A stretch of DNA of 64,000 nucleotides from Octopus vulgaris. Lineage: Eukaryota. The translations under genes and the position numbers were made by a program. Positions within the stretch are counted from its first letter, which is position 1. The number at the start of each line of letters is the position of its first letter. Positions 1 to 64,000 of this stretch are shown piece by piece. Under the pieces are notes generated by a model. The model saw only the letters and a program-made list of their open reading frames with translations, had not been told where the DNA came from and did not search any database. The stretch is taken from assembly GCA_951406725.2 (NCBI GenBank), contig OX597823.1, positions 107,136,001-107,200,000 on the forward strand. Reading direction: 5' to 3'.

Positions 1-1035
1 TTAATCCATTTGTCTGTCCTTGTTTGTCCTCTTTGTTTAGCCCCTTGTGGGTAGTAAAGAAATAGGTATATACTAGTGGTGGTGGGGAGGTGGTTTTGGT
101 AGCATTGTAGCATTGTATATAATGTTGTAGGTTTTGTAGTAGTATTGTTTTCGCGTATGAGGTGATAGGGATATTGTAGAAGTATAAGTGATGGCCATGG
201 TGTTTGTTATATTTATTACTCTGTTATTTTTCTTCTTCTTCTCCCGGTCAGGACTCACGCCATTAGTCACAAAGAATAATCTCTAATTCGAGCCTACTCT
301 AATCTACTAAGAATGCGTGTGGCAGCTTGAAGATCCACCCACCACACGCGATAGACTGGCGGTTGTACGGACGCGAAAGCTACGCTGTTATCCTCATTCC
401 GTAAACGGTGGCTTTTAACGGGTGGAGAGCTGAACCATCCTGGGGTACAGAGGATTTGCAATCTAGACTAGGGTCTGAGAGTTCACCACACCATAGTGGG
501 TTACACCATGGTGCCTCTGCTTTGTGGCAGAAGTAGGAAGAAAGAGTGAGAGAAAGTTGTGGTGAAAAAGTACAGCGGGGTTCACCACCCCCACAAGAGC
601 CTCGTGGAGCTTAGGTGCTTTTTTCCAATAAACACTCACAATGGTCTGTTGTTGTTGTGTGCTATTACCATTACTGTCTGTGATGGTGCATGCGATACCA
701 GCATGGAGGTTTTTGCGGTGTTGAGAGTGGATGTGGAGTCAGTGTTTGTGGTGGTAGTGGTAGTAGATATATGTGGGGCAGTAGTAGTAATACTAGTAGT
801 AGTAGTAGTAGGAGGAGGAGGAGGAAGTGTATTTGTTTTGTTCAGGTAGAAGGTTGATGCTGGTTTTATATTAGTTGTTGTTGTTCTCGTAGTTATAGCA
901 GTAACAGTGCAAGGATATGATAAGAGATTAGCCGAAGATCAAACCTGATTTGAGCAGATTTATCTTCAAAAGCATTCCATCCATGATCAACTCATCTTTT
1001 TTTTTTTTTTAGGGATTCTAAAATTATTTTCAATG

Positions 1036-1235
1036 CTTCAAATTTTGGCACAAGGCCAGCAATTTGAGAGGAGGGAACTAGTCGATTACATTAACCACGA
1101 AAGGATGAAAAGCAAAGTTGACCACGGCGGAATTTGAACTCAGAACGTGAAGGACCGGAAGAAATCTCACTAAGTGAGACACGCTAACAATTCACGCTAA
1201 CAATTCACACTAACAATTCTGCCAGGTCGTCGCCT
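1036..1235 (-). mobile_element. tRNA-derived SINE, family A (degenerate, alternative 3' tail)
   Basis: The minus strand has an A-box-like GGCGACGACCTGGCAG and the B box GAGTTCAAATTCC, followed by the family core GGTCAACTTTGCTTTTCATCC. A short internal tandem repeat (cacgctaacaatt) is present. Confidence 0.75.
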
Positions 1236-1300
1236 TAAATGTATTATATTGATAGAATGATTTTTTCTTTTTTTTTTTAAGATGTAGGCTTTTGATTACT

Positions 1301-1531
1301 TATTTCTTTACTACCCACACAAGGGGCTAAACACAGAGAGGACAAACAAGGACAGACAAAGGTATTAAGTCGATTACATGGACCCCAGTGCGTAACTGGT
1401 ACTTAATTTATCGACCCCGAAGAGATGAAAGGCAAAGTCGACCTCGGCGGAATTTGAACTCAGAACGTAGCGGCAGACGAATCACCGCTGAGCATTTCGC
1501 CCACGTGCTAACGACTGCCAGCTCGCCGCCT
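1301..1531 (-). mobile_element. tRNA-derived SINE, family A, full length with TSD
   Basis: The minus strand reads GGCGGCGAGCTGGCAG...GAGTTCAAATTCC (Pol III A/B boxes), then GTCGACTTTGCCTTTCATC...GGGGTCGATAAATTAAGTACCAG, which resembles the Meta/MESC-type SINE central domain. It is flanked by the 17-bp TSD tgtaggcttttga(t/c)tac at 1283-1299 and 1532-1548. Confidence 0.9.
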
Positions 1532-1746
1532 TGTAGGCTTTTGACTACCTACTATTTCTAGTCTGTCAAAATACTGCATCACTGGTTCGCGGTCATGATA
1601 GTAACTTGCTGCGGTAGAGATATTGTTGTTGTTGTTGTTATCAGAAGTTTTATCTAATAAAGATTGATGTCAGATAGAAACTAACAACTTTATATTTGCT
1701 TGTGTAACATAGTATAAGTATTGTAGCGAGATAGCATATATCTATA

Positions 1747-1947
1747 GGGAGAGTTCACGGAAAAAAAAAACGTGAAGGACCAAGACAGGTGGTGTACAAA
1801 ACAAGCAGATGTATTAGTATGACGCTCAGGAACTGAACAAGTCTTTTACGTTTCGAGCCTACGCCCTTCTACCAAAAGGGACACAGAAAAAACAAGAAAC
1901 AAGGAGAAAAAAAATTGTGTGTAGTGACTACCGATCTATCATGGCGA
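1747..1947 (-). mobile_element. Short interspersed element with a degenerate minimal hammerhead-like motif (Penelope pLTR-like); same family as 36597-36780
   Basis: Near-identical to 36597-36780. The motif at 1843-1878 (-) is cttt TGGTAGA a gggc gtag gctc GAAA cg TA aaag. The element is flanked by TA runs. Confidence 0.6.
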
Positions 1948-2485
1948 CTATATATATATATGTGTGTGTGTTTGTATACTCTATTGAATTAGGGCATACT
2001 TCATTGAATCAGGAGATACACATTTGAATCTGGGAGTATTCTAATATATTTACTCTGATTCATTGCAAGTGCTATTTGACATCGATCCGGAGGAGATGAA
2101 AAGAAGAGGCCATGTCCAGCTACTCACGATTTAAACTGAGAATGCGAAAACGGAGCCTATAAGAGAAGAATACATCGAAGAGAGACAAGAATTTAAGGAA
2201 ATGTTTGAGTATTATTGAAGACAAGCAATCAACAAAAGTCTGGTGGGTGGTATCGAAAGAATTTCGTACTCCATAATATATTTTTCTCAGAAGTCATACA
2301 TAAAGAGACGTTAGCTAAATGTCCTGTCACAGGCTGACAGTGTACCGCTTCTGGAAATATACGGCACTAATTTCTATATTGACTAACTAACGATGTAAAC
2401 TGATCCCTCTGTGTAAGTTGAATCTTTTCGTTTACCACTAATTGTAGAACTGAAATATTGCCAAAATGTTGCTGCTACGGCTTAC

Positions 2486-2536
<51 letters not shown>

Positions 2537-4329
2537 AAATCTCCTTTTTTTCTGCACTGTCAAAGTAGACAGGCTTTTATTTGAGCTATATTTGACTTCT
2601 ATTTCTAATAAATGGAGCGCAGAAGCTCTCTTGATGGATCTCTTAATGTTTAGTTGTTGTTTAACCTCAGGTCAGGTCTGATTGAACTTATCTGTGATCA
2701 AAGGCACTGTAGGATTACATTATCTCGTGTGTCCTTTTCTATGAAGGTACAGTGTAGGTTATGAGAGACTTGGTTACTATTTTTTGCAAATCCAGTAACC
2801 ATATAAACGCTCCCCCGTTGGCGATGGATAGTGTCTTTCCTGTTTTTGTTTGTTATATCATCATCATCCCAAAGATTATCATTGCGATATTATTACTGAG
2901 GTATCATTCCCATCTTATTATTGATATTATCATCACTATCGCACATAAGACGGTGACCGGGCACTATCGATAGCACACCGGGCAAAATGCTTGTCGGTAT
3001 TTCGGGTATCTTTACGTTCTGAGTTCAAATTCCGCTCAGGTGCACTTTGTCTTTCATCCTTCGGGGTTGATAAAATAAGTATCATTCAAGCCTTGTGCTA
3101 AAATTTAAAATCATTATTGCCACCTCATTCTAATGCAGTGAGTTAGCAGAATCGTTTGTACGCAGGAGAAAATGTTTAAAGACAGTTTGCCTGGCTTTAC
3201 GTTCTGAGTTCAAATTCCGCCGAGGTCGACTTTTTTCGGCTTTGCTGTAATCGATTAGCTCCCTTGCCAAGAACTTCAGGCCTGGTGTCTATAAAAGAAA
3301 TGATTGTTTCTATGTCATTGTTATGATATTCTTCTTATGGTTTTATTTCTGTTGTTGTTCTTATGATGACGTAATAAGTCGTGACGGTGGCAGTAGTTAT
3401 ACCGTAGTGATCGTGAGGGCGATAGATATAGACGTCGTTGATATTGTTGAGTCGTTACAAATTCCCTGGCTTTTGTTGCTATGATAGTAATCAAAATAAT
3501 GGTCGATTGTGAGTTTATTTTGTGTGCTGTGATTGTGGTGATTGGAATAGTGTTGTGAGAATGATGGTAGATACTGCCTTGATAGTAGATACATTTTCGC
3601 AGCGTTATTGTTGTAGTCGTAGTTGTGGTGCTGTTAAAGGTGGAGATAGGGATGAAGTGGTAGTAGTGATGTGGTAATGCTAGTAGCGGCGGTATGGTGG
3701 TGGTAGTAATGGTATAGAATACGTAGTGGTGGTAGTTGGTTTTTGTGGTTCTTTGCTGTTGTTTTTTTGTTGTTATTTTATGCTTGCTGATTAGGTTGGT
3801 TGATGTTATTGTTGTTGTTGTCGTTGTTTGTTTTTAAATGAATAGCGTCCTGGCTTTATTTATCTTGTTAGTCATTTATCGATTTCATATTTAGTTTTAT
3901 TACTAATTCCACTGAAAATGAAACTTGGTGTCATGTGTTTTAATAAAAGATTGATTTAATTTTTTTTTTTTTTGAAAAATCAAAAATAAATTTTTAAAAT
4001 ATATGTAAAATACACAAACTATTTTTAATGAAATTTAAAGAATAAAAAAAAATATGATTTAAAATAAATTTTAAAATAAAATAAACAATCATTGTGAATA
4101 ATTGAAATGGAATTTCTGCTTGCTTTGTTGTTTATTATAATTGTAGTTGATTTTTTTTTATATTAAAGTTTCCCTTAATGAAGGGAAGTGTCGTGGGAGG
4201 TTATATGAGTAGGAGATGCTCAGCTGAATGGTCACGTGATGCAAAGAGACTGCTATTTCTTTGACTAAATAACACCCATTCAGGCCAAGATTTCTTCTAT
4301 ATATTTTTTTAAAAATGAATATTTTCTGA

Positions 4330-4707
4330 TCCTTCTTCGAATAAACTGGATGGGAGAATTAATAGTTTTATACCCATTTGTTATCACTGCACCGTGTGCA
4401 CTAGGTGACCATGTGGCAGTCACTCAAGTGGACGTTTCCAGGCATCAGCTTCACTAACTAGACACTGGAAACCAAATCAGAAAAATCGCTGTAGCAGCAC
4501 TGATTTTCTAGGAGTGGCAGGCATGGCCATTCGAAGGTCATTTTATTTTTTATCTTATAGTCAGGAAGGAGGGCAGATCCACCGAAACTTGTGGTGGGAG
4601 GAGAGACATGTTTTCTTATATTGGAGGCATGGCCCAAATATTCGCCAGAGAGTGGATACCATGAAAGTCAGCCTAAGTGCGAAATGTTAAACCCGGCGAC
4701 GGATTAA
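4330..4707 (+). pseudogene. Highly decayed relic resembling the gag/ORF1-like protein of 33035-34163
   Basis: 4561-4680 translates as SGRRADPPKLVVGGETCFLILEAWPKYSPESGYHESQPKC, versus PDFLKMPGCRYLVILEGRPP-CHSCLEPGHIKKNC in the larger element. Upstream GELIVLYP resembles GEKILFLP. Visual similarity only. Confidence 0.35.
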
Positions 4708-5321
4708 GTCTACCACCCCAAACGGGCTATTTGAACTCAGAACGCACAGGCTCAGAATAAACGCTCTAAGGCATCCAGCCCAACACTCTTACAGCACTGT
4801 CAATCCACCGCTCTGAATTGTTACTATTTAATCGACGCTGAAAGGATGATAGACAAAATTGATCTCGACATGATTTGGTCTTACAGCACAGAAAATTCTT
4901 CTCAGCGTTTAAGTGGCTTATCAGCTTTATTCCCGTTTTCTGGACTACAACAGTGAAGATCGTTGACTATCATGGATTGTTAATTTTTGCACCTAAGATC
5001 TGTAACTGTAAAAATCTGTCTCATTAATTCTGTTGTGAGGTGTTCCAAGAAAGAAGTACTACACTAACTTCATTCAGAAACGATGTATTCCTTCGTTGTA
5101 CATTTTGTTTCGTTAGAAACTACATAAAAAAGAAAAGTATCAAGAATTGGCGATTTGTATACACTTCCATTTGTACGTATTTTTACGTCTATTAGATTAC
5201 ATTTCTATGGCTATATGTGTGTGTATATGTATGTCCGTTTGTATGTATATAGGTATCATCGAAGAATATATCATAATGTAATTGTCGTATATTGCTGCGG
5301 AACCCCAACACAGATTTTTGA

Positions 5322-5600
5322 TCGTCTTCGGTCGATGATCTTCCAAAATTGAAACGCTGGAACCACTCATGCTTATGGCTCGAAGCAATCCTCTCCAGAA
5401 GCCTTTATGTAACATTAGAAAAGTTTCCATAAAAGGTTGGGCTTTTTACTGATTCCAAACAAAATTTCACACAAACACGTAGCTCTTCCATTTTTTTCAT
5501 TTTTCAGTTTGCAACAAATCCCTAAGTGCACCAATCATCATTCACTCAAGCACATGTAGATCAATGACTCACTGACCTCACGTGGTATGGCTATCACTAA
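5322..5600 (-). mobile_element. Mariner (Tc1/mariner) transposase N-terminal remnant
   Basis: Across frameshifts the minus strand reads MEELRVCVKFC...METFLMLHKA.GEDC...HEWFQRFNFGRSSTEDD. This matches the mariner HTH consensus EQRVCVKFC...TFQMLQQAFGEDC...EWFQRFKSGRTSIEDD. Confidence 0.75.
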
Positions 5601-6701
5601 ACTCTTGGTCAACATTATAACAACGCTGTTTTAAAACTTCAATTCTTTTTAGTACAAACATCATTTATATGAAAGAAATATGAAAGTAAAGTACCTGATA
5701 CAATAAATTTTCACCTTTATTTCCTATCTTCGCACTTATTCGGTACTCTCAAACCGATTTCGCATACACATTCATTCATAACGTTATCGTACCTGCATCA
5801 GAAACTACGTTAGATAATTTTCAATCTTACTCTATCGCCCCGACCTCCTTACACCCATCTATTGACTTCCTTTTAATTTCCTATGCCCCACTTCCTTTGC
5901 CTTTGGTCTTCCATCTAGAAATTAATACGTGTAGCTTTCTCCATTTTCTCATTTGCATCTCATTCACTGTCATTCCCTTCCCTCACACCGCTACCAAGTC
6001 TGTCCCATTGTTTTACTACAAAGACTACAGCATTTCCGATGGACACATATACAAACACGCACACTCATCCTTTTTCTTCCTTTTAAATCTTTTACCTTAA
6101 ACGGTTTTCCATGTATGAAATTTTGAAATGAATACATATGTATATGAGTGTGCGCGTGTGTATGTGTGTATGCATGTGTATGAGTGCACACATATAGCAC
6201 ATATGTGCGCGTGAGATGAAGTGTATGAGCGAATATGAATTTCAAATGGAAACAAGTTTTTGCGTATATGTGTGTGCGTCATTGTGCACTCACACACATA
6301 GATTAGTTTCAATATGTATATGCCTGTGTGTGTAACAGTATGTTGATAAAACATCAATTAACCGAGATTATCCATGTAATTAGCAGACAAAGCCTCCTTC
6401 TAGGAATGTCTAAAATCCAAAATCAACACGAAAGGAATATAGCTACAATAAAGTCAGTTAAATGATATTCGGAGGAATACAGAAAAAGACGTAAGGATAT
6501 GTTTGGGTTCAGCCTACTTGATGAAGGGCACGATTATGTTTTGGGCTTAGCAGACCTCCTACACCTGGCAGGTATAACACAGTTGGCAATGCGTGTATGT
6601 ATGTGTGTGTATGTGTATTATATAGATAGATATATAGACAGACAGACAGACAGACAGACAGATAGACAGACAGATAGATAGAGATAGATAGATAGATAGA
6701 C

Positions 6702-6777
<76 letters not shown>

Positions 6778-7587
6778 GTGTGTGTATGGGTGTTGATTAC
6801 TCCTTAGTCATCTTAGTCATACGAACTGAGTAGAATTTTTCCGTTAGAAGGTTCTGTGAAACCTACACGTCTGTTATATCTCTACTTCCTTGTTCCAAGA
6901 TATCTGGAAACTCAGAGGCCGTGAATCAGAACGTGCACCATGACATAAGACTTCGTCGTTAACACCACTCATTGTTTTAACTGTCTTAAATTGTAAGCTA
7001 TACCAAAATAAAAAGTGCTAAATATTGGTATTTCTCAACCTGAGAGGCAAAAATATTACTTAGGCACCGGAGATAATTTCTCCTAGAAAATCCACCGCCC
7101 AATGGTACAATTAGTCAAGGGGTAACTCCCTACTGAGAACGACATTCTGGCCTGAGTATTTTTTCCATACATAAGAATTGTCCGGCTAAAATTAACAATA
7201 TCTTCGATGCGCTACATATTCCAGCACGCAACTCGACTTGACCAAAGAAACAATATCCTCATTTTCATTACTAAAATTGCAGACATCTTTCATTGTAATT
7301 TATTTAAATTTAGTTAAGATATATTAATAATATTGCAATAAAATTCGTTTATATATTTATTATTGGATGTTAAGTGTTGGTATTTTTTATATATTGCCAA
7401 TATAATTGTAAACGGTTTTCGTTATTAAATATGAAAACGAAAATATAAAATTAAAAAAACTTAAGCTATGCCAATACCATCATATATGCAAAGAAAACAT
7501 TCGTTGCTGTTGCAACCACCGAAAAGTGTAACAGACGAACATTTCTTTAACTCACAAAATAAATATATTCAAGTATTTTTTTTTTTT

Positions 7588-7706
7588 GCGGCTCTGTGGT
7601 AAGAAGTTTGCTTCCAAACCATATGGTTCCGGGTTCATTCCCACTGCGTGGCAACTTGGGCAAGTGTCTTCTACCATAGCCTCGGACCGACCAAAGAAGC
7701 CCATTG
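7588..7706 (+). mobile_element. tRNA-derived CORE-type SINE, family B, 5' part
   Basis: GGCTCTGTGGTAAG (A box-like), GGTTCATTCCC (B box-like) and CORE-like GGCAACTTGGGCAAGTGTCTTCT, running into (TA)n(TG)n. Confidence 0.75.
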
Positions 7707-7804
<98 letters not shown>

Positions 7805-8533
7805 CATGTATCTATATGTGTGTGTGTTTGCGTGCGAGCGTAAACTGTTTAAATTGTATAAGCTTTAATCCGAAAATTGAAAATTCGCATACCGCAGTTA
7901 TATACATTATCAATAATACTACAAAACTGAACGTCACTTAATTTAAGAACATTTAGCTGATTTGTTTTTCTTTTTTCTTTGAACAAAATAGAAATTTTTG
8001 TACTAAAGATGGAAACGAACACAATCATATGGCACTTAATACTTGACAGTGTGCCTAAAATTTCTCCAAAAGGAACCACCTGGACGAGGCATTGAATATA
8101 TAAGTTTGATTATCACACATCATATGAAATTTCTCTCCTTTTTTTTTGTTTTGTTTTTACTGTTCTATCCATCGAATTCATTCAGCCTTTTGGATGTTCT
8201 TTGTTGAATACTCTGTTGAATCTAATTTTCTGTTGCACTGTGCAAAAGCAGATTTTTTTTTTTTAGGATTACAGGTCCATCCGACGCAATTCCCCTCAGT
8301 GTTTCAAGATCAAGTTTCCCTATCAAGGTAAGGATCGACCCGACGCTATAGTAGAAGCCACTTGTCCAAGGCGCCAAATGTTGTGACAGAAACATGAAAC
8401 TTGAAATTAAGAGGCGAACTATACATCCATATTATTATATGTTACATACATACCTACGTACATACATACATACATACATATGTACATATGCATATGCCGG
8501 TATCTATGTATATCCATGTATGTATGCATGTAT

Positions 8534-8564
<31 letters not shown>

Positions 8565-8567
8565 GTA

Positions 8568-8730
8568 AATCCAATAAAGAAAAACAAACACAAAAAAACA
8601 ATGCGAGGACGTGGTACATGTAAAGTGTTAGCAGACACTCAGGGAAGGAAAGTAAGATGGTTTAACGTTTCGAGTAGACGCCCTTCTTCGGAAACAGAGG
8701 TAAGTCCAATAGAAGGGAAGACAGAAATGT
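8568..8730 (-). mobile_element. Penelope pLTR-like fragment with a minimal hammerhead-like motif at 8660-8695
   Basis: The minus strand reads GTTT CCGAAGA A GGG cgtcta CTC GAAA CG TT AAAC. Stem I is GTTT/AAAC, the core is CCGAAGA, and the stem III region is the palindromic AACGTT. Confidence 0.55.
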
Positions 8731-8974
8731 GTGTATATATGTGTGTGCTTGAATGTGCTTGTGTATCTGTGTGTCTGTATGTGTGTTTTCCATGCGTGGT
8801 TTATGATGATATATGTAAGGCGATAAAGAAGAAGTGAAGAAGAGAGAAACCAAAAGAATTCTAAGGATGCAACTAAAGTATGCCTGTGTCCATGTTTCAA
8901 CGAGTACAGACTTTAAGTTATTTTCTCCTCATTTCACCGAAGAAGCAGCAGCATCATTTATCTTTTATATTTTG

Positions 8975-9134
8975 CTTGTTTCAGTCGTGGGACTGTATGC
9001 ATGTTGGGGCACCGCCTTGAAGGATTTGCTCGAAGAAATCTACTGCAGTATACATTGTTTTATATTTTACTAATTCTATCTGCATCTTTTGCCAAACTTC
9101 TAGCTTACAAACCAACACTGATTGTCAAGCGAGT

Positions 9135-9204
<70 letters not shown>

Positions 9205-9420
9205 AAATACATACATACATACATAAATATACACGTGCGCGTGCACATGTACGACGGACCTCCTCAAAATTTGCACCTACGAAATTCACTCACTTCACTC
9301 AGAGGGCATTATTCGACCCGGGTCCATAATAGAACTCTTGCCCAAAACACCATGCTGGAACTGAGGTCACATTCACGTGTCTGTAAAGCCTGCATTTAAC
9401 CATACAGCCATTCCTGTGCC
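8975..9420 (-). mobile_element. Family B SINE (degenerate) with internal (CA)n/(CATA)n
   Basis: The tail (atgttggggcaccgccttgaagg...acaaaccaacactgattgtcaagcg) and head (ttgcccaaaacaccatgctggaactga...catacagccattcctgtgcc) match family B in reverse, separated by the internal microsatellite typical of the family. Confidence 0.6.
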
Positions 9421-11314
9421 ATGTCAATAATTTCTTATGAAATTTGCATAAGTACTCCTTATCTACATCATTAAGAGCATTTCAGCAACAATATTATAAC
9501 CAACTTAATCACAACAACCCAACAACATCGACATCAAACACTCACAGCGCCATTCTTTAAAATGTTGCACGTGATACAAATCTCACTTGCTGAACAAATA
9601 TTGATAAATTTTATGTTCTTTTCATTTTGAAGTTCATTTCTCAAAATTGCCCCTTTTTAAAGCAAAGATGCTAATCAGACAATTAAGATGTTTTAATAGA
9701 GTTAATTATTGTAGTTCTTATTACTTCGTTGGTTTTGTTATTAGTGTTATTATCATTATTTTCTTCAACATTTTTACCTTGGCCTTCATTTCAACCGGGT
9801 GTATTTCCATGTTCTGGAGTACTTGTGGACAAGGATTAGGTTTGAGGTACTTTTTCTTATTTTGTTCCCTTCTTTTTTTCTTTTTTTTTTTCTGTGTTGA
9901 TTTGTGTTTGTATACTTTATCAGTTTTACTTTCGTGTGTGATTTGGTTTCAGGTTTATGGCGTTATTTTACTGTCTTGCTTGTTGTGAAATGTGTTGTGT
10001 TATTTTCTTGATTGCCCTTTGTGTTTTGTACGTGCTGTGTGATTAGTTATGCTAATAGGCGGCAGCTGCTAAAAATATGAGTCGGGCGTGGTGGTTGTAT
10101 TATAGGTATCAGGTATCGATTAAGTATAAATGTTATTTTAACAGGTGAGGATTCTGTAGAGCATTTGTTGTTTTTAACAACTGTTTAACAATTTTCTTGT
10201 AGAGTACGAGCTGTGTGAGTTGTGTTAGGTGGTATTTGTGTTTTGTATGAATTGTGGGATAGTTTTAGTGCGATAAATAGGGGCTGTACTTGGATAGCTT
10301 CTTTCGGTGCTTTCTTATGTTGCTTGGTGATGATCCTGTAGAGTATGTGTTGTGTAATTTGTGTTATTTTAGTGGGTTGTGCTTCTTTAGAGTTAGCTGT
10401 CGTGTGCAGTGTTTTACATTTCTATTGCTCTGTTGAATTGAAAATATTTTCCTTAAGACGTTGGTTGAGGCTTGTCGGACTGTCTTTTGGACTGGGCTTA
10501 AATTTCATGTATTTATGAAACCTAGAATTTCAAATATTACTGTACTTATAATTTACTGCAATATTATTTCGTCCTCATGCCCAAATGCTGCTCATTTCGA
10601 TTTCAAGATCTATGCACTTTGATGACGAAGGATTAGCAGAATCCATAGAGCGTCGAATTAAATGATTTACGGTATTTGCTCTGGTTCGTTAGGTTCTGGG
10701 TACATATTCCACAAAGGTAACTTCGCCATTACTCCTTCCTGGTTCGATGAAATAAATTACTACTCAAGTACTGGTGTGCATCGGTCGATTGTTCCCTTTC
10801 GCTGAAATTTCTGTCTTTGAGCTTATGTCACTAAATTAATTCGAATGAACAAAGCGTGGCAATTGCTGTATTTGTTCCGATTTTGACGTCCTGAATTCAG
10901 ATCCCTCCAAGGCCGCTGTTGTCTTTTATCCCCAACTGAAGTCGCTAAAATAAAGTAGCAGTGAAGTACTGGGGTCGCTGAAATCTACTACTCGGTTCTT
11001 CTCCTCAAAAGTGCAGGGTAGTTTTGTCTAGATTAGACACAACAGCGACAATATCAGCAACATGATAATACTGTGAGTAAAAGACGAGAATAATTATAGC
11101 ATTTAAGCAATTTCACAAGCTGGTTCCAGGTTTGGAATATTACAAAATGTTGTGATTAGACCTAATTTATCTACTGATGAAATCAACAAAGTGATTTCCT
11201 TTTGAAAAAATGCAACGTGATCTGTGAAACTTCATGTTGTCATTGAAAATAAATATACCAGTGCTATATAACTTGTTTTTGTGTAGCTATATACATACAT
11301 ATATATGTGCGTGT

Positions 11315-11460
11315 AAGTATTTATGTATGTATGTATGTATGTATGTATGTATGTATGTATGTATGTATGTATGTATGTATGTATGTATGTATGCATGCAT
11401 GCATGCATGCATGTGTATGTATGTATGTATGTATGTATGTATGTATGTATGTATGCATGC

Positions 11461-11532
<72 letters not shown>

Positions 11533-11571
11533 TCTTTCTCATTGTAAACTTTTATTCCTACGCGCATCTTT

Positions 11572-11622
<51 letters not shown>

Positions 11623-11641
11623 AAGAGAGATAGATAGATAC

Positions 11642-11690
<49 letters not shown>

Positions 11691-11700
11691 GAGAGAGATG
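11315..11700. repeat. Compound microsatellite (TATG)n-(TGCA)n-(TA)n-(GA)n
   Basis: Seen directly in the sequence. Confidence 0.95.
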
Positions 11701-12090
11701 ACTAGGTAAAAGTGTGTATATGTGTGTATCTTACTGTATTAAAACATGTATATCATTAAATATGTAGGAATATATAATATCCTACATGTATATTTACTAA
11801 TTTCAGCATATATATATACAGAATACTTACATATATTGACGCGTACGAACGAATATACTTTTACGAATACACATTTACGAATATACATTTAAATATATAT
11901 TCATATGCTACACATATAATATGTGTCGTGAGTGTATGTGCGTGTGTATATATAAATGTGTAAGTGTAAATTGTTATTCATAAGTATACATAAACATATG
12001 CATGTTCATATATGTGTGTGTGAGCGCAGGTATACACACACACATATATATACATATATGTATGTATATGTAAATGCATGTACATATGAT

Positions 12091-12189
<99 letters not shown>

Positions 12190-12928
12190 ATAAACAGATT
12201 ATGTATGTATGTATGTATGTATGTATGTACCTATTTTCTCAGGCCTATGAAACAAAATATCAGAGGAACGCAAAATGATTAGAATCTTCAAAAGAACTAA
12301 AAAAAAATTGAAATATAATTGAAAAAAATACGTCAAGCAAATGTTTAAACCTGACACAAATTTTAATTAACGGGAAAAATTCCTCCTAAATTGTCGAATA
12401 AATGAGGAAGAGATTTAAAAGAGGGTTTTTTTTTTCTGATAGATAATTCTTTTCTTTGCTGTGTAATCCAAAGATTGTTCTCTGCATAGTTCAAAAATCT
12501 GCGCTAACGTTCGTTCGTTATCTTATTGTAATTGCGGTGATGTGAAATGTTGTATTTTACAATAGAGGCTCCCTCCTCGGGTTGATGGCTAATTAGGATA
12601 TTTGTGCATATGTGTGCATGTGTATGTGCATGAGTGTGCCGAGGTGGGAATGCAGGAGACAAGTAGAGAGCCAGTAAGGAAATACACTTATATGTATGTA
12701 TGCTTGCCTACTCTGTGTGTTTTTCTGTATTCAAAGCATCATATACATATGTGCACACATACATACATACGCATGCACATTCATATGCTTATACATATAT
12801 ATGCGCGCGCGCGTCTGTGTGTGTGGAGAGAGAGAGAGAGAGGGAGAAAGAGACATATACTTGTATTTACACACCCATACTTGCATACTTATGTATACAC
12901 AAAAATACATACATACATATATATATAT

Positions 12929-12993
12929 AAATGAGTTTATATATTTATATATATGTATATATGTGAGTATATATATCTATATATTTATGTAAG

Positions 12994-13026
<33 letters not shown>

Positions 13027-13098
13027 ATATATATATATGAGTTTATATATTTATATATATGTATATATGTGAGTATATATATTTATATATATATGTGA

Positions 13099-13147
<49 letters not shown>

Positions 13148-13213
13148 TTTATATATTTATATATATGTATATATGTGAGTATATATATTTTATATATATG
13201 TGAGTATATATAT
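12929..13213. repeat. Three copies of a ~105-bp TA-rich minisatellite unit
   Basis: The unit atgagtttatatatttatatatatgtatatatgtgagtatatatat recurs near 12931, 13037 and 13143, with variable (TA)n spacers. Confidence 0.8.
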
Positions 13214-13503
13214 ACAGAGAGAGAGAGTGGGTGAGTGAGAGATAGAAAGAGGGGGAAAGAGCGGGAAAATAGGAAAAAAGAGAAAAGAAAAGGAGAGTAG
13301 TGAGAGAAAAGAGCCAGAGATAACTAGACAGAAAAATTGACAGATAATTATAAATATCTATTCAATTCAATAAAATTCATTGTCATTGTATTTTCAACGA
13401 AAATATATCTCACTTTTGATTCTTTTATATATTATTTGAATGCATAGACACATTCAAGTTTTATATATGTACATATATATATATAACTCGCCATATATGT
13501 ATA

Positions 13504-13573
<70 letters not shown>

Positions 13574-13919
13574 TACGCACACATATACAAAGATAGAGAG
13601 AGAGAGCGACGTATTTATAATTTATGAAATGTGTGTGGGTGTTGCTGTATGGATGGCGGGGTGTTGAACAAGATGAGACAGAGCAGCAGACAGGTAAAGG
13701 TTAAATATGTAGAATGAAAGACAGCATTCTCTATGCTTTCCACTTCGCATACACATAGTGTGTTCGGCCATATTTCTAGAATAGAAATAAGTGACAGCGG
13801 TGACAACCATTTCTTTTTTAAGAAAGTTATCCATGTAAGGGAACAGTAAAATGTGTTTTATGTCAATCGGAGCTAAATTTAGTTGGATGCCCACTAAATT
13901 CTACCAATGCAATTAAGAT

Positions 13920-14125
13920 GATTTTGGTACAAGCCAGAGAGATCGGGGTAGGGAGTGAATCGATTACATGGACCCCAGTGCTTAACTGGTAATTATTTTA
14001 ACGACCTCGAAACGACGAAAGGCAAAGTCGACGTCCACAGAATTTGAACTCAGGACGTAAAGTCGGACGAAATCCCGCTAAGGATTTTGTCCGGTGTGCT
14101 AACGATTCTACCAGCTGGCCGCCTT
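13920..14125 (-). mobile_element. Family A SINE
   Basis: Same A/B boxes and central domain as 1301-1531. Confidence 0.8.
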
Positions 14126-14171
<46 letters not shown>

Positions 14172-14172
<1 letters not shown>

Positions 14173-14662
14173 AGGAAGGTGTGTACGTACACCGCAAAAA
14201 TATATGTATAAAAAATATATATAAAATGGGACAAGAACGCAAAACATTCAAATAGACGATACGAAAACGGACGGGTCATTCGAAGCCTCTAATCTTCAGT
14301 CAAGAACCGGAGCATCCTCGCAATTTCGGCTGATTAATCTTGAGATTGCTCCGATCTGGCCAGCCCCAAGGAAAAGCTAAGCTACGAGCATTAGATTTCT
14401 TGGAAAAAGGATCGAATGTATACGAAACAAGGACAGAAAAACGGACGATGTTACGCGAAAATAAATACAAAAAACAAAAAGTAATACGAATATAAATATA
14501 AATACAAAAAACAAAAAACAATAATAATAATAATAATAACAGGACAAAAACAACAGTGCCCCTTATTTTTGTCCTGCTATTATCATTATTATTGTTTTTG
14601 TTTTCGTATCGTCTATTTGAATGTTTTGCGTTCTTGTCCCATTTTATATATATTTTTTATAC

Positions 14663-14667
<5 letters not shown>
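14172..14667. mobile_element. Fold-back element in (TA)n with a 68-bp perfect inverted repeat (Penelope-like remnant)
   Basis: 14201-14268 is the exact reverse complement of 14600-14667. The interior is shared with 22790-22930. Confidence 0.7.
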
Positions 14668-14712
<45 letters not shown>

Positions 14713-15082
14713 GAGGGTACTACTATTCATAGATACCGCACGCTAGGAGGGGCCATTGCGGCCATAACTACTAAAATAAACAAACTGTACCGAATGCAAA
14801 ACTTCAAAGCAAGTCATTTAAAAAAAAGAATTTAGTTACATATCACTTGTGATATCGCAATTAATGCAGAATATGCATTCTATGCTCATCAGTGCAACAA
14901 ACTCAAGACATATAAGAAAAAACATAACATTACAAACCCGACAGCCAACCGTAGAATTCGTCGTAGCATGTACGAATGTTTATCTTTACATATCTATGAA
15001 AATGGCGGGCTTATTCGCAATGCATTTCGGTAACAAATTGCTTACTCGGAACAAAAGTTCAGTATTGAACTATTGAACTAAG

Positions 15083-15497
<415 letters not shown>

Positions 15498-15517
15498 ATA
15501 TATAACATATGTATATT

Positions 15518-15725
15518 CTTTACTACTCAAGGCTCAAGGCCCGAAATTTTGGGAGATGGACCCAGTCGATTAGATCGGCCCTAGTACACAACTTAATTTA
15601 TGGAAGCCGAAAAGATGAAAGGCAAAGTCGACCTCGGCGGAATTTGAACTCAGAACATAAAGACAGACGAAATAGCGCTATGCATTTCATCCGGTGTGCT
15701 AACGTTTCTGCCAGCTCGCCGCTTT
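15518..15725 (-). mobile_element. Family A SINE with TSD
   Basis: A/B boxes and core are present. There is a perfect 15-bp TSD taacatatgtatatt at 15503-15517 and 15726-15740. Confidence 0.9.
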
Positions 15726-17008
15726 TAACATATGTATATTAATACTCACTTCCTTTCGCTATTGTAACATCGGAACAGATTTTTCATCTTAACTCTTCGT
15801 CATGATGTAAATGTTTAGAAATTGTCTGCAATTCTGTTGGTTTTGACAAAAATCGCTCGTACAAGGAGGGACTGGGGATTACTCATATTGTAATCAGACC
15901 TGTGTCACAAACTAAGCTTGCCAGAAGCTCGTACGTCGTTAATAGGCAATTATCAAAATAACCGGATCATCTCCAGATAAAATTGAAATAAATGGAACAA
16001 AGTGTGAACTTAACAGACACAAATATACCGAAGAAAACACCAGTAAAACAAGGATCACGGAAGAAAATGCACTGGCTTAATGTAAAGACGTAGACTTCAG
16101 CGATGTGTAGTTTCAATCAGCTTTTCTTATAAACACGCAGGCCCCTTCGAAATAGCCTAGTCCTCACATCGAAAGGGCTATATACATTGAAAAAAGATCG
16201 AGCAAATTGCAATGTTTAATAAAATTACGATAGTTTTAAACTTTTTCAATTCAATTCCAACATGGCATGTGGATAAAAAAAATCTATAACGAGACAAAAT
16301 CTTTTGACTTCTCATTAATAAAGAACGATGCCTTTTATTTTTTGTTTCTCTCACTCATTGGGCTACTGCCATGCTGGGGCAGTGCATTAAAGATTTTAGT
16401 CGATAAAATCCAGTACTTATTTTAAAATCTCTTACTTATTCTATCGGTCGCTTAATGCTGAACCGATAATTCACATAGACGTAAACAAACCAACAGAGGC
16501 CGTCAAGTGGTGATGAAAACAAACACACACACACACACACCCGCACACACATGCACACCCCACCACATATATACAAGTGCTACGTTGACGCAAGTACTTG
16601 ACTGGTACATTATTCTATCAACCCCAAAACACAAAGCATACTCGGGCAGTACAATAAAAGATTCAAATTTTGGCAGCAAACCAGCAAATTGCCGCCTCAC
16701 CTATACGACATAATAATACCATCTAATAGTAAAGACCTTTTAAGTTTTTATTCTTTCTTGTACTTCACTGTTCTGCATCCATACTTCATCTATTACCATG
16801 ATATTTCCATTTCCCAAACCCATTGTGCTATTCACAAGCGCACAGTCACGCTCAGTAGTGCGTGGGTGCATACACGCACACACATACACACACAGATACA
16901 GACACACACACACACACACATACACACTCACCTGCATTCAAAAATACATTCTCACACTCTCAAACAGACTTACATGATAAATGAAATATATATATACACA
17001 TGCATATA

Positions 17009-17045
<37 letters not shown>

Positions 17046-17250
17046 GCATATATTTCATTATGTATATAATATATACACACACATACATATATCTCATTAA
17101 CCATATATATATATATATATACATACATACTATATTAAAAAGCAGCAGAAATATTACAAAAACTTTTACTCAGACTTTCACGTTCCCGTTCGGAGGTCAG
17201 TTTTGTTTCGCATTTATGTGCTTACTCCGGTATATATATATATATATATA

Positions 17251-18558
17251 TATAAACTTATATAAACTTAGATGTGTTTCGACCAATGATTGGTCCAGGC
17301 CATGTCTAACTTAATAGCACCACCTGATAGGATTATCTGAATCCTGTTTAAGTCAAGTTTTGCTTAAGTTTCATTCAAGTAGTGAGTTTTTGTTGGGTGA
17401 GTTGTATCCAATTATGGGTGGCTTATCTGGTATTCTTTGAAGGAATCTATCCAGACTCCGTTTAAAGTTGATGGGATCCTGTTCCTCTTTGATCTCTTTC
17501 GGGACAATGTTAAATAGGGCAGGGCCTGTTGAGGAAAAGAAATTATGTTGTAGTGTATATGTATGCTGTGATCTTGAATTGGGCAGGGGACGTATGGCCC
17601 GTGGTCTCAGTCTTGGATGAACCTTGAAGCTTATGTTCAGGTCGTTTGGGCAAAGTTGGCGGTATATTCTCCACATCGTACAAATGATGTACCGCTCACG
17701 GCGACGCTGGAGAGAGTAGAGTTTCAAGGCTTTAAGGCGATCCCAATAATCGAGAGCAGCCATGCCTTCAATTCGTTTAGTGAGTGCTCTCTGGGGTGAT
17801 TCAATCCTCGAGATGTTTTGTCTTGTATGGGGAGACCACAGTGGGCAGCAGTATTCGGGGTGTGGCCGTACAAAGGAGAAGAGTGGTATGGTGACACCTT
17901 GTTTTCTGGACCGGAAAGTTCTTAAGATCCAGGAACTCATCCTACGAGCTATATCGACCTTCTTGTTGATGTGTGCACTCCAACTGAGATCGTCATCAAC
18001 AATTACACCTAGGTCTCTGATGTTGTTAGAGGCTGTGAGCGGTTCCCCTGAAGGAAGAGAGTATGGCTGTTTTAGTGAGGAATTTCTTCCAAAATGCATC
18101 AGCTCAAATTTTCCCTCGTTCAGTTGCATTTTGTTTCTGTCTGCCCATTGACTCACAGCATATAGATCAGACTGGAGTTGAGTTCGGTCTGCTTCTTCAT
18201 TGGCGATTTGCTGGAGCTTGGTGTCATCAGCAAATATTTTCACTTTGCAGTAATGTACGACACTGGAAAGGTCGTTTATGTAGATTATGAAGAGTAGCGG
18301 ACCCAAGACAGTCCCCTGGGGGACACCGCTGGTGACTTTTGCTGGGATTGAGTGGACTCCATCAACTACAACATGTTGTGTTCTATTCACCAGGAAATAC
18401 TTCATCCAGTGTAGAACTTTTCCACGGATTCCAACATTTGCCAATTTTGAGAGTAGGATATTATGGTTTACCCTGTCGAACGCTTTACTGAAGTCAAGAT
18501 ATATGACATCAGAGTTCGAACCTGTTCCCAAGGCTTTGAGTACATCTTCAATGTGGTG
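17251..18558 (-). mobile_element. 5'-truncated CR1-group non-LTR retrotransposon (RT domain, C-terminus and 3' UTR)
   Basis: An uninterrupted frame of ~395 codons (stop at 17371) carries the RT motifs YLDFSKAFDRV, GVPQGTVLGPLLFIIYINDL, FADDTKL, RDLGV, VRPHPEYCCPLWSP and LQRRRERY. The 3' UTR ends in the stem-loop GACCAAT-C-ATTGGTC and a short (TAAGTTTATA)2 tail. The endonuclease domain is absent. Confidence 0.92.
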
Positions 18559-19010
18559 TATGTCTGTGTGTGAGCATGTGTGTATGCATGTGTGTGTGTG
18601 TGTGTGTGCTTGTGCGTGCGTGTTTGATAAAAAAGTTCCGCAGTTTTTATTTATATATTTAAAAGAGTGACACACTACAAGTTGCCTGGTTTCCATACCT
18701 GTTATACCCTCACTAGAGCTAAACTTTGTAATGCCTCATATGCCTTCTGAGATGTGATTCTTGCTTCGTATATCATCACTGTTCCTATTTAAGATTCAAA
18801 TCATGGTGCCATGTTTTGCGCTTTTGAAATATTTCGGTATTCATAGTTCATCAAGTAATTAGCATTTACTTTCAATAAGCACGGGATGTCACCGTCAGTG
18901 CAAAAAGAGCTGTAATTTTCGATTGCTTTTGGTTAGATTGTAGTGTCTTATTTTTTAGTTTGAAACCTATTATAATTATAGAATTATTACTGAGAGTGAT
19001 CATAGTGATA

Positions 19011-19136
<126 letters not shown>

Positions 19137-19269
19137 CAAAGCCATTCATCTTTTTTTTTCAGTTTACGAGAAGTAAATTTGACATGTACGTGTGTGCATG
19201 ATCTTGATTTACACACATATATCTTTACTTGAACCTGTGTGAACTCCACGTTGACAGGCCTCTGATATT

Positions 19270-19455
19270 GATTTTAAATTTTGGCACAAGGCCAGCAATT
19301 TCGGGTGAGGGATTAAGTCAATGACATGGACTCAACTGGTACTTATTTCATCGACCCCGAAAGGATAAGAAGCAAAGTCGATCTCGACTCAGAACGTATC
19401 TCGAACTCAAAACGTATTTTGCCCGGTGTTCAAACTATTCTGCCAGCTCACCGCC
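19270..19455 (-). mobile_element. Family A SINE with TSD
   Basis: Core and head match family A. A ~19-bp TSD ttgacagg(c/t)ctctgatatt lies at 19251-19269 and 19456-19474. Confidence 0.85.
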
Positions 19456-20417
19456 TTGACAGGTCTCTGATATTAGAATGAAATTTTAAACACTTATAGT
19501 ATGCAAATTAGTTGCTTTGGTTCTCTAGAACAACTGGTTTTGATGAGTATATAAACAGATAGCCTAATTGTTCCTCTAAGATTACGGAGATGTACTTGCA
19601 TAGCGAGTGACTTGATCTGAGATCGAGTGCTGGAACGAAAACAATTCCAGCGTGGAAGGTGTTTATAAGTCATTTAAGAAACACACAAAAACCGTTAGAT
19701 TCACTTCAACATTTAAGTTTAATTTGTCGAAATATTTTCATCGCTTTGAGACCGCGATCTTCCGCGCTGGAATTGTCCTCCAAGATTGTTCAGGTGATAT
19801 AAACACCTCTATTGCAATCCCAGTAAGGATCGAATATCGATTTAAGTAGTTCGTTATTTGTTTCAGTTTATGACGAAATAGTTAAATTTCTCATATTTGT
19901 ATTGCCACTACAGAGTAGAGGATTATACTATGAATAGACTATAGAAAACCATTAGGGAATTTCTATTCTTCAGTGTTGACTGGTTCCATGTATATTATAT
20001 AGACACACAACACAGTATACAGTTATACTAATTTACTTGAATATAAATAAATACTTGGTGTACACAGACACACATACACACACAAAGACTTATCAGTATA
20101 CACAAACACAAACAGACTCACACAAATATACACGTGTCATATATGTGAGGCTATATGGATAGATATATGAATTCGTCTGGCCTAACGGTTTAAATGAGTA
20201 AACCCTTCATTTCACGTTGTTTCAGACAACTACTTGTACTTACCTCAGTGTTTCTCGGTGTCAAGAGTAGGAGAGTCGAGAGACTGTGCACCTACTTGCA
20301 ACTTTATATGCACCTGAACCAATTGGCGAAAACGTTGTACATTCTATTAATTCTTATTCCTTTGTGAGTGATGGCTAAATTCTATGTATGTGTGTGTGTG
20401 TGTGTGTGTGTGTATAT

Positions 20418-20742
20418 ACACTCCGTCGGTTACGACGACGAGGGTTCCGGTTGATCCGAATCAACGGAACAACCTGCTCGTGAAATTAACGTGTAAGTGG
20501 CTGAGCACTCCACAGACACGTGTACCCTTAACGGGGATATTCAGCGTGACACAGAGAGTGACAAGGCCGGCCCTTTCAAATACAGGTACAACAGAAACAG
20601 GAAGTAAGAGTGAGAGAAAGTTGTGGTGAAAGAGTACAGCAGGGATCACCACCATCCCCTGCCGGAGCTTCGTGGAGCTTTAGGTGTTTTCGCTCAATAA
20701 ACACTCACAACGCCCGGTCTGGGAATCGAAACCGCGATCCTA
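20418..20742 (-). mobile_element. Chimeric SINE: family C body joined to a different 3' module
   Basis: ~20600-20742 aligns with family C (62440-62580), while 20418-20590 aligns with 40657-40790. Confidence 0.8.
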
Positions 20743-20743
20743 T

Positions 20744-20785
<42 letters not shown>

Positions 20786-20803
20786 AATACATACATACAT
20801 ACA

Positions 20804-20849
<46 letters not shown>

Positions 20850-20928
20850 CACATATATACATATATATTCGAATATTGTTGTGCGAACTCTGAAGCTATC
20901 TCTTTCTTTTCCTTGCTTCCCTTTTACA

Positions 20929-20966
<38 letters not shown>

Positions 20967-21881
20967 TCTCACTCATTCTCCTGCGTCTCCTCAGTCCCTC
21001 TTCCCTCCACAACTCTTTTACTCTCCTTCCAATATCCACGTGACCGGCGTCGACCTAGTACGGTGTCGCCCTTTTACGCCCTGCCTTTGACCAGACCAGT
21101 CACGACTGTCTCGGCTCCTCAACCTGTCTCTTAGCACATTCTGCATTTCCTCTTTGCGTTAACTCACATAAGTCTGTTCGATTGCCGATAGGCCTTTGTC
21201 TGTTGTATATGTATAATTATTCTTTTTCGATTGTATTTCTATAATTATTTATTGTTGGATACGTGCAATTGTTATATTATTTTAGTTGTCTTGTTTATTT
21301 TTGTCCTTGTCGTATACGTTCGTTAGCTATTTAAAGAAGCTTTCTGCTCTAGCGCTGCCAAGACGGAGTGAAATCAATGTTAACAGCGCGAAACCACTAG
21401 GATCACTTGGACATTGACTGATCAGGAATCAGCTACGAATTTTCCGTGTACTATGGTTTTGTCTAATTTTCCGCTTTTGTTAAATTTTCCCGTTTATTGT
21501 GTTATTTTTATTCAATCCTTGAAATGTGTGTGTGTGTTTGTGTGTGAGTGTCTATGTTTGTGATGTGTGTGAGTGTGTGTGTGTGTGTGTGTGTATGTTT
21601 TTAGATAGATAGACAGATAAATACATACACACATTCATACATATATAGATAGATACATACATTCATACATACATACATGTATCTTTATATGCATACACAT
21701 AAGCATATATATATGTATATATATGTATGTATCTATCTATGTTAATATGTATATATATATATGCATATATGTATATATGTATATATATATATGTATATAT
21801 ATATATGCATATATGTATATATGTATATATATATATGTATATATGTATATACATATGCATATATATATGTATATACATATA

Positions 21882-21931
<50 letters not shown>

Positions 21932-22198
21932 TATATATACATATATATAGACATATAAAGGGAGACACAGAAAAGCGCGGCGGCGCGCCACCACGGTTGG
22001 GCTCAATTTATGGCAGATCACTGATGATGTAAAATACATCATTGCGTAAAGTTTCGACGTGTTATGTAATTATTTCGATATTTCTGTGACACGCATGTGT
22101 ATCCTATGAGGCTTTGAATACCACTTCTGTTACCTGCTTATTATGTACGTGTGTGTGTGCGTATATATGTGTACGTATACATGCATACACACCCACAC

Positions 22199-22234
<36 letters not shown>

Positions 22235-22585
22235 GAAGTAGAAGACAATTAGTTTTAAATATCTGAGCACAAAGTAAGAGTACTACGGAGTAAAATGTAT
22301 TGCGAACGTAGAGTGGCAGTCCGATTAGCCCCAGGAAAACAACTATTCCAGCTGGCTACCGACGCACAACTGCGTCCTTATACCTCGAACAAGGAAGCTA
22401 ATGTTCCCACTCAGCCCTAAACGCTAATGCGGATCATGGTTTCTGAGTTATTTCCTTCATCGGCACAGGATACCCGTTGGCTAGAGATGGCAGCTCTAGG
22501 CTTTGTTAGAGTTATATACATTTAAAGTGATATACAGTCACTGATCACGTAAAGAGGAAAACGATTAGTTTTAAATCTCTGAGAT
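22235..22585 (-). mobile_element. ~316-nt unit with terminal direct repeat and hammerhead-like motif (retrozyme/pLTR-like)
   Basis: attagttttaaat(a/c)tctgag occurs at 22248 and 22564. A hammerhead-like motif lies at 22428-22467 (-). (TA)n flanks both sides. Confidence 0.55.
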
Positions 22586-22926
22586 TTTATATATATATAA
22601 AATTCTTTGTTTCACTGTTTCTCTGTTCCCTATGCATTCTCAAACGGCTCCACTAAATCAAATCAAATGTTACAAAGTAAAACTGTTACACCCCGCGAGT
22701 GTCAACATCATGTACTTTTATTTTCATTTGGATTAAAACAGTATAAAATTTTCTCGGAAATAATGTATATATATATATATATATATATTAAGGTATGTAG
22801 AAAAATACAACATGGACAAGAACGTATAACTCTTAGAAGACGATACAATAAACACGGACAGGACATTCGAAACCCTCAGTCTTCAGTCAAGAACCGGATC
22901 ATCGTAGTAATTTCGGCTGATTAATC

Positions 22927-22991
<65 letters not shown>

Positions 22992-22994
<3 letters not shown>

Positions 22995-23128
22995 CATTAT
23001 TTACATTATTTACATTTGAGAGATATTTGTCCTCATCTTGTTTGTTGTTGACACAACGTTTCGGCTGATATACCATCCAGCCTTCAGGTGTCATGGGGAA
23101 ATTTCGAACCAGGGTTCTCATTCCTAAG

Positions 23129-23130
<2 letters not shown>
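22992..23130 (-). mobile_element. Penelope pLTR-like element, minus copy, with minimal hammerhead relic at 23050-23092
   Basis: GACAC CTGA(---)A GGCTG gatggtatat CAGCC GAAA CG TT GTGTC: stems I and II are perfect, but the core has a 3-nt deletion. Confidence 0.7.
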
Positions 23131-23190
<60 letters not shown>

Positions 23191-23212
23191 GACTTGAATA
23201 ATAATAATGATG

Positions 23213-23270
<58 letters not shown>

Positions 23271-23272
<2 letters not shown>

Positions 23273-23414
23273 TCGAAAAACACCTGAGGAATGAGAACCA
23301 AGTTTCGAAATTACCCCAAGACACCTGATGAAGGCTGGAAGGTATATCAGCCGAAAGTTTGTTTAACAATAAACACGATGAGGACAAATATCTGTCAAAT
23401 GTAAATAATGTAAA
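23271..23414 (+). mobile_element. Penelope pLTR-like element, plus copy, with minimal hammerhead at 23321-23364
   Basis: ACAC CTGATGA A GGCTG gaaggtatat CAGCC GAAA GT TT GTTT: the core and stem II are intact and stem I is 3/4 paired. It is the inverted counterpart of 22992-23130. Confidence 0.75.
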
Positions 23415-23454
23415 CAACCTCATCTCTTAAATATAGAACTGCAATATATATATG

Positions 23455-23948
23455 TATGCATACAAACACACATACATACATACATACATACATACATACA
23501 TACAAACACACATACATACATACATACATACAAACACACATACATACATACATACATACATACATACATACATACATACATACATACATACATACATACA
23601 TACAAACACACATACATACATACATACATACAAACACACATACATACATACATACATACATACATACATACATACATACATACAAACACACATACATACA
23701 TACATACATACAAACACACATACATACATACATACATACATACATACATACATACATACATACATACATACATACATACATACAAACACACATACATACA
23801 TACATACATACAAACACACACACATACATACATACATACATACATACATACATACATACATACATACATACATACATACATACATACATACATACATACA
23901 TACATACATACATACATACATACATACATACATACATACATACATACA
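23455..23948. repeat. (CATA)n array with CAAA/CACA variants and a 180-bp higher-order duplication
   Basis: 23521-23640 is identical to 23701-23820. Confidence 0.9.
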
Positions 23949-24634
23949 AATATACAGTTTACGTACGAGTGTTCACAATTTCGATTAATTGAAAAAACCT
24001 AGTTGAATTAGCGTGCGAACTGGTCGAATGCTCTTCATTCACGTACACCATTTTAAATTTCTCTGACCGATCCAGCACGGTACAGGGTGCTAGAAATGCA
24101 CCTTCGAATTACAGGTACATTCCATCCGATTACAGCATCGACAGTTGCTCTCTACCTACGATTGTGACGGGGCTAAAGAAAAATCACTTGCACAATCTGC
24201 CACGCATTGGGATCAAATAAAAGATTTTCTGGTTGCGATGTCAACTTCTTAACTGCCCAACGGTCCGGTAAAAGAATAAGTACTATGCTTACAAAGAATA
24301 AGTCATGGTGTCAATTTGTTCGGCTAAAGGCGGTGCTCCAGCATGGCCGAAGTCAAATGACTGAAACAAGTAAAAGTAAAAAAATAGTAAAAGAATATAT
24401 ATATATGCATAAATCGTTTATTAGCTGAAATTGCTAACTTAGTGGCTCGAAATCTAGAGACTCGTGACAAGATATTTATATTTGATTAGCACGAAATTCT
24501 AAGCCATTTGAGTCACTCCTGTAGCTTTCTCAGCTTGATACGTGTATGTGTGTATGTGTGCATGTATGGTTGTGCGCGCACGTGTGTACATACACTCATA
24601 TATTCGTAAATATATGTGTGTATATATATATACC

Positions 24635-24864
24635 TATTTCTTTACTACCCACAGGGGGTTAAACACATAGAGGGCAAACAGGGACGGAAAAACGGATTAA
24701 GTCGATTATATCGACCCTAGTGCGTAACTGGTACTTATTTAATCAACCCCGAAAGGAAGAAAGGCAAAGTCGACCTCGGTGGAATTTGAACTCAGAACGT
24801 AGCGGCAGACGAAATACCGCTAAGCATTTCGCCCGGCGTGCTGACGTTTCTGCCAGCTCGCCGC
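24635..24864 (-). mobile_element. Family A SINE, full length
   Basis: A box, B box, core and tail as in 1301-1531. Confidence 0.9.
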
Positions 24865-24982
24865 TTTATATGTGTATATATATATCATACGCATACATAC
24901 CCACACACGGTGGGACACATGCATGCACACATACACACAAACACGCGCACGAATACACACACAAACACATACTCTCACACAG

Positions 24983-25258
24983 GTATGTATGTATGTATGT
25001 ATGTATGTATGTATTTATGTATGTATGTATGTATGTATGTATGTATGTATGTATGTATGTATGTATGTATGTATGAATGTATGTATGTATGTATGTATGA
25101 ATGTATGTATTTATGTATGTATGTATGTATGTATGTATGTATGTATGTATGTATGTATGTATGTATGTATGTATGTATGTATGTATGAATGTATGTATGT
25201 ATGTATGAATGTATGTATGTATGTATGTATGTATGTATGTATGTATTTATGTATGTAT
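24983..25258. repeat. (TATG)n microsatellite
   Basis: Seen directly in the sequence. Confidence 0.97.
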
Positions 25259-25466
25259 ACAGAAATGCAACTATGTGAAAACACGTACACGTGTGTTCTG
25301 CGTGTGTCTCCTGCACACGTACAGACAGAATAACAAATAAGACGGCAATCAAACACTCACACTTACACACACTAATGACATTTACTTACAGAGCTTGGAG
25401 AGGAAACTTAATCATACAATAGCCTTCGAGAACCGGCAGATAATTTCACACACACACACACACGCG

Positions 25467-25505
<39 letters not shown>

Positions 25506-25722
25506 GCGCGCACGGAAAACGCACACAGATACATAATTATGTAGACACATGGGTGTGTGGGTGGGGGTGCAACAACATACCACAATAAATATCGATCTTG
25601 GACTCTTTTGATATAAATTTCGGTTTTCAGAATTTTAATTGGAATATTGATTTTCTTTTATGCCACAACCTTTTGTGTGTGTATGTGCGCGAGTGAGCGT
25701 CTTCTTTCTGTGTGTGTGTGTG

Positions 25723-25763
<41 letters not shown>

Positions 25764-25917
25764 TGTATGTATATACAAACATATATGTATTTATATATGT
25801 GTTTGTGTATATATATATATATATATTTAAATATATAATATATACATATGTATATATATATATATATGTATATATATACATATTTTCTATATATACATAC
25901 ATGCATACATACATACA

Positions 25918-26010
<93 letters not shown>

Positions 26011-26633
26011 TTATGTGTGTATGTGTGTATGTATGTATGTATGTATGTATGTATATGTATGTATGTATGTACGAATATATTCAGAAGAAATAAGTTTCAC
26101 GTATATAGGATATATGAAATTTTATACAATACCTACCTACATCTATATCTATCTATACCCACCACTTCCATCCCCGACAATCACACACATACAGACATAT
26201 TGACACACATATGTACAATATAGCTGCATATGTATAGATGTGTGTGCGTGCACACACATACAAACACACACACACACACATATATATATATAAATGTGTG
26301 TGTATGGATGTAAATATATTCGTACACAGGCGCACACACACACACATATACATACATATATATGTATATACATGTGACTATGAGGAGGTTTTCACAAACA
26401 AAAGTAGGTTTTTCATTTTCAACAATAATTCGTTTATTTTTATTAAAATATTTTATATTATGCTTTCAATTGAAATATGAAAGAAATTTAGCGATTGTAA
26501 ACAAAACTGTAACTAATTGATATCGTGTGAAGCTGTTAGACAAGCTGGCAGACAGACCGTTGTATAGACAGGTACTGTTGTGTGTGTGTGTATCTATCTA
26601 TCCATCTATCTATCTGTCTATCTGTCTGTCTAC

Positions 26634-26791
<158 letters not shown>

Positions 26792-27459
26792 ATGTATATG
26801 TATATTTATATATATATGTATATGTATATGTATATGCATATATATATATATATTGATACATACATATATATAAATATATGTATATGTATATATGTGTGTG
26901 TATATATGTTTATATTCATATAATGTATAGCTACATAAATTTTAATATATACTTGTATCCATACATAGTCACACACACATATGTATATGTATATCCATAT
27001 TGTGTACATATATATGCATAGCTGTATAAATATGTGTAGACAGATAAACTGACTGACCTACAGACGGGTATGACAATGTGGCAAAGTATGTTAATATATA
27101 CACGTTTGTTTCATATGTAGAAGATATTATGATGTATATAATATAATCCACACGCACGAACATATATACTAACACACACACACGCACGCACTCATATAAG
27201 AGCACTTGACAGTGAACAAAATGAAAGAGAGTGCTCAATACTGAATGTAGGTCATGTTATGTACAGGAGTGTGATCACTAAAGTTTTCACTTCGTGTTTC
27301 TCGTTTCCAATCTTCGGACGAAGTTTCCAGCAACCACTATAACATGTGTGTTTGTGGGGGTGGGGTGCATGTTTGTTTGTTTGTTTGTGTATGTGTGTAT
27401 ACTTGGATGTGTGCGTGCGCGTGCGTGATCGTACTGAGAAGGCGGAGGATATGTATGGA

Positions 27460-27560
27460 TAGATTGATTGATTGACTGATTGATTGATTGATTGATAGAT
27501 AGGTACATAGAGACATAGATAGATAAATAGATAGGCAGACAGACAGACAGACAGACAGAC

Positions 27561-27655
<95 letters not shown>

Positions 27656-27661
27656 GAAGAT

Positions 27662-27747
<86 letters not shown>

Positions 27748-27862
27748 ACAGACAGGCAGATAGACATATAGATACATACATACATACATACATACATACA
27801 TACATACATACATACATACATACATACATACATACATACATACATACATACATACATACATA
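27460..27862. repeat. Compound (GATT)n-(GACA)n-(GATA)n-(CATA)n microsatellite
   Basis: Seen directly in the sequence. Confidence 0.95.
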
Positions 27863-28077
27863 CAGTGTTGTGATAGCGAGTGGCTACCATATGGCCGCTT
27901 GCTATATCATTCAAGGTACGGTCTTCTCATATACACGGTGCGCTTATATGCGTATGCATACATGTGTGCGTATACACACACGCACGCACGCACTCACACA
28001 CATGTATTATATTGATGAAGGAATATTTGAAAATGAATATTTCACTCACACACATACACACAAACATATGTATATGT

Positions 28078-28151
<74 letters not shown>

Positions 28152-28165
28152 CATATATATATATA

Positions 28166-28235
<70 letters not shown>

Positions 28236-28761
28236 GAAAAGTAGAACGAAAGAAGAACAAGAAAGCGTGGGAGAATGCGTTGTGCGATGCATGCGAACCG
28301 TATGTGTACTGTACAGTAAAAAGCAAACTGGCTTAGGTGTACTTTTAAATCAAAAATATATCTTTATTGTTATGTTATTATTATTCTTTTCTACTTTAAA
28401 TAAAACTGGTTTTATTTACATGATGTGTGTCACTGAAGTGTATAGAAGAAGCTTTTAAAAAAATACGCGAAATATTGTATAGCTTCAGATGACGGCTCTT
28501 ATCCAACAGATCTATGACTGAAGGTCATTGCGATCACCACCATTCCATTTTTATTATTTATTCTGTTGACCATTCTGGCCGGGCAATTTTAAGAGATGTT
28601 AGAGTGTGACATGAGAAAGATTCGGTTATTGTTTCTGACCAGTTAATATACATCTTAGATAATTTCTTATTGTCTCTTTGATGGAACACTCTTTTCCTCT
28701 TCAAACGATCTCCTTAATCGTTGATAGGCGATAGTGGAGGCAACTAATGTCTGTCAGTCTG

Positions 28762-28804
<43 letters not shown>

Positions 28805-30433
28805 GTCAGTCTGTCTATCTATCTATCTATTTATCTATCTATCTATATGTATACAGTTATGTACATAATATGCATAGCATACCAGTCCTTCCGATATCAC
28901 CAATCAATAGCTTAGGAGGTCATTTGAAGGCAAAAAGTTTCCACTAAAGAGACACTAGTGGCATTTTACAGTTTCTAAATAGACATTTTCTTCACATTTA
29001 AATTGTATCTTGAGTAAGTGCCTTATGCACTGTTTCGATTCGACCTAAATCTTATGGCTGGAACCGAGTAGCCGTATACTGTGTAGAAGGTCGTTGCAAC
29101 AGCAATTCAAAGGTAACAGCTTTGTCACAGACTGCGTCACGCTGAGAATTACTTCAAGAGCAATGCGTTTGTCGAATGTTTGCCTATGGCCACACCAATT
29201 TAATGATCAGTTAAATTCACTCGATCAAACAACTGAACCTTCATCGTCGAAACCGACAAAGATCCATTTACCTAGCTTTATTTGGACAACTATAAACTGT
29301 ATTACGTCCCATTAGCTATTCTTTCGAGAAATTCTCTCTTGCAGAAACCATCAGCTACGACAATATTATCTCTGTTTTTGTTTCTTAGTAAACATTTCCA
29401 GAACACTTCCGATCAATTACAGACCCTTAGGTGGGAGGAAGTATAATGCCATAACCTTATTTTTTACCATTTACTTGAATATATGTTGGATTATAGAACT
29501 GCTGTTGAGCAGTATCGTGTCACTAATCAGCATTTAAAATTTGGATAGAATTTAACATCATCCACGATATATTTAGAGGGATCCACATGTTTTACTTTCA
29601 CCTTAATTAAAACATTCCTCAGTTTGAATAGTTCACCCTGGTTGATCAACATTTATTCGATTTACAAACACTTTATTCCATTGGAGATTATTGAACGTGA
29701 CTTTCAAGATTAGAACCACGGGAAAAAATCTTTAGATTACATGGAATATCAGAATCTAAGTCTGCCACTGATGACTTCACTAATCGAATTAAACTAGAAA
29801 TAACCGAAATGCATAAACCGATATAGTAATAAAATCTTCGCAAAATGTTTGCTAGTTTGCAGAAGACTGTACTCCATGCATCAAAGTGCATTTAGTGTTG
29901 TGCGTTAGGGTCCATAGTAAGGTGGGAGCATGGAATATCTGCAGAAACAGATGATGACACTCAATGCTTATTTATGTGCAATAGGTTTGATTGTTGGAGA
30001 ATGACTTATAAACGAAACAATAGCAGGAATAACAGCAATAACAAAAACAACAACAGCAGCAGTAAAAAGGTCCACCCGAAGTCGTGGTTGCTACAGTTGA
30101 AGTATGATCAAACCCACTCAATCAGTGAGCACCCTATCCTAGCATAGAATATCTAGGACTACATTATCCAATGTGTCCTTCAATTTTTAAGGCGGTAGGA
30201 TATTTTTGTGGGAGACCTGACTACTGTCGAGGTAGTCTCATAGATTGTTCCATGTTGACTCACCGAAAATTCGATGTATATGGAATGTGCTTCGGTTGTC
30301 TTATAATCGCTGGTGGTGAGAATATTGCCACACTAAAACAGTACGGTGAGAGACCAGCGGACGGTCTCTGTTAATTCACGGTGCCTTCAGGCCAAAGTCT
30401 TGACATCAACAGCAATTATTTATCAAGTTCTAA

Positions 30434-30464
<31 letters not shown>

Positions 30465-30644
30465 AAAAATAAATAAATGAACATTAAGTTTGTTGCCAGT
30501 GTGTATTTAAATAGTTTGAATTCTCTTTTTTTAATCTAACATCTGGTATTGATTTTATTGTTCTTCACACGCGCAAACACTTATACATACATATAAACCG
30601 ATATATATATATATATATATATATACCTACATATATATAAACTT

Positions 30645-30681
<37 letters not shown>

Positions 30682-31001
30682 CATAAATCTGTGTGTGTAC
30701 GTTCGTATGTTTGCGTGTGTGTGTGTGTGTGTGTGTGTGTGAGTGTGTGTACTGGTGTGTGTAAATGTGTGAAGTATGTTGATGTTAAAAAAAAATAATG
30801 AAAATGCGTGCGTATATTCAGAAGGACAAATACACATAAGTATAAAAGCACTTTTAATGTTGGCCTATGTACGTATATGAATATATTTACACATTTAAGA
30901 CTGCGTATGTCACATAAGCACATACATACATGTATGCCGGTATCTATATGTATGTACGTATTATGTATGTATGTATGTATGTATGTATGTATGTATGTAT
31001 G

Positions 31002-31034
<33 letters not shown>

Positions 31035-31195
31035 GACTATACAATAAATATATGCATTATATTCTATACCTTAAACAAAAAGGTGTCCTAATATTTGTGA
31101 AATTTTAACAAATTCATGTTATCTGCTAACCTAGATTTCATTTTCTTTGTTGTTAAACTTAGCTGACGTGTCTTCCTCACTAAATATATGCTTAC

Positions 31196-31232
<37 letters not shown>

Positions 31233-31937
31233 TCTCTCTCTCTTTCTATCTATCTATCTATCTCAGTCACTCATTCACTCATTATATATATATATATATA
31301 TATATATTGTGTGTGTGTGTGTGTGTATGTGTGAGTCGGTGTGTGAGAGTGCGCGTGTGTGCAAAATTTCATTGTGTTCATTAGGGAATTCACTACTTCA
31401 CAGTGATTTGTGTTTTTATGCAAACAGTAGTATTTTTGGTGTAACTCTATGTTTACTAAATATGTAGATGTGTGAGAATTTTCTTATCTCATGTGTACGA
31501 TTTTGTATAATTATAACTGCATGTGTATAGGTAACTCGTGTATAAGTATATATGATGTGCGTATGTGTGTGTATATATATCTATATGTATTATGTAAGTA
31601 GGTATGTATGTATGCAGGTTTGTATATGTATACGTCTGTATATATTGTATGTGTGTGTGTGTGCTTTGCTCTGGGTTGGCCGTCAAATTTGGGTAGATTC
31701 CATATAACCACCTTTGTGATACCTAATCTTTTTTTCAACCTCGCGGAATCCACTTTTCTCCGGATCAAACCATAGCCGAGAGAGAGAGGGGGAGAGAGCG
31801 AATGAGTGAGTAAGAGAGAGCAGGAGAAAAAGAGAACTGGAGAAAGTGAGAGATAGACATACATACAGACAGACAGGTAGACAGGTAGATAGGTAGATAG
31901 GTAGGCAGACAGGGAAACAAGCAGAGACAGGTAGAAT

Positions 31938-32112
31938 CCTTTCTACTCTAGGCACAAAGCCTACTCTAGGCACAAAGCCCGAAATTTTGGGGGAGGGGGC
32001 CAGTCGATTTTATCAATCCCATTACGCAACTGGTACTTAATTTATCAATCCGGAAAGGAGGAAAGGCAAAGTCGACCTCGGCGGAATTTGAACTCAGAAC
32101 TTAAAGACAGAC
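31938..32112 (-). mobile_element. Family A SINE, 5'-truncated
   Basis: B box and core are present. The tail contains a duplicated ctactctaggcacaaagcc. Confidence 0.8.
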
Positions 32113-32289
32113 AAAAACTAGTCGAGAAGAGAATGAACGATCCCTGTACAGGCTGGTTACTTTATTTGTTGAAGCCGAAATAATGAAAGCCGAAGTTGAC
32201 CTCGGTGGAATTTTAACTCGGTGAACAGATTAGAGGGAACAAGTACCAGATGGTCAATTATCCGGTGCTTTAATGACTCAGTCCAATTG

Positions 32290-32373
<84 letters not shown>

Positions 32374-32450
32374 CCTATCTCTCCCTCTCTATATATATAT
32401 ATGTGTGTGTGTATGTGTGTGCGTGTGTGTGTGTTAAGTAGCTTGCTTAC

Positions 32451-34536
32451 GCGCATGCGTTAGTTTTACTTCTGCACGGGTGTTGTCAAGACGTTGCTTT
32501 GCAACGGTCTTGAACAAAAGAACTGTGAAGGAGCAACTATAACGTAGGACGTTTGTTTGTTTTTTTTTTTGTTTTTTTTTGGGGGGGGGGTTCAGAGATG
32601 CTTTGTTGTTTATTGTCCATTTTTTTCGAACAAGAAATCCCCACTGGATTCCGGGGTATTTGTCTGCCTGTAGTTGCGCTAAATGTCTCACTTAGTTGTG
32701 AGAAGAGTGGTTTTGGGGGTGTATCCCGCCTCCAAAAGTTGTTAAATTTTTGTGAAAAAGTTTTCTGAATATTTACCAATTTGTGGTGGATTTTTTTGAA
32801 GCTGTATTCCTGCTACTGTGACTCTTTTCATTTTTGGAGTACCTTTGGAGTACCTTTTGACCAGGAGTACCGGTTGGCCGGAATCGTGTGTTGCCGTGTT
32901 TTGAAGTCTTCATTTTTTCTTTTTCTCTTCTTTGTCTTTCTGCTCTTCTTTGTCTTCCTTCGTACTGTTTTTTGACTTTGGTAGGACATTCGTTGTTTTT
33001 TTTTTAACTGTTTCCTGAACTTTTTCTTCAAAGCATGGCGAAGAACTTGAACACTGCATTGGAGTGGGAAATCATCCCACCCAAGCAATGGCTCAAAAAC
33101 CTAGAGGAAAGAACGGTGGTGTTGAGGACTTATTCTAAGTTACTCGACAACATCGCTGTCTTTCCTAAAACAGATATAGAAAATGAGTTAGCAGAGAATC
33201 TGCTAAGTATTAAGTTTAATTCCAAGGGTGCTAAATATGCAACGGTGTGGTTGCTATTTGACACCCCTGAGGTGGCTCGCCAATTTGCGAGCCAGCCCTT
33301 AGAAGGGGAAAAGATTCTGTTTCTTCCCACATATTGTGGGAAGAAATTAACAAGAGCTCGGGTTTATAGGCTGCCACCGGGCATTGAACCGGAATGGATA
33401 GAGGACACTATCCGCCGGAGTCTGAGTGGCAGCAGGTCCAAGCTTTTGAATGGGGAATTGTTGCCGGTAGCTGATTGGGTGGGATCAAAAGCAGTTTTGA
33501 CCCTATGGACCCAATCAGCCGTTAAAGATCTGGTATTTCCAGATTTTTTGAAAATGCCCGGTTGCAGGTACCTAGTGATACTTGAAGGACGCCCCCCACC
33601 ATGTGTCACTCGTGCCTGGAACCGGGTCATATTAAGAAGAACTGTCCCCAGGACCAAAGTAGAGTCCTGGAGCAGTTAATAAAAGTAGTACCCCCTCCTC
33701 CTTCAGAGGGAGAGATGGAGGCAGTCAAGTATGTGGAGACCTCCTTGAAAAAAGGGGAAAAAGGAAGAAGGTGGGTAAAAATGGTTGCCCACCGAAGGAC
33801 GCCAAGGCTGCGAGGAGGAGGGAAGATCCTCCGGATAAAGCGGAAGAACCACACCCTCTCGTTGCACAAGGGAGAAAAAAATGAAGAATGGGACATTGCC
33901 AGCGGTTAGTAGTACACTGCCGGCATGTCCTGAAACATCGTCGGTGGGAAACTGCAACCCCTCCCATTATGATGAAGGATGAATTTGTGATCTTCTTTCA
34001 TAAGGGAGGGGCTGTACAGAGCTTTGTGAAGAAGCTAGAGGGCCGGAGGGAAAGGGTCCTGTCCTGTACAGAAGACCCTGATGGGCCTCCGCGGGTAACT
34101 GCGGAGGTCATAATGGAAAATTATATGTTCAGAGTGGTAGGTTCCTTTCCCAAGGACCAATAGAGTTTTGCTTTCCGGGGCCCCGACTTAGAACTGCAGG
34201 ATTGCCTGCGGGAGGCAAGTTGCTTGGTCGGGGAGGAAAGGTAAGGAGCCTTAGTGCCTCGATTTGAAATTTTAATTTGTTATTTTTTGGTAAGAGGCTC
34301 AGCGCCTCAACTTGTAAGGACGATTGCGTCCATTCTTTGAACTTTGGTAAGAGGTTCAATACCTCATTTTGTATTGTTGAGAAAAAGGGGACAATGTTTT
34401 CGGGAAGCAGCAATGGGCGGGCGTTGTCTGCTCCCCACACCAACCATCTTTTCATTTTTTCATTCCATTATCATTTGTGTTTTTATCCAGCGGATTGCTA
34501 CATCTTTGCAAGGTTCTATGGCCAATTTATGAGATA
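32451..34536 (+). mobile_element. Non-autonomous ORF1-only (half-L1/Tx1-like) retroposon with 15-bp TSD, inserted into a family B SINE head
   Basis: The TSD aagta(g/a)cttgcttac lies at 32436-32450 and 34537-34551. The element has a T-rich 5' UTR, a single gag-like ORF with a CCHC knuckle, a structured 3' UTR, and no recognisable RT or endonuclease. Confidence 0.8.
33035..34163 (+). pseudogene. gag/ORF1-like nucleic-acid-binding protein with CX2CX4HX4C zinc knuckle, broken by at least two frameshifts
   Basis: Three overlapping ORFs (33035-33679, 33601-33909, 33888-34163) join into ~370 aa. Motifs are RVYRLPPGIEPEWI, YLVILEGRPP and CHSCLEPGHIKKNC, followed by a Pro/Lys/Arg-rich linker. This layout is typical of L1/Tx1-type ORF1. 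Confidence 0.75.
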
Positions 34537-34945
34537 AAGTAACTTGCTTACCAACCAAATGGTTCCGGGTTCAGTCCCACTGCATGACACCTTGGGCAAG
34601 TGTCTTCTACTATAGCCTCGGGCCGACTAAAGCCTTGTGCGTGGATTTGGTAGACGGAAACTGAAAGAAACTCGTCGTATATATGTGTGTATATATATAT
34701 ATGTGTGTGTGTATATATATATGTGTGTGTGTGTGTGTGCTTGTATGTCTGTGTTTGTCTCCCCAACATCGTTTGACAACCGATGGTACTGTGTTTACGT
34801 CCCCGTAACTTAGCAGTTCAGCAAATGAGACCGATAGAATAAGTACTTGACTAAATAAACAAAGAATAATTCCTTGGGTCAATTTGCTCGACTATAGGCG
34901 TTGCTCCAGCATGGCCGGAGTCAAATGACTAAACAACTAAAAGAG
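34537..34945 (+). mobile_element. Family B CORE-type SINE (downstream part of the interrupted copy)
   Basis: B box GGTTCAGTCCC, CORE-like CACCTTGGGCAAGTGTCTTCT, internal (TA)/(TG) and the tail ...gctccagcatggccggagtcaaatgact. Confidence 0.88.
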
Positions 34946-35364
34946 TATATGTAATTGAGATTCAGTTGAAATAGGTACTTAAGTTGAAGCACAAAGTCCA
35001 GTATTATCCACATGGCTCAAAGTAAGGTGAATAAAATAGATTTAGTAGTTGGTAAATAGATGAATTAGAAATGAATTACAATCCCTTACAACACTATGAC
35101 CCTAAAAGGCTTCATGCGATTCTTGGAAGTGTAGTCTATTCTTAGCTACAATACCGACAACATGAATTCCTTCCATCTTCTCGCTCTGCTAAAGTATTTG
35201 AGAAAATTTATATTAATGTGTCCTACTTGTTAAAATTCTATTTATTTATTTGTGCCGCTGAAGATGGCACTGCGTTTAAATTGATTGCATTGTTCAATTA
35301 AATAGAGCCGCTTGAAATGGTCGTACTGCATCACTACTTGATATCCTGTTGCTTATTTTGATTT

Positions 35365-35435
<71 letters not shown>

Positions 35436-35689
35436 TGAAAAGTGAAACGGGAGTTGATATATTCAAGGAAAATAAGACAAATTACAAAATGTTTAAATAA
35501 TTTTATCATGAGATACCTTTTGTAATGGTTAGTACCGGTTTCTGCCGTTTCGACTTTTTCAGCTAAGAGTAAAAGAAAGGTGAACAGAGGACAAGAAATA
35601 GAAGAAGAAGAAGAAGAAGAAGAAGAAGAAGAAGAAGAAGAAGAAGAAGAAGAAGAAGAAGAAGAAGAAGAAGAAGAAGAAGAAGAAAA

Positions 35690-35828
35690 ATTGTTTGCCC
35701 ATGACACTACATGGACCCTAAGTAAGGCATGTGTAAAATTTGAATGAAATTGGTTGTGTAGTTCCCAAGTTTTAGGGATTCACACAGACAGACAGACAGA
35801 CACACATTCTCAGTTTTATATATATAGA
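35690..35828 (-). mobile_element. Probable 5' end of a non-autonomous Helitron
   Basis: The minus strand starts A|TCTATATATATAAAACTGAGAATGTGTGTCTGTCTGTCTG, the TC start plus tetranucleotide microsatellite pattern of invertebrate non-autonomous Helitrons. No 3' CTRR end was located. Confidence 0.45.
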
Positions 35829-36537
35829 TACATATACACCCTCCCTTTCTCCCACCATTCTCGGATTCTCTGGAAAGATCATGGGAGAATAATATTCTTG
35901 TAGGGGATGCACATTTACTTTACGCGATCATTTCCACTCCCTGTAGATAATTAAATTGTTGATCAAATTTAATGTGATTAATTTCATTGAAAAAGGCCGG
36001 TGCATTGCTATATTTTGTGATCTCATTGAAAACCCGTTTGATAAACAATCCACTTCTTAACAGCCTAGTTTCCTTTTTTCTTTATTACTTTTCCTTTTAG
36101 TTACTCTTAAATAAAAGTTTTCTATGCGAGAAGTCTTATTCTGTAAACCCAGTCAATCCAAGATTGCTGAGAATTATTTGCCAGAAATGGAGTCTGTCCG
36201 GATATTTTGGTATTTTGCATGGGATTTTATTTTAGAATGTACTTATTTTTAGGTGACTTCCCGTTTTACATATATGTTATCTCTACCCTCTCTCTCTCCC
36301 TCTTTTTCTCTCTTATTAAACTTCTTCACTGGTTCACTCTGCATGAATGTCTTCTTAGTATATCTACAAAATATTTATTTACATAATTACCTATATATAT
36401 ATATCAAATAAGTATAAGCTTTACCAGAATTATTATCACAACCATGCAACCATTTTATGTTAAATTCCTTCATGCATAGATGCAAATTATTACATATAGC
36501 ATTCGGTCAACTTATTCATATAACTACTAAACACACA

Positions 36538-36596
<59 letters not shown>

Positions 36597-36600
<4 letters not shown>

Positions 36601-36780
36601 AGAGTTCACGAAAAAAACAAAAGACGAAGACAGGTGGTGTACAAAACAAACAGATGTATTAGTATAACGCTCAGGAATAGAAAAAGTAATTTACGTTTCG
36701 AGCCTACGCTCTTCTACAGAAAGGGACACAGAAAAGAAACAAGGAGAGAAAAAAATGTGTGTAGTGGTTACCGATCTATA
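36597..36780 (-). mobile_element. Penelope pLTR-like element with hammerhead-like motif at 36688-36723
   Basis: cttt CTGTAGA A GAGC gtag GCTC GAAA CG TA aa: perfect stem II with a variant core. The element abuts (TA)n. Confidence 0.6.
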
Positions 36781-37964
36781 CCCGTGTGTTTGTGTGTGTG
36801 CGTGTGTGTAGTTAGTTAAAGAGATAATGAAAGAAAATATCAACTTCGACAAGATTTGAAAGCAGAACCTTAATATGTTGACAAGACACTAAGACATCGT
36901 TTCTTCCAACTCACCCGTTTTTCTCAACAAAAGAGATAATATCTTGTTTAGAATTTGTAACATCAAAAAGTTACTACTAAGCGAATGTTTACGATTGCGG
37001 TTACTAACATTGGCAGCAACCCTCAAATTTTGGTAGCGACATATACTAATGGACTGCATTTCTTGATTAGTACACAATTTATCGACCTCAAAGTGATAAA
37101 AGACTAGTACAGTTTGAACTCAGAAATTGCAGGGGCTTACAGTATGTCTGACTGGTACTTTATTTTATTGGCCCCAACCCAAATGTTGAAAGGCAAAGTT
37201 GACCACGTTGTGATTTGAACTAAGACCACAAAGCTACCATACTAATACCATATAGCAATTTTTCGATGCTCTAATCGTTCTGCCAGCCCTTAGTCCTTTT
37301 AAGAAAAACAACACAGATGTGATGGAGTGAATTGTCACGGTTTAATACACACCAATACAGCAAAAAATAAAACCTGGTCATGGTTGTATGGATAGAAGAC
37401 GTGTGATATTTGGAATGTTTGATAAATTAAGTGAAAAAGTAATGAAAACTATATTACATATCAAGTGAATAAGTGAATGTTATCACATTCCGATAAAACA
37501 TCTGTTAGTTAAATAACTTAGCAATTAAAACCGATATCATTTTATTCTTTTATGCATGAGTGATTTTCAACTTTGGCAACATTTCTTGGCCTTGTCCTGC
37601 CTCACTGGTTAAGAAAATAGCTGAACTGTAACTAAAATTATTCGAAAAGAAGCTTTTAGCAAGATCAAGCACTGAGTCTCTGGCTCAGTACTATGGTGTA
37701 GAAAAGTACTATAGTAGAGTACAGCTATAGAAGTGTCATACCGTTACAACATCCAACAATGATATATTACAATAGTATACAACATTTTTTCCATTGATGG
37801 TGATCAAAAACTTTCCTTCTCAGCCGACCGAACTTATCTCGAATGCTTTCAAAGTTGTCTCTACACAATCTTTTCACCAAATAGGTGCGTGTACTTGTGT
37901 GTATAGATAGCTAGATAGATAGACAGACAGACAAACAGACAACGGACAGATAGATAGATAGATA

Positions 37965-38965
37965 AGTTTTTTTATTGGCCACACAGGGCTGCACACAGAT
38001 GGGACAAGTTACAAGGTAGAGCTTTTTCTTTTGGGGGATGAAAAAAACAAAAAAAAACAAAAGAAACAAAAAAAAGGGGGTGGCGTAGGTTTTCGATCAA
38101 GAGGGATCGTAAAAGGGAAGAAAAGAACAAAAAAAAAATTTTTTTTAATAAAAAATAAAAAATAAAAATTTAAAAAGAAAAGGAAAAGGAACAAAAGAAA
38201 TGAGAAATGAAAAAAGAAGAAAAAAGGGGAAGAGGAAAAAAAACGATCAATAGGGATCGTGTATCACAGTGTTATAATATATGGTGTAAAGGGGAAAGCA
38301 AGTAAGGTTTATCCGTGGGAAGAAAAGCCTATGAAAAAGACCACGGTAACCTTGGTCAATATTCTTATATGTTACCACATTTGTTTGCAAGTGGGTAACC
38401 CTCTGTTTTCAATTTCTGGGTTCATAGGATTATGCTCAAGGTGGCTTCGTCATTCATACGTGCCATCCTTGCTACATTCACCCATCTTTTTTAAAACATT
38501 CGCTAGACAAAACTTGCCTCTCTACTCTCACTTTCTTTTCAAGTGGTACTTGAAGAAGTTGATGAGAGATTGACCAGAGAGGAAAGTGTTTGTCTCCAAT
38601 CCTTTCAGACGCGTCCACCAGATACATTCTTTCGCCATAGCCACAAGGATGATGAAAATAGCTCTTCCTTCCCGTTTGAAGGAAGGAGGCGTGACAATAT
38701 TGACGATAGACTCAGCTGATAAACCCACTCGTCCCACACGTGACAGCAGTTGTTCGACATAAGCCCACAGGTCGGAAATTGTTGGACACTGCACGAGTGC
38801 GTGCAGAACGGTTTCGTCGCTCTGACTGCATCTCGGGCAGGTCGGCCCCGTGTTTCTCGAGCCGTGTCTGTAGAGCTTATCCCGAACGGGTAGCGCTTTT
38901 CGGTAGCACTGCCAGACCAGGGATCTCTGGAAGTTGTCCATGGGCCCTGGCCCGAAAGTCGTCCC
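37965..38965 (-). mobile_element. 5'-truncated Tx1/L1-clade LINE (ORF2 C-terminal zinc-binding region and 3' UTR) in a (GATA)n tract
   Basis: WQCYRKALPVRDKL...CPRCSQSDETVLHALVQC...LW...AKECIW is a zf-RVT-type motif. The T-rich 3' UTR ends CCAATAAAAAAA. GATA repeats lie on both sides. Confidence 0.88.
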
Positions 38966-39044
<79 letters not shown>

Positions 39045-40056
39045 TTGTAGGTAGGTAGGTAGGTAGGTAGGTAGGTTGACAGGTAGGTTGACAGGTAGGT
39101 AGGTAGGTAGGTTGACATAGATAGGTACATGCATATATACATACATACATAAGGATGTATTCATACATACATGCATACATACATTCATTAGTCCATAAAC
39201 TATTTACATACATAATTCGATTGTTCTATATTAGTGAAACAAATAACACCCACATAATGAGCATCCTCCAAAAGCATCAAACATGTAAAGATGAGCTATT
39301 TAGCGGATATGAATGTCTCATATAAAATTATGGATACACAAGACAACAGTTCTACGATGAGAAACTTATAGCTCTTATATCTGGCCTCTAGATTTTTATC
39401 CTTATATCATTGGTGCACTGGGCTGCGTGAGAAAAGATTAGCATAAAACCCTCGAAATGCTGCCGTTTTCCAAGAAATTCCGAAGCACACTGGCTTGCAC
39501 TTCCCTAATACCATCGACTAGTGGTAGAATAAAATTTAGTGAACCAATTTAAGAGATTTGTTTTGAGTTTCCTGTAATTTATTTATGCTGTAAATATACA
39601 TTTTTTTTCGTTTTGTTGTACAGCCGGAAGTCGTCCTTTTGTTTTATAGCCGAAAGGCGTTTTTCTATTGTATAAGAATAATTCTCTTTCTGTTGCACTT
39701 GTGTTATTTCATCCCGTTGTATTGTATACGTTTTTTTTTTTTGTTAGCTTTTTTGTCCTTGTTTTTGTTCTTGTATACATTCGTCTGCTTCTCCCAGAGG
39801 CTTAATGCCCTGGCGCTTTCCGGATTCGAGCGGTCTCAATGGTAAAAAAGAAAAGCGCGAAACTGCTTGGACAATGACTGCAGAGAAAATCGGATGCGAA
39901 TTGGCTGTGCATCTTGCTTTTGTCCATTTTCCCGTCTGTTATGTTATTGTCTAGTTTTCCGTATGTCTTGCTCTATTTTCTCCTTGTTGTATTCTTTCTG
40001 TTCAACTCTTGATTTATCTATGCTGCGCACTGTACAACGTTTTGTTTACTTTATAT

Positions 40057-40097
<41 letters not shown>

Positions 40098-40512
40098 ATA
40101 TGAGTTCAACAAAAATTTATATTCAGATGAATGAGGGACTTAAGTTGAGGCGCCAGAATTTAGTATGGTATTATCCATACAATTTCAAAATAGGATGATT
40201 AGAATAAAAATAAGCAACAACGATATCCAGAGGTATTGCAGTACGATCGTTTCACGCAACTCCATTTTATTGAACAAAGCAACCATTACATCAATTTGAA
40301 TGCACAAAGTCATAGAATTTAATTATATTAAAACAGATGGACACAGTATAATTTTGCCTAAAATCTCCAAGAGGCTAAGGAGATAGACAAAGAACATGCT
40401 GCCTTTCCTCCCACATAGAAGCTACTTAGGGATCAGGAAGAAAGACTTGTTACGGATTTTAAATACGATCGTACAGCATTACTCCTGGATATCCTTGTTG
40501 CTTATTTTGATT

Positions 40513-40568
<56 letters not shown>

Positions 40569-40656
40569 TGAGAAATAGGTTGTTATATATTTTTGCGTGT
40601 GTATGTACACACATACACGCACACACACACACACACAGTATATATAAATAAATACA

Positions 40657-40892
40657 GGAGCACTCCGTCGGGATCAACAGAACAGCTTGCTCGTGAAATT
40701 AACATGCAAGTGACTGAGCAATCCACAGACACGTGATTCAGCATGACACGGTGTGTTACAAGACTGGCCCTTTGAAATACAGGTACAACTCATTGTTGCC
40801 TGGTGAATGGACTCAAGCAACGTGAAATATAGTGTCTTGCTCAAAGAGACAATCGTGAGTCGAATGCCTTAACCACTAAACCACGTGCCTTC
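40657..40892 (-). mobile_element. tRNA-derived SINE sharing its 3' module with 20418-20590
   Basis: The head tgaaggcacgtggtttagtggttaaggcattcgactcacgat is A-box-like, the middle ttgagcaagacact is CORE-like, and the tail is shared. Confidence 0.7.
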
Positions 40893-40930
40893 ACACACAC
40901 ACACACACACACACATGTATACATATATAC

Positions 40931-40993
<63 letters not shown>

Positions 40994-41071
40994 TATTTAT
41001 ACATATATATTTATATAGATAGATAGATAGATATAGATATAGATATATAGATATCTATGTATGTTTATATT

Positions 41072-41154
<83 letters not shown>

Positions 41155-41235
41155 TTTTTGCGCGTGTGTGTGTATTTTACAGAAAAAAACATACGTGCAT
41201 CCATACATACATACATACATACATACATACATACA

Positions 41236-41267
<32 letters not shown>

Positions 41268-41552
41268 CATCCATTGTGTTGGTGAGAGTGGCGATAATAG
41301 AAGACACCTCGCTCTGAATAACGTCGCTTCTCACGTGTGTCTGTCGAATGTTGTTTTGTCTTTGAAAATTTTAATCACTGAGAAGTTTAGAAAAACAGAA
41401 TTTCCAGTTTGTGTTGAATAATGTTTTAAGATTTTTAGTATTGTTTCATTGTGAAACACACATAGCAGAGTAAACAGCTTTCCCCGCCACCACCACCACC
41501 ACAACCAGTATCATATATCCCCAACTACTCGTTCGGCTTTATCATTATCACC

Positions 41553-41585
<33 letters not shown>

Positions 41586-41839
41586 GTCGTCATCATCATC
41601 ATCATCATCATCATCATCAGCGACATCGACTTTCATCCTGTTGTTATTCTTATAATTTTTAATTTAATGAAAATTTAGAATATAAAAATAATACAAAAAG
41701 TAACCTCCCGCCTCCTAAAAAAAAATTTAAAAAACACCAGAAACGAAATATATAAAAAAAGAAAAAAACTATTTAATTAAAATAATGCACCAAGTCAGTG
41801 TAACATGTGACTGATAGCTTATGGAAAGAGAATGGGTGG

Positions 41840-41986
41840 GCGAAGTGGCTGTGGTGGTGGCGGTGGTGGTGTAGCTTGTAGGGGTGGCGGCAACGCTGAG
41901 CAGCAGTAGTAGTAGTAGTAGTAGTAGTATAGTAATAGCAGTAGCAGCAGGAATAGTATTATTGTTAGTATTATTATTATTATTAT

Positions 41987-42030
<44 letters not shown>

Positions 42031-42112
42031 ATAGTAGTAGTAGTAGTAGTAGTAGCAGCAGCAGCAGCAGTAGTAGTAGCAGCACTAGTATTATTGTTAT
42101 TATTATTATTAT

Positions 42113-42148
<36 letters not shown>

Positions 42149-42250
42149 GTGTTTATTGTCGTTGGCGGTGTTGTAGTGGTAGTGGTACTGGTGGTAGTAA
42201 TGGAAGTATTGGTGGTAGTGTCAGGGTGGTGGTGGTGGTGGTGATTGTCG
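41840..42250. repeat. (GTA)n/(GCA)n/(TTA)n/(GTG)n trinucleotide low-complexity tract
   Basis: Seen directly in the sequence. Confidence 0.95.
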
Positions 42251-42781
42251 TTTTCCTCGTCAGGGCTGTAGTAAAACTAGTGTTAGAGGTGGTGATACTG
42301 GTGCGTCTCGAGGGTCGGATGTCTAGTGTGGGAGATGAACTCAGCAAATCTTTATGTTTAACTGCTGACGATGAAGGTCGGATATTAAAAAAAAAAAATT
42401 AAGAGAAGTGAGAAAAAGAAACGTAATAACATAGAGAATGAGGAAAAGAGAGAGAGAGGGGGGTAAAGAGAGAGGGTGGAAAAGAGGGAGGGAACGTAGA
42501 TTAAGAGAAAGAAAAAGGTAGGGAAAGAGAGAGTGCGGTAAGTGGCGACCTAGATTCTATAGAAGACAAGATGTAAACATCTAGACTGCAAAGGGCGACA
42601 GGTACGAGTTTATTGCATTAACGTTTGTGCTTCATATTGCACATACGCACGGAAAGTAATGTTGCTGCACAAGGCAACAGTTTATATATATATATGTAAG
42701 GTATATAATATACCTATGTACAGTCATAGCTTATTTTGTTTATTGGACACACACACCAAACAAAGTCTCGCCACCTCATAT

Positions 42782-42821
<40 letters not shown>

Positions 42822-42982
42822 TGTGCATATAGGATTAGGGCGTATGATGAAGAAGTTCCTTTCGTACCCATACGGTTTCGGATACAATCTTTGGACAAAT
42901 GATGCGTACAAAATCCCCGAATTGATCAGTATTTTGTGAATGAGATTTGGTAGACATACGTACATGCATACATACATACATT

Positions 42983-43032
<50 letters not shown>

Positions 43033-43372
43033 ATACGAGGAGTTTTCGTCCAAGAGACTCAAACTAATAGGTGTGCACTATATATATATATATATATAGT
43101 TCAAATTTACAGAAAACTGAAGACAAATGAAGGAACAACAAACAGGTGTGTTAGTTTGACACCCGAGAAGAATGGACGCCATGACGTTTCCAGCCTACGC
43201 AATGTAAATATGTAAGTATAAAAGACACGAGAAGTTTTCGTCAAGGTGACTCAAACTATTAATTATGTACTATACATATATAATTAAATAATAAGGGTAG
43301 AAATTTATATTAATCAATTAAAACCAGTGGCTTAGCGTATTTAAATAATCCGAAGATTAAAAATTATATCAC

Positions 43373-43820
43373 ATACAAAATTAAGAGGAATGACCACCAA
43401 AGTGGACTCCTAATATGCTAGATATAGATGTCAAATCGCCTAACCACGAAGAGTGTGTTCTCAAGAAAAAAAATTTCTGCAAAACGCCAGAATGTAAAAA
43501 TGAGTAAGACAAAATGAAGACATTTGAAAAATACACCAAATATAATTTGCAAAACTTTTTACATGCTCTCTTTTGGGTGAGCGTTCTGTGTCTAGCTCTG
43601 GAAATTATGTTTTGTAAACGACAGACTACGCTGATGAGCCTGCAGATGTTTAGATGCCTAAATATTAACAAGCGAAACCATTGGTAATGTTTTTTTTATT
43701 TCGTATATTTTCATTTGTCTTGCTCATTTTTACATTCTGGCGTTTTGCTGAATTTGGTTTGACGTCTATATCTAGCATATTATAAGTCCACTTTGGTGGT
43801 CATTCCTCTTAATTTTGTAT
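43373..43820. mobile_element. Fold-back element with ~120-bp imperfect inverted arms enclosing a hammerhead motif
   Basis: 43373-43520 is approximately the reverse complement of 43700-43820 (the left arm has an extra ~35 nt). Confidence 0.7.
43627..43690 (+). ncRNA. Type I hammerhead ribozyme-like motif
   Basis: CTGATGA (43631-37); stem II GCCTG/CAAGC extended by ATGTTTAG-atgc-CTAAATAT; GAAA (43674-77); stem III ACC-att-GGT; GUA triplet. Stem I is poor, so activity is unproven. Confidence 0.6.
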
Positions 43821-43847
43821 ATATGTGTATATATATATGTATGTATG

Positions 43848-43907
<60 letters not shown>

Positions 43908-44224
43908 TATAGATATATTATATATATATATATATGATATATATTATATATATATATATTATATATATATATAATATATATATATATATATTATATAGAT
44001 GTCATATATATATATGTGTGTGTGTGTGTATGTATGTATATGTATATATAATCTTTTAAAACAGCACACTAACCACATCCAGTTCAGCGTTCATTGTGTG
44101 CAGATGACGTTGATCTTCAGTCAAATAATAGCTGCATTACGTCACTTCAGTTAGTCACTCATCTACCCACGTTTGAGTGAACGTAGGTAGGTGCAGTACA
44201 ATTGACTATTTGTAACAAATTGAC

Positions 44225-45190
44225 TAACGAAGGATTTAGAAGTACACCTTATTTGTGTGAAACTGTTTTACTTTTAAGAGGATTTTTCTAATGTTGCAAC
44301 AGGGCAATGAGATGTGTTTGAGACGTACGCAATATCACGTCTGATACAAGCGTTCCAAATCAATAGAACACTCATCGAAGTTGATCCCAACTCTCGACAA
44401 CCTTCCTCAATAACATGATCACACGCAAATATGTTTGCTGGGATCCATGAAAATCATCACCAAACTAGCCGTGAAGTTTCTGAAGAAGTAAACGTCTGTA
44501 AAAGTTGGCATCACAAGATTTTTCTAGGAGCATTGAAGATGCATTGTGTCGCCATATTTATGCCATGTCTGCTGACAGACGCTCAAAAGGGGAACAAAGT
44601 ACGCAGTTTGTCTGGGCCTGTATGATCGTTCGAATGTTCTCGAATGCTTTCTAAAAAGTATCATAACATATCATATTTTTCAGACCAAACTTTACAACCA
44701 AAAAGAAAGTAGGCCAAATTATTAATGGACCGAGACGACCTTAGAAGACCAAAAATGTCATGTGAAATACAACAGGATTTAGAAAGACAGTTTCGATGTA
44801 TGAATGTTTACTCTATTTCCTATATCGACTTTTATGCCGGAAAATACCATATAAGGAAATGTAGGTGTACGATTATATTTTCAAAATGGAAAGACACTTT
44901 ACAACGGGTTATTTCATCGATGAAGTGTCAAAAGAAAAAAATGTACCTAAAAGTCTTTTTATTTTTTTAATACATGAGCTTGTTCCATGAAGTCATGATG
45001 AATAAATAGTTTTACTTCGAAATACTAAGACCTTCGAAAGAGGTTGTCCGATGATAGAGGCTTGAAACATGGACAAGCCAAACTGGTTCGTTGTACCACG
45101 GCAGTGCACCTGGGTATGCTTCATTCTATATCTATGACTTTTTTATCCCTGCATATAGATTTTGTTCCTAAAATTGAAATCAAATCTGAA
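44225..45190 (+). mobile_element. Decayed mariner transposase
   Basis: Fragments IHENHHQTSREVSEEVNVCKSWHHKIFLGALKMHCVAIFMPCLLTDAQK (cf. WVPRLLT) and HELVP...NK*FYFEILRPSKEVVR**RLETW...LYHGSAPG (cf. HDNAPAH). Many stops and frameshifts. Confidence 0.82.
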
Positions 45191-46004
45191 ACATCACTTT
45201 TCACGGGTTGACTTGAGAAGCAGCGAGTCAAGTTACTTTTCCAAAAATCGAACTTGCGTAGTTAATCATATTCCATACATATTTTTAAAATATATTAATT
45301 TAAAATTATATCTTTAGCATTCTTGATGTTGCTTGCACGGGTGAAAGATAGAATAAATAAGAGCTCCAACAGCAGAAATATTTTTTCGCTAGTTTTCAGT
45401 GGCAGGTCGACGATGCTTTGTTAAATGATAGTTTGGGCAAATACAGCAAGATAAGATAAATTTACTAAATGCTGATAAAATTCCTTAAAGTCTATATTTA
45501 AAATTGAGTGTTAGAGTTATTAATTTGTTATGACTACGATAAATTTATAAATTTCCTGATACGTTTGTTATAAACACATCAACGCGTTCAGTATTTTGAC
45601 TTCGCCTGGTCTAACGACCCTCCATGTTTGTTTTCGTTTGGTTTCCTTGTATGTCTCCACTGTTCTGTTTTTGTTACCAACTTTGACCCTCCGCAAATCC
45701 CAAATTTTATTTTGGTATTTATGGGAGCAACTGCCTTCGAAGACTCATCTTGTTGTTCAATGCGTGAAATGAGGAGCGGTTGGACAGGCAGCAACTGATG
45801 AAAGGTCGTTCTTTATGTTATTTGTCCTGTTTTTCATTTGTTTCTCTCGCTGTTTGAGTATCATCTCATTTGTTTTCAATTTAATGCTGTTTACGGTTTG
45901 TGACGTCCTGTACCCATACATACATACACACATATATATATACACATACATATGTATGTATGTACATATACATATCTATGCATATGTGTGTGTGTATTTG
46001 TGTG

Positions 46005-46355
46005 TCTGTGTTTGTCCCCCCACCATCGCTTGTTGGTGTGCCCGTAACTTTGCGGTTCGACAAAATAGACTGATAGAATAAGTACTAGGCTTACAAATGG
46101 ATAAGTCCTGGGGTCGATTTGTTCGACTAAAGGCAGTGCTCTAGCATGGCCGCAGTCAAATGACGGAAACAAGAAAAAGAATATGTATATATAAGGACCT
46201 TCTTCCAGTTTCCGTCTATCAAATCCACTCACAAGTCTTTAGCCGTCCCCAGACTTTAGTAAAAGATACTTGCCCAAGGTACCATGCAATGGAATTGAAC
46301 CCGGAACCATGCAGTTGGGAAGCAAGTGTCTTACAACACAGCCACGCCTACGCCT
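46005..46355. mobile_element. Family B SINE halves in opposite orientations
   Basis: The tail module is on + (46005-46180) and the head module on - (46195-46355). Confidence 0.75.
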
Positions 46356-46360
46356 GTGAC

Positions 46361-46402
<42 letters not shown>

Positions 46403-46421
46403 GTGTATGTGTATATGTGTC

Positions 46422-46501
<80 letters not shown>

Positions 46502-46552
46502 AACATGCATATCCATACACATCTATATTGTATGAACAGATGCATACACACC

Positions 46553-46592
<40 letters not shown>

Positions 46593-47828
46593 GCATGAAA
46601 TATTTTAGGGAGAGAGAACAATAAGAATGCCTATTAGAGAAGAGTTATTGTTCCTTGTTTGATAACTACGCCTGGATACATTTGATTCCTTGAATGCTCA
46701 ATCCTGAATCCAGATCTGATTCGTAGATACAGACATTTCACAGAGATCCAAATAAGGCTTGGGAACCCTATAAAAGTTTAGAAATATTTATCGCTGAAAA
46801 TATTCCAGGTCAACAAACAGCTTTTAAAAGCAAGTATACAGATACCAATGATGCTTAATATTGGAATTAAAACTCGGGGTCGAACTGTAATTTAATAAGT
46901 ATAACTGAAATTTAATTTCAAATAAAGTAACAAATCAATTTTTTATGTTAATAGTTTTATATTTCAAATTTTTAGTTTATCACGTTAATTTATTTATTTA
47001 TTTATTTATTTATTGTGTGTATGAGTCGATTTTTTCCACTTATTTCAAATTATGAAAACATCTCAGTTTTAATCACTTTTGAAATTTCAAACCGGATAAC
47101 AAAAATTGAATGTAGATCAGCAAACATTAAATCGACACCCCTTCCTCGTTCTAACCTATTTAAACAGTGAATAAAAATATGTCAGTACAGCTCAAATATC
47201 TCACCTTCAAAACTAAGTACATTACACATACCACACAACATATAATACTTACACATACACACACATACAAATACACAAATACACGCACATACACAACAGA
47301 ACATATTGACCGCTTTCATTCCTATATATTTTTGTGTTAATAAAGCATAGCTTTTATTAGCACTTTCTTCTTATACATACACACACAGACACACACATAC
47401 ACATACACACACATATATGTGCGTGTGTTTGTGTGTGTATTTGTGTGTTTGTGTACGCGCGTGTGCATGTATGTATATAACGTTTATAATATGTATGTAT
47501 TCAGAAATAATATAATTTTTATTTCTTTTCTCAGTATATATTTTTTCCCATAAAGCTGTCCCTTTCCTTCTTTATTCTCATGAATAATATTCCCCTCCCT
47601 TTTTACACAAAGGCCTTCTATTTGGAAGGTAAAGGGAACTGAAGTTTTGAAATTCATTCTTTTAGTAAAGATATTAACATACTAGGTCAAGTGGAATGGC
47701 TTTATCGGGAATTGAAACCGTGTCAGTCTCAACTGTACTGAAATCTTATTTATCAACTGTACTGAAATCTTATTTATGTTACCTCTATTAATCTAAAACC
47801 CATGACATATTCAATACCGAAAATAGTG

Positions 47829-48055
47829 GTTTCAAATTTTGGCACAAGGCCAGCAAGTTCAAAGGAGAAGTAAATCGATTACATCGACCCCCAGTGTCCA
47901 ACTGGTATTTATTTTATCGACACCGAAAGGATGAAATGCAAAGTCGATCTTGGTGTAATTTCAACTCAGAACTTGAAGTCGGATAAAATGTCTCAAAATA
48001 TTTTGCCTCTAAGCATTTTGTCCGGAGTACTAACAATTCTGCCAGCTCGTCGCCT
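47829..48055 (-). mobile_element. Family A SINE
   Basis: Head, core and the tttcaaattttggcacaaggccagc tail are present. Confidence 0.8.
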
Positions 48056-49544
48056 TTTCCTTCATTAACAGAAATACTAACTTCTTATAATGGCATAATA
48101 CCGTTATTATAAATAGCAACCAATCTCTATCCCATATTTTGACGCCTTCAAAGAGAATACATTGCACAATGTAGTCCTCGATACACTATGTCACCAGAAT
48201 ACGGGATGGTTGCTGCAGGAATGTCTAAGATAACCAGACTTATGTATCTGAGCTGTGGAAGGTTAGAAGTGATCGTTCGACCTTCTAAAAAACATCAATC
48301 AAATCTCTCCAAAGTTATTTCCCACTGTCTTAAAAAAGCCTACCGGATAATATATTCCTTAGGTAAACTATGTATCCCTAAGGGGAAGGATCAAAGTGCT
48401 TACAACGTAATTGATCTTAGGCTAGCTTCATCAGAATTAACTTGGAGTTAAACAACAGTAACATCACAGGATTAGCCAAAACTGGCTGTATTGTTATCTA
48501 ATTTCTACCCCACCCACCGGGGGAAAGTACAAAAATTTAATAAAGCACTCCTTAATCTGAATTCGGAGATATATTCTACTTTTCTAGGTGTTTGGATAAA
48601 CTTTTAGCTGCATCACTTTATGAATTCAAAACGCAATAGAGACGATAGTCATTCATCCATAGCTCCCCTAGAGTCCAACGCCGATATCAGGTGTACCAGT
48701 CATGTACGACGTCGCTTTAATCAACTACACGAATGAGTAACCACGTAGTCGCTCGATCTACTTGAAATAGCAGCCAAAATTCTCTGAATTACATTCAACT
48801 GTCTTAAAAGAAGAATATTTTGAATAATGTAGTCTGGAGCACATTATGTATGAGAACAGAAAACGGGATGGTCATGGCTTGAGGATTTTGAGGCTATCCA
48901 ACCAGGGTTGACCTGGGGCTAAATGAGAGAGGAAAAAGAACAATGACAACAGCCCTACATTAAAACTTGTGGCCTTTAAGTGTCTCTTATCCCATGCCTT
49001 AGTCCTTCCCCTCTCACTCTTTATCTCTCACTATATATATCTCACTCTCTATGTATACATATCTCACAGTACCCCCCAGCAAGAGCAGCAACACCACCCC
49101 CGCCCCCTCCGCAACAACAGCAGCAGCAGCAGCACTAGCAGTATGACGGGAGAAATTGATTTTAAAATGTTATGACAAAATTTGAATGAATAAAAAAGTA
49201 GAAAAATAGTTAAGTAGGCCAGTGAAAAGTTCATTCTCAGGTTAGCTGGAGCCGCCCACGGTGACTCTACAAGTCGGCGGAGAGTAGAGGCGGGGGTACG
49301 CATAGAACGCGGAGTGGAGTTAGACAGAAGGGCTTCTTCCCTTTGTTGAACATGCTAAACGATAGATCTTGTTTAAGGAAAACCTGCAGTTGAGTGTGGG
49401 CTGGTAACTGTTGTCTCTATAAGTATGAATGTGTGTGTGTGCGCGTGAAAAAGAGAAAAAGAGTAAAAACGGAGCGTATGTATGCGTGCGCGTTCGTCAT
49501 ACATTTGTCAACCGACACGCTGTAACGTGTACATACATACATAC

Positions 49545-49578
<34 letters not shown>

Positions 49579-49767
49579 TTCTAGATAACAGTGCTTCATT
49601 TGGTACGCATGCGTGAGTGATTGTAAGTTGGAAGAGGTGGGATCATTCACACACACACACACCCACTCATACACACACACACACACTCATACACACACGC
49701 ACGCACACACACACATAACCTTCTAAATGATTATATATTTGTGAGCGTTTTGCATGGATGTGTCTGC

Positions 49768-49912
<145 letters not shown>

Positions 49913-51106
49913 CTTCTCCCTTACATAGCATTGTGATAAAAGTATTTTGCTAAGCTCGAACAAATAACTTTGAAAAGGCGTGCTTTGAAAATGAAAAATG
50001 TTTTCTCGTTTATTAAAATATAATTTATGAATTTCGGTGTTGTTCAGCAGATGACCTGTTAGGAGACCCCTGCGTTGAAACTGAATTATCGTTGAAATGC
50101 CATTTCAGACAGTGAAGGACACATAAATGCTGTTGTAATATTCTGTTTCCTTTTATTTCTTATTCGTACAGTCTATCATGTAGTGCCAACATTTTCATCG
50201 CATTCCTACGACATAATCATTGATTCAAGACTTCTACAACTGTTGAAAACTAGATCAAATCTGTAAATTCTAATTTCGGCAAGAACATTTGGGAAAGCCA
50301 TTGCGACCAGTGTATTACAAAACTGTAATCAACATCAACGTAAGAAATATAGTATACTTTAAAAGATACCAAGAAAAGTTATGTCTTACACAAACCTCTA
50401 TGAAACTTACATAAGTGTAATAGTTCAGTGTATAGGGGAAAAATTTATACATACAGGGAATTATACCTAATGAACTGGTTTACATTATTTATCCTGATTT
50501 TCTGCGCTCTGCATTGAATCCTGCCAAGGTGAACTTTGTTTCTCATATTATAAGGGGTGATAAAATATAGTACCTGTCCAGGGCCCTGTATTGACTGTAT
50601 TGTTTGAGTGTCGGACGAAATGATTTGCAGTATTTGTCATGGTTCTTTTCTTGGGTGATAGAATTATTATCCGGTTAATACCACCACTTAGTCCCTGAGT
50701 GTCTTTAGCCGGGTTCATTTAGTTGAAAGCAATCGGACCCGATCTCTGGTGGGAAGCATTTGTCCCAGGTCTTCCTCTCACCAATCCCCGAAGCCCTGAA
50801 AAATATAAGGCTTTGAGTACTGCCCGTCCCTCCTTGACTTAACAGTGAAAATAGAAAAAAAAAAAAAAACCCAACTTAGTGTGGATATTGTATCATCCTT
50901 ATGATACACTGCTATGATTGGTGACTGAAGCTGTTAGCATTCGTGACTACGAAACCAGTTTTTATTCTAAGTCTGAACGTAATAACACCAACGTACCGTA
51001 TTTATGATTGGGATTTGTGTATATACCAACTACACTGACTTTCATACAAATGTACGTGTGTGTGTGTGTGTGTGTGTGTAAGTGTGCATGTGTGAGCATC
51101 AGTACT

Positions 51107-51141
<35 letters not shown>

Positions 51142-51490
51142 TTATTTATTTAAATTATTTTTTAACCATAGCATTAGCTGTAAACAGGTATTTTAATCGT
51201 TCTGTGAAACAATTTATAAATATACTGAACAAACTATATCTTTAAAATCGCAAAACCAGCTTCCATGAGTAAAACACTATAAATAAGCATTATTTATATA
51301 AGGACATAACAATGATAATGAATTTCATAAATAAATTTACATTTCATAAAGAGACGCAAAAGAAAGGCACTGAGTGTAAAAATGACTAAAAGTCCATTTT
51401 TCTGAAGTCGAAGCAGCGATGATAGAGTTGGAACCCGTTTTTGCAGTTTATTGAACTAACTCATTACAAAAATTACGTCGTATATTAAAC

Positions 51491-51636
51491 CAGTCATGAG
51501 CAAACTGCGGCACGCGGGGCTTTGTGAATTGCACGCCCAACGAAACATTTCCTTGTATTCTTTTTGTAGTGCGGCCTGCTTGATTACGAGCCATGTCTTA
51601 TATGGCCCGCTTCTCAAAAAAGATTGCCTTTTCTTA
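51491..51636. mobile_element. Degenerate hAT (Charlie-like) MITE
   Basis: The left end CAGTCATGAGCAAACTGCGGCACGCGGG and right end GGCCCGC...AAAAAGATTGCC resemble Charlie-type termini. The candidate 8-bp TSD is tattaaac/tattaagt. Confidence 0.5.
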
Positions 51637-52289
51637 TATTAAGTAAACTGATATGTTTATAAGATAAATGTAATAAGCAAGGAGAAAAATGGAAGGGAAC
51701 AGAAAGGCCATAATCCCCTTCCTTCATCGTGGATTATTAAAAACTCATCCGTAACCGATTTTGATCAGATACAGTGGAATTATACAAGTGTACTTGGTCA
51801 TAGGAAGTAATGAAACTTTTTAGTACATTCAGGTAGATTTTCTACCTGAGAAATAAATGGAAGGTGACTATAAAAGTTTCCTTTTAATAAACTAGAATAG
51901 CAAAAAACAACTTTCCCACGATAAATTTGATAATATATTAATATTTATGCTACACTCTCAATGTATTATTTCAAAATATTAATGGAATCACAGCTGTAGC
52001 ATAAATATGACAAATATTAGTGCGGCGACCGAGAAGAAAATTTAAATAACTTCTTTTTTTGTTGGTTTTTTCTTTTTTATAAGGTGATTCATCTCGTAGA
52101 TGAAATAATCTTCAGTTAGAAGTCCTATTAAAGGATTTGATTGTTTTTTCTTAATCCTGTCAGTTACAAGAAGCTAGAATGTTGAAGCTGGGATGTTGGG
52201 AGTAGTTCCCAAATATCACATAAAATTGGTTGAAATAAACTATGAAAGTAACTTAGTGGTGTGAAGACAGACATTGACCCTCTAAAGAA

Positions 52290-52960
52290 AGTCTTCCCAG
52301 TATTATCTGCATGTTAGTGGAAGAGGCGGAGACAAGTGGAGAAGTTTAAATATCTCGGGGCCATATTCACAAGTGATAGCAAGCAGGATGCTGAATTGGA
52401 TGCTAAACTTACAGATGCAGGAACAGTAATGCGCCAGCTCCAGAATTTGATCCTGAGATGAGGAGAGTCTAACAAAAAAACAAAAGCCAAACTTGTTATT
52501 TTCAATTCGGTTTTTCTGCTTACCCTCACTTAAGGTCATGAATATGCTGAATGACCGAAAGAGTACGATCATGAATACAAGCGTCCGAACTGGTGTTCCT
52601 CCGAAGGATCTCTGGAGTAATGCTATTCAACAGGGTGCATAGTTTGGAAATCAGGGAGTCATTCCAGGTCAATCTGCTACAACAGAGCACTGAGGTACCA
52701 CAACTCCAGTGCTGTGAGCATGTGATTTGAACGTCGCAGAAAAGAATCAGAAAGACAGATTCTTCAAATCGAGCCAACCGGTCAGTGATTATGTGGTAGA
52801 CGAATAACGAAATGTTTGGATAATATCCATAGTCTCAGATGGACACATTTGGGATTCTAGCCAGAAAGTGTAATGACACTTGTTTATGATAAAACCCTAT
52901 GGAGGGGGTACCTGACGAATCTACCTCCACAACTACTCCAGGAATATTGCGCAGGTAAAA
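52290..52960 (+). mobile_element. Decayed RTE-clade LINE fragment (Expander/Rex3-like C-terminal part of RT)
   Basis: QVEKFKYLGAIFTSDSKQDAELD...AGTVMRQL...AKLVIFNSVFLLTLT*GHE...MTERVRS*IQASELVFLRRISG, with stops and frameshifts. Confidence 0.82.
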
Positions 52961-53554
52961 TGAATAGATATATGTGTGCGTGTGTATGAGTAGCTCGGGC
53001 ACTCAGAGACTCCGAGTTGGTGCCCGGCGTACTCGAAGATAACTGGGAGCGAGCCGCCCTTAGTTTTTGTTAAAGCACGTCTCTCAGAGGATGTGACTCT
53101 GATATAAAACTAGATATGCAAGGAATGGCAGTAGACATTTCAAGAAACTTTTTCTTGCGCTTCAGATCATAGCACCCCCGCATTCCATAGCCTGCGACCC
53201 ATATTGTAACTAGATATTTTGCCATCTTGCCCCAGTTTGCGTCCGAATCATGTTAGTAGAGTGGAGAGGGTCTATGAGGTGGTGCGCAAGCCTTATTGGA
53301 CTAAAAAAAAGTAGGTTGTGTAATCGTCGACGAGGCAACTATCTAATGCTTGGTCGAATAGGAGTGCATCGCGGCAAGTTCGGAATCAGCGGATGCGAAT
53401 CCGAATGAAGCTGACTTCTGGTGTAATAAATTCATGCACGGCCATTGCTGTCATTTTCCGTGGCAATAGTTAATGACATTCTTCCTCAGTCAAGAGTGGA
53501 CAACTATCATACACACACATACACACACACGCACACACACCGAACAAGGGGAAG

Positions 53555-53649
<95 letters not shown>

Positions 53650-54352
53650 GATGCTTATATATGTTTATAATAAACCTCAGTTGTTTTTATAGTCACCGTT
53701 TTCGCACCTGAATTCTTGACATTTAATTTGACGGTGCATCAGATTCTAACAGTTCTTCATCTCTATAGTCTATTTGCCCGGGTTCGCAATTTCTTTCCAT
53801 CCTGTTGTTGTTCGCATATTTGTGAAATTTCAGGATTTTTCTTTATAATCATCAGGAACTTTTCGTGTAACCATGGTCTTTAAGCCCATGCTTAGGTCGG
53901 ACCACTTCAGCTAATTCATCTTCTAGAATATTTTCTGAACCCATCATCTTTCTCCTCGCATTGTTGTAGTAATGGAATGATGCCAGCCGGCTAGCTACGC
54001 GGTTAGGCCTACGTTCCCCCAGAACAGAATGCCTACGTCGCAATGGCATGGAGTAGAGTAACGTGAAACGAAGAGTTTAGCTCAAGAAAACAATGTAGCA
54101 CCAGTCTTGGAACAGAAATCATGATCTTGCGATCGATACATTACATTATTTTTGTAATAAATATGAAGACCACAGTACTGGGATGTGGCATTTATATGTG
54201 AATTGCTGCTGAAGGTAGATTACGAGACTAAAGTTCTGATGAGGACTACTTGTCAAACGCTACTCTACAACCTGGCCTTTTACTGTAAGACAGAATGCCA
54301 TTTTTCACATTCTTTTTATCTTTATCCCCAAAAATTGCAAGACGATGATATA

Positions 54353-54502
54353 CCGTATTTCAATTGTATAAGGAACCCGTTTTTGTCAAAAATTAGGTTT
54401 AAAAAATATGGACGTAAATAGCATTGTAATCCCTTACAAAATCTTTTTTCCCAATTTTGAGCCCTCCAAATTAGGGGGTTCCTTATACACGTCAAAATAC
54501 GG
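54353..54502. mobile_element. 150-bp Tc2/pogo-type MITE with TA TSD
   Basis: TA|CCGTATTTCAATTGTATAAGGAACCC ... GGGTTCCTTATACACGTCAAAATACGG|TA, giving ~27-bp imperfect TIRs. Confidence 0.82.
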
Positions 54503-54911
54503 TACATTGTGATAATTTTGAATATATCATTTCTCCTACGTTAAACTTTGACTTTTCGCAACACTTAATAAGTTAAGCGTAGATTATTCCGTTATTCTGC
54601 CTCGACAATGAAATCAACGGAATGTTTTCATATGTGTAGGTAAGTATCATGTATCGTTTATTTTTTATTTGATTCAGTCATTGGACCGCAATAATGCTGG
54701 GGCACTGCCTTGAAAGGAATAGTCAACTAAATCACCTCCAGTACGTACTTTTGAAATCTTGTGCTTAATTCAATTGGCCTCTTTTGCTGAACTGTCACGG
54801 GAACTTAAACAAACCAACGCCGATGTTAGATAGTGTAGGGGGAAGACAGATACAAAAACTTATATGTAAATATATAGAAAAAATATATATGTATTTATAT
54901 AAATATATATG

Positions 54912-55144
54912 TTTCTTTACTACCCACAAGGGGCTAAACATAGAGGGGACAAACAAGGACAGACAAACGAATTTAAGTCGATTATATCGACCCCAGTGCG
55001 TAACTGGTACTTAATTTATCGACCCCGAAAGGATGAAAGGCAAAGTCGACCTACCGGCGGAATTTGAACTCGGAACGTAACGGTAGACGAAATACGGCTA
55101 CGCATTTCGCCCGGCGTGCTAACGGTTCCGCCAGCTCGTCGCCT
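54912..55144 (-). mobile_element. Family A SINE nested in the internal microsatellite of a family B SINE (54665-55350, -)
   Basis: A full family A copy, with the family B tail to the left and the family B head to the right. Confidence 0.85.
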
Positions 55145-55773
55145 ATTTATATAAATATATGTGTCTGTCTGTGTGCACGTGCGAACGTCCGTATGTATGA
55201 CGGGAATCCACACATTTTAGGTCTACCAAATTCACTGACTCACAACGTTTTGTTCAGCAAGAGGCTACAGCGGGAGACATTTGTCCAAGGAACTGGTAAA
55301 TGAATGAAGCTGATACTGCAAAGCGAACTTCTTAACTACACAATCATTGCTGCGCAGAGGTAATAGTTTCTTGCATTTATTCATACCTTAAAGATTGCCG
55401 CCATATTCAATTGCATCCACATGCATTGTTTACCTATTGAATATATACGTACATTTATGCATGACATCTAACGTACGTGTGTGAATGTGTGTATGTGTGT
55501 GTGTGTGTATACGTGTATGTGTGTCTGTCTGTCCAAGTGAATTTGGATATATAATCCAGGTATTTTCCCCCATAAGAGCACTTCTACGGATAATGATAAC
55601 AGCATGATGCAAGATTGGTTATAATGAAAATTGACGAATCAATTATAAACAGGTTAGTAAAAGAAGCATGCCAACTCCATTCTTCGATGTTGCCTATCAT
55701 ATATGTATATAGACATATAATGAGCATGTGTGTGCCTGTGCGCGCGCGCGTGTGTGTGCGAATGTGTGAGCGT

Positions 55774-55808
<35 letters not shown>

Positions 55809-56275
55809 CAGATGTGCTTTCATGCACATCGAAACAGAGTGTTTCGGATAAAAGTAGTTTATACATATAAGCTTCGTACGATATATTCGACATTCTTTCA
55901 TTCCGACTCATTTCATTTAAATAGGCACCATCACCATAGTTCAAATTATTTCTTTTTCTTTGTTACTCAGTGCTTCCATACACACACATACACACACACG
56001 CTTTATGTGTGTAGTTCGAGATATTCCCAAAAAGAATTGTGTGTGTGTGAGAGATAGAGAGAGAAAGTGTGTGTGTGAGCGAGAGTAAATGCCTCATTAT
56101 ATGATTGCAACGTATAGTGAGAATTGTGTGGATGCTTGTAACAGTATGTGTAAATGTGAAAAAATTCGTGTTGTTTGTCATCGTATTTGCAGTGAAGCAA
56201 TCCGACCAAATAAACATATCAACGAGTTATCTTTCCATTAACGCGTGAAGGAAAAACAATAAATAATATAAGAAA

Positions 56276-56340
<65 letters not shown>

Positions 56341-56777
56341 AGTGATAATAAAAATAATATTAGTAATAATAATAACAATAAACATCGGTTACAACGAAAG
56401 CTATGCACAATCGAATTTAAATCTAGAACGTATTTAAAATGTGTCAAAGCTACTTAAAATAGGGTTAGGGAGGGCTCGTTCGCCCATCATTTCATTTCTG
56501 AAGGGTCTGGAAAAAAAAGAAAAAAACAAAGAGAGGCGAGAATAAGTATATAAATAAATATGAATGCAATGATGGTGGAGTGATGATAGCAATCGTTGTT
56601 ATTGTGATGGGCGCTGGTAATAGAGAGTAGCTAAAGAGGAGGACTAGCTAGTGATGCTGGTGCTGGTGGTTTAAGGATAATACTGATATTGCTGATGGTT
56701 GGGGTAGTGGTATTGATGGGGTGGTGATGGTGTGGCACAGATGATGGTGGTTTATTATTATTATTATCATTATTATT

Positions 56778-57912
<1,135 letters not shown>

Positions 57913-59812
57913 GTATTCCTTCTTTCTACTAGTGTTTATAAAAAATAAACAAAAAATGAAAAACTAAAATCTCTTGAAATAATAATAGTTAAACCAGAAA
58001 GGAGATGGGGTAACATTAACAATGCAATTTCTAGCGTAGACACACCGTCACAAATTAGTTGGAAAGAGTACATAAGAATAAATAAATGAATTGTACTTGT
58101 TTTAATAAAGGCCAGATCCCCGGACATAACTGAGCTCGGGAATTGATGAATTTAACTAATTACTACAAAATATGTTCTACGTAGGCATAAGGGTTAGACG
58201 ATTTGACTTTAGAACTTGAATGGCACCTTTTTTTTTACACCGAAATAATAAAAAGCAAAGCTAATATTCGCAGGATTTGAACTCAGCATGTAAAGAGATT
58301 GAACAAATACCACAACGCTCTATTGTTAACATTAGTGTGATAGTGATCAACCGAGCTAAAATTGTTTTTTGTTTGTTAAAGACCGATGATTCTCAAGACA
58401 TGCAATGTGATACCATATTTAATAACAGTTAAGTACAAGGAAGTAAGTTTCTTCATATCCTCTTCTTCCAACATTCTTTACACCCTCCACCATTTACACT
58501 GTTACCTCAGCACTACTACTCTCCAATCGACTGTTCACAAATAAGCAGTTATAATCGAGCTTATCTTTTCTGTTAGAAAGGACACATTAAACAAACAGAA
58601 AGCTGATTTTTTACAATTTCTCCTAAATGGAATTTACTTTTTGTGAGCCTAAAACTATGTAAAATATCTTTCTATGTTCTGTTATCCTACGTATCGTATG
58701 TAAGAAGCAACCATGTAACATTAAAATTCACCACGTGACCTTTGTGATACAGTTGAATGCTTTAGTCAATATATTGTGCACGGCTCCCCAAACTTGCCAA
58801 ATTCCTGCTCCACTTTTCAATGCTTGTAATAATCAAATTACTCGTATTACATTTACTACTCTCACCCTCCATCCATCAGATATATTCAACCGAAATGTGT
58901 TCGTACTTCTTTTCATGAAATTCCAAAATACATCTGCAATGCCATTCCTGTAACTTGGTGCCAGTGGAGAACAAGTAATTCCTTGTAATGAGTTCGTGTG
59001 CCTCAAAAGGTACTGGCTGCATTCTCTCTTGTTAGCTTATGAAATTATCCGTTGTGAGATCGCTCCTTCTTCCTTACTGAACTCTGTAACTTTCCAATCG
59101 ACCTTCTAAAATTAAAATGACAGTTCATAGCTAATAGCCACATATTTTCAAAACGTCAATTCATATTAGACAGTTAGATCCAGAGTATGTTGTTATCCAG
59201 GGAATTCAAGGAAACAAATGATGTGTATATGAGCAAACAGAAATATCAAGAGTTCAAACAATGGGATGAATGTTAAGACGTAAGAAAGAGAGGTCTAACA
59301 CAATGGAAAAACTTATCTAATAAAGCGAAAGTAAATATCTACTGTATTTTAAATACCAAGAGATGAAGTGCCAATAGAGATTTCATCTCCCTTCGACCAA
59401 GATTTTTTCCAACACGTTGAACCCATTTTTACTCCATGATGTTAACTATACCCTTATGGATCAATATGAAGCTACGAACTTTTAGGCATCTAATTTTGGG
59501 ACCAAATCCTCGACAGAAAAATTTACAGAACGACATAGAGGTGCAAGGTTCTGGTAATATCAGATATTGCATGTGGCCAAAATATTAAATACCATCATTT
59601 GAAAACGCTCGCACTGTTGTGAAACACATTTAAGATAACTATGATTAGATTATTAGATACCGGGTGTAGAATATTCAACATTTTATTGGTCTTAAATTAA
59701 ATTGTTTAAACAGGCTACGCGTTAAATTGGATGATCTGACAATCCATCTACCAATAATTTTGCTGACAGGAGGCATTTTAAGGCGACACTGCAGCATGAT
59801 CTTTGCCATGAT

Positions 59813-62481
59813 GTCTAAATCAAACTAATGTATATTGCTTTATAGAGTACCAACACTGACGCCGAAATTGTTTCGCTTAATACAATGACTGCATAGTAAC
59901 GTGGTGCAAATATTTCACATAGCTTATCATTGGTTTTAAACAGTAGATTATACATGATATATCCATACTATGTAATTTAATTTGTAATATACTACAGCTA
60001 ACGATCCTATATAAATGTTATACAATATTATGTAGTGGCCTTATACTATATGCAATGCGCTGTATAATACATAATATATGGTTTATTGCTTGTCGTATAC
60101 AATAGGCAATGCATTATATTAATCCATACTATATTACTTAACATGTCATATACTCCATGCATATTTAGACATGTGTATTATTAAATGTGTCACGTGTTAA
60201 TGTAGCTTAGATTTATTATTGCACACACAGATATATCCTTTAGATCATTAGTTTATATCATTAATATAGACGAATGTGATTATTACAGTTCGCGTTTCTA
60301 ATATGGTTACATTAGTCATTACTTGACAGCTTACCTTTGTATTTAATATTATTAAGGCTTTTCTTTAACGATTAATTTAAACCACCCAGTAGCTAATTAA
60401 CTATCGCTCCTAACCAATTACCTTCGCTTCTTACATTCTCCTAATAAAACGAATGTATATAACTAATTTATCGATTTTCACGATTGGCACAATATTGTCA
60501 TTCCAAGCACATCTAGCACGGTATATTTATCGGGATCGAAATGAAGACATTGAGTTGAAACTCCTCTACATTTGAAATACGGCAAGGGAGTCACACTGTA
60601 ACACATCTAAGTTTTACTGGTAAAATCAGTTCAAATCGAGTTCATAATTAATATATTATTTTGAAGTATAATTCATAATTGATAACCTCACGGAGCAGTG
60701 AGGGATAGGCATTTGGTCACCATTATCTAGCCTCCCCCACTCTCCCTCATTCAGCGTGTGAGAGAAAGGATGTGTGAGTGTGATGCATTAACTATTCGAC
60801 AATTACGTTAATAAACTACATTTACGTAATCTAGAGTATGCATTATCATATACGAATAAATTCTCATATGAATGCAACGCCGTCAGTTCATACACACACA
60901 CAAACAGACACGCATATATATATGCATATACATATCACGTGATCACGTGACCGACCAGACCATCAGATGTTGTTACACATCGCTGGTCACAATGCGTTCG
61001 CATTGTTTTAGCCTTCGAATGACGCCACCCCGCTGGCTAAGCGAGCAGGCCAACAGAAGAAAGAGTGGGAGAAAGAGTGGTGAAAGAGTACAGCAGGGCA
61101 TGATCTTTGCCATGCATATACATATATACACACACATATATATATATATACTTATATAATATACATGTGTACATGTCTAAAGCCGGGGCTGAGTGGTCTA
61201 AATCAAACTAATGTATATTGCTTTATAGAGTACCAACACTGACGCCGAAATTGTTTCGCTTAATACAATGACTGCATAGTAACGTGGTGCAAATATTTCA
61301 CATAGCTTATCATTGGTTTTAAACAGTAGATTATACATGATATATCCATACTATGTAATTTAATTTGTAATATACTACAGCTAACGATCCTATATAAATG
61401 TTATACAATATTATGTAGTGGCCTTATACTATATGCAATGCGCTGTATAATACATAATATATGGTTTATTGCTTGTCGTATACAATAGGCAATGCATTAT
61501 ATTAATCCATACTATATTACTTAACATGTCATATACTCCATGCATATTTAGACATGTGTATTATTAAATGTGTCACGTGTTAATGTAGCTTAGATTTATT
61601 ATTGCACACACAGATATATCCTTTAGATCATTAGTTTATATCATTAATATAGACGAATGTGATTATTACAGTTCGCGTTTCTAATATGGTTACATTAGTC
61701 ATTACTTGACAGCTTACCTTTGTATTTAATATTATTAAGGCTTTTCTTTAACGATTAATTTAAACCACCCAGTAGCTAATTAACTATCGCTCCTAACCAA
61801 TTACCTTCGCTTCTTACATTCTCCTAATAAAACGAATGTATATAACTAATTTATCGATTTTCACGATTGGCACAATATTGTCATTCCAAGCACATCTAGC
61901 ACGGTATATTTATCGGGATCGAAATGAAGACATTGAGTTGAAACTCCTCTACATTTGAAATACGGCAAGGGAGTCACACTGTAACACATCTAAGTTTTAC
62001 TGGTAAAATCAGTTCAAATCGAGTTCATAATTAATATATTATTTTGAAGTATAATTCATAATTGATAACCTCACGGAGCAGTGAGGGATAGGCATTTGGT
62101 CACCATTATCTAGCCTCCCCCACTCTCCCTCATTCAGCGTGTGAGAGAAAGGATGTGTGAGTGTGATGCATTAACTATTCGACAATTACGTTAATAAACT
62201 ACATTTACGTAATCTAGAGTATGCATTATCATATACGAATAAATTCTCATATGAATGCAACGCCGTCAGTTCATACACACACACAAACAGACACGCATAT
62301 ATATATGCATATACATATCACGTGATCACGTGACCGACCAGACCATCAGATGTTGTTACACATCGCTGGTCACAATGCGTTCGCATTGTTTTAGCCTTCG
62401 AATGACGCCACCCCGCTGGCTAAGCGAGCAGGCCAACAGAAGAAAGAGTGGGAGAAAGAGTGGTGAAAGAGTACAGCAGGG
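59813..62481 (+). repeat. Tandem duplication of 1286 bp (59813-61098 and 61196-62481) with a 97-bp complex junction
   Basis: Both ends are offset by 1383 bp, and I saw no mismatch by eye. The ORFs at 60872 and 62255 are identical up to the breakpoint. Confidence 0.95.
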
Positions 62482-62624
62482 ATCACCACCAGCCCCTGCC
62501 GGAGCCTCGTGGAGCTTTTAGGTGTTTTCGCTCAATAAACACTCACAACGCCCGGTCTGGGAATCGAAACCGCGATCCTACGACCACGAGTCCGCTGCCC
62601 TAACCACTGGGCCATTGCGCCTCC
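62317..62624 (-). mobile_element. tRNA(Arg)-like SINE, family C, full length
   Basis: The minus strand reads GGAGGCGCAATGGCCCAGTGG (A box)...GGACTCGTGGTC (TCG anticodon-like)...GGTTTCGATTCC (B box), ending in an (ATCACGTG)2 tail. The probable TSD is gcatatacatat. A truncated duplicate lies at 60934-61098. Confidence 0.9.
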
Positions 62625-63127
62625 ACGCATATACATATATACACACACATATATATATATATACTTATATAATATACATGTGTACATACGCACACACACA
62701 CATACACATAGCCGAAGCCGGGGCTGAGTGGTAAGAAGTTTGCTTCCTAACCACATAGAGGCCCGGTTTCAGTCCCACTGCATGGCACCTATTCTTTCGG
62801 CAAAATATAATGAATGGTATATGTTCGCTAATAAGATTATCAGATTGTCGTCGGAAACTTTAACATATATATATATATATATATATATATGTTAATAAAA
62901 TATATGCATATATATAAACATATATGTACGTACCTACCTCTACATGTACATATACACGCATATATGTGTACAGGACACCAAAAGGACGTCGAACACATAG
63001 AGAGACGAAAAACATAGACACAAACGAAGGAACAAGACAAGCAAAAAAAGGAGATACAGGACAATAAGCACAACGAAAAATCCCCTTCTTCAGTCGCTAA
63101 AGTTTCATCTACTAAACGTTTCGAAGG

Positions 63128-63168
<41 letters not shown>

Positions 63169-63834
63169 GTGTGTGTGTGTGTGTGTGAGTTATTTAAAAG
63201 TTCCTTTAGCATTAGTATTAGCCGGCTAACAACCGACATGTGAAGCCATTTGAACTTCATAATTGCATATCTTGCACCCTTTCTTTCTAACCCTACCTCC
63301 TACCCCCTACTTCCAACTAGACATTATTCATCCATCTCCCTACAGCTGGCATTAAACCTCCCGGTTGTAGTCTTCTTTTGACTGCTACGGTTTTTAGGGA
63401 TTCTAGAGTAACTGCTCAGCAACGCTTCTGGACAGTAGTACCAGCCGCTGGGATCACAGCAGATAGTAAAACTTCTTATGTCTAAATACATAACTAGGAT
63501 TACCGTAGTACTGCACTATTTTAATGATAATGAATTTTCTTTCATATTTTGATAATTATATTTTTTCTAAAAGATACAAAGCTATATATTTATCAAAATA
63601 TATTCACAACAAAATGTAATGAAAATAAATACAACGTTGTAAAAAAAGAAAACCTTGATAGCGCATTTAAATGCTGAGAACAATTCTGAAGATATATACC
63701 TACACATATATATTCATACATTTGTGTATGTGTCTGTGTATCGATATACACATACATACGCCCTAGGGTGCATCGTCAGTGATGTATCTTTGATCTCTGA
63801 GAGTTTCAGTTTTTGAAACATGAGACTCCACCGC

Positions 63835-63891
<57 letters not shown>

Positions 63892-64000
63892 CACTATGGG
63901 CTCCGTGTGAGCAGTCATCTAAAAGTTTTTTGTGCATCTTGATGTTGACATAAGTTCCTTGCTTTTCCTGATGAGAAAGCGCATAATATACTCCTTATTC

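What the first reader, a model, noticed from the sequence alone, without database searches (positions are those of the whole stretch)
32436..34551. Complete ORF1-only (gag-like) retroposon with 15-bp TSD, inserted into a SINE tRNA head
Seen: a 2086-bp insert is bounded by aagta(g/a)cttgcttac, and removing it restores a family B SINE head (...taagtagcttgcttac|caaccaaatggttccgggttc...). It contains a 584-nt T-rich 5' UTR, one ~370-aa frameshifted ORF with a CX2CX4HX4C knuckle, and a 370-nt structured 3' UTR. There is no room for RT or endonuclease, and no poly(A). Known: half-L1 (HAL1) elements encode only ORF1, and several Tx1 families target specific multicopy sequences. Inference: this is a protein-coding non-autonomous retroposon that supplies its own RNA chaperone and borrows ORF2 in trans, possibly with a preference for SINE/tRNA-like targets. 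I do not recall such a family being described in cephalopods but cannot verify that.
Basis: partly seen in the sequence, partly recalled or inferred. Interest (0 to 1): 0.78.

Follow-up and report, generated by a model that had tools for sequence, protein, structure and literature searches.

The report
Half-LINE parasites homing on one SINE
This is a decayed copy of a family of 2-kb jumping genes that encode only a predicted RNA-binding protein and land at one fixed base of a very common short repeat, likely by borrowing the copying enzyme of a full-length retrotransposon that uses the same site and the same tail signal.

Summary
Observation confirmed, with corrections. The 2,086-bp insert belongs to a genome-wide set of ~2-kb elements with one ORF (predicted two RRMs plus a CCHC knuckle) and no ORF2. 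Young sister families have intact 409-427-aa ORFs, and the RRM region is under purifying selection (dN/dS 0.08-0.22 against the window copy). I found the likely helper: a 5.4-kb APE-RT-zinc-finger LINE of the L1/Tx1 type, with dozens of ~99%-identical copies, two with both ORFs intact. It shares the 3' tail hairpin and the exact insertion point in a tRNA-like SINE head (33,000 exact empty sites, 305 exact filled). Helper and ORF1-only units stack into mixed head-to-tail arrays. The ORF1-only proteins are only ~26-30% identical to helper ORF1, so this is no recent deletion. Corrections: the strict duplication is ~9-10 bp in young copies; the ORF spans ~403 codons; the 3' UTR is 292 nt and not globally structured. 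It works like HAL1, HeT-A and TRE5-A.2. I found no paper on a SINE-targeting LINE with ORF1-only dependents, but could not check Repbase or Dfam. The scan noted SINE/repeat-targeting Tx1-like LINEs in two other genomes, with no such dependents mentioned.

The parts
32436..32450 (+). Left target repeat (SINE head D-arm/anticodon-like region); strict duplication likely the first ~9-10 nt
32451..33034 (+). 5' UTR, 584 nt, T-rich; starts GCGCATGCG like sister copies
33035..33600 (+). ORF1 first frame: predicted tandem RRM-RRM region; 60-72% aa identity to six intact sister ORFs, 30% to helper ORF1
   Evidence: fold from intact relative
33604..33645 (+). CX2CX4HX4C zinc knuckle, in a shifted frame
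33646..34244 (+). Basic/low-complexity linker and C-terminal region of ORF1, broken by frameshifts and a premature stop at 34161-34163; terminal stop 34242-34244
34245..34536 (+). 3' UTR, 292 nt, no poly(A), not globally structured
34503..34536 (+). Tail motif shared with the autonomous helper; includes the 4-bp hairpin at 34512-34523 (two G-U pairs in this copy) and ends in an AATAAA-like junction
34537..34551 (+). Right target repeat
34552..34930 (+). Remainder of the host SINE (B-box-like GGTTCAGTCC, body, microsatellite, tail)

Best explanation
The insert is a decayed copy of an old lineage of ~2-kb retroposons that encode only an ORF1 protein and are likely copied in trans by the ORF2 enzyme of a sequence-specific L1/Tx1-type LINE that inserts at the same base of a tRNA-like SINE head. 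Shown: shared insertion point, shared ~35-nt 3' tail with a covarying hairpin, 5'-truncated copies, target duplications including off-target ones, mixed head-to-tail arrays, ORF1 homology, purifying selection. Inferred steps: (1) the element is transcribed from its own 5' UTR or from upstream, with a few target-like bases at the RNA 5' end; (2) its ORF1 protein coats its own RNA; (3) helper ORF2 binds the 3' hairpin/tail; (4) the APE endonuclease nicks the lower strand opposite GGT|AAGTAG and the RNA end ...GAAATA(A) primes there without poly(A); (5) the second strand is cut ~9-10 nt downstream; (6) each insertion leaves AAGTAGCTTG again at its 3' junction, so the site can be reused, building arrays.
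For: ORF1-only is the rule: 0 of 30 window-family loci carry a same-strand ORF2 hit within 1.5 kb; 44 of 44 young loci end in tail + target with no ORF2 between ORF1 and tail, and 42 of 44 show the 5' junction (one unit counted twice). Helper: APE (Pfam E 2e-12), RT (4.5e-28), zf-RVT (2.5e-9), ORF1 zf-CCHC; 29 of 30 top copies start at the target; 22 of 22 full copies have both ends at it and 2 of 22 have both ORFs open, 487-488 and 1,140 aa stop to stop. Shared tail: hairpin 89% paired, 5 compensatory cells, 0 of 500 shuffles as high, slid controls 8-57% paired. TPRT signs: truncated copies of 111, 140, 471 and 473 bp behind the SINE head among 30 junctions; off-target copies with their own duplications starting AAGTA (L011 14 bp, L012 9 bp). 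Selection: dN/dS 0.08-0.22 for window vs 6 intact ORFs, upper CI at most 0.35; 0.11-0.44 in 21 pairs of intact ORFs, 20 of 21 with CI below 1. Old lineage: 100% branch, ~1.5 changes per site, separating the 2-kb ORF1-only clade from 14 helper ORF1s (quick tree; on fewer rows).
Against: No experiment shows trans-mobilisation. Transcription is not shown. The window's own subfamily is old (nearest copies 83-85%), so today's young helper need not be the one that moved it. In that subfamily only 7 of 19 loci reaching the 3' region and 11 of 19 reaching the 5' region passed my SINE-junction score (background ~1%); some misses are decay or tandem neighbours, at least two are true off-target insertions. 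dS is above 1 in many pairs, so dN/dS values are rough, and the C-terminal region is weakly constrained or poorly aligned (0.18-0.86, most CIs near or over 1). Genome searches score only top candidates, so an autonomous family with a closer ORF1 could have been missed. Tx1 membership was not tested with named references. The hairpin has only 4 pairs and related sequences inflate covariation.
Confidence: 0.87

Rival explanations
1. One-off or recurrent internal deletions of the autonomous LINE, dead on arrival, with no lineage of their own.
For: Internally deleted helper copies do exist (L187, L196, L198, L200). The ORF is homologous to helper ORF1.
Against: No real DNA similarity between the window element and the young helper; 26-30% aa identity; many near-identical ORF1-only copies with intact ORFs; purifying selection between families; the deleted helper copies keep ORF2 fragments and helper-type ORF1.
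Confidence: 0.04
2. A composite SINE-plus-insert unit that retroposes as a whole using the SINE's own partner LINE, so the 'target specificity' is inherited from one founding insertion.
For: Most copies have SINE on both sides; some bases at the 5' junction are carried by the element; two window-family copies share the same variant 5' 15-mer (L003, L013).
Against: Off-target copies with their own duplications; varied 5' truncations behind an intact head; local target variants appear on both sides (L165, L025); many unrelated families and the helper use the same base; arrays mix families; SINE and helper share no tail.
Confidence: 0.04
3. The ORF1-only families are partners rather than parasites: like HeT-A Gag, their protein is supplied in trans and helps the helper's particle assemble or localise.
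For: ORF1 kept under selection over a long time; co-occurrence in arrays; HeT-A precedent (PMC5537684, passages seen).
Against: The helper has its own intact ORF1; selection is equally expected from cis use on the element's own RNA. This differs from the best explanation only in who benefits.
Confidence: 0.1

Closest known systems
HAL1 (half-L1) of mammals
   Same: Non-autonomous L1 derivative encoding only ORF1p, with several independent origins (PMC5753468, passage seen; Bao and Jurka 2010 not held, not read).
   Different: Here the ORF1 is type I (RRM + CCHC) not the vertebrate type II; insertion is sequence-specific; no poly(A); a helper-shared hairpin tail; tandem arrays. HAL1's poly(A) tail and dispersed insertion are recalled, not checked.
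HeT-A with TART/TAHRE (Drosophila telomeres)
   Same: Gag/ORF1-only element lacking pol, found in same-direction head-to-tail arrays with autonomous partners (PMC5537684, passages seen).
   Different: Those are added to chromosome ends and serve the host; here the arrays are internal, at one base of a dispersed SINE, with target duplications, and the helper is L1/Tx1-like.
TRE5-A.2 with TRE5-A.1 (Dictyostelium)
   Same: Lacks ORF2, mobilised in trans by TRE5-A.1 ORF2p, tied to tRNA-gene loci (PMC5633606, passage seen).
   Different: TRE5-A inserts ~50 nt upstream of tRNA genes by position; here insertion is at a fixed sequence inside a tRNA-like head. TRE5-A.2 is a variant of its helper; these ORF1s are ~70% diverged from theirs.
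Sequence-specific Tx1-clade LINEs: Tx1L in Tx1D, Tx1-Mar in Mariner-N4_AMi with SINEU, Keno, Kibi, Koshi, Dewa
   Same: LINEs that target other transposons or multicopy sequences, and non-autonomous riders (SINEU) sharing the target (PMC4494074, passages and sections 15 and 21; PMC3706591, passage).
   Different: In the passages I saw, listed targets are DNA transposons, LTR elements, snRNA/5S genes, microsatellites, satellites and a tRNA spacer, not a SINE head; SINEU riders are short snRNA-headed elements under 500 bp, not ORF1-coding families.

Membership tests
ORF1-only non-autonomous LINE (HAL1-like kind) | Single ORF homologous to a LINE ORF1 | tested here: met
   BLASTP E 3e-15 (window) and 9e-18 (L075) to helper ORF1
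ORF1-only non-autonomous LINE (HAL1-like kind) | No ORF2 across copies | tested here: met
   0 of 30 and 0 of 44 loci
ORF1-only non-autonomous LINE (HAL1-like kind) | Retroposes as its own family (multiple insertions, target duplications, 5' truncation) | tested here: met
ORF1-only non-autonomous LINE (HAL1-like kind) | Mobilised in trans by a partner ORF2 | not testable with these tools
   Inferred from shared target, tail and arrays
HAL1 proper (mammalian) | Vertebrate type II ORF1p (Transposase_22: coiled coil, RRM, CTD) | tested here: not met
   No Transposase_22 hit; model shows two RRM-like domains and a knuckle; types as in PMC5203782, passages
Type I ORF1p | At least one RRM plus CCHC knuckle | tested here: met
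   Predicted model of intact relative P0041 (residues ~11-200 mostly pLDDT 70-90); Foldseek top hits tandem-RRM proteins E 1e-4; VIA Z 7-9 for both halves; knuckle in sequence. RRM not detected by Pfam.
L1/Tx1 group (helper) | ORF2 with APE, RT and C-terminal zinc finger, closest to L1 ORF2p | tested here: met
   Pfam; solved-structure search L1 ORF2p E 1e-66 vs R2 E 2e-19
Tx1 clade (helper) | RT phylogeny groups with named Tx1 families | not testable with these tools
   No named Tx1 reference among the hits listed; no RT tree built
Tx1 clade (helper) | Sequence-specific insertion into a multicopy target | tested here: met
   29 of 30 and 22 of 22
tRNA-derived SINE (target) | tRNA-like head with A/B boxes | tested here: inconclusive
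   Best alignments to tRNA-Lys(TTT)-type genes among 25 distinct genomic tRNAs, z 4-6.5 vs shuffles (sample rich in Lys); no Rfam tRNA match; ARAGORN finds none in the window
Octopus OK SINE (name recalled, no call) | Sequence match to the published OK consensus | not testable with these tools
   Paper search returned 0; no Repbase/Dfam

The most novel reading that the evidence does not exclude
[quoted passage not shown] They keep, swap and recombine their own ORF1 because each particle must be coated by a matching ORF1 in cis, and this contest drives the helper's fast ORF1 turnover (50-75% identity between subfamilies while ORF2 stays mostly 75-93%). The result is HeT-A/TART-like mixed arrays away from telomeres, and a natural cargo system in which a ~35-nt tail directs 2-kb RNAs to one defined DNA sequence.
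Probability: 0.3. Interest if true: 0.8.

Novelty: new variant of a known kind. Interest (0 to 1): 0.62.

Why it matters
Why some non-autonomous LINEs keep ORF1 is open: HAL1 is extinct or inactive (recalled) and HeT-A is tied to telomeres. Here several young, intact ORF1-only families sit beside an intact young helper with one defined target, so cis versus trans use of ORF1 can be tested directly. It also adds a SINE head to the known targets of sequence-specific LINEs with far more cases than two or three, offers a sequence-specific APE-RT plus short tail signal as a candidate for targeted insertion work, and warns annotators: one relative is filed as a host gene in Octopus sinensis (P0042, LOC115225585).

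Tried and rejected
Pfam finds no RRM in the window or sister proteins. A search for longer (376-2000 aa) homologues of the first frame found none among 1,325 candidates (weak evidence). Global 3' UTR structure rejected. First hairpin count used wrong columns, redone. Window rows of the first dN/dS run were out of frame, discarded and redone. The '5' junction 44 of 44' line used too loose a pattern and was dropped in favour (42 of 44). Two independent origins for the 2-kb and 1.5-kb ORF1-only lineages are not shown: the constrained tree is not rejected (AU p 0.15); the careful treekit search did not finish. Expression: no RNA holder listed; contigs of runs only guessed to be RNA cover 29, 27, 28 and 23 of 30 bins of a young element and 6 of 30 bins in another, not used as evidence. 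Rfam scans of the SINE gave only microsatellite or chance hits. Bao and Jurka 2010 and the ORF1-type paper were not held. The L007 duplication (18+ nt, far from the element start) is ambiguous and not counted. Literature searches with no description of this system in the listings. The 2026 O. vulgaris repeat paper (PMC13282606; first third read, term search, one supplement table) lists 13 recently active and 80 total L1-Tx1 families but has no hit for 'target', 'ORF1' or 'non-autonomous'; its library, Repbase and Dfam could not be seen and may hold these families.

Full report
Observation. The insert and its flanking repeats are present as described: 15-mers at 32436-32450 and 34537-34551 differing at one base, 2,086 bp apart, followed by SINE sequence. 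Such a repeat is rare by chance (1 of 2,006 background 15-mers). The ORF starts at 33035; the knuckle lies in another frame.

It is a family. The window lies in a 2.8-Gb genome; named homologues come from Octopus sinensis, O. bimaculoides, O. vulgaris and Argonauta hians, so an octopod host is inferred. A DNA search gave 43 matches from 40 scored of 2,127 candidates, 73-89% identical apart from self. Several span the whole 2.1 kb with the same ends. None of the 30 fetched loci has a same-strand ORF2 hit in its 1.5-kb flanks. This subfamily is old and broken; none of those 30 loci holds a complete open ORF. Young relatives do: intact ORFs of 409-427 aa in families about 50-85% identical to each other. 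In 44 young loci (one unit counted twice) every unit ends in the tail followed by the target, none has ORF2 between ORF and tail, and 42 show the 5' junction. A second ORF1-only type of 1.5 kb with a 408-aa ORF also uses the site. Contigs from three other organisms cover all 30 bins of one young element, and in one of them single contigs bridge the stop codon into the 3' UTR and reach the tail-target junction; no contig spans the whole element.

One target. An exact 32-nt pattern for tail-end plus target plus SINE continuation matches 305 times, the empty site 33,000 times, reversed controls 0. The site lies between the A-box-like and B-box-like motifs of a head that aligns best with tRNA-Lys(TTT)-type genes among 25 distinct genomic tRNAs, though Rfam's tRNA model does not match it. 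Upstream of 30 sampled junctions are several families, including 5'-truncated copies of 111-473 bp directly behind the SINE head. In the window's own old subfamily the junction score was passed by 7 of 19 loci at the 3' end and 11 of 19 at the 5' end, against ~1% background. At least two exceptions are true off-target insertions with their own 9- and 14-bp duplications that still begin AAGTA. These, and local target variants seen on both sides, show independent insertions and reject a SINE-insert composite.

The likely helper. Some junctions lead into a 5.45-kb element with ORF1 (zf-CCHC) and ORF2 (APE, RT, zf-RVT), closest to L1 ORF2p among solved structures. Dozens of copies are 94-100% identical in ORF1; 29 of the top 30 begin at the target; 22 of 22 full-length copies have both ends at it and two have both ORFs open. 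Among 20 more diverged relatives ORF1 is 50-74% identical while ORF2 segments are mostly 75-93%; 18 of 20 carry same-strand ORF2 sequence and all have helper-type ORF1. Helper and ORF1-only families share only the last ~35 nt. That tail holds a 4-bp hairpin, 89% paired with 5 compensatory cells across 30 distinct tails, above all 500 shuffles and all slid controls (small helix, related sequences). The SINE's tail is unrelated to the helper's, so the SINE probably depends on another LINE.

Junction anatomy. In 42 singly inserted copies the first 9 positions of the flanking 15-mers almost always agree while positions 10-15 often differ by family. The strict duplication is thus about 9-10 bp, and each family's 5' end carries a few target-like bases. 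The 3' end reads ...GAAATA then AAGTAG, without poly(A). Because each insertion recreates AAGTAGCTTG behind its tail, the site is reusable: arrays of up to about ten units mix ORF1-only families and helper copies head to tail (L172-L177). Some intact ORFs are mosaics of two families (L149, L175), consistent with template switching or recombination (inference).

The protein. The window ORF is 30% identical to helper ORF1 over 106 aa (E 3e-15) and 60-72% to intact sisters. A model of an intact sister (mean pLDDT 56, but mostly 70-90 over residues 11-200) matches tandem-RRM proteins and RRM domains in both halves (Z 7-9). RRM plus CCHC is type I ORF1p (PMC5203782, passages). dN/dS over the RRM region is 0.08-0.22 for the window copy against six intact ORFs and 0.11-0.44 among 21 pairs of intact ORFs; high dS makes these rough. 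The C-terminal part is less constrained. In trees the 2-kb ORF1-only proteins form a fully supported clade on a branch of ~1.5 changes per site, apart from all 14 helper ORF1s sampled, with an O. sinensis 'gene' inside it. A separate origin of the 1.5-kb type is suggested but not shown (AU p 0.15).

Mechanism. Most likely target-primed reverse transcription in trans: own ORF1 coats the RNA, helper ORF2 recognises the tail, nicks the SINE head and copies the RNA. The anatomy, sharing and selection are shown; transcription, binding, nicking and trans use are inferred. Confidence 0.87.

Comparison and novelty. It works like HAL1 (PMC5753468), HeT-A (PMC5537684) and TRE5-A.2 (PMC5633606), and its helper behaves like sequence-specific Tx1 elements (PMC4494074); I saw passages or named sections of these, not whole texts. 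It is not HAL1 proper (ORF1 type differs), and Tx1 membership of the helper was not tested by phylogeny. Eight literature searches listed nothing describing a SINE-head-specific LINE with ORF1-only dependents; Repbase, Dfam and the 2026 octopus library were not visible and may contain the families under generic names. The scan's notes hold two SINE/repeat-targeting Tx1-like cases in other genomes, each on 2-3 copies, which I did not test. Verdict: real, a new variant of a known kind, interest 0.62.

Noticed in passing
window 38966-37967 (- strand): 5'-truncated 3' end of a sister L1/Tx1-type LINE (64% aa to the helper's ORF2 residues 969-1110) with a similar tail, sitting between (TATC)n runs: probably a microsatellite-targeting relative.
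   Followed up: partly
window 18570-17962 (- strand): Unrelated RT fragment, 25% to helper ORF2.
   Followed up: no
window 7608-7799, 45932-46327, 62740-62790 and others: Further fragments of the same SINE in the window.
   Followed up: no
L172-L177 (G000 C5:78.74 Mb, C10:101.17 Mb, C1:223.69-223.71 Mb): Long head-to-tail arrays of 2-kb units, many sharing one frameshift near codon 55-68; could be serial insertion or later tandem duplication.
   Followed up: partly
L017, L019-L021, L073 (G000 C2:151.9-152.4 Mb): Duplicated block in which a 3'-truncated window-family copy is followed by a 264-291-aa frame with C2H2 zinc fingers; its start looks RTE-like (recalled).
   Followed up: no
L179:3141-3240 and L009 oriented 2937-3241: Short non-coding units (about 85 and 290 bp) with the shared tail inserted at the same site: truncated copies or a SINE-like rider.
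   Followed up: no
L181-L200: Helper subfamilies change ORF1 and 5' UTR much faster than ORF2.
   Followed up: partly
P0042 (Octopus sinensis LOC115225585): Annotated host gene whose protein is sister to the window ORF in the tree; probably an ORF1-only element.
   Followed up: partly

Follow-up and report, generated by a model that had tools for sequence, protein, structure and literature searches.

GTAA-hairpin units in the 3′ UTR of ORF1-only retrotransposons of Octopus vulgaris share the shape of the terminal hairpin of an autonomous partner

Introduction

What might four short hairpins, each introduced by GTAA, do near the end of a dispersed element of Octopus vulgaris? The element lies in the window, i.e., the whole 64,000-nt stretch of DNA that was analyzed. 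A sequence-only reading had described the hairpins as a 3′ UTR array with compensatory changes, bracketed by two long hairpins, and had proposed a multivalent signal for packaging by the ORF1 protein (ORF1p) or for recruitment of the ORF2 protein (ORF2p) of a partner. Such an array bears on how non-autonomous LINE derivatives circumvent the cis preference of ORF2p, and to our knowledge ORF1-only elements are the least studied of these derivatives. Here, we ask whether the units are real and conserved, which other elements carry them, and which of several readings of their function survives best.

Results

An ORF1-only retrotransposon at a fixed site

The window element is an ORF1-only non-autonomous LINE of the HAL1-like kind, with a single ORF1, target-site duplications, dispersed copies and a shared 3′ end (Table 1). 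Its 3′ part matched 388 candidate copies on many contigs, the 40 of these that were scored being 78–92% alike over that part. According to the junction listings, many copies occupy the same site in the head of a common SINE-like repeat, and the junction pattern of the whole element group gave 574 exact genomic matches compared to none for a control. A second ORF of at least 300 aa beside ORF1 was absent from all 20 nine-kb loci of relatives. The target repeat may be a tRNA-derived SINE; ARAGORN reports no tRNA in it, and A- and B-box-like motifs were recognized by eye.

L1-type HAL1 elements have a poly(A) tail and an ORF1p made up of a coiled coil, one RRM and a CTD. HAL1 proper, which belongs to the L1 clade, was rejected as an identification, given an ORF1p model with two RRM-like domains and a CCHC knuckle and the lack of a poly(A) tract after the element in the junctions listed. 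At five off-target copies (L003, L005, L008, L027, and L045), the 3′ junctions end in the first 4–6 target letters and are followed by unrelated DNA, again with no poly(A), as would be expected if the template RNA ran into the target.

Table 1. Positions of the element, its flanks and its candidate RNA signals in the window.
Feature	Position	Strand	Remarks
5′ target-site duplication	32436..32450	+	15 bp, in head of SINE-like repeat
ORF1-only non-LTR retrotransposon copy	32451..34536	+	~2.1 kb, decayed; between target duplications
ORF1	33035..34244	+	frameshifted; early stop at 34161-34163
Upstream long hairpin of the sequence-only reading	34171..34240	+	last ORF1 codons; folds in family, weakly kept in sister families
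Unit 1	34241..34260	+	class A; includes ORF1 stop
Unit 2	34290..34308	+	class A; GAGG/CCTC stem
Unit 3	34314..34331	+	class B; GGAC/GTCC stem
Unit 4	34347..34365	+	class A; last unit, in most subfamilies
Long hairpin	34402..34436	+	strong covariation; loop 34417-34422 is 5′ half of predicted pseudoknot
Predicted pseudoknot partner	34490..34495	+	GCCCGC in family; mutated in window copy
Target-complementary motif	34496..34501	+	short; changes with target variant
Terminal TGTA(A/C) + hairpin module	34507..34523	+	common to autonomous partner; decayed in window copy
Poly(A)-signal position	34533..34538	+	AATAAA in family, one change in window copy; overlaps 3′ duplication
3′ target-site duplication	34537..34551	+	1 mismatch to 5′ copy; followed by SINE-like repeat body

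The units form a conserved, repeated hairpin motif

The four GTAA-hairpin units, the inverted repeats upstream of them and the hairpin downstream were all recovered where the sequence-only reading had placed them. That the ORF1-only element carries an RNA hairpin motif which is both repeated and conserved is supported. In 29 representative UTRs, we counted 40 TAA with a GC-rich 4-bp stem immediately after them, compared to 1.1 ± 1.1 (maximum 5) in 300 dinucleotide shuffles; on the reverse strand, the count at offset 0 is 0 of 149. The class-A pattern gave 1259 exact genomic matches versus 3 for a reversed control, and the first 30 of these, read by eye, are all located in UTRs of the element group. 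Rfam searches of positions 32500–35000 returned 10 matches at E ≤ 5, none at the gathering threshold and none over the units.

The folding energy of the 266-nt stretch from 34171 to 34436, with z −1.81 on the plus strand (10 of 200 shuffles fold as well) and −3.64 on the minus strand, is modest, does not select a strand, and on its own is weak evidence. Local folding of the window copy yields units 2 and 3 (p ≥ 0.96); units 1 and 4 are outcompeted by other pairings (p ≤ 0.01), as is predicted for the family. Unit 1 is imperfect in the window copy only and reads GAGGC...GCCTC in most family copies. Across units, 72% of 65 class-A and all 22 class-B hairpins fold locally with p > 0.5.

Among 144 tails from 53 clusters, architectures range from zero to four units. 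The stems fall into class A (GAGG/CCTC, rarely AAGG/CCTT) and class B (GGAC/GTCC), the window being A-A-B-A, and block duplications and deletions are common (L022, L099, L248, and L330). In the last unit, as aligned in the 36 of 44 subfamily rows that retain it (the other 8 were dropped), GTAA is conserved at 92–97%, the stem core at 86–100% and the loop at 53–92%, and conservation of the spacer upstream is 0.36–0.69 save for one column at 0.92. For the 147 class-A 5′ halves identified, the 3′ arm is perfect in 113 and one letter off in 28. The inner pair of 87 distinct class-A units is T-A in 28, C-G in 25, T-G in 22, C-A in 4 and another combination in 8; T-G thus far exceeds C-A, which favors pairing in the sense strand.

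The compensatory changes claimed for the units did not hold up across copies. Among 33 copies of the window's family, only 2 of 658 unit pair-cells have changed on both sides and 83 are broken, a lack of covariation that is expected from decay after insertion. The GAGG/CCTC core is near-invariant across subfamilies as well, with changes mainly at the inner pair (U-A, C-G, U-G); compensatory change between subfamilies is confined to this pair, one outer-pair swap and the difference between classes A and B, whose homology is unproven. Hence, the core stems of the units are conserved rather than covarying.

Two kinds of mimicry were considered and set aside. Loop letters are, by eye, too variable for T-loop, anticodon-arm or IRE mimics. 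A likeness of the units to the target site (GGTAAGAGGC compared to GGTAAG[A/T]AGC) was noticed as well; the units stay constant when the target variant differs.

The upstream hairpin is the end of ORF1

Intact ORF1 frames of younger relatives span 413–421 aa, and the nearest named protein comes from Octopus sinensis. The AlphaFold model of the intact L091 ORF1p comprises two RRM-like domains, a CCHC knuckle, a disordered linker and a C-terminal alpha/beta domain. Foldseek matched the RRM-like domains to hnRNP A1, raver1 and HuR with a best E of 1e-4; the C-terminal domain is confidently modeled and has no clear fold match (best VIA, Z 5.0). As modeled, two RRM-like domains plus CCHC would place the protein in type I of the scheme set out in the available part of PMC4120745. 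The C-terminal domain diverges much faster (20–58% identity in most rows) than the RRM region (~70%). In some subfamilies (L069–L074, L078, and L082–L089), a new C-terminus is followed by the remnant of an older C-terminal segment of ORF1, which no longer codes and is part of the 3′ UTR.

Not all of the stretch is 3′ UTR, as 34171–34240 codes for ORF1. Copies L011 and L048 can be read in frame to ...GEER and ...GEGR immediately 5′ of unit 1, and the TAA of unit 1 (34242–34244) is the ORF1 stop in the family frame and in 12 of the 17 copies of the window's cluster. The distance from stop to first unit is 0 nt in 10 of the 42 clusters listed and at most 3 nt in seven more, with the reservation that reading frames in decayed single copies are unreliable. 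The upstream hairpin region folds well within the window's family (majority z −4.1), but 22 aligned relatives yield no RNAalifold consensus and are 73% paired compared to 69% when shuffled. It was rejected as a conserved structure and, being coding and weakly kept, is not supported as a bracket of the UTR.

A covarying tail with a predicted pseudoknot

Covariation, thin in the units, is strong in the downstream long hairpin and in the terminal hairpin. Over 44 tail rows, which were hand-chosen at about one per subfamily and whose relatedness inflates double-change counts, the tail structure is 91.7% paired versus 84.1% in shuffles, with 89 double changes versus 31.8. Double changes affect 9 of the 12 pairs in the long hairpin and 3 of 4 in the terminal helix, which is 94.6% paired.

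The loop of the long hairpin can pair with GCCCGC ~70 nt downstream (92% paired), and this is the sole helix that RNAalifold picks. The two halves likely form a pseudoknot, which a mutation masks in the window copy. The predicted pairing barely covaries within the ORF1-only group. Family B, described below, has AGGTGGGG in the loop and CCCCACCT downstream, each half being present in 11 of 18 parsed tails as read from the listing, and in another lineage the halves read TGTGGGG/CCCCACA. The target-complementary motif switches with the target: the A:T ratio is 60:1 for AAGTAG targets and 12:16 for AAGAAG targets. These counts leave out the family-B class, a single ambiguous row and all rows lacking the motif, and the copies in them are not independent. 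The tail model also marks out what is probably the recognition module of a site-specific retrotransposon.

An autonomous partner ends in a hairpin of the same shape

One autonomous element, L207, encodes an intact ORF1 and a 1134-aa endonuclease-RT-zf ORF2 (PF03372, PF00078, PF13966) and is flanked by the same target duplication as the ORF1-only elements. L207 and L205 share the target, the terminal hairpin and the last ~60 nt with them, and over 195 aa the L207 ORF1 and the ORF1-only protein have 29% identity. A homologue search with the partner returned 69 proteins, none of them named Tx1. We presume that the partner belongs to the Tx1 clade; it has an ORF2 with APE endonuclease, RT and zf-RVT, and target specificity.

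Tails of every class mostly end in a module of TGTA(A/C), 4-bp stem, U-rich loop and AAT, including 86 of 106 ORF1-only and 8 of 11 autonomous ones. The descriptor of the array (GTAA plus GC-rich stem), essentially the same as in the comparison of UTRs with shuffles, matches once in each of five full-length autonomous copies, at −32/−33 relative to the 3′ end, against a background of 98 GTAA sites in these copies and 0 of 61 on the minus strand; the five copies represent two related subfamilies, and this test was run after the likeness had been noticed. Farther upstream, it has no match in 21 autonomous, 16 family-B and 9 array-less tails, and 105 matches in 97 ORF1-only tails. Both the terminal and the class-A modules have U-rich 5-nt loops, e.g., TTAAT. 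The stem letters differ, with GAGG/CCTC and GGAC/GTCC in the units and NGCC/GGCN in the terminal hairpin, and the terminal flank in array-bearing families is TGTAC in 38 of 86 and TGTAA in 18 of 86. Since the shape is that of the terminal tail signal, the array looks like multiplied copies of this signal. Of the two functions that had been proposed, recruitment of ORF2p gains support, because the single terminal hairpin of the partner has the same GTAA-plus-stem shape.

Two ORF1-only lineages lack the array

Family X is young, with an intact ORF1, no unit and 1386 candidates that are 94–100% alike, and its ORF1p is 48% identical to the array-bearing homologue. Among the fetched copies, 23 of 25 lie upstream of another element. 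Family X also forms head-to-tail arrays with a 2-kb period at the target site (G000 C1:223694757-223707092; L287–L303), which end on an autonomous or another ORF1-only element, and several of its junctions on different contigs have the same extra T in the duplication.

Family B is a second lineage at the same target, apparently likewise ORF1-only. No units were found in its 20 loci (L151–L170), of which 12 are located directly before the SINE body, i.e., were inserted alone, and six directly upstream of an older autonomous family. Its ORF1 pieces are 39–47% identical to that of the partner and thus closer to it than those of the other ORF1-only elements. The array is therefore optional, two ORF1-only lineages doing without it, and a role as an essential packaging signal is not supported, given the young family X and the second lineage B.

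Intact natural copies of the parasite with the array (L091) and without it (L146) coexist with the partner L207, and the natural series of zero to four units makes multiplication of the signal directly testable.

Discussion

Candidate functions of the units

We tentatively favor, as the most plausible of the readings considered, that the units are optional extra binding sites for the partner's ORF2p, built in the same shape as its terminal hairpin. The units would fold in the sense RNA; the long hairpin, the predicted pseudoknot and the terminal hairpin would constitute the core of the tail that ORF2p recognizes, if stringent LINEs are a guide; and the array would raise the avidity for an ORF2p that the parasite must capture in trans. 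A fuller version is possible but more doubtful: the partner's recognition hairpin may have been multiplied into a tunable array of zero to four units that out-competes the partner's own RNA for ORF2p, atop a pseudoknotted tail with a kissing pair rewritten between lineages and a target-complementary motif. Several observations speak against binding by ORF2p. The stems of the units barely vary and differ from the terminal stem, which a mimic of shape need not do; the array-less family X is abundant, family B inserts alone, and units 1 and 4 of the window's family are predicted to prefer other pairings. Moreover, the terminal flank is often TGTAC, and the analogy with the zebrafish ZfL2 elements is drawn from another clade.

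The main rival, which we regard as somewhat unlikely, is that the units are upstream enhancers of 3′ end formation, presenting UGUA(A), exposed by the stems, to host CFIm and so stopping the transcript at the terminal AATAAA. CFIm binds UGUA and loops RNA, according to the available part of PMC5546720, and in the tails of ORF1-only, family-B and autonomous elements TGTA exceeds its shuffled frequency about twofold (e.g., 317 versus 162.5), the family-B class of this count including some autonomous tails. A bare TTGTAA run is present in the autonomous tail L240, AATAAA lies at the very end of the element with no element-encoded signal downstream, and the fetched family X copies mostly precede another element, as read-through might give, although the copy count of this family is inflated by tandem arrays. 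As in CFIm elements, UGUA is repeated in U-rich sequence upstream of AAUAAA; in contrast to these elements, the conserved word is GUAA and each is joined to a fixed stem (compared with PMC5546720, as far as available). A T stands before GTAA in no more than 54 of the 91 distinct contexts of units, GGTAA is the reading of three of the four units in the window, and in its available part the same description of CFIm gives no role to an adjacent stem of fixed sequence.

Packaging of the RNA by the element's own ORF1p is less probable still. Tandem RRM-like domains and a CCHC knuckle, as predicted for this protein, would suit such a role, the zinc knuckles of SART1 package their own RNA (PMC4120745, available part), and arrays were seen in ORF1-only lineages only. 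However, family X has a homologous ORF1p and no array, and a hairpin of this shape also closes the autonomous element, with an ORF1p only 29% identical to that of the parasite.

A neutral origin of the array, through tandem duplication and recombination between stacked elements, appears improbable: block duplications and deletions, the variable copy number and the near absence of compensatory change in the core stems would fit, but GTAA and the stems are 86–100% conserved while the spacers and the ORF1 C-terminal domain diverge, and the bias toward T-G at the inner pair argues against neutrality.

Each GTAAG had also been likened to a 5′ splice site or U1 site, and function as such, or as U1 snRNP sites suppressing polyadenylation, is very improbable. 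In its favor, GTAAG is present in 74 of 91 contexts, the family version of unit 1 is AAG/GTAAGA, and GTAAGT lies on the ORF2 stop in nine of nine autonomous tails listed. Compared to the consensus MAG/GTRAGT, however, positions −3 to −1 are mostly T/A and +6 is A or G and never T; class B has GTAAT, and from +5 on the site is concealed in the stem. Two contigs whose runs we guess to be RNA cross the array with no part skipped, and no joint among those listed starts at a unit, these contigs giving no ends, strand or level.

Relation to known elements

The kind of element is itself known. HAL1, HeT-A and Ag-Sponge are bipartite non-autonomous LINEs with ORF1 present, and like them the octopus element encodes ORF1p only, has a LINE-type 3′ end and depends on a partner (PMC5786205, available part). 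Unlike them, it is site-specific in a SINE-like repeat and lacks a poly(A) tract at its junctions, and the available part of PMC5786205 mentions no repeated hairpin array for these elements. Target-specific LINEs of the Tx1 clade include Tx1 in Tx1D, Keno in U2 and Tx1-Mar in Mariner-N4; the likeness extends to an endonuclease-RT-zf ORF2 in the partner, a fixed site in another repeat and non-autonomous passengers sharing the target (PMC4494074, as available). In contrast, the target here is a SINE-like head and the passengers keep ORF1, and the placement in this clade is putative.

In zebrafish ZfL2-1 and ZfL2-2, ORF2p recognizes a 3′ stem-loop and binding has been shown (PMC4176376, available in part), and stringent LINEs in general have single 3′ stem-loops (PMC3747384, available in part). 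As in the ZfL2 pair (same part of PMC4176376), a conserved, covarying terminal stem-loop is common to autonomous and dependent elements in octopus; in contrast to that single stem-loop of the L2 clade, the octopus tail has multiple parts and zero to four look-alike units, and its binding by ORF2p is putative. An annotation of octopus repeats lists active L1-Tx1 families, and the words ORF1, non-autonomous and nested are absent from its main text, so far as this was accessible (PMC13282606). No description of such an array was found in the abstracts and listings searched, which do not cover Repbase or Dfam. What is new is the likeness of the array to the terminal signal and the tail with its predicted pseudoknot.

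Further observations on autonomous elements

GTAAGT, a close match to the 5′ splice consensus, lies on the ORF2 stop of L205, L207, L219, L220, and L285 and at the ORF1 end of the autonomous L141, L150, and L158, and the target site itself reads GGTAAGT. The TTGTAA run in the L240 tail consists of about seven tandem repeats without stems. The window also contains, at 37970–38990 on the minus strand, a 5′-truncated copy of a very young autonomous LINE (1149-aa ORF2; 24478 candidates, 98% alike), which terminates in a (CTAT)n microsatellite and whose terminal hairpin is similar.
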